Assembly (NCBI RefSeq): GCF_006345805.1
Contig: NC_043001.1
Span: 111,724,001-111,788,000, forward strand
Reading direction: 5' to 3'
Length of the DNA: 64,000 nt
From: Octopus sinensis
Lineage: Eukaryota
The notes under the pieces are model-generated. The model was not told the DNA's origin. It did no database searches and worked only from the letters and a program-made list of their open reading frames with translations. Made by a program: the position numbers and the translations under genes. Positions 1-64,000 of the stretch are shown piece after piece; the stretch's first letter is position 1; every line of letters starts with the position of its first letter.

Positions 1-400
1 GAAATATCTGTGTTAGACCGAAAAGAGAAAGGGGAGCTTAAAAGCGAACAAAAATACAGGGCGCTGAAAAGGAAGTATAATATTGAATGAAAGGGCCTGA
101 AAGTGGTAATGGAGGAACTGAAACAGCGCCTCGTTGCAAATAAAGCAAAGATGGTAAGATACGACCATAGAATGAAGTGTTACCACCAGAATAGGTTATT
201 CAGAATAGATCAGAAGAGATTCTATAAAGAAATAAATGGAGAGTGTACAGAAGAAAAGTTGATACCAGATAACATTGAAAGTCAAAGGTTTTGGAGTGAC
301 ATTTGGAGCAAAGACAAGAAGCACAAGAAGGATGCCGGGTGGTTGCAAGAACTGAAACAAACAGTAGTCTGTCCAAAACAGGCGGAACTAGTCATTTCAT
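1..400 (+). mobile_element. Dong/R4-clade non-LTR retrotransposon fragment (region upstream of RT), truncated
   Basis: Frame 1 reads EELKQRL..RY....QNRLF..DQKRFY....FWSDIWS...H...A.WL, a pattern I recognise from R4/Dong ORFs; in-frame stop at 88-90; similarity is lost near 400. Confidence 0.72.
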
Positions 401-956
401 ATCCGAAATAATTATATGCTTCATAAAAGCAACCAAACTTTTGAAGTCGATATAGAAATCCTTTTTATATTTTTTATACATTTGGACAAGTTCGCACATT
501 CTGGGAAATAATAAAGTTAATTAAAAGTATTCCAATTTTCCCACTTAAAGACCGAAACTTGAACAGTGGAAGACAAAGTCGGCGTCGCCAGAATTTGAAA
601 TCAGAATGCAAGGATAGGTAAATAGTTATTGGGCGACGCTCTGTTATTCTGTCATTCCAACGCCTTTATGTTGGAAATCAATATTAGACTAGGTATAATG
701 TTATGACTCTTTGACTAATTGCAACCAGTGGAAGTATACATCCCAGACGTTCGAGCGGTATTTACTGATATTGATGTGGTAGGTTTCCTCAGTAACTTAC
801 TATCATCAACAGAATGTTAAGTGGTTGAAAAAGTGGAAAATATATAAAAGGAAGAAAAAAGAAACAGAAAATACATTGAGGCGTCTTTATGAACGTATAG
901 CTCTGGTTTGATGTCTATCGATTTAACGTTAGATCGTCTGCACTTGAAACAGAGAT

Positions 957-990
957 ACATATACATATACATACATACATTCATACATAC

Positions 991-1064
<74 letters not shown>

Positions 1065-1100
1065 ATGTATGTATATGCTTGTGTGTGTGTTTGTATAGAT
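957..1100. repeat. Compound (TACA)n/(TA)n/(TG)n microsatellite
   Basis: Directly visible. Confidence 0.9.
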
Positions 1101-1664
1101 ATACTTATGTACATGTGGAGATATACATAGCTATATAGATATATAGATTAAAAAAAAAATATTTCTCAGTATATTTTGCGATGTATCTTCGTCTAACAGA
1201 GTGCTCAATACTCTGAATTAAAACGAAAATAACGTAGACGGGTATATAGATACTAGGTATAACTACGAGTCGATCACTAACGTTTAAAAAAGAGGAAGTG
1301 AGAAATAAAATCAAAAATCTTTGGCTCAAAATTCAGAGAAATTGCGAGGAAAATAGTCCCGTCAGTACACGCCACGACAGAACGATCTGATGAGACACCT
1401 CCAAGCCCAAGAGCAATGAGACCAGGGTGAAATTGATTACATAGTAAAGAAATTTAGAAAAGATATTCGTACATTAGATGCACATCAGATTCACATGTTG
1501 ATGTCTAAGACAACAACATTGCTTTCCCCACCAAAGCTAAGTGGTCTGTCCTTTAAGAGATTAGGTCTTCAAATTAGTATCAGGCTCTACGAAAGTCGCT
1601 GTTATGGTTATAGAGGACAGACAGAGATTCAAGTTATTGGCGAACACCTTAGTTGATATCTCTA

Positions 1665-1990
1665 AGTATGGCTGTGTGGTTACAAACAGTCCCATTACGC
1701 AACGTCTTGGACATGTATCCTCTACTTTAGCTCCCGATCACCAAATGCACTTTGAGTGAATTTGGTACACGGAAACTGGGAGGAAGCTCACCATTTATAT
1801 TTATATGTGTGCATTTGTGTCTCCTCCACCATCACTTGATAAACAGTATTGGATTATTTAAGCTCCCGTAACATAGCAACCCGGTACCGGGCTTAAAATG
1901 TACTGGGGTCAATATGTTCGCCTGAAACCCTTTCAAGTAATGCTTTAACAGAACTGCAGTGAAATGATTGAAAGAAGTAAAAGAGAAAAG
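1665..1990 (+). mobile_element. Decayed SINE family A copy
   Basis: Diverged match to 14721-15141 (ggctgtgtggt...tttggtacacggaaactg...tgattgaaagaagtaaaagag). Confidence 0.6.
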
Positions 1991-2094
1991 ATTACGTTAG
2001 CGATTTTAGAAGGTGGAAATGTATAAATTTGTATCGGGTATTTTGCTCTGTAAGTTTTATACAGCAATGACGAAAACACGCCTTGTGAATTACC

Positions 2095-2893
2095 TTTTAC
2101 TTGATTCAGTCATTCGATTGCGGTCCTGCTGGGGACAGTCTTGAATGATTCAGTCGAGGAAATCAATCCAAGTAGTTATCTTAAAGTTCGGTAGCCATGG
2201 TGTCAGTCTGTTTTGCCGACTGCCAAGTGAGGGAGACGTTGGTGAAACAACACCGGTTGTCAAGCGATGTGGGGGACAGACACAAACGCAAACACAATAG
2301 AAATACACACATAAATAAATACATATACTCTTTTACTATTTTACTCTTTTACTTGTTTCAGTCATTTGACTGTGGCCATGGTGGATCACCGCCTCTAGTC
2401 GAGCAAATCGACCCAGGACTTGTTCTTTGTAAGCCTAGTACTTATTCTATCGGTCTCTTTTGCCGAACCGCTACGGGGACGTAAGCACACCAGCATTGGT
2501 TGTCAAGCGATGTTGGGGGGGGGGAGGCAAACACAGACACACACAACATATATATATATACATATATACGACGGGCTTCTTTCAGTTTCCGTCTACTAAA
2601 TCCACTCACAAGGCTTTGGTCGGCCCGAGGCTACAGTAGAAGACACTTGCCCAAAGTGCCACGCAGTGGGACTGAACCCGAAACCATGTTGTTGGTATGC
2701 AAGCTACTTACCACACAGCCACATATACGGCGGATTTCTTTCAATTTTCTCCTTCCAAATCAATTCACAAGACTTCAGTAAGGTCAGGGCTACAATACTA
2801 GACAAATGTCCAGGATGTTAAGCAGTGGGACTGAACCCAAGACCTCACGATCGGAAAGGAAGTTTCTCAACCGCGCAATTACGCATGCGCCTA
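2095..2893 (-). mobile_element. Old SINE family A copy interrupted by a younger copy
   Basis: Tail half 2095-2320 and head half 2729-2893 are collinear with family A and flank the younger insertion. Confidence 0.65.
2329..2720 (-). mobile_element. Young tRNA-derived SINE family A (CORE-like segment, internal microsatellite, (AAAAGAGT)n tail)
   Basis: Closely matches 14721, 15281, 51296 and 55002; flanked by ACATATAC at 2321-2328 and 2721-2728 (TSD). Confidence 0.9.
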
Positions 2894-3195
2894 TTATCGA
2901 TGGAAATCAATATTTGTTGTATATAACAGCGCGAAAATGTGAGACTGTATTATGAAAAAAATTGTATTTATTATCGTCTGCCAAGAAATAAAATAACTCA
3001 GCGTGTAAAGAAATTCTTAAATCGCAAATATATATTTATATGCTTAAAAAATTCAATTATTACGATATCGAATGAAAGAGGTACGTGCTGCTGTGAATGT
3101 GGGTTTCAAGACTTTTGTATTTCATTCTATAGCAATAGTATGTTATCTATATATAATCCACACATATGCACATACATACACGCTTATATGCGTCC

Positions 3196-3256
<61 letters not shown>

Positions 3257-3624
3257 ATATCTGTGTGTGTGTGTATGTCTAACTGTCCGCCTATAGGAAG
3301 AAAACCTACGGCATCGATATAAAAACTAAAGGCTAATCCATGTATAAAATTTCACGACAAACACAATGGAAGCGGTCCCGAGTCTCTAGCGATCCCCCGA
3401 AGGGAGCTACTGGCCCTTTTCTAGCATGTACACAATCGCATTTCAAAAATAAATGATGAGTCTTAGGATTATCATTTTTATAAAATTAAAATATGCCCCT
3501 TCCAAATTAACAATAACTAAATGAAGGGTCTAAGGGAAATCATTTTTGTAGGATTACCAAACCACTTACAAATTAAAAATGAATAACCTGCCTAAGCGAC
3601 ATAATTTTCATAGGATTATTATAT

Positions 3625-3807
3625 TTCAGAGATGTACTTGCATAGCAAGTGACCTGATCTGAGACCGCGTGCTGGATCGAAAACAATTGCAGCGTGGAAG
3701 GTGTTTATAAGTCATTTAAGAAACACACAAAAACCGTTAGATTCTAACACAAACGTTTTTTTGTGTTTCTTAAATGGCTTATAAACACCTTCCATACTGC
3801 AATTGTT
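3625..3807. repeat. Asymmetric inverted repeat, probable PLE pseudo-LTR fragment
   Basis: Arms 3682-3737 and 3752-3807 are reverse complements; left arm has an unpaired extension; single-arm relative at ~49200-49380. Confidence 0.7.
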
Positions 3808-4334
3808 ATTATATTTCATTTTATTTCAAAATACGGTGGATCACTCTTCTGTAGGTATGCCATATGTGCAATATAACGACACAGATAATAATGTGTGTGT
3901 GTGTATAACCGTAGTAAGCTCTATTCATATTCGTTCTATATTTATATCTGTAGAAGACCAGTTTTCTGTTTTTTCCCAGCTTACCTTCACAATAAAGACT
4001 GTAGAAGAACACTTTCGTTTTATTCCCTCCCTACCTTCAGAATAGAAACTGTAACTTAGATTTCACTCCAATGTTTTTCCTTTATTTCACGTGTTCCACA
4101 TCAGAATTTATGAGGTCAGCTGTCATTTTCCTATCTCATTTCAGCATATTTGTACAACTTTTCATTTGAAACTACCCATTTTCCCTAAACCTGGGAAGAA
4201 ACAAATTCGGTGTGGGCACTCTTCTGTAGGTATGCTATATGTGTAATATAACAACACACATAATAGCCTGTGTGTATGTGTGTATGTGTGTGTGTGTAGC
4301 TGTAATAAAGTATATTACTTTATATTGCTATAAA

Positions 4335-5035
4335 ATGTGAGGAGCAGACGTTGAAGGTCATCCAAGTATAAAAGTATTTGACTCGACAATCCAAAGAGTT
4401 GACTCTGTGCATCCGAGTCACTATGAATCTTTCTTTTTGGGGTTGCCTCTTCATGAAATATGAGGACCGACTTCTCCTTCCTAAGAACTATTGATGGTCA
4501 AACTGTTCATACTTGTAGAAAAGCCTGTTTAACCTTAAATTTGTTAGAAGATGACAATCAGTGGGATAGAACAATGGCTGAGGCTTCAGTGTCACGCACA
4601 CCTATTTCTTTCAGAGATCTTTTTGAAATTCTCCCGAATTGTGAAGTAAGTAATCCATTAGCGTTGTGACACAAATATAAGAATGATTTATTAGAAGACT
4701 ACATATATCTAACGCAATTAATATTCCCCGAGAGGGAAATAGCATCCAACGATGACATATATAATTCTGCGTTGGTTGATATTGAAGATCACGTTGTCTC
4801 AATGGGAGGGAAGGAGCTCAGCAAGTTTAGCTTACCTGAAACTCATCGAAATAAGGTGAATAATTTGATCGCAGAAGTTTTGCGAGAAACTTTCTATGAT
4901 ATTGATTCATTAATAAGATTCCTTGAAGAAAATGTCCCGAAACCTTTGCCAGACAAACAACTTGCATTACAACAATCATTAACCAAGTGGCACATAATAG
5001 ACGAGAATTATATGTTTAGACGTACCAGGAGGAAA
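4335..5035 (+). pseudogene. Helitron RepHel remnant (Rep-helicase linker up to Walker A start)
   Basis: Frameshifted VHP..ESFFL..LH / LRTIDG..TCRKAC..LNLLEDDNQW..TMAEA..LF..C..SNP.AL / DIED......GK.LS.F.LP and terminal LDVPGG (cf. LDAPGGTGKT). Confidence 0.8.
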
Positions 5036-6431
5036 TGATATTCTTTGAGTCCATTTTTTTAATCTTTTACGTATTCTGTTCACCTTCTTTGTTCTTAGCT
5101 CTAGGCATTAAAATAAAAGTAGAAAATTTTCTGTTTTGGAAAATCGACCTTGTTTTTGAACCGTGTGAAATAAAATCCAAAAATGAAACAAGTCTGATCG
5201 AAGTTAGAAGCAGTTGTCGTCGTCATTACCTCCCCCTCCTCTATAAAAGTAGAAGTTCAAATTCCACCGAAGGAAAATAGCTCACAGCCATAAAAATTTA
5301 ACGTAGTATTTCTAACAACGGCAATGCTTTACAAGTAGTAAACTCAGGACAGATGACGATATTCCAGATAGCAAATACCTGATCTTGGTCTTACTTTATA
5401 TTGAAAGGAGTATTCTCGTGACAACCGGTGTTGGTGTGTTTACGTCCTCATAACTTTGCGGTTCGACACAAAATTCCTTTAGAATAAGTATCAGTTTTAA
5501 AACAAATACTTGCTAGGGTCGATTCGGTTATCCAAAATTCTTCAAGGAGGTGTACTAGCATGGCCGCTGTCTAATACCTGGAACAAGTCAAAGGTAGGAA
5601 TATAAACGATTTTGCCTGTGTACGGTGTACATAGTAAACAAGAGATCTGCAGGCGATTTCAATTATAGCCTGAAGATACTGCAGCTGATGTCGACCAAAA
5701 GCAAAGAGAATGGAGGTAACATTTAAAAGAATTACGATCGAGAACGCATTTCTATATAAACTGTTCTTTTTTGTAAACCCCAACAAATCATACTCTTACA
5801 ACGTAAACATAATTTGAAGTCATTAAATTTTTTGTAGTAAAAAAAAGAGAACAAATAAAATTAGATAAATGCAAAAATAAAAATCGAAGCTTCATAGCAA
5901 AAAAAAAAAATTATATTTTAAGACAAAAATAATATGAAAAACACATAACTGTTAGTCGTTATGCTTGATGAAAGAATTGAAATAAAATAAAAGACTAAAG
6001 ACTAAAGACTAATCTAAAAAAATAATGTATCAATTTACAAGTTTAACTGAAGCTATATAATGGAATGTTTTGACTCAGTTATCAAAACAAATACACGCCT
6101 AAATAGATTGCTTATAATTAAATTCTGAGCATATATTTATCTCGGAAAGTCTATAAAATTAATTTTCTCTTCGGTACAATAAAATTATTCTCATTGGAAT
6201 TTATTTGATTTAATTATGATAATTATTTCAAGCAGAGACGAAAGCTTGCAAATGATTTAAGGTGGTCACAGACAATTTAAACGTCTGGAGTCCAGGCCTC
6301 GACTGGTTTTATTGACCCGGCTTCTATGAAGGATAAAACTGCCCTCAGTGGGTTTTGAAATCAGAGTATAAAAGAGCAAAAACTAAAAGCCATAAACAAT
6401 TGCTCCGTTTACAAAAACTATATTGATTATA

Positions 6432-6738
6432 GTGGAGGCACATGGCCTAGTCGTTTAGGCAGCAGACTCGCAGTCGAGAGATCGCGGGTTCGAATCTCAG
6501 ACCGGGCAATGGGTGTGTTTATGAGCGAAAGACCTAAGGTTCACGCGGCTCCGGCAGAAGGTAATGGCGAACTTCTGCTGACTCTTTTGCCACAACTTTC
6601 TCTCACTCTTTCTTCCTGCATTTTGCAGCTCAACTACGACAGACCGGGTGTCCCGTTTAGGTGTGGGACCTATACGCCAAGGAAACCAGGAAACCGGCCC
6701 TATGAGCCAGGTGTGGTTCGAGAAGGAACAAACAATAA
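6432..6738 (+). mobile_element. tRNA-derived SINE family C
   Basis: A-box-like TGGCCTAGTCG, B box GGTTCGAATCT; TSD TGATTATA at 6424-6431 and 6739-6746; homologous to 31209-31483 and to the head of 46879. Confidence 0.85.
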
Positions 6739-7348
6739 TGATTATAACAACTGTTTCTAATTTAGGCACAAGGCAGGGCTAGTTTGAGAGAAGCGGGATA
6801 AACGATTACAATAACTTCAGTTCACATTTTATCGAGCTCAAAAAGACGGAATGCAAAGAGGACATAAGCTTCATTTAAACTCATAAAAGTAACAAGCCAG
6901 TATTTACGTCATAACTTTTGGAAATTGCAAACTAATATCTGAATGGGGGTGGTATTCATTTGTGGAAGAGTCATGGAAAAGCAACATTGATCTTGAAGGA
7001 TGTGTCAAAGGGTAGACTTTGTTTTTGGAGGCTTCCCATAATTCATTTAACTGAAATAATAATGGATTTGAGAGAAAGAATTCACGTATCAACCACTTTA
7101 AGTATGAAAATATTGAAACTAGAAGCCTTTTACTTCCGTCTCTGTTGAAGACTAGGTCTTATGGCTGAATATATATTTTCCCAGGCCATTGCATAATGAT
7201 GCCCGTTGTGTAGTTGATGTGTGATTCTTTTGGGTAAAGGGTTTGATGTTAATGTAACCCCGCCATACAGCATTATGTCCATTGGCAATATGAGGAAGTG
7301 AACGGATTTCTAAATAGATACTATGAATTTACAGCTCAGCACTGGCAG

Positions 7349-7685
7349 GAGTGAAGGCGCATGGCTCTGGTTAGAGCGTCGAGCTTACGATCGTGAGGTT
7401 ATGAGTTCGAATCTCAGACCGGGCTGCGTGTTGAGTTCTTGAGCAAAACACGTTATTTCACGTTGCTCCAGTTCCCTCAGCTGTAGAAATGAGTTGCGAC
7501 ATCACAGGTGCCAATCTATATCAGCCTTTGCCTTTCCTTTGGATAAAACTGGTGGCGTGGAGAGGGGAGGCCGGTGTGCATGGGCGACTTCTGGTCTTCC
7601 ATAAACAACCTTGCCCGGACTTGTGCCTCGGAGGGTAACTTTCTAGGTGCAATTCCACGGTCAGTCATGACCGAAGGGGGTCTCA
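7349..7685 (+). mobile_element. tRNA-derived SINE family E (CORE-like head, distinct tail)
   Basis: B box GAGTTCGAATC; ttcttgagcaaaacac segment shared with 42770; TSD ACTGGCAG at 7341-7348 and 7686-7693. Confidence 0.85.
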
Positions 7686-9050
7686 ACTGGCAGTAGATGT
7701 CGAGTGAACTGAATTAAATTTTAATTGTTCAATATACGCAGCTTAAATAGCATTGAGCTCTTTTAATCTGATTTGGATTAAAAGCACCATATGAAGGATG
7801 ATCCTTCATACGTCACGCTGGTAACTTGTTAACAATTGGCGACCATGCGTTTCAAAATTATCTTACCATATTGTGTATAAAGTTACTGATAGTGGATGTT
7901 TTTCTTTAGCCCCAACCCAGCTCAGATCTAGCTGCCACATTGTATCATTATGAAAGGTATTAAAGTCGTAACAAACCTTGTATTATTTTAAAATGTAATT
8001 TATCCAGGATTACATTAACGCCTGAAGATCCTTTTAGAGGATGATTTCAAAAGAGACTTAGCTACTACCTCTAAAAGTTTAAACCATCTTAAAGACGCTC
8101 TGTCGTTGTTTAGTTTCCATCCCTGCTGAAATATATTGCCGAGGGCTCTGAAGCTCTCTTCACTTTTTAAGACATTCGGCACTGATCTTAGCAGGCCTAC
8201 AATCAAGTTTCTTGCATTGCGACGGCGCTCTTGTTTTACAAATAGGATAACATTATGTAACGTGGTGGTCCTTTTTTTTAAAACGACAGTGTATGATTCA
8301 TTGGTAATTGGGCTCTTAATGCTAACCAGTCAAACAGTTTCCCCTTGTCTCCTCTTTTTGGTGTCCCCTTTGTTTCTCATCGTGTGTGTATATGTGTACG
8401 TGTGTGCACGTTTGAGTTTGTGTGCTACGTGCGTACATGTGCGTGTGTGTGTGCGTGTATTTAGATGTATTACTGGCTGCCCATGCTGATATACAACCAC
8501 TGAACTCCGCTCACTCAAGTCAATACGAGCAATCAACAAGTAAACATCGCAATATCACGTTACCTTAAAGCTTGTATTTGCTCTGATTAACATCTCCTGT
8601 AGTTATCAGGGATCTATAGCTCTGCAAACAGGAGCTGATGATTATGGGGGAAAGCTGTAAATATACATTCTAGCCAAGCTTTATAAATCACGTCCCTGCT
8701 GCTAACTATATATCATAGGCTGACTCCATTTTATATTTGCAATATCTGGCTAATAAAAGAAGGCAGCTTTGTGTACATTGCGCGTTTAAAGTTCTTTTAT
8801 TATTAAGATTTGCTAGAGAACGAAGAAAAAGGGACACGTGTGGATGTAAAATTGGTGTATATTTTGAGTAAACCGAACCACCATCGCAGGGAACATAAAT
8901 ACTTGCAAATGGAACTCGTAAATGCAATCAAACGAACTCACCAATCAACCTGCAAGGGATCTAAAATATCAATATATTATTACAACCTCAACAAGTTCGT
9001 ATTGCTTGCGCAATAAAGAAACGAGTTAATATTATAGTCACTTGCTGCCG

Positions 9051-9095
<45 letters not shown>

Positions 9096-9619
9096 GTAAT
9101 AATAATAGTAATAATGACAACAACAACTGCTTGTTCAGAACGTGTATCAATATTACACCGTTTTCCATCATCATAGTTTCAAATTAAGCAAGTACCTTTC
9201 TTTAGAGAGAAAAGGGAAAAAAGCATCGAAGAATACACAAGTAAAAAAACATGTTACAAATGAACCAATAAAATATAAGAATAGAAGAATTAGAAGAGAA
9301 AAAACGAACACCACCAGGAACAAATAGAACACAGATATATGAATAACTTTCGAAGGTTGCGTATAAAGTCGTTTTGTGAAGCAAATATTCGAGTCTATCG
9401 GTTTGTTGTAAAATCGTCGCTCTCTGCCGAGTAATGGCGTTTGTGAATCGAATTGCGTTTTGTGTCAGTCACTTCAGCAAAAGTCTCTAGAGATAAGTTG
9501 GGTATCTCTATATTATTGATTTCAACAATACATGACAAGAGAGCGGTTTACTCTCATTGTCAGGCAGTTCTATAAAAGCAAACATGAGTGAAGGTATGTA
9601 GTAGAGGAGAAAGGGGAAA

Positions 9620-9981
9620 AAAACTAGTGATTTAATGAAAGGGGTGGAGAAGGAAAAAGAAAGAGAGAGAGAGAGAGCGAGAGAGAGAAAGAGAAAGAGG
9701 CAGACAGACAAACAGAGAGAAGGAGAGAGAGAGAGGCAAACAGAGAGAGAAAAAAGTGAGCGAAAGAAAGAGAAAAAGATGTCGGAGAAAATAGCAAGGG
9801 AGAAAAGAAGGAGAGCTTAGAAGGAGAAAAATAAAAAGTGTGAGTGAAAGAGAGAGGGAGCGAGAGAATGATAGAAAGAAAGAGAGAGAACAGAGAGAAA
9901 TGGATGAAAGTAGCATCGTAAAAAAGAGGTCGGAGGAGGGAGAAAAAGTGTGAGAAAGATAGATAGATAGATAGATAGATG

Positions 9982-10012
<31 letters not shown>

Positions 10013-10490
10013 CAAGACAGATAGATAGCGAGAGAGAAAGAAAGAGAGAGAGAGACATGTCGGAGAAAATAGCATTGGAGAAAAAGGAGTGGAGCTTTGA
10101 AGGAGAAAGATAAAAAGTCAGAGTGAAAGAGAGAGAGAAAGAGAAAGTGTGAGCGAGCGAGAGAGATGGAGAAAGAAAGTGAATGAGAGAAAGAGAGAGA
10201 GAGATGTCAGATAAAATAGCAACGGAGAAAAAAGTGGAGCTTTGGAGGAGAAAGATAAAAAGTCTAAGTGAAAGAGAGAGGGGTAATAGAGAGATATAGA
10301 GAGAGTGAGAGAGAAAAAAGAGAGAGAGAAAAGAGTGAGAAAGCAGCAATGTTGCAAAAGAGTTCGGGGGAGAAAAGTAGATGAGAAAGCTAAAGAGAGT
10401 GAGAGAAAGAAAGAGAAAAATAGATAGATAGATAGAGAGAGGGGGGGGAGAAAGAAAAATAAAGAAAAAGAAGAAGAAGATAAGGAAAAC
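9620..10490. repeat. Polypurine (GA/GATA) tract with cryptic repeated units
   Basis: ATGTCGGAGAAAATAGCA..GGAGAAAA..GAGCTTTG..GGAGAAAGATAAAAAGT recurs at ~9779, ~10057 and ~10204. Confidence 0.85.
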
Positions 10491-10959
10491 TAATAGTTAG
10501 AGAGACTAAAATGAACTGCAATGTGAGAGGGTATTTCAGGAAGTGTGTGAGAGAGTACGCAAAAGGCGAGTAAGAGAGAAAAGTTTACACATATACACGC
10601 ACACACGCACATACACACATACATACATACACGCACGCACAGATTCACCCACATATGCATATGTGAGAAAGGCAGATAGAGGGGGGAAATAGATAGGAAA
10701 GGATGCAAAATGAAAGCATTTCGTCGAAAAATAGGATGAAACTTTTGACACCGGACAAGCGGACAATTAAGAAAGAGAATTATAAAATATATGCAAACGA
10801 CGTTGAGGCAGAGTGTCAAAGCTACCATCGACAGACATATTGGCTTATCATTAGCTAAAGGCAATAATGGGGAGAAGACAGGCAGACATATAAAGATACT
10901 ACTCTTTGGTAGTGAGACAGACAGGGATTTGTAAAGATAAACGAACTGGAATATTTTTA

Positions 10960-11336
10960 TATGCTATTGTTCAGTTTTATTTCCAGATTTCTTGCCAATA
11001 AAGAGCCGGTTTCTAACCTAGAACCAAGATCCTAGATCATTGGAATTTCAACATCAACAACAGGGTATTTTTGTATGAATGTATGTCATTATTCAGTTAA
11101 TTTCATGATTTCATGCCAATAAAGAGCCGTTTTCTAACCTAAATCCAAGGCAGCTTCATTGGAATTTCAACATCAACAACAGGGTATGTATGTATGTATG
11201 TATGTATGTATGTATGTATGTATGTATGTATGTATGTATGTATGTATGTATGTATGTATGTAGGTAGGTAGGTAGGTAGGTAGGTAGGTAGGTATGTATG
11301 TATGTATGAATGTAAGTATGTATGTATGTATGTATG

Positions 11337-11367
<31 letters not shown>

Positions 11368-11400
11368 GTATGTATGCAGATTTGTATGTTTTATGTATGT
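10960..11400. repeat. Two-copy ~121 bp tandem repeat followed by (TATG)n/(TAGG)n
   Basis: GCCAATAAAGAGCCG at ~10994 and ~11115; tetranucleotide array 11184-11400. Confidence 0.85.
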
Positions 11401-11689
11401 ATTCTCTTGCATATATTTGCATATCTAGATATGCTCATATACATCTTAATAGTAACCTTTTGGAAAGTTTTATAGCTTTTACAAATAAATTTTACCTATA
11501 AATAGCTTCAAATAAATTTTACTGATAAATAGATTCCAGCTTTTCCTATTAAAGATCAGATGATATTTGTGGAAAAGTGAATATCGGTAGACCTGATGAA
11601 TCGCCTTGCAGGATCTTTCTACGTCTTTGCTTTTTTGTCAACATAAAGGCTTGAGGATTATAATGAGAAAAATAGTGCTAGGATTACTC

Positions 11690-11980
11690 CACAACGATCA
11701 TGTAACTTTACCCCCTCCAATAAAAATTGCCTCGAACTGACCTACAAAGCCAATATCACAGACACAGATATTACCAACAAAACATATTTGGGACTGACCG
11801 AAAACACCTTCAGAGAATGATATGTACAGCACTTGGATTCACTCATGGGTAAGAACAAAAGAAACGCTGCCTCTTTGTGGAAATTAAAAGATTGAGGCGT
11901 GAACACCTCACGGCCTCAAATAAATTGGAATATTATAGCCGACAAATATAAAGCACGAGGCAGTAAATGCGATATCTTGA
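11690..11980 (+). pseudogene. Penelope-like GIY-YIG endonuclease remnant
   Basis: YKANITDTDITNKTYLGLTENTFRE*YVQHLDS...WKLKD...INWNII..KYKARGSKCDI with stops and gaps. Confidence 0.7.
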
Positions 11981-12009
11981 AAATCAACAACAAAAGGGTC
12001 GTCTCCGTG

Positions 12010-12472
12010 AGTCATAGTCTTGATAAATTTGAGGAGAACATAGGAGTTTACTCAGAAGAGCAAAGCTGTAGCTTGTAAGATATACTGGACTTTGATCACC
12101 ACTAACAAGGAGTTTATAACGAAAACATGTTAGGAGACTATAATTGGAAGATAATACAATACGCGAAAGTAATTAACAGTACAATGGTAAATTTCGTACA
12201 TCTACCCCTCAAATTCCACATTCACTTTTGTATAACCTAAGTATAAATGCATGTTAAATTTGATTTGTAAGTTGTCATTTTTTCCTGTAATCATGTGATG
12301 AATAAGTGCAAATTAGTCCGTTTTTCCCACTGGAAATAAATAAAAAACAATCCCTGAGCAGAAGCGAAATGTTTGAATTAAATAGTAACAATTCTTTATG
12401 CTCTTTTTCAGCATAAGCAATTAGCAAACAACACTTACTACCCAGGAAAAGAAAGTAGGTTACAAAGTGTAT
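12010..12472 (+). mobile_element. DNA transposase C-terminal remnant, probably Chapaev-like (CMC)
   Basis: HSLDKFEENIGVYSEEQ / DILDFDHH*QGVYNENMLGDYNW resembles the H.HLD.F..N.G..SEEQGERFHQDI...E.RYQG...DY.W motif; family name is from memory. Confidence 0.55.
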
Positions 12473-12804
12473 TATAGATAGACTCACGTGCATAATTTGG
12501 TAAATATATATATATATATAAATACATATATATATATATTCACATTTATGTCTGCATTTAGGTACATTTAGGCACACACACATAATTGTAAGTATGTATA
12601 AATGTAAAATAAATCGTTAGGGAATTCAGACCAATATTCCTACACAACGGACACCAAAATGAAACGTATATAAATGCAAAACATTTATATCAGTGTGTGA
12701 AGTTTTGAACGTAACTCTCATTTTTTAAATCTCCACGAAATAAGTTACAAAAAAGCAAAACAAAGATCTTAGTTTCGTAACTTACATGAATTCTTTTTAA
12801 AATA

Positions 12805-13029
12805 TTGGGTTGTCCGGAAAATTCGTGCCGATTTATAGTAGCTTACGTCTCGGCTTACCTTCCCAGGCACCTCAATTCTGGAAAGAGGGTATTTTCCAGT
12901 TACAGGAAAGATGGAGACGCATTGTGCAACAAAATGGTTAATATTTGGTTGATTAAAGATGTAACGGCAAGTATTTATTGACCTTTTTCTTTTCATTAAA
13001 AATCGGCACGAACTTTCTGGACAACTCAA
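12805..13029 (+). mobile_element. Mariner-derived MITE (225 bp)
   Basis: TIRs TTGGGTTGTCCGGAAAATTCGTGCCGAT / ATCGGCACGAACTTTCTGGACAACTCAA, TA on both sides; retains transposase 3' end. Confidence 0.9.
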
Positions 13030-13789
13030 TATCATAAACTTTGAAATATCGTTATAATTCTGACATCTTTCAACGATGTTAATGAAAATGACAATGAAGT
13101 GATCATTAACTGAAGAAGAGGAGATCATGCGAGGAAGAAATACAGAGATGTTTCGACTCGTCTATGAAATTTTAAGCATTTCAATTCAAACATGTCGTTT
13201 CCCGACGTAAATGTTACATAAACCTTTAAACGTCGGATTTCAAATATGAATACAGATAATTTTGTTGGTTTCCATTGTGTAGCATGCGAATAAAACAGTA
13301 ATACACACCGTCTACGCGTCTGTAGATGTATTGGTGTGTGTGTGTGTGTGTGCATATATATATATATGTATATATACCACTTCTTAATTTGAGCGGAGGC
13401 AATGCGAGCAGGAACTAAAGGAACATTACTAAGATCCACACACAAGGATCAAACATATACATATATTCATATATTCATTTATATCTACAGAGCGGATATA
13501 AAATCCGACACATCTAAATATAATAATATATATAAATAGATAAAAATCATACAATATATAGAAATATATAAGAATTAGTGTTATATACAAAACACAGTGA
13601 ATTTACGCTTAATGTTATAAAACATTGGTAAATTAAAAATTTAAAGAACATATTATGACATATTAAAATTCCAGAAAAAATATAGAAAAAAAATACAAAA
13701 ATACAAAATTTTTCATCTGTACAGGCCGAAATCTATTAAATTATATATATATATATAGAGAGAGAGATATATATACACATATATAAACA

Positions 13790-14030
13790 AAATTTAGATT
13801 CAGATGAATATGGTACTTAAGTCAAAGGCACCAGAATTTTGCATGGTATTATCCATATAAATCAAATGGGGTGATTATAATCAAAATAAGCAACAAGTAT
13901 ATCCGAGGTAGAGTAGTACAATTGTTTCATGTTACTTCATTTTATTAAACACTGTAAGTATTACATCAGTTTTGAAATGTCGAGCATTCTTCAGCTACTT
14001 ATAGAATTTTCCAGTCAAACGGACAATGCA
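13790..14030 (-). mobile_element. PLE pseudo-LTR fragment related to 27653-28230
   Basis: Shares GAATATGGTAC, GGGGTGATTATAA, AAGCAACAAG and TAGTACAAT.GTTTCAT with the 25.3/28.1 kb arms; adjacent to a TA-rich tract. Confidence 0.7.
13912..13999 (-). ncRNA. Type I hammerhead ribozyme motif
   Basis: Minus strand: AGTAG-CTGAAGA-[long stem II]-GAAAC-AATT-GTA-CTACT; stem I AGTAG/CTACT, palindromic stem III ACAATTGT. Confidence 0.75.
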
Positions 14031-14720
14031 CATTCTTATCTCTATTTCATTTGCCAATATTATAAAGAGGGTAGATATATAGACAGAGAGGTTGATTTCA
14101 TTCTTAAGAACATGATAGTTGTATGTTCACTCTCCGTCTGTAGATTTTATCATTTGGTTTACTTTGTTATTTAGATCTGTCAGTGGGGAGGGGGATTTTT
14201 AGTTGGATGGAGAAAAGAATTTTTTCTATTTATAGATATATCTATTATATATACATATATGTATGTATATATATATATATATGTATGTATATATATATAT
14301 ATATATAATATATATACATATATACATTCATATATATATGCATGTATATATATATATTTATATGTGTGTATGTGTACGTCTGTGTTTGACACCCCCACAC
14401 TACTTGACAACCAGTGTTTGTGCGTTTATGTCCCTGTAACTTAGCAGCCCGGGGAAAACCGATAGAATAAGTAGGTGGCTTTAAAAAAGAAGTACTCGTG
14501 TCGATTCGATTGCCTAAAAATCATGCAAGGTGGTGCCTCAGCATGGCCGCAATCTAAGGGCTGAAACAGGTAAATGATAAAAGATGTTTATGGCTGACTC
14601 GGTAGAACGGTGGATTAAAAGCTATGCAGTATTTTTCATACTCCGAGTTCAAATACCATCGAGGTGCTCTTCACTTGCTATCTTTCCGAATTGTACAAAA
14701 TAAACACTAATAAACAAGTA

Positions 14721-14877
14721 GGAGTGGCTGTGTGGTAAGTAGCTTGATTACGAACCACATGGTTCCGGGTTCAGTCCCACTGCGTGGCACCTTGGGCAAG
14801 TGTCTTCTTCTATAACCTCGGGCCGACCAAAGCTTTGCAGGTGTATTTGGTAGACGGAAACTGAAAGAAGCCCGTCG

Positions 14878-14915
<38 letters not shown>

Positions 14916-15141
14916 CGTGTGTGTGTATGTATGTTTGTGTGTCTGTGTTTGTCCCCCCCCCCTACATCACTTGACAACAGATGCTGGTGTGTTTACGTTC
15001 GGCAAAAGAAAGACTGATAGAATGTGAACTAGGCTTACAAAGAATAAGTCCTGGTGTCGATTTGCTCGACTAAAAGCGGTGCTCCAGCATGGCTTCAGTC
15101 AAATGACTGAAACAAGTGAAAGAGTAAAAGAGTAAAAGAGT
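14721..15141 (+). mobile_element. SINE family A
   Basis: Head GGTTCAGTCCC, CCTTGGGCAAGT, internal (TA)n/(TG)n, (AAAAGAGT)n tail; TSD AAGTA at 14716-14720 and 15142-15146; inserted in a decayed family B copy. Confidence 0.9.
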
Positions 15142-15280
15142 AAGTACTGGTGATATAATGGACTCTACTTTTTTATCTAAACTTGTGACAGTACAACAAT
15201 GTCAGTTAATATTATTAATAAGCCGAGACGGTAAAGAAATAAGGTGGACAGATAAAATTGTTTCCTGTGGATAAATATTT

Positions 15281-15499
15281 CTTACTCTCTTTTACTCTTT
15301 TACTTGTTTCAGTCATTTGACTGCGGCCATGCTGGAGCACCGCCTTTAGTCGAGCAACTCGAACCTCGGGACTTATTCTTTTTGTAAGCCCAGTACTTAT
15401 TCTATCGGTCTCTTTTTGCCGAACCGCTAAGTGACGGGTACGTAAACACACCAGCATCGGTTGTCAAGCAATGCTAGGGGAACAAACACAGACACACAA

Positions 15500-15560
<61 letters not shown>

Positions 15561-15727
15561 TACGACAGGCTTCTTTCAGTTTCCGTCTACCAAATCCACT
15601 CACAAGGCATTGGTCGGCCCGGGGCTATAGCAGAAGACACTTGCCCAAGATGCCACGCAGTGGGACTGAACCCGGAACCATGTGGTTGGTTAGCAAGCTA
15701 CTTACCACACAGCCACTCCTGCGCCTA
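15281..15727 (-). mobile_element. SINE family A, full length
   Basis: Reverse-complement match to 14721-15141 and 51296-51739. Confidence 0.9.
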
Positions 15728-16629
15728 TACTTACTTTTTTTTTTTAGACAAACTGATAACTGCAATAAGGATATTATAGGATACTAAAATATTCGTATGT
15801 GGTTTTGTCTAAACGAGAATATAGAATTTTAGTATTAAGTTCGTTTATTAATTCATTAGTTCTAGAAATGGTTTTGTTTATTGTGGATAGGATACTGTGT
15901 ATTTACAATAAAAATAAATCTTATCAATTTAGTTTTACACCCCGTCCTAACACACACATCGAGAAAGAGAAAGACAGAGAGGGAGAAAGGGAGGAAGAGA
16001 GAGAGAGACATAGAAACAGTGTAATTATGGGAACGAATACTTCGTGATTTTGCGAAAAATATTTTTTGCACAAAGTAATTAGTAGACACCGCAATAAAAG
16101 TGAAACTAATCAGGTTAACTGCAACAATATAGTAACACTTAAGTATAGCTAAACAAAAGATAAACTTCAGCTACATATTAAAATCAAAACAATATATTCT
16201 GTTACTATCCGTGAAACTGTTGTTCTAACAGCAGCCATATATATTTAGAGTTTCAAAATGGAAAAGCGACGTTTTCATCAGCGGAGCTACAAAAATGAAC
16301 TGCGTGAGAATTTTACTGTTCATATTCTCGGTGAGGTAGAAACAAGTGGTATACAGAAAGACTTACAGAGAAAACTAAGACAAATATGCTGGAAATGGAA
16401 CGGCGGAAGGTTTTAGAATAATGTGAAATTATCATTATATGTGGAATTTAAGACTTACTTAAAAGAAATGGGTTGTGGTAATTGTAGGAAAAAAGATTTT
16501 GCAATAACGACGGAAATATATCTTTTCTTTAAAGTTATTATCACGGATCTTAATAAAAAAAGAAAAATATTAGAGTTTCGGCAAGGCTATAGCTATACAG
16601 CTATCCATCTATTCGAAATACATACTTAG

Positions 16630-16786
16630 ACACACACACGCACGCGCACACACGTACGCGCACACACGTACGCGCACACACGTACGCGCACACACGTACG
16701 CGCACACACACACGCACGCGCACACACGCACGCACGCACACACACACGCACGCACGCACACACACACGCACGCACACACACACACA

Positions 16787-16830
<44 letters not shown>
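16630..16830. repeat. (CA)n/(CACG)n compound microsatellite
   Basis: Directly visible; includes several CACACGTACGCGCA units. Confidence 0.9.
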
Positions 16831-16833
<3 letters not shown>

Positions 16834-16919
16834 CAATATTCTTTTCTGCTCTAGGCACAGGGCCTGAAAATTTTGCGGTGGGGGCAAGTCCATTAGATCG
16901 AACCCTAGTATACTTTATT

Positions 16920-17155
16920 ATCTCCCCTTCGTCCTACCTCTCCTATCTAACTACCTCTATCCAGACAGCCACCATGATTGACTGCTAGCCGCTAAAGCTT
17001 TTATTATTCTCTCTGTTTATTTTCTCGAGTTCTTTTCTGCTGAAGAGCATAGGCTCGAAACGTAAAAGACTTTCTCACCTTCCTGAACGTTAAACTAAAT
17101 ACACCTGCTTGTTGTTTATAAACCTGTCTTCGTCTTTTGTTATTCTGTAAATTCC

Positions 17156-17160
<5 letters not shown>
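16920..17160 (+). mobile_element. Probable PLE pseudo-LTR fragment with a minimal hammerhead-like motif (17031-17069)
   Basis: TCTTTT-CTGCTGA-A-GAGC-ATAG-GCTC-GAAACGTA-AAAGA; ends at (TA)n; homologous to 37000-37150 on the minus strand. Confidence 0.55.
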
Positions 17161-17197
<37 letters not shown>

Positions 17198-18452
17198 CAG
17201 GCTCCTAGCTTTTTACGCCGCAGCCATGCCTGCATCTGTTAAAGAAAATATGTGAAACTCCGGTAAATATATCGTATATTTCAGTGTTATCTCATACAGA
17301 CTGTACTCCAGATATATGTCATGTGTAGTAGCTTTGATTGATAATACTTGTCTAAGATGAAGATATTTTAATACAGGAACTTTTAATCGGGAATAACCTC
17401 CTTATAGATACTTCAGCGAAAGGATGATATAAAATATGCTTGATTTTCTAGGAGAGAAATAATACGTAATTTCAAAGGCCAGGTGTGTGATAATGGCTCA
17501 AGCACAAAAAGAGAAAAAAATATATGGATCAGATGCAGATCATAAAAAGAAAATCAACACTTTATATAGAAAATGGATGTGAAAGCATGGAATTAGTTGT
17601 CGTTGATAATGCAGTAAGTAATGCTCTGCGCTAATGGGAATGCAGATTAAAATCAGTCAAACATCTGAAACAAAATGTTAGGGGATCGGGTCGCTCTGTA
17701 TGAACTTTCAGAAATGCCTTCTGATCCTGCGACGCGATATGGAGCAGAATCGCTTGCATTACATACAGAACGATTAGAGAGATTTTAGAAATAATGAATG
17801 TTTAGTGTAGTTTTGGGAGAACAGATGCTGTCATCAGAACGATAAAGAGAGCCTCTATAGAACTGTCTGGTGCAATTTTGTTAATGAATCGAGATGTAAA
17901 TTGCTTAAGTGATTATCGGTCATAGACATAGAACAGAATCAGGGAAAGAATATAGACCACAATTAGATGCATATCTTAGTAAAATAATACAATATATTTT
18001 CATTGGTGACCTACAAATAAAGTGTGTTCAATGAAATACTCGACACAGTTATTAATTCTGTAACAGACAGTTAACGTCTAAAACAAATTTAATGACACAT
18101 GGAGATTTATAAATTGCATAAGATATATATAAGATAAAAATTAAGAGAGATTAGTAAATCAGGATCTGGAGGATAGTTTAAGGTAGAAAAAAGTTGATGT
18201 TTCAACTGAACTAATAATTGCAAAATTTCATTTTCCGGGAGATGTAAAGCTTTCATTAGATGCTGTTATATTCACCTACAATAAGTTCCGGGTCAAATCT
18301 GTGGATTGCAAAGAGAATAATGCTCACAATTCTTACTAAATGAAGAAAGAGAGAGAGAGAGAGAGAGGGAGAAAGAGAGAAAGAAGGAAGTTTTAGTTAA
18401 CTAAAAATAATACAAGAATCTTCATTGGTCTACAAACAATATAAATAACATT

Positions 18453-18686
18453 CTTTTCTGCTCTAGGCAGAAATTTTTGGAAAGGGGGCCAATTGATTAG
18501 ATCGACCCTAGTACGCAACTGGTATTTAATTTATGGACCCCGAATGCATGAAAGGCAAAGTCGGCCTCAGTGGAATTTGAACTCAGAACGTAGCGACAGA
18601 CGAAATACCTATTTCTTTACTACCCACAAGGGGCTAAACACAAACGAAAAACCGCTAAGCGTGCGTTTCTGCCAGCTCGCTGCCTT
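18453..18686 (-). mobile_element. SINE family B (rearranged)
   Basis: Matches 59466-59700; 17 bp TSD ACAATATAAAT(A/G)ACATT at 18436-18452 and 18687-18703. Confidence 0.8.
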
Positions 18687-20066
18687 ACAATATAAATGAC
18701 ATTATTTGAGAGTTTTGTCAATAAAAAATGATGCGGAATCGTTAAATCGTCAGATAAGATTCTATGCTACAATTCTACTGGTTTCTTATGTTCTGAGATC
18801 AAATCCTACCCAAGTCATTTACACTTTAGCAAACGCTGAATAATGTGAAGTACTGCGGTCGGTGAATTCGACTAATTTTCACCCCCGTAAGTAATTGTTG
18901 GCACTTAGCTGGAAACCATTGTAAAGATGAATGTTATGAGATATTTTGGATATTTTAAAGCTAGAATGGATATGAGCATATATTATTTTTCATATTCTTT
19001 AATTTAAATTAGGCAGTAAATGAAGAAATCTTGATTAACAACAACTGACTAACATCGATTATTATTATTTAATACAAAACTTTAATCCCATATAACAGCC
19101 GTTTCTGCTTCCAGTGCCCTACGGTGTTGCTATTGAAAATTCTGAGAATAACATTCGTCATATTTTGTAACACATCCGATCTGGAACGTGGAGCTTCATC
19201 AGACTGAAGAAAAAAATACATAAAAGGAAAGAAGAGAGGAAGAACCTCAAGAAGAAGACTGCATGTTTAATATATTTAAATCATACCATTTTGCAGTGTA
19301 ACGCTACAAGACGTTGAGTAAATGACTAAGCTAGAAATATTAATTCGTGGATTAATCTTTCTTTAGGGGTAACAGGGTGTATAAATAATAAGAAAGTAAA
19401 CTAAATACTTTACCATAACGGTATACGCTAATAGCTCTAGAGAAAGAGGGAGTGATAGTGCCATAATGTTTAGAAGTAATTATAATAGTTCTTAAGATTA
19501 TGTTAACAGTACTAATTAATAGTTTATCTTAATAAAATGCCCATCCATCAGTTAATAACAATTATTTACTTACTGATATGTTGCAAAGACTTATCATCTA
19601 TTGCCTATAATGGGATTGATCAAAGCCCAGCTTTTGATATAATTGGTCATTTAAATTTAAAAGCAAAGGGCAAGCTATTAAGAACGTTATACGGGTAGAT
19701 ATAAATAAAAAGTAAATAATAAGTAAAAGTAGGGAGAAGTGATATATATTATAAGTGGTCCAAAGCCGCTTAGGACATTATAAATAAAACAAGCAAACAT
19801 GTAAACAAGCACCATGCGAAGGAATGAAAATCGCCCGCAGTGTTGTTAACACCTAGCGACGTCCCTATTTGGACCATTGTGTGTTAAGGCGCAATGGTCC
19901 AAAACGCAATGGTAGCAAAACGGATATTTTTTTATCCCTTAGACGGTTACTCCAACCTCTAACTCTAGTAACCTTATTCTTTGATTTATAAATTTATTAG
20001 GGTACATACTTACATCAACCGAAGCATGCTTCGGACATGCTGTTACCTACATATCCTCAAGTCAAG

Positions 20067-20330
20067 GTTAATTTGCGGACAAAATTTGGCAGAATCGTTA
20101 ATTTGCGGCCAAAAGCTGTCAGAATCGTTAATTTGCGGCCAAAAGCTAGCAGAATCGTTCGGACGCTGGGCAAAATGCTAAGAGGCATTTTGTCCATCTG
20201 TACAGTCTGAGATCAAATACTACCAAGGGCGACTTTGCCTTTTACCCTTTTGGTGTCCATGTAAGTAAAAGTTGATTACTGGGGAACATGTAATCGACTT
20301 GGTTTCTGCCAAAATTTGAAACCAATAACA
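20067..20330 (+). mobile_element. Decayed SINE family B with triplicated 30 bp 5' junction
   Basis: GTTAATTTGCGGCCAAAAGCT..CAGAATC-type unit x3 at 20067, 20097 and 20127, then the family B body. Confidence 0.7.
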
Positions 20331-20607
20331 AGTACTGGAGTTGATTTAATCGGGACCTTGTATCAATCTTAGCCTCAGTATTAATTATCATCTTGTTTAC
20401 GTTACGAGTTCAAGTCCGGCACTTGTAGATGTTGAACTTTATTCCGCGCGGGTAACGAATTGAAAGACTGACGCAATCAACTAGTTTTTTTTTTATTCTT
20501 ATAAATCGATAGTTTTATGTTAAACACATCCAGAAACCTTTTAAAGACTGAAAAAAGAAAATATTTCTTGTGTAGAGCAACCACATCATTTATGAAATAT
20601 AAGCGGA

Positions 20608-20666
<59 letters not shown>

Positions 20667-21627
20667 GAACAACAAAAATTAAAACCTGTTTCCCAAAACT
20701 AGAATGATGTCTTCCGTAAAATATGACAACCGGTATTAAGTGAATATTTTTTTCTTAATGTCAGCCCCGAATTATTTCAAGGTGACATGAAACCATATAT
20801 TGCAATGTTCTTCGTGTATTGCTTTCATTTATTTTACCGCATTTATTGAATTTTATACAGTTTTTCATAACTATGTGTATCACTATAGTTTTCTTATGAC
20901 TTCGCGGCGAGAAGTTAATAATTTACAATATTTTCGCTTTATTTTTTCCTTTTTTTTTTTACGTATCCAAAAACTCTGTTACTCGAAACCGTGTTTTCGT
21001 TCTCTTTCCTTTCTTCGACATTTCTAAATGTCCATTTGTTACGCTCTATTTCGTTTTTATTATTTTTTTCTATCTTTTCGTTTTTCTATTTTCCATTTTA
21101 AGTATCCACCATAACGTATTCACAGCGAAATTGTTGCTCGATAATTATTTATTCCTACGCCTCTGGTCGTCAAACAAACCAACAGTGTTTGGCAATAAGA
21201 ACGAAAGGCGTACGTTGGTTTTGCTTCATGACATTTAACTGATTTCTATTGAGACAACTTTGTACAGATGCAGAGAAAGGAACAAAACAATCCTGGTCCC
21301 TTATAACGTTTAGTATATCGTTTATAACTAGAATTTAAATTTCGTTCCCGCAGGATATGGATTATGGATTGACAGCTCCATCGCTGCTTTGTTTGTAACA
21401 TGATGTTGGAGTCCGGAAGCATCAGTTGTGATGCTTTGTTTTATTTCACTCTATGTAGAATTTCATTCGCTGAAAAGATTGTGGTTGTTCAGAGAAAAAG
21501 AGAAAAAGAAAAAATAGTGCATGGATTGTATTTCCATGAGATATTTATTTTCTTTTTATTTTACCCGTTTTTATTACAGTTAAAGAAATATGAACCCACA
21601 CAACTAAACGTTAATAAATTATTCATA

Positions 21628-22780
21628 ATAGTCCTTTCTACAATAAACACAAGGCCTGAAAAATTTGCGGGAGGGGGATAATCTATTATATCGATCTCAC
21701 CATTCAACTGGTATTTATTTTATCGACCCCGAAATGATATAAGACAAAGTTGATCTCACCGGAAATTGAACTCAGAACCTATAGACGGACCAAATACTTC
21801 TAAGCGTGTTGTCCAGCGTGCCAGCTCGCCGCTTTGATTATTCTTAGTAATACAACACAGAACGTGAAAGCAATGTAAACTAGTGATCTTTACCTTTTGA
21901 CCGACAGATTTAAAAGATAATGTTTTTGTAACTAAATACTTTCAAACTTCGGACACTGGTAGATTGTGTCATACTCTTAGGGTTCTTGAGAAAAAAAACT
22001 TATATTTAGCGATATTTCGTCTGTTCTTACGCTCTGAGTTCAAATTCCGCCGAGGTCGACTTTGCATTTCATCCTTTCGGGGTCGATAAATTAAGAACTA
22101 GTTGAGTACTGGGGTCGATCTAATCGACTGGCCTCTCCCCACAAAATTTGGGCCTTGTATACTAGAGTAGAAAAGAATATCAATAAATAATATATCTATG
22201 GATTCAAGTTCAAATCCCGGAATAGGTAGTTTAGCGACATTAATTTTAATCATCTTAGCCAAAGTAATCAAGTAATGGGCAGTATTTCAATGCAATACTT
22301 GATTTCCCGTAGTGTTACTGGTTATAACTCAGTCGTGTAGACGTGTCAGTGTTAATGGCTAACTAGATAAATCACAAGCGAAGTACGTGCATATGAGTTG
22401 GTTGGGGTCGAATGACACGAATAGAGTTTACCACTTTAATACCAGCGATTCGCTACAATTTAAAATCAGTTGAGCACTGGAGTTGATGTACTGCCCTAGC
22501 CCTTTTCTCCCGAAATTGCTGGCTTTGTGTCAAAATTTGAAACCAATACTCAATGCCACCAGAAGAAGGCGAGCTGGCAGAATCGTTAGCACACCAGACA
22601 AATTATTTTGCGGTATTTCTTCCAGCATTTCCTTCTAAGATCAATCTCCGTTAAGGTCGGTTTAGCATTTTATATTTTGGGGGCCGATAAAATAAGTACC
22701 AGTTAAGCACTGGGGTCGATGAAATCGACGAACCCACTCTCACAAAATTTCAGGCTTTGTACCTATAGAAGGAAGAGCTA
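21628..22780. mobile_element. Cluster of SINE family B copies (21628-21833 minus; ~22005-22180 and ~22566-22780 plus)
   Basis: Shared GAGTTCAAATTCCGCCGAGGTCGACTTTGC.TTTCATCCTTTCGGGGTCGATAAA core, resembling the Meta/MESC SINE domain. Confidence 0.75.
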
Positions 22781-23299
22781 CTATATGGTGTCAGTAAGTG
22801 AAATCTTAAAATTTCCATTAAATATAAAACAGGTATCATTAATCATTTTAACGTAACGCTCAAAGACTACTCTTATACAGTTAATTTAATTTCGAGTCAC
22901 ATACATCCTAATTGAAAACAGAAGTGTTACAAATCATACTTTATTTACTAATACATGCTTCTCCATGACATTGTGATAATCTATTATTTCACCTAGAAAA
23001 TATTGGTAATACTTGCCGTGGAGACATGCACTTTGGTTCATTCATTCGCTCTTTCGTTCTTTCATTAATTTAAAACTTTATTCATACGTACTTACAAACC
23101 TACATATATATTTTTCTACCTGTACGCTTTCACCTACCTAACCACTTATATGCCTATCATAACAACCCTACCAAAAACCTACTTATACACCTGTCTCTGT
23201 GTCCCCTCTAGTTATTTATCGATTCATTATCTTTTTCTCTGTCCTTCTCTTTATATTTATATATGTACTTGTATGTATGCATATATTATATATATATAT

Positions 23300-23450
23300 G
23301 AGGGCAGCTGCATCGAACTCTCTCATGCACCAAATGGCAGTTGCTAAAAAGCATTCGTGAATTAAAATCATGTAGCAACACCAAATGGCGGTGCCCCAGC
23401 ATGGCCACATCTCGTGAGCTGAAACTAGATAAAATATAAAATATAAAAAT
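23300..23450 (+). mobile_element. 3' end of a CR1-like LINE
   Basis: RAAASNSLMHQ ORF end, then GGCGGTGCCCCAGCATGGCCAC...GCTGAAACTAGATAAAA tail; homologous to 29228-29360. Confidence 0.65.
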
Positions 23451-23534
23451 ATATATATCTTTCTTTATGCATATGTATCTCTATCTCTATGTATAACTAT
23501 ATATATGCATTCATGTATATGCATATGCATATAT

Positions 23535-23582
<48 letters not shown>

Positions 23583-23583
<1 letters not shown>

Positions 23584-24600
23584 TAGCAGTATCGCCCGGC
23601 GTTGCTCGGGTTTGTAAGGGAAATAACTATATAAGCATTTTTAGTGAGTTATAGCAAAAAAATAGCAAAAAATGCATTAAAATGGAATAAAAAATGATGG
23701 TAATTTTTTTTTTAATCGTTGACTCATCGTAGACATTTTTAGAGAGTTACTTCCCTTATATAATAGCGAAAAATGCATTAAAATGGAATAAAAAATGATG
23801 GTAATTTTTTTTTTAATCGTTGACTCATCGTAGACATTTTTAGAGAGTTACTTCCCTTATATAATAGCGAAAAATGCATTAAAATGGAATAAAAAAATTA
23901 TGGTAAATTTTTTTTTAAATCGTAGACTCATCGTAGACGCGCGCTAATACCCAGAAGGGCTCGATATGAATCACGACTATAAGATACCCGGTTTTGGTTA
24001 CACTGCACCGCAAAATGTGGGAGTAGTTAGGAATCTAAATTGTAGGAGACAGTCACACAACCTTACTTTTATATATAAAGATTTGTGCAACAACTAAAAC
24101 ATTCGGTTGTGCAAATTGTTTGCACAGGAAACCTGCCCTGTGTGGCGGTAATTGCCGTTTTTGTGGATCTGTTTCAGCTTTTTTAGCGATTTCTGTTTTG
24201 GCGACTTCAAGCCATGAAGTCGTTGTTCTAAAAGAACGCTGGTCTCCTTGACAACGCATTACGACGTTGATTTCCTTACACTCCCTTCCCCACAGCTTCA
24301 CGAGGGAGGGAAGAAGGGGGAGAAGCAACACAGGTGCAGGTGTTTGAGTGTGGACGCCAACTCCGCCGCCATCGACACACGAAAAAATATGCATTAAAAT
24401 GGAATAAAAATGATGTTAAATTATTTTAAAAATCGTAGACTCATCGTAGACGCGCACTAATACCCAGACGGGCTCGATATGAATCACGACTATAAGACAC
24501 CCGAATTTGGCTAAACTGCACCGCAAAATGTGGGAGTAGTTAGGAATCTAAATCGAAGGGGACAGACAATCATACAACAACAGTTTTATATATATATATA
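23583..24600 (-). mobile_element. Non-autonomous Helitron (composite, two 5' modules)
   Basis: Minus strand: 5' TC terminus at 24081 (A|TCTTTATATATAAAAG), subterminal hairpin CCCGAGCAACGCCGGG and CTAG|T end at 23583; internal 101 bp tandem x~2.7; second 5' module 24385-24600. Confidence 0.85.
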
Positions 24601-24657
24601 TATATATATACATATATTATCATTGTTATTATTAATTTTATTTATAATTAAAAAATT

Positions 24658-24705
<48 letters not shown>

Positions 24706-24715
24706 GTAAAATAAC

Positions 24716-24956
24716 AACAAAAGAATGGGACCTCGATATTAGGTAAATTTATGTATCTATAGTATAGGACAATCAGTAAGTTGTCATAATAGGACTCAGA
24801 TTTGTCATACTAAGACTAAGAGCTACGATGCATTTCGTCGGCTATTTTGACAATAGGTAGGTCTATTGACAAAATAGCCGACGAAGATGCATCATAGCTA
24901 TTAGCTCCGGATTTTGAAACTCTGAGTCCAATTATGACAACTTACTGATTGTCCTA
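24716..24956. repeat. Imperfect 190 bp palindrome with hammerhead-like motif (24873-24933, +)
   Basis: Arms 24765-24856 and 24862-24956; right arm AATAG-CCGACGA...GAAAC-TCTGA-GTC-CAATT; the left arm preserves the stem I partner CTATT. Confidence 0.7.
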
Positions 24957-25235
24957 AGTAAATAAATAGAGTTGAACGCAGGTGTTATTAAAATTCTTTT
25001 ATTTTTGACATATGTTTTATTCCAAAGGAATAAACGGTGTAAAATAGGTAATTTTCTTATCAGGAAAGAAAGAGAACCTATCTCAACAACAAGACATTAT
25101 AACAATTTTGATGACTGCATAAATGACAAACGAACGTTATTAAGTATTTTTTTAAAAAACCGTTAGTAGATCTGACGTCAAAGGCAGACCCTAGGAAGAG
25201 AGGGGGTAAATAAATAATAAGTAGTGAATGAATAG

Positions 25236-25296
<61 letters not shown>

Positions 25297-25327
25297 CGCG
25301 AGAAAGAAGCAACAAGAATGGATAGGT

Positions 25328-25418
25328 TTTTAGTACAATCGTTTCATACAAGGACAGGCTTTATTAAAAGTTGCAAAAATTACAGCATATAAACGTGTCC
25401 CGTACTCATCAGCTAAAA
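25328..25418 (-). ncRNA. Type I hammerhead ribozyme motif (left pLTR)
   Basis: Reverse complement of 27990-28080. Confidence 0.8.
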
Positions 25419-26867
25419 TACATGTGAGTTCTCTAGACATCCTAGTGGTTGAGGCTATACTCATGAAGTAATGTAGATAATTAAGTAACATAAACAGATT
25501 TCCAAAGTTCATTAAAGTTCTTAAAGATGATGTACAGTCTTATCACAGAATTTTAAAAAAGTTTTAATAGCATCACAGAGAAGGTGACCTAATCCACAGT
25601 GCACATATGAATTTCCAGAGATATGAGGAGGGATTACATACTCACAGACGACAAATTTATCCATTGTTAATCACAACGAGGTGGGTCTCAATTCCTGCTT
25701 ATTAGCATTACAGAGAGGGTGAATTAATCCTTTGTATAGATGCACAATTTCCAATGGTGTAGATGTAAATTTCCAGAGAAATGAAGAGGAATTTCATATT
25801 CACAGGCGATAAATTTATCAATGGTTGAACACAATGAGGTAGGTATCAATTCTTGTTATATGATTAGGTATTTGCCACATTAATCACATTACTGCTATTT
25901 ACAAGAGGCTGTAGCTATTTAACTTTTTAAGGCTGAAGGGCTTTCTAGAGATGCAAAGAACAGAAAAGGAAGGGAAGAGAAGAAAAGAGAGAAAATAAAG
26001 GAGGAGGGAGCAAAAAGGGGGGGAGGGGGACTAAAAGAGAAGAGAAAAGGAAAAGAAAAAAGAGAATAAGAAGAGAAAAAGAAAAAGAAAAAAGAGAAGA
26101 AATAGGGAAAGAAGGGAAAAAAAAGAAAAAGAAAAAAGAGGGTTCTAGTTATACAGAAGAATTAGTAGACGGCAAGTCTGGTTTTAATTTACAGGCATCT
26201 AGGAACTAGAGGAGAATATTATTCTTTGACCAGTAAAACAGCTAATTTATTGCTGTTGAAATCAGCTATGAATTTAAAGAGAATCTAAAGAGATAACACG
26301 GTCAGGGGTTTAGGGGTCAGAGGCTAAAATCAAAAGAAAATACATTAGGAAAATCTAAGTATAATCTTATCAAAAAGTCATTAAAATTTATTTATTTATT
26401 TATTCATTATTGTCTTAAGGAGAGTTGCCGTTATTATTCATACATTGACGGACTACAGGTCAAATCTTAGAAGATCATTTACAAGGTGTTAGGGAATTGT
26501 CTATCATATGAAGATAATCATATTATCACCGAGGGAGTAGCCTTATTTATTTAATTTTGAAATAGAATTATGGGGCTTTAGTAACTCATTTTATTTTATT
26601 AAAGTTATGCTACTTAAATTAGATTAAGTTAAGAATTAAAATTAAAAATTACAATTAAGATTTAAAATTAAGATTTAAAATTATGAGTTTGAAATTAAAT
26701 AAAGCCTCAATTAAGCAGCGTATAAGTACTATTCATTTCCCTGTTCTCAAAAAAACTGATGCAGATATAAGGAAAAAGATAACTGTAGTGTGAGAACTCT
26801 TAGTTATCTACTTAAAGCAGTGCTATACTAGTAAAAATCAAGTTATATGATAGATACGAATATTCTA

Positions 26868-27264
26868 ATCATTTAAAATATTTTAAAGTCTTCAATTTAG
26901 CGTGGACACAAACTTGACCTAGTTCGATATGGTTATTCAATAAGTTTCTATGTTTTCTATGCTTTAGAATTTCATACGTCTCCATGGAGCATAGTTGGCA
27001 ACCAACCCTACTTTTTTATACGGAATTGCTCTCCTAACTATTTCCCAATTAAGGTTATAATATTATTATTATTTTTGAGTTCCCAGATTTTGTTTGAAAG
27101 TGTGGTGGTACCAGCTTTATGACGTAATTTAAAGACGAGATGTGATTTCTAACTCTGGCTAGAAAATTAATTGTACATCCAATGTAAAAATATTTGTTAT
27201 TCTCCGTGGATATGGTACATTTATAGATTACATATTTTCCCCGCATAGACCAGGTGCCGGGCAT
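26868..27264 (-). pseudogene. PLE C-terminal GIY-YIG endonuclease, frameshifted
   Basis: VIYKCTISTENNKYFYIGCTINFLARVRNHISS / TTLSNKIWELK / NWEIVRRAIPY / CQLCSMETYEIL...LLN..EL..VCVH. Confidence 0.85.
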
Positions 27265-27989
27265 TTTGATTTATTCTACACTTACACACAGGAGGAACAA
27301 CTTCAGGTTTTGGATTATTCTTGGGTAGATGTCTTAGGTTCCTATTATTTTGATTATCATGAGTATAATTGTCCTTATTGTTATTAATATTTCTATAGTT
27401 GGTGCTGATATCTAAAGTATTGCTATTTTATTGATCCTTCTGTTTCATCATTTAGGTCTAAATCCTACCATGATTTCTTATATTATTGGTAATGTACTAT
27501 TATTGTTAGTCTTTTTATCCGACTGCATATTGTTGTTATAGATATCACTGATATTTTCATTCTCCTTATTTTCTCCATTAGCCTTATTTCTATTATTTCT
27601 ATTATTAACATTATTACTTCTATTAATATCGGCATTGTTATTATTATTATTATGGAAATTGTGCATCTATACAAAGGATTAATTCACCCTCTCTGTAATG
27701 CTAATAAGCAGGAATTGAGACCCACCTCGTTGTGATTAACAATGGATAAATTGTCGTCGTCTGTGAGTATGTAATCCCTCCTCATATCTCTGGAAATTCA
27801 TATGTGCACTGTGGATTAGGTCACCTTCTCTGTGATGCTATTAAAACTTTTTTAAAATTCTGTGATAAGACTGTACATCATCTTAAAGAACTTTAATGAA
27901 CTTTGGAAATCTGTTTATGTTACTTAATTATCTACATTACTTCATGAGTATAGCCTCAACCACTAGGATGTCTAGAGAACTCACATGTA

Positions 27990-28080
27990 TTTTAGCTGAT
28001 GAGTACGGGACACGTTTATATGCTGTAATTTTTGCAACTTTTAATAAAGCCTGTCCTTGTATGAAACGATTGTACTAAAA
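27990..28080 (+). ncRNA. Type I hammerhead ribozyme motif (right pLTR)
   Basis: TTTTAG-CTGATGA(27996-28002)-GTACGGGACA...TGTCCTTGTAT-GAAA(28063-28066)C-GATT-GTA-CTAAAA; all core residues present; predicted cut after 28074. Confidence 0.8.
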
Positions 28081-28229
28081 ACCTATCCATTCTTGTTGCT
28101 TCTTTCTCGCTTATAATCACCCCACATTACTGTATTGTTAAAACAGTATAGTTTTTTTTGGTGCATCTAAGTTAGGTACCATATTCAAGTAAATTCATTT
28201 AAATTAACTTGAATCTTTATTGCTTTTTG

Positions 28230-28267
<38 letters not shown>

Positions 28268-28825
28268 ATACATATCTCTGTGTGTGTCTAGTGTTTTTAT
28301 ATATACAATAAATAAATACATATATTCATATACATAGTGGACACACACACCACGCATATATACACTCACACCTACCGCCACATCTTTTATTCTAGACATA
28401 CATTACAAAAACCATCACACATAGATCTCTATCTCCATATCAACAAACTATCTTACAAGGTGTTAATTGTTGTGTTAGGTTGGTTACCGCTACATTTGAT
28501 GGATATTACTATAAATACATGACGTTTTAACTTCTTCCTGGCACTGGTGTGAGCGTGAATAGACGTTAAGTGATACATTTACATTTGTGATGAAAACATT
28601 ACAACCAAGTGTAAAATATTTCAAGTTCAGGACGTGTGTTTTATTTGTGAGCTAATGATAATATATAATGGGAAATTGTCTGTGCTTTCAGAAGAGCGTA
28701 ATTTACATTTTAGCATATTTAACACTTTTCTGTCAATTTCTCCCTTAACCTCCCTCTCTTAATATGCATATTAATACATGCATATATACACTCATACATA
28801 TATAAATACATATATATATATATAT

Positions 28826-29147
28826 ATTAGAGGAAAACCACCATGTGGACGCCCATATGCTAGAAATAGATCCGCTACGGTCTCACCACCAAGAAATGTT
28901 CTCAAGAAAAATTTAGCAAAACAACCAAAACGTTTTGGTTGTTTTGCTAAATTTTTCTTGAGAACATTTCTTGGTGGTGAGACCGTAGCGGATCTATTTC
29001 TAGCATATGGGCGTCCACATGGTAGTTTCCCTCTAATTTATATATAATACAGTTTTACTGAACCTTCAGTTTTTTTTATGCTAGACCACTGGTGTGAAAT
29101 CGATGTTAATTAAATTAATATCTAATTTCTCACCCTTATTTTTAAAT
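28826..29147. repeat. Spacerless 212 bp palindrome plus ~110 bp one-sided tail
   Basis: Centre 28931/28932; apparently perfect over 28840-29023; tail related to ~48030-48100; TA-rich flanks. Confidence 0.9.
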
Positions 29148-29227
29148 ACATATATAAGTATATAAGTTCATATCAATAAGTATATATATGCATACACATA
29201 TATACGCATATACATATACAGATACAC

Positions 29228-29640
29228 GTTTTACTTTTTAGTTTCATTTCGAGGACTGCGCCAAGCTGGGGCACCACTGTCCGCTTAGCTACCCTTTCAC
29301 GAAACCTCCTCTGATATGTGACATATGGTGGAGAAGGGAGCTCGACATTGCTGTCCTTAACTGTGTTTTCCTGCCTCTTGGTATGTTCGTCCAGAACTCT
29401 TGACAGAAGGAGGTCCAGTTTTGTTTTGTAAACGCCTACAACCACGCGATGCAGGTCTCTCAGGCTTTGTGGAAAGGGTATTGAAGAGCTGTGGGTCCTT
29501 GAAGGCCAACCTGTTGCAGTATCTGGTCCTATATCCTGATGACAATGTTGGGATTTCTAGTGCTATGAGGTGGCACCCGGCCTTGTACTAACGTTTGGTA
29601 CAAGTTTCTCTACAATTATCTAGATCTATATTACTGCACA
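29228..29640 (-). mobile_element. CR1-like LINE 3' fragment
   Basis: RTRYCNRLAFKDPQLFNTL / VGVYKTKLDLLLSRVLDE followed by a 3' UTR with GGTGCCCCAGCTTGGCGCAGTC...TGAAACTAAAAAG. Confidence 0.75.
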
Positions 29641-29784
29641 GCTTTCCTACCTTCGTTCTAGGGAGTAGAGTCAGAACTCTTTCACTCTCGTATGTATATA
29701 TGAAAATGTATACACATACATAAGCATGTACATGTGTGTATACATGATTATTATACATACATACAAACATACAAACATACATAC

Positions 29785-29837
<53 letters not shown>

Positions 29838-29844
29838 CTTATAT

Positions 29845-30060
29845 TGTGTGAGGAGAATCATTCTCTTTTAGTGCCTTTTTATTTAGCACACTCACCGGTT
29901 AAATTTCCACTTATTCATGTATTTTTTCAAAAATTTACGTTGTGTCTTGCAACCTTTTCAGTGAAAATTCTAGCAAAGTAAATGATGGGAAATCGAACTG
30001 GTGATTGTGTTAAATAATAAGGCACATCAATTCGCATAAAAGAATCTTGCAAACCAAATA
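29845..30060. repeat. Decayed inverted repeat within (TA)n
   Basis: GTGCCTTTTTATTTAGCACACTCACCGGTT (from 29871) pairs with AACTGGTGATTGTGTTAAATAATAAGGCAC (to 30025). Confidence 0.7.
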
Positions 30061-30144
30061 CAAAAACGAAATATATATCTATATATCTTTATGTACATGT
30101 ACATATTTATAAATCCGTATATACATACATACATACATGCATAC

Positions 30145-30176
<32 letters not shown>

Positions 30177-30217
30177 TATATTATATATATAATATATATA
30201 TATATATATATTAATAT

Positions 30218-30292
<75 letters not shown>

Positions 30293-30296
30293 TAAT

Positions 30297-30490
30297 ATTA
30301 GGGAAGTTATTTGCGAGTCCACAGGGGAGAAAAGTTAATTAGTGGTACTAAAATGAATTATTCACTCTGTTATATACATATTTGTAGATAGGTTTAAGAA
30401 ACAGAATCACCTCAAGCAACTCAATCATTATTGGATGCTTGAGGGGTGATTCTGTCTCTTAAACCTATCTATCTATCAATCTATATGTAT
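30297..30490. repeat. Asymmetric hairpin insert within (TA)n
   Basis: Arms 30385-30418 and 30436-30471; unique left extension; long (TA)n on both sides. Confidence 0.75.
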
Positions 30491-30499
30491 ATGTACATA

Positions 30500-30597
<98 letters not shown>

Positions 30598-31208
30598 CAT
30601 ATTTTGATTCTCACGGCTATTAAAATCTGTAATGATAATCACAAAGTGTCCCTCAAAATATGCGGATCTTACAATCGAACATTTATGGTGCATTTTGAAA
30701 TTTTAAATTGATTTACTTCAAGAATGAACCGAGATTCCTTTAACAACCTTTGAAAACCCGTATTAGTCAATTCCCAACGTATTGAACTGTTACTGATGAC
30801 AAAGATGGATGAACTCTGTATTAGAAAACATAACTTCCATTTAGGCATGTATGTTGTCTATATCTGTCTCTGCTACCCGTTTTGTAATCATACCTGGTTC
30901 ACAGACGCAATGGATACTCGCAAGAACGCATGCAACTGGAGGTAGGCATGAGAAAGCCTAATCAGATAACCGATATAACATTTCTAAATGCAATCTGATG
31001 CATCAACTCTCCTACAGTAGTGGTTTAAAATTGTTACTCATGCTTCCGCTACACAGACCGGTTGGTTTTAGGATTGGACTCTCGAACCGAAGGTGCGCTG
31101 AATCAAAAGATACTTTGAGGCACATTGACTGGGTGCATGCACATCTAATTAATGCAGAGCCGCAGATTCACAGATTTGTTTCTTTTAGAAGTATTATATC
31201 CCACCAAT

Positions 31209-31483
31209 TTATTTATTTATGCGCCCTTTTCAAGTCTTGCCAGGGTCATGGGCCCGGTTTCCCGGTTTCTATGGCATATGTGTACCCCCCCAGCTGGGCG
31301 GGACGCCAGTCCATCGCAGCGTTACTCAAAAAGCAGGAGGAAAGAGTGAGAGAAAGTTGGGTCGAAGGAGTACAACACGTGTCGCCACCCCCCTGCCGGA
31401 GTCTCGTGGAGCTTTAGATGTTATCGCTCAATAAACACACATAACACCCGGTCTGGGAATCGAAACCGCGATAATGCCTCCAC
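31209..31483 (-). mobile_element. SINE family C with V-SINE-like segment
   Basis: 13 bp TSD ATATCCCACCAAT at 31196-31208 and 31484-31496; minus strand GCGATGGACTGGCGTCCCG resembles the V domain; tRNA head partly deleted. Confidence 0.88.
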
Positions 31484-31722
31484 ATATCCCACCAATAGGG
31501 TATACGAAAAATTATTTTTCACATGCTACTCAAACATGAAAAGAAATGCTCAATACACACACTCTCTGATACGAGAACTCCTCTGCGATTGACTCCCTAA
31601 GGAGTTAAGGGTCAAGGGGAAAATAATATCGTAGGGATTAATAACGATCCTTGATACAGACATAAGGTCATAAGCTATTGGAGGAGAGCAAAGTTGTTTA
31701 AATAGACTGCAGTATATAAATA

Positions 31723-32280
31723 TTGGGTTGTCCAGAAAGTTCGTGACGATCTTTAAAGGAAAGAAAAAGGTAAATAAATATTTGTCATTACATTTTTAAT
31801 CAACCAAATTTGAACCATTTTGTTGCACAATGCGTCTCCATCTTTCCTTTAACTTGAAAATACCCTCTTCCCAGAACTGAGGTGGTTTCATGGCAAAGAA
31901 TTCATCAAGGTATCTTTTGACGTCATCCAAGGAATTGAAATTTTTACCATTAAGACAATTCTGCAGAGACCTGAATAAGTGGAAATCCGAAGGAGCAATA
32001 TCTGGTGAATATGGAGAGTAGGGTAACACATCCCAGCCGAGCTTCAGCAATTTTTTTCTGGTTCCCAAAGCATCAAGTGCCGAAGAAGAACTTTCTTATC
32101 TTCCATTTTAAAGGGTTACAGAATTAACACGGAACATAAACCTTCTTCCACGAAAAGATAACTTAAACTGTGCTCTACATGGATGTGTAGTCAAATCCTA
32201 TTTTATGGACACAACCATGTTCTAAAATAAGTCAAAAGGTAAGCTACTATAAATCGGCACGAACTTTCCGGACAACCCAA
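31723..32280 (-). mobile_element. Internally deleted mariner (558 bp)
   Basis: TIRs with TA TSD; transposase C-terminus with YSPDIAPSDFHLF; N-terminal MEDKKV..RHLMLW joined to it. Confidence 0.93.
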
Positions 32281-33367
32281 TAGAATTTAATTTTCGACAT
32301 CGGCAGGATGCTAATTCAGAACGTCAAGTGTAGTGTCTGACTAAGCAAAGCACTTAATCAGTCGCTGATCTGATTATACTATCCACTTCATTTTCTCTCA
32401 ATGAATAATAATTTTTAATACGTACTTAGTTTCTCATACTTCGAATGAGCAAAAAGTAGATTGCATTGGTCGCAGTATTTGACAAATACATGAATTACAT
32501 CATTTCAACGACCCCGAAAGGGCAAAAGCCAAGTCAATCTCGATGGGATTTGAATTCACTATGTATAATTCTGTAAATAAATATTACAAGACACTTTGCC
32601 CGCCTCAACACTGATTTTGCCATCGACAGCTATTTACAGTAATGAATAATAATGAAGAAAATTGAATTTAAATATGTAATACTTTTGATTGAATCGACAA
32701 AATTTTGGCTCTGTCTACAAGTGTTGTCTGTATGTGTTCGATTTTTATACATTTTCGCTCCCTGACTTTAGTGAAAATCTCCCAGAAGACACACGTTTTG
32801 TAATTTAATTTACTCAAATAACTTCCAGACATATAAGTAGAACGTAATTCAATTGTTCTCCTCTTATCTATGAAGTAATTGGCCATTAAAAGGGGAGTAA
32901 AATTAATTTTAAAACGAAAAAGCTTAGCCAAGCATGTTTTATCTGTAAACATTTAAAACTATATTTCCGTTGGAACGGCGCTGTTAAAGACATTAAGATG
33001 ACTAGAGAACAAAATAGAAGAATAAAGGAAAGAAAGACAAGAAGCACAAAAAGCTATCATCAATAACAACAAGGATAAAAATAAGTATAACTTGCTACAA
33101 AATCAGCGGCAACAAATATAAAGGAAAAACAACCAAATCTGTAATATAAATATATTAGTGAAAAATTAACACGAAAAAACATAGCATGACAGTAATTGAA
33201 TATGAAGTAGAAAATTTCTGCAAAGGATCTACAATGTACATACAAGCATACATACATCAGATATACATATATATATGTATGTGTGTACATATGTGTATGT
33301 GTGTATGTGTGTGTATAAACGTGTGTATATATGTATATGTATGTATGTGTGTATGTATGTGTATATA

Positions 33368-33418
<51 letters not shown>

Positions 33419-33499
33419 ATTTATGTATATATGTATACGTATGTATAGTTGTACTGCAAATTTTGATAAGTATTCTAGAGATTTTGGTTATGATCACTA

Positions 33500-35215
33500 A
33501 TTTTAGCTTATAATTATAAGAGCATGGGGAAAGACTTTATAGTATGATGAGGGGTTACTATAAAAATCTTTTTTATATATTTATTAATCATATAAGATTT
33601 TTAGAAAATATTTAATAATTAGTGGTTTTTAATCATTTAAATTATTTAATTTATTTTGTATTAAGTATTATTTATCATAGTTATTTTATTAATAAATCTT
33701 ATAGTATAAAGTGATTTTATTCTTTATTTGTGACTTCATCCTATTTAAACTGATAAACCATTAATCTTCATCGATAAAGCGTATTTGTTCCTCACGCTTA
33801 ATGAATTCCTCAACAATTTATTCTTTCTTTGCTAATAACGTAATTCCACGAGTATTCTTATAAACGCTGTAAAGACGTTTTCCGATTCAAAATTTTAGTT
33901 CATTACAAAACCTCGCTAAGATAAGTATTTATTTATATTTAAGATCTTTAAATTGTAAATTTTAATATTTTATAAGTCTTTGGTGTAATAATATTTTCCT
34001 TATGTAAATATTGTTGCTTATGTAATGATCTAATTATCGTAATTTTCTATATTATTAGATATCAAATTTAAGTTTATTCGTAAGATACTACTTAGCGATA
34101 GATTTATGTTTGATAGCAAATATACGAGGTGTCTAAAGTTAGGCTTTTGTATATACATGTATTAATAGCATTAATTGTAGTTTTAAATTTCTTATAATTA
34201 AAATTAGATAAACTTTGATAAACTTAGATATGTTTCGACTAAAGATTGGTCCAGGCCATGTCTAACTTAATAGCATAACTTAGTTATTGTCTTTTAAGAT
34301 TGATATTCGCTAGTTATTCCCATTGATAATTATATTCATAGTATTTATAGTATTTATTCGATACTATATAACTACGAATTGATTATTTCTATAAGTATTT
34401 TACATAAGATTTCGGAAAGTTTGTTTAAGTTTGTTTGTTTGTATTTTTGAAATTAGCTATTTCATCTTTAAATATGAAAAATTAATTTATTAGGTTTTTA
34501 TTATATCTGCATATATATTTATTTATAGAGATTATTTTAGATCTTAATTATAATATTTATATACATTTATATATTTTCATTGATAATTTATATATAATAG
34601 TTATTTTTAAAAGAAAATATTTATGTAATTAGATATAGGCTATTACCGATATTAAATTATTGGTGGGTTTCCTACCTTATAAATTGAAATTAATATTTAA
34701 CATTATAATTGATTTTGATATAATCATAATTGTTAAGTTTTAAGTTTCTAGTTTGATAATAGAGTTTATTATAAGTAAAATTATTATATTATTTATATCT
34801 TAAAAATATTGTTTAAATATTTCTGATTATTTTAAAAATATTTCAATTAACCTGAAGATTGACCGTAACCATAACTCGAATTATTACTTGAATTTAAATT
34901 ATTGTTATTCGAATTGGTACAGCCATGAAACGATCGTAGTGTTTTACACTTTATCTTTTATTAAACTTTTAATACTTTTGATATATATTAAAAAATAAAT
35001 AAATAAATAAATTAATAAAATAATATATAAATATAAAAATATACATACATACATATATATATATTTGTATATATATATATAAAATTTATAAGTTTAAATT
35101 ATTTAAATAATTTTTTATTTTTAACTTTTATATTTTAAATCAATTTTATGTATTGGCTTATGTTTTTCACTGTTTGATTTGCCTAATAGTGGTTTTATCT
35201 CTAATTTAATATATT
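33500..35215 (+). mobile_element. Very AT-rich decayed probable PLE with hammerhead remnant at 34847-34943
   Basis: CTGAAGA(34852)...GAAAC-GATC-GTA(34938), palindromic stem III, decayed stems I and II; 3' end 35140-35215 matches the 47.3-47.6 kb palindrome arms; ends in (TA)n. Left boundary uncertain. Confidence 0.5.
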
Positions 35216-35226
35216 ATATGTATATA

Positions 35227-35278
<52 letters not shown>

Positions 35279-35317
35279 ATATGTATATATATATATAATA
35301 TATATATATATACATAT

Positions 35318-35348
<31 letters not shown>

Positions 35349-35437
35349 TGTGTATGTATATATGTATATATACATATATAGGGTAGTGAATATTCTTTAG
35401 AAATATCACCACCAGTGGCCTATAGTGTATATATATA

Positions 35438-35479
<42 letters not shown>

Positions 35480-36015
35480 TATATATAATATATATATATA
35501 TAAACATCTGTGTGTTTGTATGTGTGCATGTATATACAATGTCATAATTATTTGAATTCTTCCTACTCAGAAAGAACTGGTGTCCAGCGCCGAAATTTGG
35601 ATAAATACGAACGGTAGACCTTACGGGTTATTTGTTGAGTTTTGAAAAGTCTTGCTTGTTGTTATTGTTATGCTTATAGTTTTTATATATAGATGTTTTA
35701 ACACAATTCTTTTTCACACGTGTATATCTTTCTTAGAAGTTTTCTGATACTGATTTCCTAATATTAATAATTGTATATTATTAAAAAATATATATGTATA
35801 TAATCGCTCGTATTAAATATCTAAATAATTTAATAGTATTAATACTTTGATACAATAGAGCACTCAATATAAATTCAGTATATAACATTCTTATTGAATA
35901 TATTTAACTAAATATTTATTTATATATATAAATCTAAGATATTCCTAAGGTATTTTTCGATGTTATTATTATTATTGTTATTATTATTATTAATATTATT
36001 ATTATTATTATTATT

Positions 36016-36082
36016 CAGGTCACTGCTTGGAATCGAACTCGGAATACCGGGGTTAGTAGCCTGCGCTCTTAACCACTCGCCA
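36016..36082 (-). mobile_element. Minimal tRNA-derived SINE (67 bp) with (AAT)n tail
   Basis: Minus strand TGGCGAGTGGTTAAGAGCG...GAGTTCGATTCC..GTGACCTG then (AAT)n at ~35963-36015; A and B boxes present, no acceptor stem. Confidence 0.7.
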
Positions 36083-36282
36083 AAAAATGACTTTCAATAT
36101 TTCTTTCGTCCCTTTATACTTTGAGTTCAAATCCTGTCATGTTCGACTTTTCAGTGTCGAGAAAGTATAATACTTTTCAACTGCTGAAGTATGTGGTGTT
36201 GGCTAACGTCCTCCACTAAAAATTACTGACTAGAAGGTAATAGTGTGACAGACTCTGAATAATGTAGAATAAAATATTGATT

Positions 36283-36657
36283 TCAAATTTTGATACAAAG
36301 CCAGCAATTTCAGGGAAGAGGATAAGTCGATTACATCGAGTCTGAAAGTCTGAAAGGATGAAAAGTAAAGTAGACCTCGGCAGAATTTGAACTCAGAACG
36401 TAAAGACAGACGGAATACCTATTTCTATTTCTTTACTACCCATATGGGGTTAAACACAGAGAGGACAAACAAGGACAGACAAACGGATTACGTCGATTAT
36501 ATCGACCCCAGTGCGTAACTGGTACTTAATTTATCGACCCCGAAAGGATGAAAGGCAAAGTCGACCTCGGCGGAATTTGAACTCAGAACGTAACGATAGA
36601 CAAAATACGGCTACGCATTTCGCCCGGCGTGCTAACGTTTCTGCCAGCTCGCCGCCT
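36283..36657 (-). mobile_element. SINE family B (young copy 36424-36657 plus adjacent partial copy)
   Basis: Close reverse-complement match to 59466-59700. Confidence 0.88.
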
Positions 36658-36969
36658 GCACGCAGGATAAAATATTGAAAGGCATTAAGTTATGTCCCTT
36701 TACCTTCTCCTTCGTTCGAATCCCGGTAGATTCAACATTGTCAAAATCTGTTGTCGATAAAATAAGTGTCAACCGGATATTCGGAATTTGCTTAACGGAC
36801 TTCATCCTTCCCTCAAGTAATCCTCACATTATGCTTCTCCTAGGGATAATTATTTATCCAAAAGAGTGTGTTGTTTGGCAGGATCGACAGACTGTGGCAC
36901 ATTAAGTAAGAATCTTCTACCGAAGCCTTCTCAGTGGGTTTGGTAGACAGAAACTGAAAGAAGCCCGTC

Positions 36970-36999
<30 letters not shown>

Positions 37000-37003
<4 letters not shown>

Positions 37004-37450
37004 GGAAAATCACAAAAAAAACAACAAAAGACAAAGACAGGTGGTGTAGACAACAAACAGAAAGGAACACAGAAAGAAACAAGGAGAGAAAATAAAGAAT
37101 GTGTAGTGGCTAGCGATCTATCATGGTGAAGGCCGGACAGAAGGGCTACACAGGAGAGCTAGGGAGAAGGGGAGACAATAAAATAGTGGTGATCCCAAAA
37201 CGAAGGTGCGCGTGCGTGTGTATAAGAAAGTTTGTATGTGCGTGTGGAAGAGGGCTGGTGATCTTGATGTGTGCGTGTATTCATGTGTAGGTATGAAAAT
37301 GTTGGTCTGTGAAGTGATCAGTGCTGGTGTGTGCGTGGTGGTGTGTTATGTGATGTGTTGTGTGGTATGGTAGTGCATGGTGTAGTGATGTGTGGTGTGA
37401 TAGTATTGGGAGGTGGGGAGACGAGATTGGGGAAAGCAAGGGTGTGGTAT
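37000..37450 (-). mobile_element. Probable PLE fragment, same family as 16920-17160
   Basis: AAAAGACAAAGACAGGT..AACAA and GGCTAGC..TCATGGTG match 16920-17160 in reverse; the ribozyme segment is absent. Confidence 0.6.
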
Positions 37451-37451
37451 A

Positions 37452-37545
37452 CACACGAGGGGATTATGAAAGGTCTTCAGACTAAAAAAAACAAAACAGA
37501 GTACAAGAGTTCAAGACTCAAAACCTTTCATATGCCCCTCGTGTG
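37452..37545. mobile_element. ~94 bp MITE-like element
   Basis: Terminal inverted repeats CACACGAGGGG.TTATGAAAGG / CCTTTCATATGCCCCTCGTGTG; CGAGGG termini are mariner-like. Confidence 0.6.
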
Positions 37546-37556
37546 CATATATATAT

Positions 37557-37615
<59 letters not shown>

Positions 37616-37865
37616 CTGTGCATGTGTGTGCGTGTTTGTTTTTGTGGTCCATGTTTGTTCCCCGATCACTGCTTGACAACCAGTGGTAGCGTATTTAAGT
37701 CTTCGTAAGTTAGCGATTCGGCAAAAGATATCAACGGAATATGTACTGGGGTTAAAAAATAAGTCTTGGGGTGGATTTGTTCGACTAAAAAACCTTCAGG
37801 GCGGTGCTCCAGCATGGCCGCAGTCAAATTATTGAAACAAATAAAAGAGTATATATATATATATA

Positions 37866-38090
37866 CTTTATTTAAAGCAGCAAAAAATTCAACAAAACCT
37901 GTTACTCTGAGTTTCCCGTTGCCGTTCATCGGACAGTTTTTGCTAGAAAAACTGTCCGATGAACGGCAACGGGAAACTCAGAGTAACAGGTTTTGTTGAA
38001 TTTTCTGCTGCTTAAATAAAGCATATTACTCTACCACTGGTATTTGAGTACTCTTTTTTCCACCTTGTTTCACATTAATGTGTTTACTCC

Positions 38091-38092
<2 letters not shown>
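37866..38092. repeat. Near-perfect 156 bp palindrome plus 71 bp tail in (TA)n, with back-to-back hammerhead-like motifs
   Basis: Arms 37866-37941 and 37947-38021; CTGT-CCGATGA-A-CG-GCAA-CG-G-GAAAC-TCAGA-GTA-ACAG at 37952-37989 (+), mirrored at ~37898-37935 (-). Confidence 0.85.
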
Positions 38093-38137
<45 letters not shown>

Positions 38138-40089
38138 TATATATATACATATATCTGTAACACAGGGTATATTCATATAGACATTCATTATGTGTGTAAG
38201 CTTGTATAATATTAGAAATACCAGGCAATTTTCCCTCAAATTACACATTACTATATCCACGCTTAAAAATACGTTTTTGTTACATTCTGTACGATAAAAA
38301 AAAACGGGGTGGTCACCGCTGGAATTACTGTTTATAGAGACTCACACCCTCATTATCTCTTTGAAGCCTTGCGTAAAAAACATGGCTGTTACATTTGGAT
38401 TAGATCGCTGAATCCTACACTTGAAAGGTTTTATAGGTTCTGCAGCACAATTTTGGAAAGTAAGATCCTTGGAATGACAAAAAGGAAGACTAAAAAAAAA
38501 AAAAAAAAAAAAACAAAGAATATAAAAAAATGGTGAATCAGATCTAGCTTCATTATTTTTGTGCGAAATTAACCAGAAAATATAACGTTTCATAAAACTA
38601 TCGCAAAAACATATAATTTTTATTCGTTTATATTCTACCCAATTTAACGAAAGTAAGCCCGCAGCGCCGTATTTGTACAGTCATAAACCTCTCATAAAAG
38701 GGGTCTGCATTTATATTATGATCTCGAAATGATCTGAAAGCAGAATGACTATCGACAGGCAACTAGAAGATACGTTTCATTATACCTATATTGCAACAAA
38801 TTATCTAATTTTACTTGAAGCAATATTGACAATGAAAACGTGGAAATGTTTAGTGATAAGTTAGACTCTATTTTCTCCAATATAATTGAATGCGTCAAGT
38901 TTGTTAAGGCAGGTAAGCCATCTTTACTGAAAAGGCCATCTTGTTAACACTGCGATTAACTATTTTCGTTAAAAACCTACTGCAAGCTATTTTGCACTCC
39001 AGTAGTTCATAATGTAATTTGAAGGGGAAATAGAAATTACGATTCACTAACTTTTCTTTTACGAACTAGAGAACTCTTTACGTTGTTACTGGTCCTCTTA
39101 AAAACACACGCTAAAGTTTCTTCATACTCCGTTGTTTCAGAAATAAATGACGTATTAGATAATGTAGATTATTTACACAATATTTGAATAAAACACAGAA
39201 TGGCCACAGCTTGATTGTGTTTGGTCAATCAGGACTCATTTTTATGTAAATAACAAGAATGACGTGTGGTTGTAAATATTGTTTCTCCAATATTTACTCT
39301 TCTTTCCGCAGATAACGAACCAAATCATATATACCAAAAAGTCATGTTATCAGTCAGTTTTGACTGAGGCAATCTCTGCTAGTTAATGCATTTGTGTCAA
39401 AAAGGAAAATAACGAATGTCGCAACATCCGTTTTCGACTTCTCTGGTCATTTTGTGTATCTAACGTGGTCTTTTCTAGTGGAAGCATTCGCTCAAATCTA
39501 ATGTCAGAAGTTAACTTGCTCACGCTAGCCTCGAAGGCCGTGAAAAGAATGACGGACGTCGTACATCTTCTATTGAACAAAAAAACATTAAAGGAAAAAC
39601 AAAATAGCAAATCAAGACGCATCATGCCATAATGCTACTGATGGAGTCTATTCGTAGTCGCTGAATCTGCAATAAATAGCAGATAATATCTTTCAAATCA
39701 TACTGCTAATGTGGAGAGGACACATCATATAATGAAGTCTCATAAGCCTCAAAATGACAGGATTACCAAGGCTGGAATATTTATGAATGTATATATCGAG
39801 TTGGTGCGAATATAACATAGTTTAACTAAAAACAAAAGCAACATAGAAGTCACGAACAAATGATGGATCTTCTACGGGATCGCTAAAGCTGTAAAAAATA
39901 GTTGCTAAATCTCTCTCAATCTAAACCATTCTGGTTATTTATAAAAAGCAGGATATAAAGAACTATCAAGCCCTAGCTAAACAAGATATAGCCCTGTTTA
40001 TATGTTTGGCCGATCATAGCTGATAAAAGTCAAAATCTATTAAAACGTAGAAAAATAAGCCATGAAAAGTTAACATTATCGTCTTATAT

Positions 40090-40320
40090 GTTTCTTTACT
40101 ACCCACAAGGGGCTAAACATAGAGGGGACAAACAAGGACAGACAAGCGAATTAAATCGATTATATCAACTTCAGTGCGTAACTGGTACTTAATTCATCGA
40201 CCCCAAAAAGATGAAAGGCAAAGTCGACCTCGGCGGAATTTGAACACAGACCGTAACGGCAGACGAAATACGTCTACGCATTTCGCCCGGCGTGCTAACG
40301 TTTCTGCCAGCTCGCCGCCT
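40090..40320 (-). mobile_element. SINE family B, full length
   Basis: Matches 59466-59700; TSD TTAT(C/T)GTCTTATAT at 40076-40089 and 40322-40335. Confidence 0.9.
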
Positions 40321-40612
40321 TTTATTGTCTTATATCAGTAGTGTGCATAACACACATTTTTCTTTCCTTCTAAATCTGAAGGGAAGTGCCTCATAAAATA
40401 GGAATTGGTATTGATTTTCTCGTATAAAAAAAAATGGCTGAGACACACAAATATCAACGTTATTGCGGTTTCAAATCTTGTCATTGTATTTTCTACCCTA
40501 CGTACAACTAATATAATTAGTTGACGGAAGCTCATACAGTCGTAACGGTTAAAATAATGATCTTTCAATTTAGATATGTATATTGACATTTATTTAATAG
40601 AGAGCAGATACG

Positions 40613-40718
<106 letters not shown>

Positions 40719-41429
40719 TGTCTTTTGTCGAGCTGATTTCAGTTTCGCCTATAAAAGCAGGCGTGTTGTTTGTCAAGCATCCTACACTTTTGGGCGTCTG
40801 TGGCTTCTGCTAGTAGATTCTGCAATGCATTGAATCCATAGATCTACCAATCTGCATACAGTCAGTGGTTTGAAGCTATTGAGTTGCAGATACGCCTAAA
40901 CAAACGCTTCAACTCTGAAATCTTCCTACAGCCATTTGCGTGAGCTCTATCGCTGCAGCGAGTATGAGACAGACATTAGAATTTTCCTACGTAGTGAAAA
41001 ATACAAATTTTTCTCTTAAATCTTATGAGGTTTTGGCTATAAAATACTTTTGTTTGTTGGAAGCAATGGCACTGGATCCTGTCAATATCCCATGATATAT
41101 ATTTTGTGGAATAACTAAGTTTTAGAGTATTAATCTCCAGTAGTAATAGTAGTAATAACAGGAGCAGCTCGAGAAAAAATCTAGGAAATTAATTATAAAC
41201 ATCCCCATATGTACTGCAGTTCATTTTCATAAAATCCGAAATGAACTCCCTATTTACATAATAAATCATTTCATTGCTTTTATCATAATTCGTTTTCGTC
41301 AGACATGAATTCCCAAATACCAAATCGGATACTTAAACAATCCAACACACAAACGGTATTTTGTTCTTTCCTACACACGCTCTACAACTGACCCTCTCCA
41401 TCAACCGTAGCCTCTGCCTGTGTGTTTTG

Positions 41430-41520
41430 TATATACATATACCCATACATATCTATGTGTAAACATTTACATATGTATGTATAGATGAACACATGTATAA
41501 AAAGTATGTATATACATACA

Positions 41521-41577
<57 letters not shown>

Positions 41578-42029
41578 TACATGTATGAACATATATATAT
41601 ATATATATATATAATATATATATATATATATAATATATATATAGATATATATGTATGTATATATATATAAAACAGGTACATATTTTATATTACATATGTA
41701 CATATGTGTTTATATGAGTGTATATATAGATATATGTATATACATATATATACACACATCCATCCATAGGTCCGTATCATATATGCATATCTAATTATAT
41801 TTATATATACATATATATGTATATGTGTGTGTATGTGTGTGTGCGTTCCTTCATAGATATGGGATTTATGAACCAGTATAAGTAAGTATACAAATATTGT
41901 CTGTTACAAGTGTAGATATATTTCGTTACATACCTGTATAATTGCATTTGTATATAGACATACACACGTAAAAGCATAGTTAAATACACACAATGCACAC
42001 ACAGATTCACTATCCTTGGATATATATAT

Positions 42030-42082
<53 letters not shown>

Positions 42083-42283
42083 ACACACACACGCGTTTAT
42101 ATTTATGGATATACCGACTGGCCAAAAGCATATATGTATGTATACTTACATACATACATGCATACATACATACATATATATATATGTATATATATATATA
42201 CAGTATATATATGTATATGCATATAAGTATATGTATATTTATATGTATATATATATATATGTATATATATATACATATATCTA

Positions 42284-42316
<33 letters not shown>

Positions 42317-42345
42317 TCATATATATATGCATATATATATATATA

Positions 42346-42408
<63 letters not shown>

Positions 42409-42410
42409 AT
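41430..42410. repeat. ~1 kb (TA)/(TG)/(CA) low-complexity tract
   Basis: Directly visible; source of many YI-repeat ORFs. Confidence 0.9.
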
Positions 42411-42769
42411 TACTTCTCCTTGTAAACATTTTACAACCATAGGACGCAAAAGTGTTCGATGAATTTTCGCCAAACTTACCGAGCATGTAACACCTCTTAT
42501 TATATTTACTTAATTTATATATTTATATGTAGCCACGAGACTAATGTTTGGTGCCAAATGCACCTTTGATGTACGATAAATGTAATCATAATTAATGGTA
42601 ACATTGGCAAACTACTAACAACCTTGAGAATTCTATAGAATGTTGATCGCACATTTAAAAGCTTCAAATATATTTAAGTTTATTTACGTAGTTTTATTCT
42701 AATGTTATTCTAATGGTAGTTGATTAGTTGCATATGGCTTTTCGAACCCGTCAAATGTAATACATACAT

Positions 42770-43091
42770 GTGAAGGTGCGTGGTTTAGTGGCTAGAGCAT
42801 TCGACTGACGATGGTAAGGTCGTGCGTTCGATTCCCGGCGACGAGTTGCGTTCTTGAGCAAGACACCTTATATCATGCTGCTCCACTCCACTCAGCTGGC
42901 ATAAATGAGTTGTACCTGTATTTCAAAGGGTCAGTCTTGTCATACTCTGTGCCACACTGAATCTCCCCCAGGATTACGTTATGGGTACACGTGTCTGTGG
43001 AGTGCTCAGCCACTTGCACCCTCAATTCACGAGCCAGCTATTCCGTTGATCGCATCATTTGGGGCCCTCCTCGTCGTAACCGACGGAGTGC

Positions 43092-43093
<2 letters not shown>
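42770..43093 (+). mobile_element. tRNA-derived SINE family D
   Basis: TGGTTTAGTGG A box, GTTCGATTCCC B box; tail shared with 47070-47200 and with 57235-57550 (minus). Confidence 0.8.
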
Positions 43094-43142
<49 letters not shown>

Positions 43143-43145
<3 letters not shown>

Positions 43146-43310
43146 GCACATGTTTGGTGATGTGGCTCTTGTTTGCATCTCGTGCCGTAAAGTTGGTTCA
43201 TCCGGGAATCTTGAGAGAAGGAGATCCAGTTCTGATTTGAAAACATCTGCTTCCACTTCGTGTAAGTCTTTCTAATCTTTAAGCAGGATATTGAAGGACT
43301 GCGGCTCTTT
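43143..43310 (-). mobile_element. CR1-like LINE 3' fragment
   Basis: EADVFKSELDLLLSRFPDEPT, homologous to 29228-29640. Confidence 0.65.
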
Positions 43311-44076
43311 GAATCACAAACTGTTGCTGTGTCAGCTCCTGTATATTGATTGTATGGATCTTTGGTAATATGGAATGGTGCCTGGTGCTGGTGATAGTAT
43401 GAAATTCTCAATTGGAAAGACAGAATGGGGAGAAAGAATTCCGTGACTGAGCCACGGTGATGGTGATTGTGGTAGAGAGAGGGGGAGTGAAAAAGAAAGG
43501 GAGAAGTAATAGTAAAAGAGAGCAAGTAAATACGGAGAGACAAAAGAAACACAAAGGGAGTAAAAATGTCCCTCTCTGTTTTCTGTCCTTTAGGTTTTTA
43601 AATTCAGTTTTCGTTTTTTTTTCACTCTCTATATTCCTTTCTGTCTGTCTGCTCCACCTCTCTCTCTCTCTTTACTTGCATATTTTCACCCTATTCCTTT
43701 CTTTCTTTCTTCAATCTTCTTTCGATCTTCTTTCTGTCACATTGATATAGGTAAACCCTCTTAGTCGAATAGCCATGTATGGGATCTGAAGACCAAATTC
43801 TTACCACACAGAATCAAGTAGAAAATTGATGAGAAACCTACGGCGTATATACATGAATCAAAGTGATGCATGTTATTCTTAGCTGAAAGATCGCACATTC
43901 TTTTCAGGTCCCCAAATTCCACAACACTACTTAATTCCATGCCCGAAATTTTTAGCAAATGCAATTGCAGAGATTTTGGTCTCGTTTCTGTTATAGTATT
44001 CTGCATCGGTTCCATTAATTATGGTTTCTACAGTCAATGACGACGAAGATCCCGATTTTCTTAGAAAAATCTCGTG

Positions 44077-44750
44077 GGATTGGATATGGAATAGAGATAC
44101 AGGGAGAAGTGTGACTTTAAAACAAAATGAAACCAAATGGAATTATTTAAAACCAAATAAAATTGAAGGCCGAATCTAACTTTAGATTAAATTAAAAGAA
44201 TTAAAATAAAATTAATCTATTAAATAGATTAAGGAATAAAACTTAAAAACAAAATCATAAAATTAGATTAAAGCAAATTAAATATTAAAAGAATTAAAAG
44301 AGTTTTAACAAAATATGAACAATATTAAAAAAATATAAAAAAAGAAAAAGAAAAAGTAATAATAAAACAATAATAAAAAATAAATAAAATAATATAAAAT
44401 TAAAAAAAATTTATTTCATTTATTCATTTAATTTATTTCTTATTATTGATTTACTTTTTCCTTTCTTTTTCCTTTTTTCTCTTTTTTTAATATATTTTGC
44501 ATTTTTTATGCGTTTTTGTATATTTTTTTAAAACACTTTTAATTTTTAATTTGCTTTAATTCGATTTCACAATTTTAATTTTAGCCCTAAATTTTGATCC
44601 TTAATCTATTTAATGGTTTAATTTTTTAAGAAGATCCTTTTAATCTAATTTAATTTATAATTATATTCGACCTTCAAATGTGTTTGGTTTTAAATATTAT
44701 TTTATTTAAACCTCACACATCTCCCTCCATTTTTATTTTATATCCAATAT
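44077..44750. repeat. Old ~670 bp imperfect inverted repeat
   Basis: ATTGGATAT, GGGAGA.GTGTGA, TAAAACCAAA, TTGAAGG.CGAAT, TTAAATAGATTAAGGA and TTAAAGCAAATTAAA all recur reverse-complemented in mirror order around ~44410. Confidence 0.7.
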
Positions 44751-45569
44751 CACCAAAGCTTTCCCAGCCTTCCCTTCATAATATAGTTACGCTGATATTT
44801 CATGCATGATTGTACAAATGATCAAATATTAAATATTTAACTCAACCACGTACGTAAATGGTGTATATCAAACTTAGACACAATATTTGCTGAGTATCAG
44901 ACCTGAAAACATGCAAAAAAAAAAAAAATGCAGATATTTTCCCGTGTGATGACCCCTTTTACAAACACCAATGTTTTTCATGACTGTCTTTTCCTTTATT
45001 TCGGTCATCCTCTGCTCTCTTCTGCTATAATAAGCATCCCCTTTTCTAGTCTTTCTATTCCTTCCTCTCTTGTCTTTGACCTTCTCTTCACATTAGTCCT
45101 TCTCTTCCAAATCATGACTTCACTTCCCCTTTCCTCTTTATCTATCTTTCACGTATACTGATCCTAATTGCCTCTTTTTACTCCTCTCGTATCTATACCA
45201 TTCTTTCTGTGTTCTGTTTTGTTAGGTTGTTCAGTTTTCTACTGAACGGATTGAGTAAACTTATCAATAACGAACCTATAATGGTTACTGGAAACAGCTG
45301 AAAGCCAAAATTACATCATTAAAGAAACATGTAATAAGCATTATATATACCAGTTTCACTGAAAAACAACTATGGATTTATAATTTTGAATGGTGATGGG
45401 TTATAAACTCGAACCCTGCTACATGAATACTTCACATTCTTTACTGATTTAAACAATATTGTTAGCCTGGTGTATTAACAAAGAGCTTATAAAGTATTTT
45501 GCCTGGATTGATAATCCCTCACGAATAACTGTACTTTATGCATGTATGTGTTTTTATATATATATAAAT

Positions 45570-45790
45570 ATATTATATAAAATCCGTTCTGTCTGTGTGT
45601 GTGTGTCCTCTAGGATCTCGGGCATCCTCCATCCGATTGCGCTCAAATTTGATATGTAGATACCGACGGTATCAGGGCGTGTATAAGTCTTGAAAAAATT
45701 GCAAAAATCGATTCCAGATGAGAATGCGATCGATAAAGCCGTGGGAACGTGCATTTGTATGCACAAGTACATCAGCTGTTGTCTCAAATT
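45570..45790 (+). mobile_element. Helitron-like 5' segment
   Basis: TATATAAAA..CTGTCTGTGTGT...CCGATTGCGCTCAAATTTG pattern typical of non-autonomous Helitron 5' ends; no 3' CTAG hairpin found. Confidence 0.45.
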
Positions 45791-45944
45791 TAGGTTAAAT
45801 CAGTGTTTCTCAAAGGGGAGGCCAATGGGACGGTCGGACAAGATGTTTTCAGAAAATTTGGTTTAAATGTTTGACAACTCAGCACCGTCCATTGGACGGC
45901 GGAGGGGCTTTTGTTCGTGTGTATATATATATATATCTATATGT

Positions 45945-46200
45945 CTTGCAAACAACTTGCACATGCAAGTGCTACCAGTTAAAAGCTCCGTATACCGGAA
46001 GCTAGCAAGTGTATAGGGTCATCAGGAGAGAATGCACGCCGTTTCGGGGCCTACCTCTCGACGGCATCAATGCGCACCGGCCCCCTCACTGATATGAGGC
46101 CCTCGCTTGCTAGATCAGCTGGTTATGAAGAACTCAATATACTTCTAACCATCGCTCATCGTCTCTTTTTAACCAAATCCAGTGGCTAGCCTTCTCCACT
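45945..46200 (-). mobile_element. HERO-like non-LTR retrotransposon 3' end
   Basis: Minus strand VEKASHWIWLKRDDERWLEVY* then a 3' UTR shared with 58545-58648. Confidence 0.65.
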
Positions 46201-46878
46201 ATAATATATATGTGTGTGTGTGTATGTATCTAGGTCTCTGTGTATGCATGTGTATGTCTGTCTTGAATGCGTGTGTATGGGTTTATATATTATACTGCTT
46301 ATATCAGTCGTCCTTGTGTTTTGTTTTGATTTGTTTCGCCCTATTCCGTCTTAAGTTGTCAGATTGTTGGGTGGCGTAGAGTGTGTTACAATTGCATTCA
46401 CATTTTTCTGTTGACCCTCGGACTCCTTTCTATTATGTCTGTGACCTTTGTTATGTATTTGAGTGTTGTGTCAGTTCTATATACAGGTTGGATCTTAACT
46501 TCTATGTTATCTATAAAGCCCCCATTTTTTTTTGTTTAGCATGGTGCTATAGCACTTACGAGCTTTTCCTCTTCTTGAGTCCCGTCAGTGATTCTTTATG
46601 CCCTTTTCTATGCTACGGACTGTCTCTCCAGGGTATATCGCTGTCCTGTTTTTGCACTATCCCTCTGTGCACCATAGACTGCATTCCTAGAATTGCAGTT
46701 TATCTAAAGGCTTAACCTATACGCTATACAGTAAATACTGAATCTACGTGGAGGATAGATAATAGTTGATGAGTGGAAAGGCCAGGAATTTCCATAAAAT
46801 CTCGGTTCAGTAGGATATATTCGTGTGGATATATGTTGTTCATATCGTTATGTATAAATATCTGCATTTATATTCTTT

Positions 46879-47200
46879 GGGCGCAATGGCCCAGTGGTTA
46901 GGGCAGCAGGCTCGCGGTCATAGGATCACGGTTTCGATTCCCAGACCAGGCGTTGTGAGTGTTTACTGAGCGAAAACACCTAAAGCTTCACAAGGCTCCG
47001 CCAGGGGGAAGTGGTGAACCCTGCTGTATTCTGTCACCACGACTTTCTCTCACTCTTTCTTCCTGTTTCTGTTGTACCTGTATTTCAAAAGGGCCAGCCT
47101 TGTCACACTCTCTGTCACGCTGAATCTACTCTCAGCTACTTGCACGTTGATTTCACAAGCAGGCTGTTCTCGTCGTCGTAACTGACGGAGTGCCACGAAA
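46879..47200 (+). mobile_element. Chimeric SINE (family C head and body, family D tail)
   Basis: 46879-47065 matches 6432-6620; GTTGTACCTGTATTTCAAA...GACGGAGTGC matches 42908-43091. Confidence 0.8.
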
Positions 47201-47203
47201 ATA

Positions 47204-47239
<36 letters not shown>

Positions 47240-47240
<1 letters not shown>

Positions 47241-47602
47241 AATATTAGGGAATAAATCCAAACTTACAGGGAAAAATCAGATTTAGGATTGAATCCAATT
47301 TTATAGTAAAATATTATATTATATTAAATTAGAGACAAAACCACTATTAGGCAAATCATACAATGAAAAACTTAAGCCAATACATAAGATTATTTAATTT
47401 ATATAATTTAAATATATAACAAAATTATTAAAAAATAATTAATAATAATATATATATTAATATAACACTACGATTATTTTTTTAATAATTTTGTTATATA
47501 TTTAAATTATATAAATTAAATAATCTTATGTATTGGCTTAAGTTTTTCATTGTATGATTTGCCTAATAGTGGTTTTGTCTCTAATTTAATATAATATAAT
47601 AT
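47240..47602. repeat. ~290 bp near-perfect inverted repeat plus one-sided tail in (TA)n
   Basis: Arms 47311-47439 and 47473-47602; left extension 47240-47310; the arm matches the end of the 33.5-35.2 kb element. Confidence 0.88.
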
Positions 47603-47624
47603 AATATATATATATATATATATA

Positions 47625-47656
<32 letters not shown>

Positions 47657-48106
47657 GAAATATGTGTGTGAAAATACATATGACTACGACACTTGAAGAT
47701 AAAACAACCACGTTCATAAATAAATACGCTATAATTAGCAGCACACCATGTTTGTGAGCGGGATAATTTGATAAACAATATAGAGAAGTAAAAACAACTC
47801 CCTTTGTCTTTGACTTAAATCATTCCACGAGAGTTCAGCATAAACAAAGGCCATAATTCTTGAGAATTTTCATTAAGACCGAAATTTCATCTATGAAATT
47901 ATACAAATGCATAAACAATATTTTGATCGATACAGATATACACAAATACGCAGACACATATGAAATATACACGACTGATAGATACGCATAGAGACTGATT
48001 GATAGATAGGAATATATATATACATATATATTTGCTAGACCACTGGTTTTAAATTGATACTAATCAAATTAATATTCAATTTTTCACCCTTATTAATTTA
48101 GATTTA

Positions 48107-48144
<38 letters not shown>

Positions 48145-48233
48145 TGTATGTGTGTCTGTGTATAGAAAGAATAAGAGAGGGATATGTATATGTATATATA
48201 TGTATATATACAGATAGATGGATAGATAAATAT

Positions 48234-48269
<36 letters not shown>

Positions 48270-49570
48270 GGAGGTAGGGAGGTAGATAGATAGATAGACA
48301 GAACCAGAAAGTTATGCATTCACAATTCAGATATACAAGCAAATTAATTACTTTGAAAATTTAAACTCAGTTGAGCACAAAGCTATACAGAAACGCAAGC
48401 GTTCATATACGTACATATACAGACGTCAAAACATTAAGTGGAATCACGCGCAAATATTATTTCATTGACCCAGATATATAGGTCAGCATAATCACAAACA
48501 TAATGCTAATTCGCATCCACAGTATTCTTGAACATTCCTATGCAAGAATAGATACTTGTTCACAGGCAACCAAACATATAAATATATACACATATATACA
48601 GGAAAAGATATATGTATATTCACGTCGCATTCATCACTTTATATAATTTTCATTTACATATAGAATACTTTGGCATCGCTGCGACAGGATTTTTACATAT
48701 AAATATAATGTAAATTACATATTATATATATTTCTATTGACTTACATAAACACGATTTCGCTAAAATATGCACATTTATACAAACCCATAAATACACCAA
48801 TGTTTCTGCATATACGGGTATGTATCTATACATATATACTCTATGTGCATGTGCGTGAGTGTGTGTATGTGTGTGTATGTGTGTGTGTGTGTGTGTGTAG
48901 CTGCGTGGGTAGGCACATGAACTATTGGTTAGATTGTCGGGATCACGGTCTTAACGCTGTGGTTTCGATTCCTGGAACAGGTAACAAAATGTGTACTCGG
49001 ACAAGGTATTTCTTTTCCTTTTTCTGTACTCTACTTAGCTGATGTAGTTGTCAGTTTAGAAGGTTCCTTTGGGTTGTCTTCAAACAGACATAAATTAAAC
49101 CTGAAATAGCAAAAAAAGATAAATGATGACTCATTAGCGAGCACAATTAGCTACTGGACACTTTGAATATATATGTGTGTATATATATATAGAGATATAA
49201 TTTCGGAGATGTATATACTTGCAGAGAAAGTTACTTGATCTGAGATCGTGTGCTGAAACAAAAACAATAGCAGCGTGGAAGGTGTTTATAAGCTATTTAA
49301 AAACACACAAAACCATTAGATTCACTTCAACATTTAAATTTCATTTACCAAAATATTTTCAACGCTTTGAGATTGCGACAGAATTTCAACTGTAAGACTT
49401 CGAATTTTTCCAATAATAATAACATATATTAATTGAGATATTTGACTTGCCTTAATTAATGTTTTGCTCTTTAACAATTTATATATATCCGCTATATCGG
49501 AAATCTACAATGGCTGTATAACTACCGTCTCGGCTGTGAACTAAAAATCCATACTTTGTATATATATATG

Positions 49571-49680
<110 letters not shown>

Positions 49681-49704
49681 GGTATGTATATATATGTATA
49701 TATA

Positions 49705-50232
49705 CAGGGTGAGTAGCATATCTGAAGACAGATTTATGTTAACAAAAACAGATACGTAATAACAGATAATGAATTTGTTGATCAAAAAATTGTATGAAGG
49801 TAAAAATAAACCTTTTTTCTATATCGTTATTCAGTAAAGTCACCTTCAGCTTCACCAACGGCTTCTATATGAGATATAAACCATCTACATGCTCGAATCA
49901 AGTGGTCCTGCTTAGTGTTGGACATTAGTCTGACTATGGCAACTTTCAAAGAACCTTTGGTGTGATGGGCGTGTTCATTGATCTGTCTCTCAACGCTCCA
50001 CATGTAATAGTCAAATGGAGTGAGATATGGGGAATTAGGATGCCAAATGTTAGGGGGTTATGTGATCAAGAAAATTTTCAACCATCTATTCCTGTGTTAC
50101 TAGAGCCATGTGTGATAGTGTAGGGTCTTACTGAAACACATGGCCTTCCATTGCATACACTGTCTATCCAGGCCTTAACAATTGTTTCCAGGACCTCAAT
50201 GTAGGTGGCAGAGTTAAGTCTAAGGCCTTTCA
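49705..50232 (-). mobile_element. Tc1/mariner-superfamily DD37D (maT-like) transposase remnant
   Basis: YIEVLETIVKAWI...RPCVFQ*D...ENFLDHITPNIWHPNSPYLTPFDYYMW...IEAVGEAEGDFTE*; about 37 residues between the last two Asp; TA|CAGGGT terminus. Confidence 0.75.
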
Positions 50233-51295
50233 TTATTTATGGGAGGACCCAATTTAAGCAAAAATTCTAGTTCTAAATTCTCTCTTAGAGATCAACACAG
50301 TAGTTGTACTATGTATATGTGTGTATGTGTGTGTGTCTGTAATGTAAACCTACGTAGTGGCTCTTCACGCACACATACACACACTCACACACACATACAC
50401 ACACATACGCAAACACACACATTGTAAATTTAACTAATTCTCTATAGATTGAAAATGAGGTCACATATCTAGTTTTGGAATGAATTTCTCTTTAATTATT
50501 ATAGTTGGATGCGGAAAGTTTGTTTTCGCCTTGATAGTATATTTCTTGTGAATAAACTTTTTCGAAAAATTTATTGATATGATAGCAGTCTCCAAGGAAA
50601 TTACGCAATTCACGAATATATCGCAGATCCACTAGTTATTGACTTGTCTAATCTCTAAAACATTATGGATTAATAGAACCTGTAATTAAAAAAATGCAGA
50701 TACATGTACTATAGCAGCACAGAATGTATCATGCAATCAATCATTCCTCAATAAATCAGGAAGATATGGAGGAAGGGACTTGTTCTTCTGTCGACAGTTA
50801 CATCATACACAAGGCTACCTGAAGCTGAAAGAATTGTAGCTGCTAGTCTATTTCTCTAAGACTCATATGTTCTTGGGTTTCGCCTTAAGCATAGATGAAT
50901 TTGTTTCTTATGAATTGTTCTGTAGATTTCCAAGTATCAGAAAAAAATTAGTCTGTTTGTATTCTTCTAAAATTCAGTTAGTTTTAGTTCTGTTGTTTAA
51001 ATCTATTTAAAAATGGCCCCATCACGGACAGTACTAAAATATTATACAAAATGATTTCATAGATCCAAACGTAACTGTGTGGCTAAGAACGTTGCTTTCC
51101 AATCATGTAATCTTGGGTTCAATCCCACTGTGTGACACCTTCGACAACAGTAGAATAAGCGCCAGGCTTAAAATATAAGTACTGATATTGATTTGTTCAA
51201 TTAAACCCCAGAAGCCGGTGAATCAGCATGGCCTCTGTCCAAGGCTGAAACAAAGAATAAAAAAATAATATTAATATATGATCAGTTTCGAACAT

Positions 51296-51472
51296 AGGCG
51301 TAGGAGTGACTGTGTGGTAAGTAGCTTGCTTATGAACCACATGGTTCCGGGTTCAGTCCCACTGCGTGGCACCTTGGCCAAGTGTCTTCTACTATAGCCT
51401 CGGGCAGACCAAAATCTTGTGAGTGGATTTGGTAGACGGAAACTGAAAGAAGCCCATCGTATATATATATAT

Positions 51473-51503
<31 letters not shown>

Positions 51504-51739
51504 TTATGTATGTGTGTGTATATGTTTGTGTGTCTGCGTTTGTCCCCCCCAACATCGCTTGACAACCGATAGTGGTGTGTTTACGTCCCCGTAACTTAGC
51601 GGTTCGGCAAAGAGACCGATAGAATAAGTACTAGCCTTACAAAGAATAAGTCCTGGGGTCGATTTACTCGATCGACTAAAGGCGGTGCTCCAGCATGGCC
51701 ACAGTCAAATGACTCAAACAAGTAAAAGAGTAAAAGAGT
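51296..51739 (+). mobile_element. SINE family A, full length
   Basis: Complete head, internal microsatellite and (AAAAGAGT)n tail. Confidence 0.92.
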
Positions 51740-52716
51740 TAGCGGTGGAAAAGGGAAAATGTAATGCAACACAAATGAAAGCTAACAAACAAATATAACG
51801 ATAAAGCTATGGGAACGGCTATATTTTGTTAACTCTGGCTTCCAAACAGTTGCTCCGCTCCGGACTGAAATATCCGGCAATTTTTTATGAGTAGCCGTTT
51901 CATACGTACTAATCTTAGGTCTGATGAACCGAAATATAATTAAAGACATTCCAGCTTTCGTATAAGGGAAGAGCTTAAATTTAGTCCATTAAATCTAGCT
52001 ATGTTCTTTATTTTTCGACCAACTTTTCTGCAGAATCTGGAATCCATAATGTTTGGTAGTCATCCGTATTGAACAGATGATCCTAAAGAAAATTATACTT
52101 TACCGTATTGATTTCCACAAAAATTAATGGTATTTCTTTTTTTACCTTTTAAAGTTAGTTTCAATATTTCCTTATAAATAACACATGTGAAGATATTTCC
52201 TCCGAATTTTATTAAAGACAAAACAATCCTGACAAGGCCGAAAGAAATATTTTCGTATATAATAAGCTGAAAAAAGAAAAAAATTTACAAATTATGTGAT
52301 CCTTAAACTTTATTTTAAATTTATACGCCATTAATTGACTGAAGATTGTGTTAATGTCATTTCCGATATCTTTAAAAAAAAGTTTCACTCAATAATTCCC
52401 CCCCGCCCAAGTTTCTAAGTTTTTAGTATTTTTTTGTTTCTTTGACTGATTTTGGCGTGAAAGAATTTCATTGGTTTTATAGATTCCTATCTTCCATATT
52501 CTTGTGAATTGTCATTGATTTTCTTTCCACCAGACCCATGGCTGCTTCTATCGTAACAGAAATGCGAGCTTCCAAAATTGAAACGGGATGTGAAGCGTTA
52601 CGATTTTAGTATTAGACAAAATTAACACACACACACACATTTATATATATATGCATAGATATACATAGATATACATATACATATATAATATACATATGCT
52701 TTTATCTATATATACG

Positions 52717-52761
<45 letters not shown>

Positions 52762-53026
52762 ATGTACATACATATATAAGTATATAAATAGATAGAGAAT
52801 GAGAGAGAGAGGGGGAGGCAAGGGGGAGAGACATATACGCCTTTTTTTTTCAGTGATTACTTTGATGGAATATTTTAGTCAGTGCCACAACGCAACATGT
52901 TAATGCTGTTATTGCACTTTATGTATTTTTTTTAAAGTCTTAGACGCCATTATGCAAAACAACTGCAATGGAACAGGATCCTACTCTGAAAATAAAGTTA
53001 CAAAAGCATCTCTGTAGAACGAATAT

Positions 53027-53878
53027 GTATCTCAGGGTATCACGAGAAGTGTCTACGTGGTCGCACCTCTAGCCAGAAACAGCAGCGATATCTCACTCAA
53101 ATCACAGAATAATGTCGTAAACAAAGGAAGTATTGGACCATGGGGACCTAAATGATCCAATAGGCTGTCAAAAAAGAAAAACGTAAAGAAACAAAAACAA
53201 ATAAACCCAGTGGTGACCAACAGAGTACCTTCACGGACCAATGCTTTAAACCAAGTTAGGAAATATTGATTTCTGTATTTCTAAATATACAAACGCCGGT
53301 AAAATACAATTGGTCACGGATAGTGCGTTTTTGATGATAGTTCTGCCTGACTAACATTTTGGACTGAAGATATCCATTCACCTCCGAGAGCGATAGTTTA
53401 CAATATTCCTCCACATCTCGGCCATCATTTTGGGTGATTTAACGTTATATTTTTAGATAACTTTGCTTTCTTATCGAGTATCAGCTCCTCTTAGAAGAGG
53501 TGATTTGGGAGCCAATTAACTGACTTACAACATGCATGCAGAGGTCGCATTGCTAGAGCCGGATGAGACAAGGTTGGGTCTATGGTCGTAGAGCTGTCAA
53601 AATTGTTAGTCTACTTGATATCCAGAACATATCACATGCTGTGATGTTACAAGCTGTTAAATCACCACTCTTGTCTGGAGCAGAGTCTCCAAGTTACTCT
53701 ACGGATAAAGTATCTCAGGGTATCACGAGGAGTGTCTACGTGGTCGCACCTCTAGCGAGAAACAGCAGCGATATCTCACTCAAATCACAGATTAATGTCT
53801 TAAACAAAGGAAGTATTGGATAAAGTACCTGCAGAATGGATAAAGTACCTGCAGAATGGATAAAGTACCTGCAGAATG
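53027..53878 (+). repeat. 111 bp direct repeats (53027-53137, 53710-53820) followed by a 20 bp tandem x3
   Basis: About four mismatches between copies; TAAAGTACCTGCAGAATGGA x~3. Confidence 0.9.
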
Positions 53879-54104
53879 CAAACGATGTGTATCGTCAGCC
53901 TGTTGTTCACATAAACACTTTTTATCAGTATACTCTATGTTGAAGCTGTACTACCTATTAATCTCTTCTTCCCAAGGGCTAGTGTGGAACTAGCCGTGAT
54001 GGCATTGTTAAATAATATTAACTCCACCTCGTAATTATTGATAGTATTATAAGGGACTATTCAGTGTCTTGGTCTAACTCGTTGGATATATTCATGCTGT
54101 TCAT

Positions 54105-54188
54105 AAGTTGCTCTTCAAAAGTTGCTCTTCAAAAGTTGCTCTTCAAAAGTTGCTCTTCAAAAGTTGCTCTTCAAAAGTTGCTCTTCAA
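54105..54188. repeat. 14 bp tandem repeat AAGTTGCTCTTCAA x6
   Basis: Directly visible. Confidence 0.92.
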
Positions 54189-55001
54189 AAGGTTTGCGAA
54201 GCCTTCAAACAACGTGAATACTTAGGGTTTTGTCTTCAGCCCATACACATTGAGAAGACTATGAAGATTGCTGTTCCAAACGCGCCCTTCAGTATGAAGG
54301 AGACATAAATGCTTAGTAAGTAGTGAACAAGTACACAACATTGCTCTACTCCGTTAAAGATAATTTATATCCCCGAAGAATAGACGTGAAATGAATTGAT
54401 ACCATTCATCCCTGTGCTGAATGCTCAAGCTATCTAATCGTGGATTCTTTAGATGTGACTATCAATACTCACAAGGATGAAAGACCTATGTGAAATCAAT
54501 AGAAGCGACGTAGAGTTTGGGGTCTGAGGTTCTCTGTAGCTGTCAACGAGAGAATATTACGTAATTTGTAAAACATCCTGATCTGAAAACCACATTGAGA
54601 GTCGGGAATATATTTTCAACCATATAACAAAATCTGTTCATGATCACACAGACGAAGATTTATCCAACGATATCCTGAAAAAGGTTTGTCTTGTAGTCTT
54701 ACAGTAGTTACTGTACTCTTGTCCTTTTATTGAGTGACAATGTAGCATCGGGTCTGTTCCTTCTCTTCAACACTGACACGATAATTCGATGAAGTTAGCT
54801 ACCCAGTACTGGGACCCTGCATTAGATAAGGTGCCTAAGAATTTAGTATACCACACGGAATGTGTACACTTCCTCTATGATAATAAAGAGGAATTCCACA
54901 GCATCTAGCGTGCTGTCAGTCACGCAGTTCGTCTGCACCCACATTGAGTGCGTTAATCCAGTTATCCTTCTTTGCGCTTGCCTTTGTCGTTGACGTTTCT
55001 G

Positions 55002-55385
55002 ATTCTTTTACTCTTTTCCTTGTTTCAGTCATTTGACTGCGGCCATGCTGGAGAACCGCCTTATAGTCGAGCAAATCGACCCCAGGACTTATTCTTTGTA
55101 AGCATAGTACTTATTCTATCGGTCTCTTTTGCCGAACCGCCAAGTGACGGGGACGTAAACACACCAACATCGGTTGTCAAGTGATGCTGGGGGGGGGGAC
55201 AAACACAGGCAAACAAACACATATACATACATATATACATATATACGATGGGCTTCTTTCAATTTCCATCTACGAAATCCACTCACAAGGCTTTGGTCGG
55301 CCCAAGGCTATAGTAGAAGACACTTGTCCAAGGTGCCACGCAGTGGGACTGAACCCAGAACCATCTGGTTCGTAAGCAACCACCA
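55002..55385 (-). mobile_element. SINE family A
   Basis: Same orientation as and similar to 15281-15727; 5' end slightly truncated. Confidence 0.88.
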
Positions 55386-55775
55386 CTGTTAGAAATTTCA
55401 ATAGCTCTCTCTTAATTTGGACAGTTGCTTCCATAATTCTCACGAACACGACATGGATGTGGTTTGATGTTTTGACTCAGTACTCTGGGTGTTTTGTAGT
55501 CTTAAGCACTTTAACATGTATATGAATATATAGAGCCGCTTCTGTACATATGTATACATATGCTTACACACATACACAAAAACATTACATATATGTATGT
55601 ACCCATACATATATACATGCTCATTACACGGATATATTGATGTGTTTAAAGTATTCAAAATAGTCAGTATATATAGATACATAGACTTACAGACAAACAT
55701 ATCTAGAGAATTCTCTGTCTGTCTGTTTCTCCCACTCTCTCTTCTCTTTGTGTGTGTATATATATATATATATAT

Positions 55776-55812
<37 letters not shown>

Positions 55813-56394
55813 TGTGTGTGCTTGTGTGTCTATGAGTGCGTTTATATATGTACATTACTGTATGTACATGAATATACATTGATATGCATATGCGGAATAG
55901 AATCAATCTATAAATCATATGTCTATTTATGTGTGTGAATCTGAATTTGTATAACCTACTGTATGTGTGTCAATACCAAACAAAGTTCGACATCAATACA
56001 TATTTGTTTGAAAGTACTCGGGGAATATACGAATAGTCATGCGAGTCATGATCTCAGTATATACAAGTCTTCAAAGAAAGGATACGCTTTTCAGTGTAGT
56101 TTCTGATCTATAAAAAAGAGGGAATTGTTAGTGCATGAAAGCGTTTTTATCTCAAGCTTCCTTGATCAGATATAACCTTTGGCTTAGCAGATATATCTAA
56201 AAGATTTGTAAGCTGTAGACTGACGTGGTAAAATTAGTAGAAATAGCCAATCAAATTACTTTAAAATCATATAACGTATCATCATATATACATTATATAT
56301 ATTTTCTTCTTGTAACATATATCTATTATATATATATATATATATATATATATTCATATGTGTGTGTGTATTCATACATAAATTACATATATCT

Positions 56395-56464
<70 letters not shown>

Positions 56465-57234
56465 GTGCATCTATCTATCTATCTATCTATATACATATAT
56501 ACACATATATAAATATATGCATGCATGATACATATGCATATATATATATGTATATATACACAGATGCACGTACAGACACGCACACATACACACACATATA
56601 TGTATATATATACATGTATGTATGTATGTATATATATATATATATATATATGTATATTACGCATAAATAGATATGTATATATATGTGCGTGAATATATAT
56701 GTGTATGTGCGTGTGAATATGTGTGTGTGTTTTGTTTCTTTATCATTTAGTTCGGTTTATTTTGCTGTATTTTCGTATTAATATTTATTTATATTTTCTC
56801 ATTTTTTGTTTCCCCTTTTGTTTATTCAGCTTTTCGGAGAGAAATTCAGGAGTTTTCATAATAATTTGTTTTCTTAATTAGCTTAATAATATTTAACTGC
56901 AAAGTTTTATAACAACTTCCAGCTTCTCCCTCTTTCTCTCTCTCTTCCTCCTCTCTCCCCCCTCTATCTCTCCCTCGGGAAACACCCACATTCCAAATAA
57001 TATTCATACACAGTGCCCTTTGTTATAGAATATAATGCGTGAGAGCGAAAAATTGCAAAAGTAACCGTAGCAATGAGCGAAGCATATAATGCGTGAGCAG
57101 TGAAAAATTGCGAAGATTCACGTAGAATGACCGAAGATTAAAATGAGGTTAAAGAATGACGGTGCTTTAGAGCGGTTGCTCGAGCTAGTAGACATAGCAG
57201 CCAAATCTCTCTCAAATCACTACAAGATATAGTG

Positions 57235-57550
57235 GCCAGATAACTGGTTCACAGTCAGTTGCGACGATGAGTTTTCCAGTTGATCTGATCAACGGAACAA
57301 CTGCTCGTGATATTAACTTGCAAATGGCTGAGCCCTCCTCAGACACGCATACCCTTAACGTAGTTCGTAGGGAAATTCAGCGTGACATAGATTGTAACAA
57401 GGCTGACCCTTCAAAAATACAATTACAACTCATTTTTGTCAGCTGGATGTCCTGGAGCAATGCGAAATAAAGTGTATTGCTCAAAGACAAAATGTGCCAC
57501 TGGCAATCGACATCATAAGCCGAATAAGCTTACCTCTAATCTTCGCGCCT
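57235..57550 (-). mobile_element. Decayed SINE family D
   Basis: Reverse-complement similarity to 42770-43093. Confidence 0.7.
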
Positions 57551-58544
57551 TCACAGCGGTCAGATATTCTTGATATTAAAATGCTTCGGTCTTGAAGGAA
57601 TGTGCTGGTAGATACAGCAACCAAATCTCTCTCAAATCGCGCATTAACCGTTTGAAAGCTACTAGACAAAGCATCCAACACCCTTAGTAGAGCACCGATA
57701 CGTTCTTGCAGTGAGAAGGACGCATTATACTATCTTAGAGATGATGAATGAAACCCACATTGGGTAATTTTGCAACACATATAGAAGAAAGATGTGAAGG
57801 TCAAGGATGGAAAGCTAACATAAAACGTACAGTTAATTTATTTGAGACTTTACAGATGTTGTATATATGTATGCATTTATATTTCTATGTATAAATACTT
57901 TTACATGTATGTATGCGTGTGTGTGTATGTGTGTTTGTACAGATATTTATGAAAGATAAGTTTTCTGCAACACAATCCTCCCATTTTAAATATAGAAAAT
58001 CCTTATAAACGAATATCGATGAATGCGCACTATATCTTAGAGCATGCGCACTACAGTCTATATAAAAGAAGGAACACATATACGAAAAGGCAGATAGTCA
58101 CAGCTGGAATGTTTTTTATCTTTGGACTGTTCCATTAGATAAGGCCCGAATTTAAACATAAACAAGGAAATTTCCACATGGTAACAAGCGTCAGAAACTT
58201 TGAGTGGTCAGAGGAACTCCTAGAAATTACAGCCAAAACTTCATAAAATCTCACAGAATAAAATCATGTAAGAGTGGCTTATTGGATAATATAGTCTGAT
58301 ATGCAATAACAAACAATTGTTAAGTCTTGAAATCCTTTTTATTATCGGTTTCTTTGACGGATTAGACATAAATCGCGATTAAACTGAAACATTTGAAGGA
58401 CATCTACACGGTAGATTGAAGGTTTGAATTTAACATAATTAAATTTCTTTAGCATCACAGAAAAGTAAGTTTGCCATATAACTATTTCTGGATTAGGCAG
58501 GAGGTTGGCAATTTCGACAGGAAGGTTTTAGTCGATCTTTTTGC

Positions 58545-58856
58545 AAGCAACTTTGATGTTTTGCAAACAATTTCCAGATGCAAGTGCCACCAGTTGAAAG
58601 CTCCGCATACCGGATGCTAACAAGTTTATGCGGTCACCAGGGGAAAATATACGAGATAGCACTGTCACGAGTTCAAATCATTGAACAAAAGCGTAATGTG
58701 TTCATTAGAAAGTGGCTAGGCCTACCTCGGATATTGAACAGCTCAGCTCTCTGTCATAAAAAAAGGCTCGTTGCGCTTACCACTGCCGTCAGTAGTCGAA
58801 ATTGATGAAGTAAGGAAGGTACGAACGGTGATGATGCTGAGAGAGTCGAAGGAAGT
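58545..58856. mobile_element. HERO-like LINE pieces: 3' UTR (minus) joined to an RT-thumb coding fragment (plus)
   Basis: IYEIALSRVQIIEQKRNVFIRKWLGLPRILNSSAL / SLRLPLPSVVEI...KVRTVMMLRES at ~58648-58856; 58545-58648 matches 45945-46030. Confidence 0.65.
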
Positions 58857-59465
58857 TGTGAGTAGATATCACAGCTCACATTACTTGAGTGCTACTTTAT
58901 TTTACTGTACCTAGATGGATGAAAAGTAAATGTAATCGCGAGAAAAAATACAGGTAATTTGTTTGAGACTTTACAGATGTTATGTATAATGTCACTTGTA
59001 CTATTATAAATCGGAGGAAAACATTTCTTAATTGCCATAATATACTTCATTCAAATATTGATGTTTTTCTTAGCTTTTCTGTTTGTTTCTGCAAAACATT
59101 GCAATCAAATAATATTTCTCTGGCATTTATTACAATATTATTGTTATTGTTACATACTTGATGGCTCTCTAGTGTATATTAAGCCTTATCTTGTAGTTCC
59201 CTGGTGTATGCTAATGTTCCGTAATATTCGTCTCATTACATGTACAGCAGTTTAATTTGTATTATTGTGTTTTCAAGCATATTTCATACGAGTCTATACT
59301 GTGATTGTGTGTCGTTCCGACGCTACGTTATCTGTCTCGAAGGAATTCTATTTATTCTCCTCTAGTGGTTAATGTACTGCTACTGTACGTAATACTGTCC
59401 TCACTTCTAATGATCCGAAATGTAATTAACATCACAATAAAGCTTAATTATTAGTATTACTCTCA

Positions 59466-59980
59466 AGGTAACGAGCTGGCAGAAACGTTAGCACGCCGGG
59501 CGAAATGCGTAGCCGTATTTCGTCTGCCGTTACGTTCTGAGTTCAAATATCGCCGAGGTCGACTTTGCCTTTCATCCTTTCGGGGACGATAAATTAAGTA
59601 CCAGTTACGCACTGGAGTCGATGTAATCGACTTAATCCGTTTGTCTGTCCTTGTTTGTCCCCTCTGTGTTTAGCCCCTTGTGGGTAGTAAAGAAATAGGT
59701 ATTTCGTCTGCCGTTACGTTCTGAGTTCAAATTCCGCCGAGGTCGACTGTGTAGTAAAGAAATAGGTGACGAGCTGGCAGAATCGATAGAATGCCAGGCA
59801 AAATGCTTTGCGGCATTTCGTCCGTATTTACGTTCTGAGGTCAAATATCATCGAAATCGACTTTGCCTCTCATCTTTACTGGATCAGTAGAACAAGTGTC
59901 CGTTGACCTTTGGAGTTGATGTAATTGTATTATCCTCTGCTCCGAAATTATTGGCATAGTCCCAAAATTTGAAGACATTA
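59466..59980 (+). mobile_element. SINE family B young copy, partial internal duplication and older tandem copy
   Basis: GAGCTGGCAGAAACGTTAGCACGCCGGG head to GTAGTAAAGAAATAG; ~59699-59748 repeats ~59515-59564; diverged copy 59766-59980. Confidence 0.88.
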
Positions 59981-60258
59981 TTATAGTGTTATTGCCATTT
60001 AGTCTTATTCTATACTTGCGTTATTTATTTTGCAATATAACTGTGTGCATGCGGGACGTGTATTATTTTCCCGTCTTTCTAGTGGCATTTCGTTTTCTAT
60101 TCAGTCGAAAGTCGCCTGCGTAATGTTTATGCAGCGCCTAGATGAGGCATTTTCTGTACATAGCGTATAAATGTAAGTCCGGTGCTTTTGGAAATGTATG
60201 CGCCGACATGATTATCTAATCATTCCGAAGGCACTTATTATTTTCATTATTATTATTA

Positions 60259-60312
<54 letters not shown>

Positions 60313-60315
<3 letters not shown>

Positions 60316-60667
60316 TAGTTTTATTTTTATAGCGTGCTTTCACTTCACTACCGAGCGCAGCTCTGTGTGCCTTAGGTATGTGCTGTGATTTGTCGTGATG
60401 CTCTGATGGTTATTGTATGGAAAGTGTTCTGCGTAGGATGTGCGCAGTGCCTAGTAGTGCAATTTTCTGTATGTTATATGTGTTTGTAAGTCCTGGTGTT
60501 TTTGTTATGTATTTGTCTGAATATTTTTTTATCATGCCTAATGCACCTACTATGATAGGAATTGTTTCTGTTTTTAGATTCCATATTCTGGTTACCTATA
60601 TTTCCAGGTCTTTGTATTTTGAAAGTTTCTCCATTTCTTTTAGAGACACGTTGTCATCTGCCGGTAT
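60313..60667 (-). mobile_element. Dong/R4-like 3' fragment 1 (restriction-like endonuclease C-terminus) in (TAA)n
   Basis: IPADDNVSLKEMEKLSKYKDLEI*VTRIWNLKTETIPIIVGALG...IQKIALLGTAHILRRTLSIQ*; (TTA)n on both sides. Confidence 0.88.
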
Positions 60668-60676
60668 TTATTATTA

Positions 60677-60721
<45 letters not shown>

Positions 60722-60724
<3 letters not shown>

Positions 60725-61194
60725 TAGTCTTATTTTTTATTATTTTTTTTACTATTATTATTTTTATTACTACCGAGTGCAGCTCTGTGTACCTTGGGCG
60801 TGTGCTGAGGTTTGTTGTGGTGCTCTTATTTTCACTCTGTTGAAAATATTTTAAATAGGATGTGTGCGGTGCCTAGTATTGCTATTTTCTGTATGTTATA
60901 TATTCTTGTAAGTCCTGGTATTTTTGTTACGTATTTGTCTGAATGATATTTTATCATGCCTAATGCACCTACTATAATATGAAATGTTTCTGTACTTAAG
61001 CTTCACATTTGAGTTACCTCTATTCCCAGATGTTTGTATTATTTTGAAAGTTTCTCCGTTTTCTTTTAGAAAAACATTGTCATCTATTAATATTGATACA
61101 TCAATTAGAAAACAGTTTTTTCTTGGTGATCTCTGACAACTATATCCGGCCTATTGGACTTAATTTCTCCATTTATGTGTATTGGCATATTCCA

Positions 61195-61195
<1 letters not shown>
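60722..61195 (-). mobile_element. Dong/R4-like 3' fragment 2 in (TAA)n
   Basis: WNMPIHINGEIKSNRPDIVVRD...LIDVSI..DDNV (PD..D motif), same 3' end CTACTG(AAT)n. Confidence 0.85.
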
Positions 61196-61256
<61 letters not shown>

Positions 61257-61261
61257 CATCA

Positions 61262-61292
<31 letters not shown>

Positions 61293-62000
61293 AGGGAATG
61301 TTTAATTCCCATATAGAAATGATCTCTACATTCTTAGATGTTTATATTCGGATAGTTTGTCCATTTCCTTCTGACACATATTATCCTTTGTTTGGGACTG
61401 ATATTCAACTTAAGAATTTTCTCGTTTTTCTGTATGTTGTGACTACAATACCTAGTTGATTATCTTTGATCCCCTTGCCTATGTGGATTGGCATATTTTA
61501 GAATATCACTGCTGTGTTATTCTCTTAGTCCTCTCGTATTTGTTTACGGATTTCACAAATTGTCTCTTTAAATCATCCGCATAGTCTGCAGTTACGTAAT
61601 GTTTTCTGTTCTATAGATATTTCTAGAATATACTTTATCATCCTGTGCAATACTCAAGAATCTGTTAATTTCAGCTTTGAATACTACACTTTTCACTTAG
61701 TAGAGTGTAAATTTTCATCGTCTGCTTCAACGTTGCAAATATATTTTCTTTATAAATCATCAAAATAAGATACTGTCTTCATAGCGCATTTATATGACGT
61801 AGCACCGCTTCTTAGAATTTCCAGTTTATCTTTCTTTCCATCAACACTACCCATCATTTCTGTCTGTATTTTGTATTTTATTGATTCTTTTAAAACAGAA
61901 TGGTTTTCATTATATTTCGTTTGTGGTTTATGTCTGTTCGCGATATTACCAAATATTCTATTCTAATTATTGTTGTAATTCTTCAGAGAATAGTTTCCCC
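61293..62000 (-). mobile_element. Dong/R4-like fragment 3, strongly decayed
   Basis: FKAEINRFLSIAQD (cf. LK.ETEGF..AAQD) and ENNTAVIF*NMPIHIGKGIKDNQLGIVV. Confidence 0.6.
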
Positions 62001-62106
62001 TAATATAAAATAACAACTCAAAACAAATATAATCCTTCGTGGTAAATATAATCTTTCTGTCAGATTTTAATTAGAGTTTTTTAAATAGTTCAATTTTAGT
62101 AAACAG

Positions 62107-62672
62107 TTGGGTTGTCCGGAAAGTTTCATGCTGATTTATAGTAGCTTACCTTTTAACTTATTTTAGAACATGGTTGAGTCCATGAAATAGGATTTGACTA
62201 CACCTCCATTTAGAGCACAGTATAAGCTGTCTTTTCGTGGAAAAGGTTTATGTTCTTATAACCTGTGTTAATTCTGTAACCCTTTAAAATGGAAGATAAG
62301 AAAGTTCATTTTCGGCACTTGATGCTTTGGGAACCAGACAAAAATTGCTGATGCTCAGCTGGGATGTGTTACTCCACCTTCCATATTCACCAGATATTGC
62401 TCCTTCGGATTTCTACTTATTCAAGTATCTGCAGAATAGTCTTAATGGTAAAAATTTCAATTCCTTGGATGATGTAAAAAGATACCTTGATGAATTCTTT
62501 GCCATGAAACCACCTCAATTCTGGGAAGAGGATATTTTCAAGTTAAAGGAAAGATGGAGACGCATTGTGCAACAAAATGGTTCATATGTGGTTGATTAAA
62601 AATGTAATGGCAAGTATTTATTGACCTTTTTCTTTCCTTTAAATATCGGCACGAACTTTCCGGACAACCCAA
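62107..62672 (+). mobile_element. Internally deleted mariner, same derivative as 31723-32280
   Basis: Same TIRs, same GATGCTTTGGGAACCAGA deletion junction, YSPDIAPSD motif. Confidence 0.93.
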
Positions 62673-64000
62673 TAGTTTTGCTATTTCATTTAATACCCAT
62701 CTGAAAATATTAAAAGTACGAGACAGCTAAAGTATTGATGCCAATTAAAATCTCTGGGCATTTATCTTTATTTTAGTTGTTTACGTAACGCTGTAGAGTA
62801 CTGCAAAACATATCTGTCCATTTTGGTTGAGAATTTAATACATTGGCACGCGTAAACATCTTATATGTGCACACAACATCTTTGAGGGTACAAAATGAGA
62901 AACTAACTGGAGTAGTTTCATCAACGATCGAGTAGTAACGCTTAATGTTCAAGAAGATATAATTTCTCACCTGGTGATTGCTAGCATCCAAACTGCGGCG
63001 CTTTTGATACCTCTTAAGCATGAATTTCGAGTGTTTTATCGCTGTGAAAATGTCTTGTGTATTCTCTTAAGCTTTATATTTTACTTGATTCAGTCGGATA
63101 GCGCTCATGCTGGAGCACAACATTGATATATTTAGTCGAACATATCAACTGCAGTATTTATTTTGAAGTCTGGCGCTTCTCAGCGGGGGTATATTCCGCG
63201 CTGCACACCAATCAAAACTGACGAATTCATTGCAAATATCAGCCTTAATTGTTAATTTAATCACAAATCTCAATGGAAGGCTTTTGTTATACTCCTGCTT
63301 AAAATTTGGTGGCATTGGGTGTGGCAGAATACCTAATACACCAACCACTATATGCCACTGGGGATTATTCGTTCGGTCTCTTTGACAAAAGGGTCGTCAG
63401 CAACCAGCACCTGTTGCCTAGTGCTGGCGAGAGGCAAACATAAAGTACACTGGACCTGTAAACACGTGGTTAGAATGCGACCTTATTGATCACATAAGCA
63501 CGCCTGTGCATCTTATTTTATATATCATTGAGAAAAATTCAACAAAAACACAATTGGTGCAGATGGTATGGTATTCTACTAAATTGATAAACAGTATACA
63601 CACACATACACACAATATTTACACAATACACAATGGATGATTCAAACTAGGAGGTTTCATCATGTGTCTATATATAAATGCTTATATAAATATATATCTG
63701 TATATGCGTGTGCGTATATATGCAAATATATATATATATATGTGTGTGTTGTGTGTGTGTGTGTATGCACGTCTGCCAAAAGTGCGGAAGCACAAGACAA
63801 TATATTCCTTAATACGCAAAAATACGGTTTGTTACGTTTAGAATGCTTTCACTGTACGTGGGCTCCATGGTAGCTCATCTGCAGACAAGTGCAACAAAAG
63901 AATTTTTTCGTTCGATGATAAATGAAGGTCAGGGATTGTGGCCCCACATCCTCTGTTATTGATGTTATTAATATCTTTGGTTTGATAAATTTTGCCATTA

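What the first reader, a model, noticed from the sequence alone, without database searches (positions are those of the whole stretch)
27990..28110. Hammerhead with a polyadenylation signal built into stem II, conserved in a diverged relative
Seen: AATAAA (28043-28048) lies in the enlarged stem II region 26 nt before the predicted cut, and U/GU-rich CTTGTTGCTT follows the cut. The diverged copy at 13912-13999 (minus) has AATAAA 24 nt before its cut and the same CTTGTTGCTT. Stem I covaries (TTTAG/CTAAA vs AGTAG/CTACT) and stem III stays (near-)palindromic. Established: CPSF cleaves about 10-30 nt after AAUAAA, upstream of a GU-rich element. Inference: ribozyme and host poly(A) cleavage sites are superimposed, a possible switch between polyadenylated mRNA and a self-cleaved retrotransposition template. 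I do not know of this being described.
Basis: partly seen in the sequence, partly recalled or inferred. Interest (0 to 1): 0.7.

Follow-up and report, generated by a model that had tools for sequence, protein, structure and literature searches.

The report
Penelope ribozyme carrying a poly(A) signal
This is the predicted self-cutting hammerhead RNA at the end of a known kind of jumping gene (a Penelope-like element), and in one lineage its enlarged stem carries a conserved AATAAA or ATTAAA 16-26 bases before the predicted cut, which likely acts as a leaky polyadenylation signal ending the element's mRNA.

Summary
Observation confirmed. The motif is the pseudo-LTR hammerhead of a Hydra-clade Penelope-like element (RT plus GIY-YIG), a known arrangement. 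The hexamer conservation is real but lineage-specific. A[AT]TAAA lies 14-30 nt before the cut in 26 of 32 families of this lineage (2.1 expected) and in 2 of 65 other hammerhead families. It ranks first among 13,219 degenerate hexamers, with variable flanks. Related elements from metagenomes carry the hexamer just after the cut instead (17 of 42 clusters, 3.4 expected). So signal and ribozyme travel together, but their offset is not fixed. A poly(A) role is likely but not shown: no poly(A) junction was seen, and the 3' UTR holds 11 other such hexamers. Insertions end about 37 or 155 nt past the cut, so a linear RNA ending at the cut or poly(A) site is unlikely to be the template; read-through or circular RNA probably is. 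Probable-RNA contigs show A-to-G changes in the hexamer. The scan noted the same feature in another genome (e1-9965396).

The parts
27990..28080 (+). Type I Penelope-type hammerhead: 6-bp stem I, CUGAUGA core 27996-28002, GAAA 28063-28066, near-palindromic stem III, predicted cut after 28074
   Evidence: sequence; family covariation; constrained fold and self-duplex -7.2 kcal/mol
28003..28062 (+). Enlarged stem II (60 nt) with an apical hairpin
28024..28027 (+). UGUA, candidate upstream poly(A) enhancer (CFIm motif, recalled); also one strand of the apical hairpin
   Evidence: TGTA in 23 of 32 lineage inserts vs 11.2 expected; 20 of 65 others vs 18.1
28043..28048 (+). AATAAA, likely poly(A) signal, 26 nt before the predicted cut; partly paired in the predicted fold
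28092..28101 (+). CTTGTTGCTT, U/GU-rich tract: candidate downstream element and/or determinant of the short insertion end near 28110
   Evidence: TGTT at +9..+35 in 24 of 32 vs 13.1 expected; insertion ends
28075..28229 (+). Tail downstream of the cut, equal to the 5' UTR of the next unit in full-length tandem copies; insertion ends at about +37 and +155, then (TA)n
27653..28229 (+). 5'-truncated main copy of the Penelope-like element
25293..27652 (-). Longer inverted 5'-truncated copy: end of the ORF, 1.6-kb 3' UTR, second hammerhead 25328-25418 with AATAAA at 25365-25360, ending about 37 nt after its cut at (TA)n
   Evidence: (I2)
27055..27270 (-). Frameshifted GIY-YIG endonuclease remnant
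   Evidence: Pfam PF01541 E=3.7e-4, below the curated cut-off; tblastn to the L075 ORF
13912..13999 (-). Hammerhead of a sister family, AATAAA 13946-13941; the element end spans at least 13788-14060
   Evidence: a copy of this family abuts RT-coding DNA 74% identical to the L075 ORF (L032)

Best explanation
The motif is the pseudo-LTR hammerhead of a Hydra-clade Penelope-like retrotransposon, and the A[AT]TAAA conserved inside its enlarged stem II is likely a leaky polyadenylation signal that ends the element's mRNA near the predicted ribozyme cut. Shown: the element identity; the unit layout (cut, about 209-nt 5' UTR, ORF, about 1.6-kb 3' UTR, next cut; 4.63-4.65 kb); lineage-wide conservation of the hexamer; insertion ends at about +37 and +155. 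Inferred: a transcript started in the upstream pseudo-LTR is either cleaved by CPSF within about 10-30 nt of the hexamer, inside the ribozyme core, and becomes the translated mRNA, or reads through because the hexamer is partly buried in stem II. Read-through RNA, or RNA cut at both ribozymes as a dimer and re-ligated into a circle, would be the RT template, primed internally at +37 or +155. Signal and ribozyme would compete kinetically, but exact coincidence of the two cuts is not required.
For: Element: RT YRDD, DKT, RWK, CxCx5C linker, C-terminal GIY-YIG, (TA)n targets, direct and inverted pseudo-LTRs. Conservation: 26 of 32 lineage families vs 2.1 expected, antisense 4; over all families 28 of 97 vs 4.7; 13 of 14 multi-copy families carry it in at least half of their copies; median identity 48%. 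A[AT]TAAA ranks first of 5,384 patterns in the zone and first of 13,219 over the whole insert. It splits 13 AATAAA and 13 ATTAAA with 4 parsimony switches, and the adjacent bases are variable (top-base fraction 0.31 before, 0.41 after). Predicted pairing of the hexamer ranges from 0 to about 1 between families, so pairing alone does not explain it. UGUA upstream and TGTT downstream are each about twice the shuffle expectation. Genome count 21,925 vs 3,778 control. Independent metagenome relatives: hexamer ending within 26 nt after the cut in 17 of 42 clusters (3.4 expected, antisense 2) and 10 of 31 at a coarser level (2.7 expected). The 5' UTR has no such hexamer. Two internal RT start sites and uncut RNA as the dominant substrate were shown in vitro for another PLE (PMC11167929).
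Against: No poly(A) junction among the listed loose ends of 8 contig runs (lists cut, and contigs cannot show ends). No A10 run near the cut in 249 distinct genomic copies and no poly(A)-tailed retrocopy of the window family. The 3' UTR carries 11 other sense A[AT]TAAA upstream, so the mRNA may end earlier. 63 of 65 other hammerhead families lack the hexamer in this zone, and around their cuts sense and antisense hexamers are equally common (17 vs 16 of 65). In the metagenome set AA[AT]AAA (11) ranked just above A[AT]TAAA (10), and the +26 window was chosen. The 32 families share ancestry (15 or 9 lineages at coarser cuts), the lineage boundary was drawn with labels in view, and the switch tree is short and weakly supported.
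Confidence: 0.6

Rival explanations
1. The A-rich hexamer is kept for RNA structure or for binding of the element's own protein (an A-rich strand paired with a U-rich 5' strand, a tertiary contact, or an RT/EN docking site), and only looks like a poly(A) signal.
For: In many families the last four bases pair with a U-rich 5' strand (probability near 1 in L211, L117, L109, L214). Overlapping patterns AT[AT]AAA (22) and AAT[AT]AA (19) also rank high. The PAc hammerhead is protein-assisted (PMC11167929). No poly(A) use was observed.
Against: The hexamer is predicted unpaired in other families (L147, L278, L225) yet unchanged, and no multi-copy family shows a G-C swap in it, whereas stem I swaps freely. 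Its distance from the cut varies from 16 to 26 nt. In metagenome relatives it occurs on the other side of the cut.
Confidence: 0.2
2. Strict switch: CPSF and the ribozyme are selected to cut at nearly the same place and exclude each other, sorting RNA into mRNA or a self-cleaved template.
For: An offset of 16-26 nt puts the expected CPSF cut inside the core in all 26 carriers. CPSF needs the hexamer single-stranded (recalled), and stem III needs a dimer (self-duplex -7 to -8 kcal/mol; PMC4209133).
Against: The offset is not conserved across Hydra-type elements. The hexamer lies distal to the basal stem II pairs in most families, so both folds may coexist. Insertions extend past the cut. Ribozyme mutants did not affect insertion in vitro, and no RNA ends were found at the cut, in another PLE.
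Confidence: 0.12
3. The hexamer acts as DNA, as a TATA-like element about 25 nt before a transcription start near the cut.
For: The pseudo-LTR holds the promoter in Drosophila Penelope (PMC2377424); a putative TATA box is reported in a rotifer pseudo-LTR (PMC3846280); the spacing resembles TATA-to-start distance (recalled).
Against: TATAAA occurs in the zone in 3 of 32 families against 26 for A[AT]TAAA; ATTAAA is a poor TATA match (recalled); the Drosophila promoter is described as TATA-less.
Confidence: 0.05
4. Neutral inheritance of an AT-rich stretch from a common ancestor.
For: The families are related and the genome is AT-rich.
Against: Median identity is 48%, the flanks are scrambled, and the hexamer outranks all other motifs.
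Confidence: 0.03

Closest known systems
Hydra clade of C-terminal EN+ Penelope-like elements (Craig et al. 2021, PMC8557442; includes Hydra-1_Obim)
   Same: RWK, DKT, CxCx5C linker, CxxC and CxH around the EN end, no CCHH, (TA)n targets, sense hammerhead in the pseudo-LTR, inverted 5'-truncated partner copies, one-sided tail.
   Different: Unit of 4.6 kb (published members mostly under 3 kb) with Asn-rich inserts and a 1.6-kb 3' UTR; a tail of about 118 nt instead of 30-40; a 50-70 nt stem II insert holding A[AT]TAAA, whereas the published Hydra hammerheads have short stems II (File S2).
[quoted passage not shown]
   Same: Type I topology, short stem I, enlarged helix II, small palindromic helix III, thousands of dispersed truncated copies, many families per genome.
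   Different: Helix II there is about 6-8 bp; here a 60-nt branched insert with a conserved hexamer. The results and discussion read do not mention a poly(A) signal.
PAc (Poseidon, Anolis) internal RT initiation (Frangieh et al. 2024, PMC11167929)
   Same: Two insertion ends downstream of the hammerhead that define the tail; template extends past the cut.
   Different: Different clade; there the ORF starts inside the hammerhead, here about 209 nt after the cut.
HIV-1 polyA hairpin (PMC2645353, abstract)
   Same: Works-like analogy: AAUAAA inside a hairpin of a terminal repeat, which tunes polyadenylation at the 5' versus the 3' copy.
   Different: No homology; no ribozyme there; function shown there and only inferred here.
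Clec2 3' UTR hammerhead (via review PMC6765202, passage)
   Same: A hammerhead next to a poly(A) signal, able to decide whether a tail is kept.
   Different: There the cut lies upstream of the signal and removes it, like the metagenome relatives here; in this lineage the signal is inside stem II, upstream of the cut.

Membership tests
Penelope-like element (EN+) | Single ORF with RT and C-terminal GIY-YIG endonuclease | tested here: met
   L075 frame of 890 aa with GLYRDD and VIYK...YIG; 273 homologues at E<=1e-20. Pfam gave no hit on the whole frame and a sub-cut-off GIY-YIG hit on the window remnant.
Penelope-like element (EN+) | Pseudo-LTR partial tandems, inverted 5'-truncated copies, one-sided tail | tested here: met
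   L075, L077 and L084 have an upstream direct hammerhead copy; 14 of 30 loci carry the hammerhead on both strands within 3.2 kb; ends at +35..37 (22 of 70) and +148..161 (37 of 70).
Hydra clade | RWK and DKT motifs, CxCx5C linker, no CCHH, CxxC and CxH at the EN end | tested here: met
   Criteria. RIRWK read from the locus DNA, PADKTG and CKCRIKSKC, CQLC and CVH read from L063 DNA.
Hydra clade | Insertion into (TA)n | tested here: met
Hydra clade | Falls within Hydra in an RT phylogeny with reference clades | not tested
   No tree with named references was built; the assignment rests on motifs. Length (4.6 kb) exceeds the usual under 3 kb.
PLE minimal or dimeric hammerhead | Intact core, covarying stem I, palindromic short stem III | tested here: met
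PLE minimal or dimeric hammerhead | Self-cleavage activity | not testable with these tools
   Needs an in vitro assay; published minimal forms cleave weakly.
Canonical metazoan poly(A) site | A[AU]UAAA with upstream UGUA and downstream U/GU-rich tract, conserved | tested here: met
   (motif definitions recalled)
Canonical metazoan poly(A) site | Cleavage and poly(A) addition 10-30 nt downstream | tested here: inconclusive
   Only contig runs were available; no tailed retrocopy.

The most novel reading that the evidence does not exclude
Hydra-clade Penelope elements couple their hammerhead to a poly(A) signal, and this lineage has moved the signal into the ribozyme's stem II. Folding of stem II, CPSF binding and A-to-I editing of the hexamer would then decide between a polyadenylated mRNA and a read-through or ribozyme-cut, circularised template. 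This would be a natural ribozyme-polyadenylation switch and would give PLE hammerheads a concrete role.
Probability: 0.25. Interest if true: 0.75.

Novelty: new variant of a known kind. Interest (0 to 1): 0.48.

Why it matters
The role of PLE hammerheads is still open (PMC8557442 calls it unclear; PMC11167929 finds cleavage dispensable in vitro), and the papers read here do not map where hammerhead-bearing PLE mRNAs end. A conserved poly(A) hexamer tied to the ribozyme gives a directly testable model with two small mutations (hexamer, catalytic G). It would also mean that thousands of dispersed copies (about 18,000 matches above control) seed potential poly(A) sites through this genome. If the hexamer is only structural, the finding is a modest lineage variant of a 2014 motif.

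Tried and rejected
Rfam scan: no hammerhead among the listed hits, only microsatellite-driven miRNA matches. Monomer folding: not better than shuffles. First reading as an endonuclease-only element: rejected, since longer copies encode RT. Neptune assignment: rejected on the linker and DKT/RWK motifs. The U-rich tract as a 3' splice site: no AG follows it closely, dropped. A general rule that all long-stem hammerheads of this genome carry the signal: rejected (2 of 65 in the zone; 17 sense vs 16 antisense after the cut). RNA search: no RNA holder listed on record, only guessed-RNA contig runs; contigs cannot show ends, so the lack of poly(A) loose ends is weak. Poly(A) retrocopy search covered the window family only and gave 1 unrelated hit. 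Cut-to-cut measurement on L075 failed because its second hammerhead differed from the probe; it was redone on L084 and L077. Literature searches listed no paper that describes a poly(A) signal inside a PLE hammerhead. Lunse et al. (PMC5785218) was not held, most subscription papers are not searched, and the Craig supplement was cut when stored (parts 2-3 of 59 read), so a mention elsewhere is possible.

Full report
1. Observation. All coordinates in the finding check out. A third copy of the motif lies at 25328-25418 on the minus strand, in a 360-nt, 99% inverted repeat. Rfam does not call the motif (150 of 160 hits listed), and the monomer folds no better than shuffles. The genome-wide signal is clear, though: the pattern CTGANGA-N40-70-GAAACNNNNGTA has 27,843 matches against 541 for the reversed control. 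Stem I pairs in 86% of cells over 32 related families (34-41% when slid), with several pair types. The stem III segment self-pairs at -7.2 and -7.8 kcal/mol, as expected for the dimer-dependent hammerheads of PMC4209133 (parts 1-2 of 4 read).

2. What it belongs to. The window holds a short plus-strand copy (27653-28229) and a longer inverted copy (27652 to 25293) with a frameshifted GIY-YIG remnant. Longer genomic copies encode RT and endonuclease in one frame (L075, 890 aa). The motifs match the Hydra clade as defined in PMC8557442 section 11; no reference tree was built. L084 and L077 give a cut-to-cut unit of 4650 and 4626 nt, with the ATG at +210 and +209 and a 3' UTR of about 1.6 kb. The sequence after the cut is thus the 5' UTR of the next unit, and the hexamer sits at the far 3' end of a unit-length RNA. 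The sister family at 13912-13999 and two other families of the lineage also abut related RT-coding DNA (L032, L152, L183). The host is probably an octopod cephalopod; this is an inference from genome size, the best named protein hit and Hydra-1_Obim in the Craig supplement.

3. Conservation test. I collected 351 hammerhead matches (249 distinct, 97 clusters at 80%). Sampling: best-match loci of the two window families, and the first listed rows (contig C1 only) of three pattern searches. All 100 rows were taken. From automatic loci each were taken, plus 38 and 13 regions picked by eye as distinct families. Clustering with the hexamer zone removed gave a contiguous group of 32 clusters; its boundary was drawn with hexamer labels in view. 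A[AT]TAAA ends 14-30 nt before the cut in 26 of 32 (2.1 expected from dinucleotide shuffles; antisense 4) and in 2 of the other 65 (2.6 expected). Without any grouping the count is 28 of 97 against 4.7. Median identity in the group is 48%; coarser cuts give 15 or 9 lineages, of which 12 and 8 carry it. An unbiased ranking puts A[AT]TAAA first of 5,384 patterns in the zone and first of 13,219 over the whole insert, ahead of the TGTAAT loop motifs at 18. Carriers split 13 AATAAA and 13 ATTAAA, with 4 parsimony switches on a short, weakly supported tree, and the bases on either side vary freely. Predicted pairing of the hexamer runs from none (L147) to full (L211). TGTA upstream (23 of 32 vs 11.2) and TGTT downstream (24 of 32 vs 13.1) are enriched in the group and little in the others; these counts are not phylogenetically independent.

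4. Outside this genome. A scan of metagenome contigs with an alignment of 21 related proteins gave 78 loci. 61 of them held a hammerhead (57 distinct cores); 7 were dropped as antisense, non-canonical or cut by a contig end. Their stems II are short. The hexamer ends within 26 nt after the cut in 17 of 42 clusters (3.4 expected, antisense 2) and in 10 of 31 at a coarser level (2.7 expected); 4 of 42 have it in the zone before the cut, at about -37, upstream of stem I in the rows. The window was chosen after seeing the data, and AA[AT]AAA ranked one above A[AT]TAAA there. In the published table of Hydra hammerheads (File S2) I count by eye 8 of 25 families with an exact hexamer in the printed flanks, none in stem II, with no control. 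So hexamer and ribozyme tend to lie within about 40 nt of each other in Hydra-type elements, in three different positions. Other hammerhead lineages of this genome show no strand-specific enrichment.

5. Insertion ends. In the window family, microsatellite starts fall at +35..37 (22 of 70) and +148..161 (37 of 70) after the cut; 5 fall elsewhere and 6 have none (loci were chosen by match to a query that includes the tail). Across the lineage 38 of 126 fall at +35..39. No copy has an A10 run near the cut (0 of 249), and no tailed retrocopy of the window family was found. A linear RNA that stops at the ribozyme cut or at the predicted poly(A) site therefore lacks these ends at its 3' end. This matches the two internal RT start sites and the uncut substrate reported for PAc (PMC11167929, parts 1-2 of 4 read). 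A circle made from cut RNA, as proposed in PMC4209133, also fits.

6. RNA. No holder was on record as RNA; 8 contig runs were laid. No poly(A) loose end appears in the listed rows, which is weak evidence. In three of the four runs, A>G (with T>C in two) dominates: X5 has A>G at 20 places and T>C at 15, against G>A 2 and C>T 3; X16 has 19 and 12; X12 has A>G at 15; X4 has 2. Positions 28046-28048 of the hexamer read G in 10-12 contigs of X5. In DNA, 0 of the 100 listed genomic copies (of 1,240) carry G in the hexamer, and 87 genomic alignments show 3 A>G events. This is probably ADAR hyper-editing of fold-back RNA from the inverted copies (14 of 30 loci). It is not proven without DNA from the same individual, and such RNA need not be the element's functional transcript.

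7. Mechanism and rivals. Most likely (0.6) the hexamer is a real but leaky poly(A) signal. CPSF would cut inside the ribozyme core to make mRNA, while partial burial in stem II would allow the read-through needed for templates, working like the HIV-1 polyA hairpin (PMC2645353, abstract only). CPSF, CFIm and CstF motif rules are recalled. The main counter-evidence is the lack of mapped poly(A) ends and the 11 further sense hexamers in the 3' UTR. Rivals: structural or protein-binding role 0.2, strict switch 0.12, TATA-like element 0.05, neutral 0.03.

8. Novelty. Hammerheads in PLE pseudo-LTRs are known, and so is the Hydra clade. Nine searches and word look-ups in PMC2377424 (passages), PMC3846280 and PMC6431247 (passages), PMC6765202 (passages), PMC8557442 (passages, sections 10-11, supplement parts 2-3) and bioRxiv 10.64898/2026.07.22.740005 (part 1 of 5 and passages) showed no description of a poly(A) signal in or beside a PLE hammerhead; coverage is incomplete. 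Earlier notes of this scan report the same feature in another genome, and a signal just after the cut in shark-type genomes; I saw them after my tests and do not count them as evidence. Verdict: new variant of a known kind, interest 0.48.

Noticed in passing
window 27960-28140, runs X5, X12, X16: Strong A>G and T>C excess in probable-RNA contigs, absent from genomic copies: probable A-to-I hyper-editing of both strands, hitting the AATAAA and core positions 28002, 28066 and 28074.
   Followed up: partly
G000: About 27,800 long-stem-II hammerheads genome-wide, in at least 97 sequence clusters in the sample; many lineages look undescribed.
   Followed up: partly
G000:C1:4297863-4299124 (L145) and C1:4621805-4622984 (L127): Hammerheads repeated head to tail about every 400-445 bp, as in non-LTR retrozymes.
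   Followed up: no
L246, L247, L268, L141, L258, L175; L138, L151: Other hammerhead lineages of this genome carry AATAAA at lineage-fixed positions after the cut (+31..36; +12).
   Followed up: partly
L075:2580-5249 (-); window 27221-27666 (-): Two long Asn-rich inserts in the ORF before the endonuclease, recalling the Asn-rich inserts of rotifer Penelope ORFs (PMC3846280).
   Followed up: no
window 25599-25859: Imperfect (about 80%) duplication of about 105 nt inside the element's 3' UTR, present in most copies.
   Followed up: no
window 51172-51279 (+): U6 snRNA-like match, 30.3 bits, below the gathering score of 44; probably a decayed copy.
   Followed up: no
window 3681-3807, 28871-28992, 37883-38006, 47311-47602: Long near-perfect hairpins or palindromes, MITE-like; their miRNA matches are below threshold.
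   Followed up: no
window 31718-32139 / 62256-62677 and 12868-13032: Another dispersed repeat family, 90-93% identical, not characterised.
   Followed up: no
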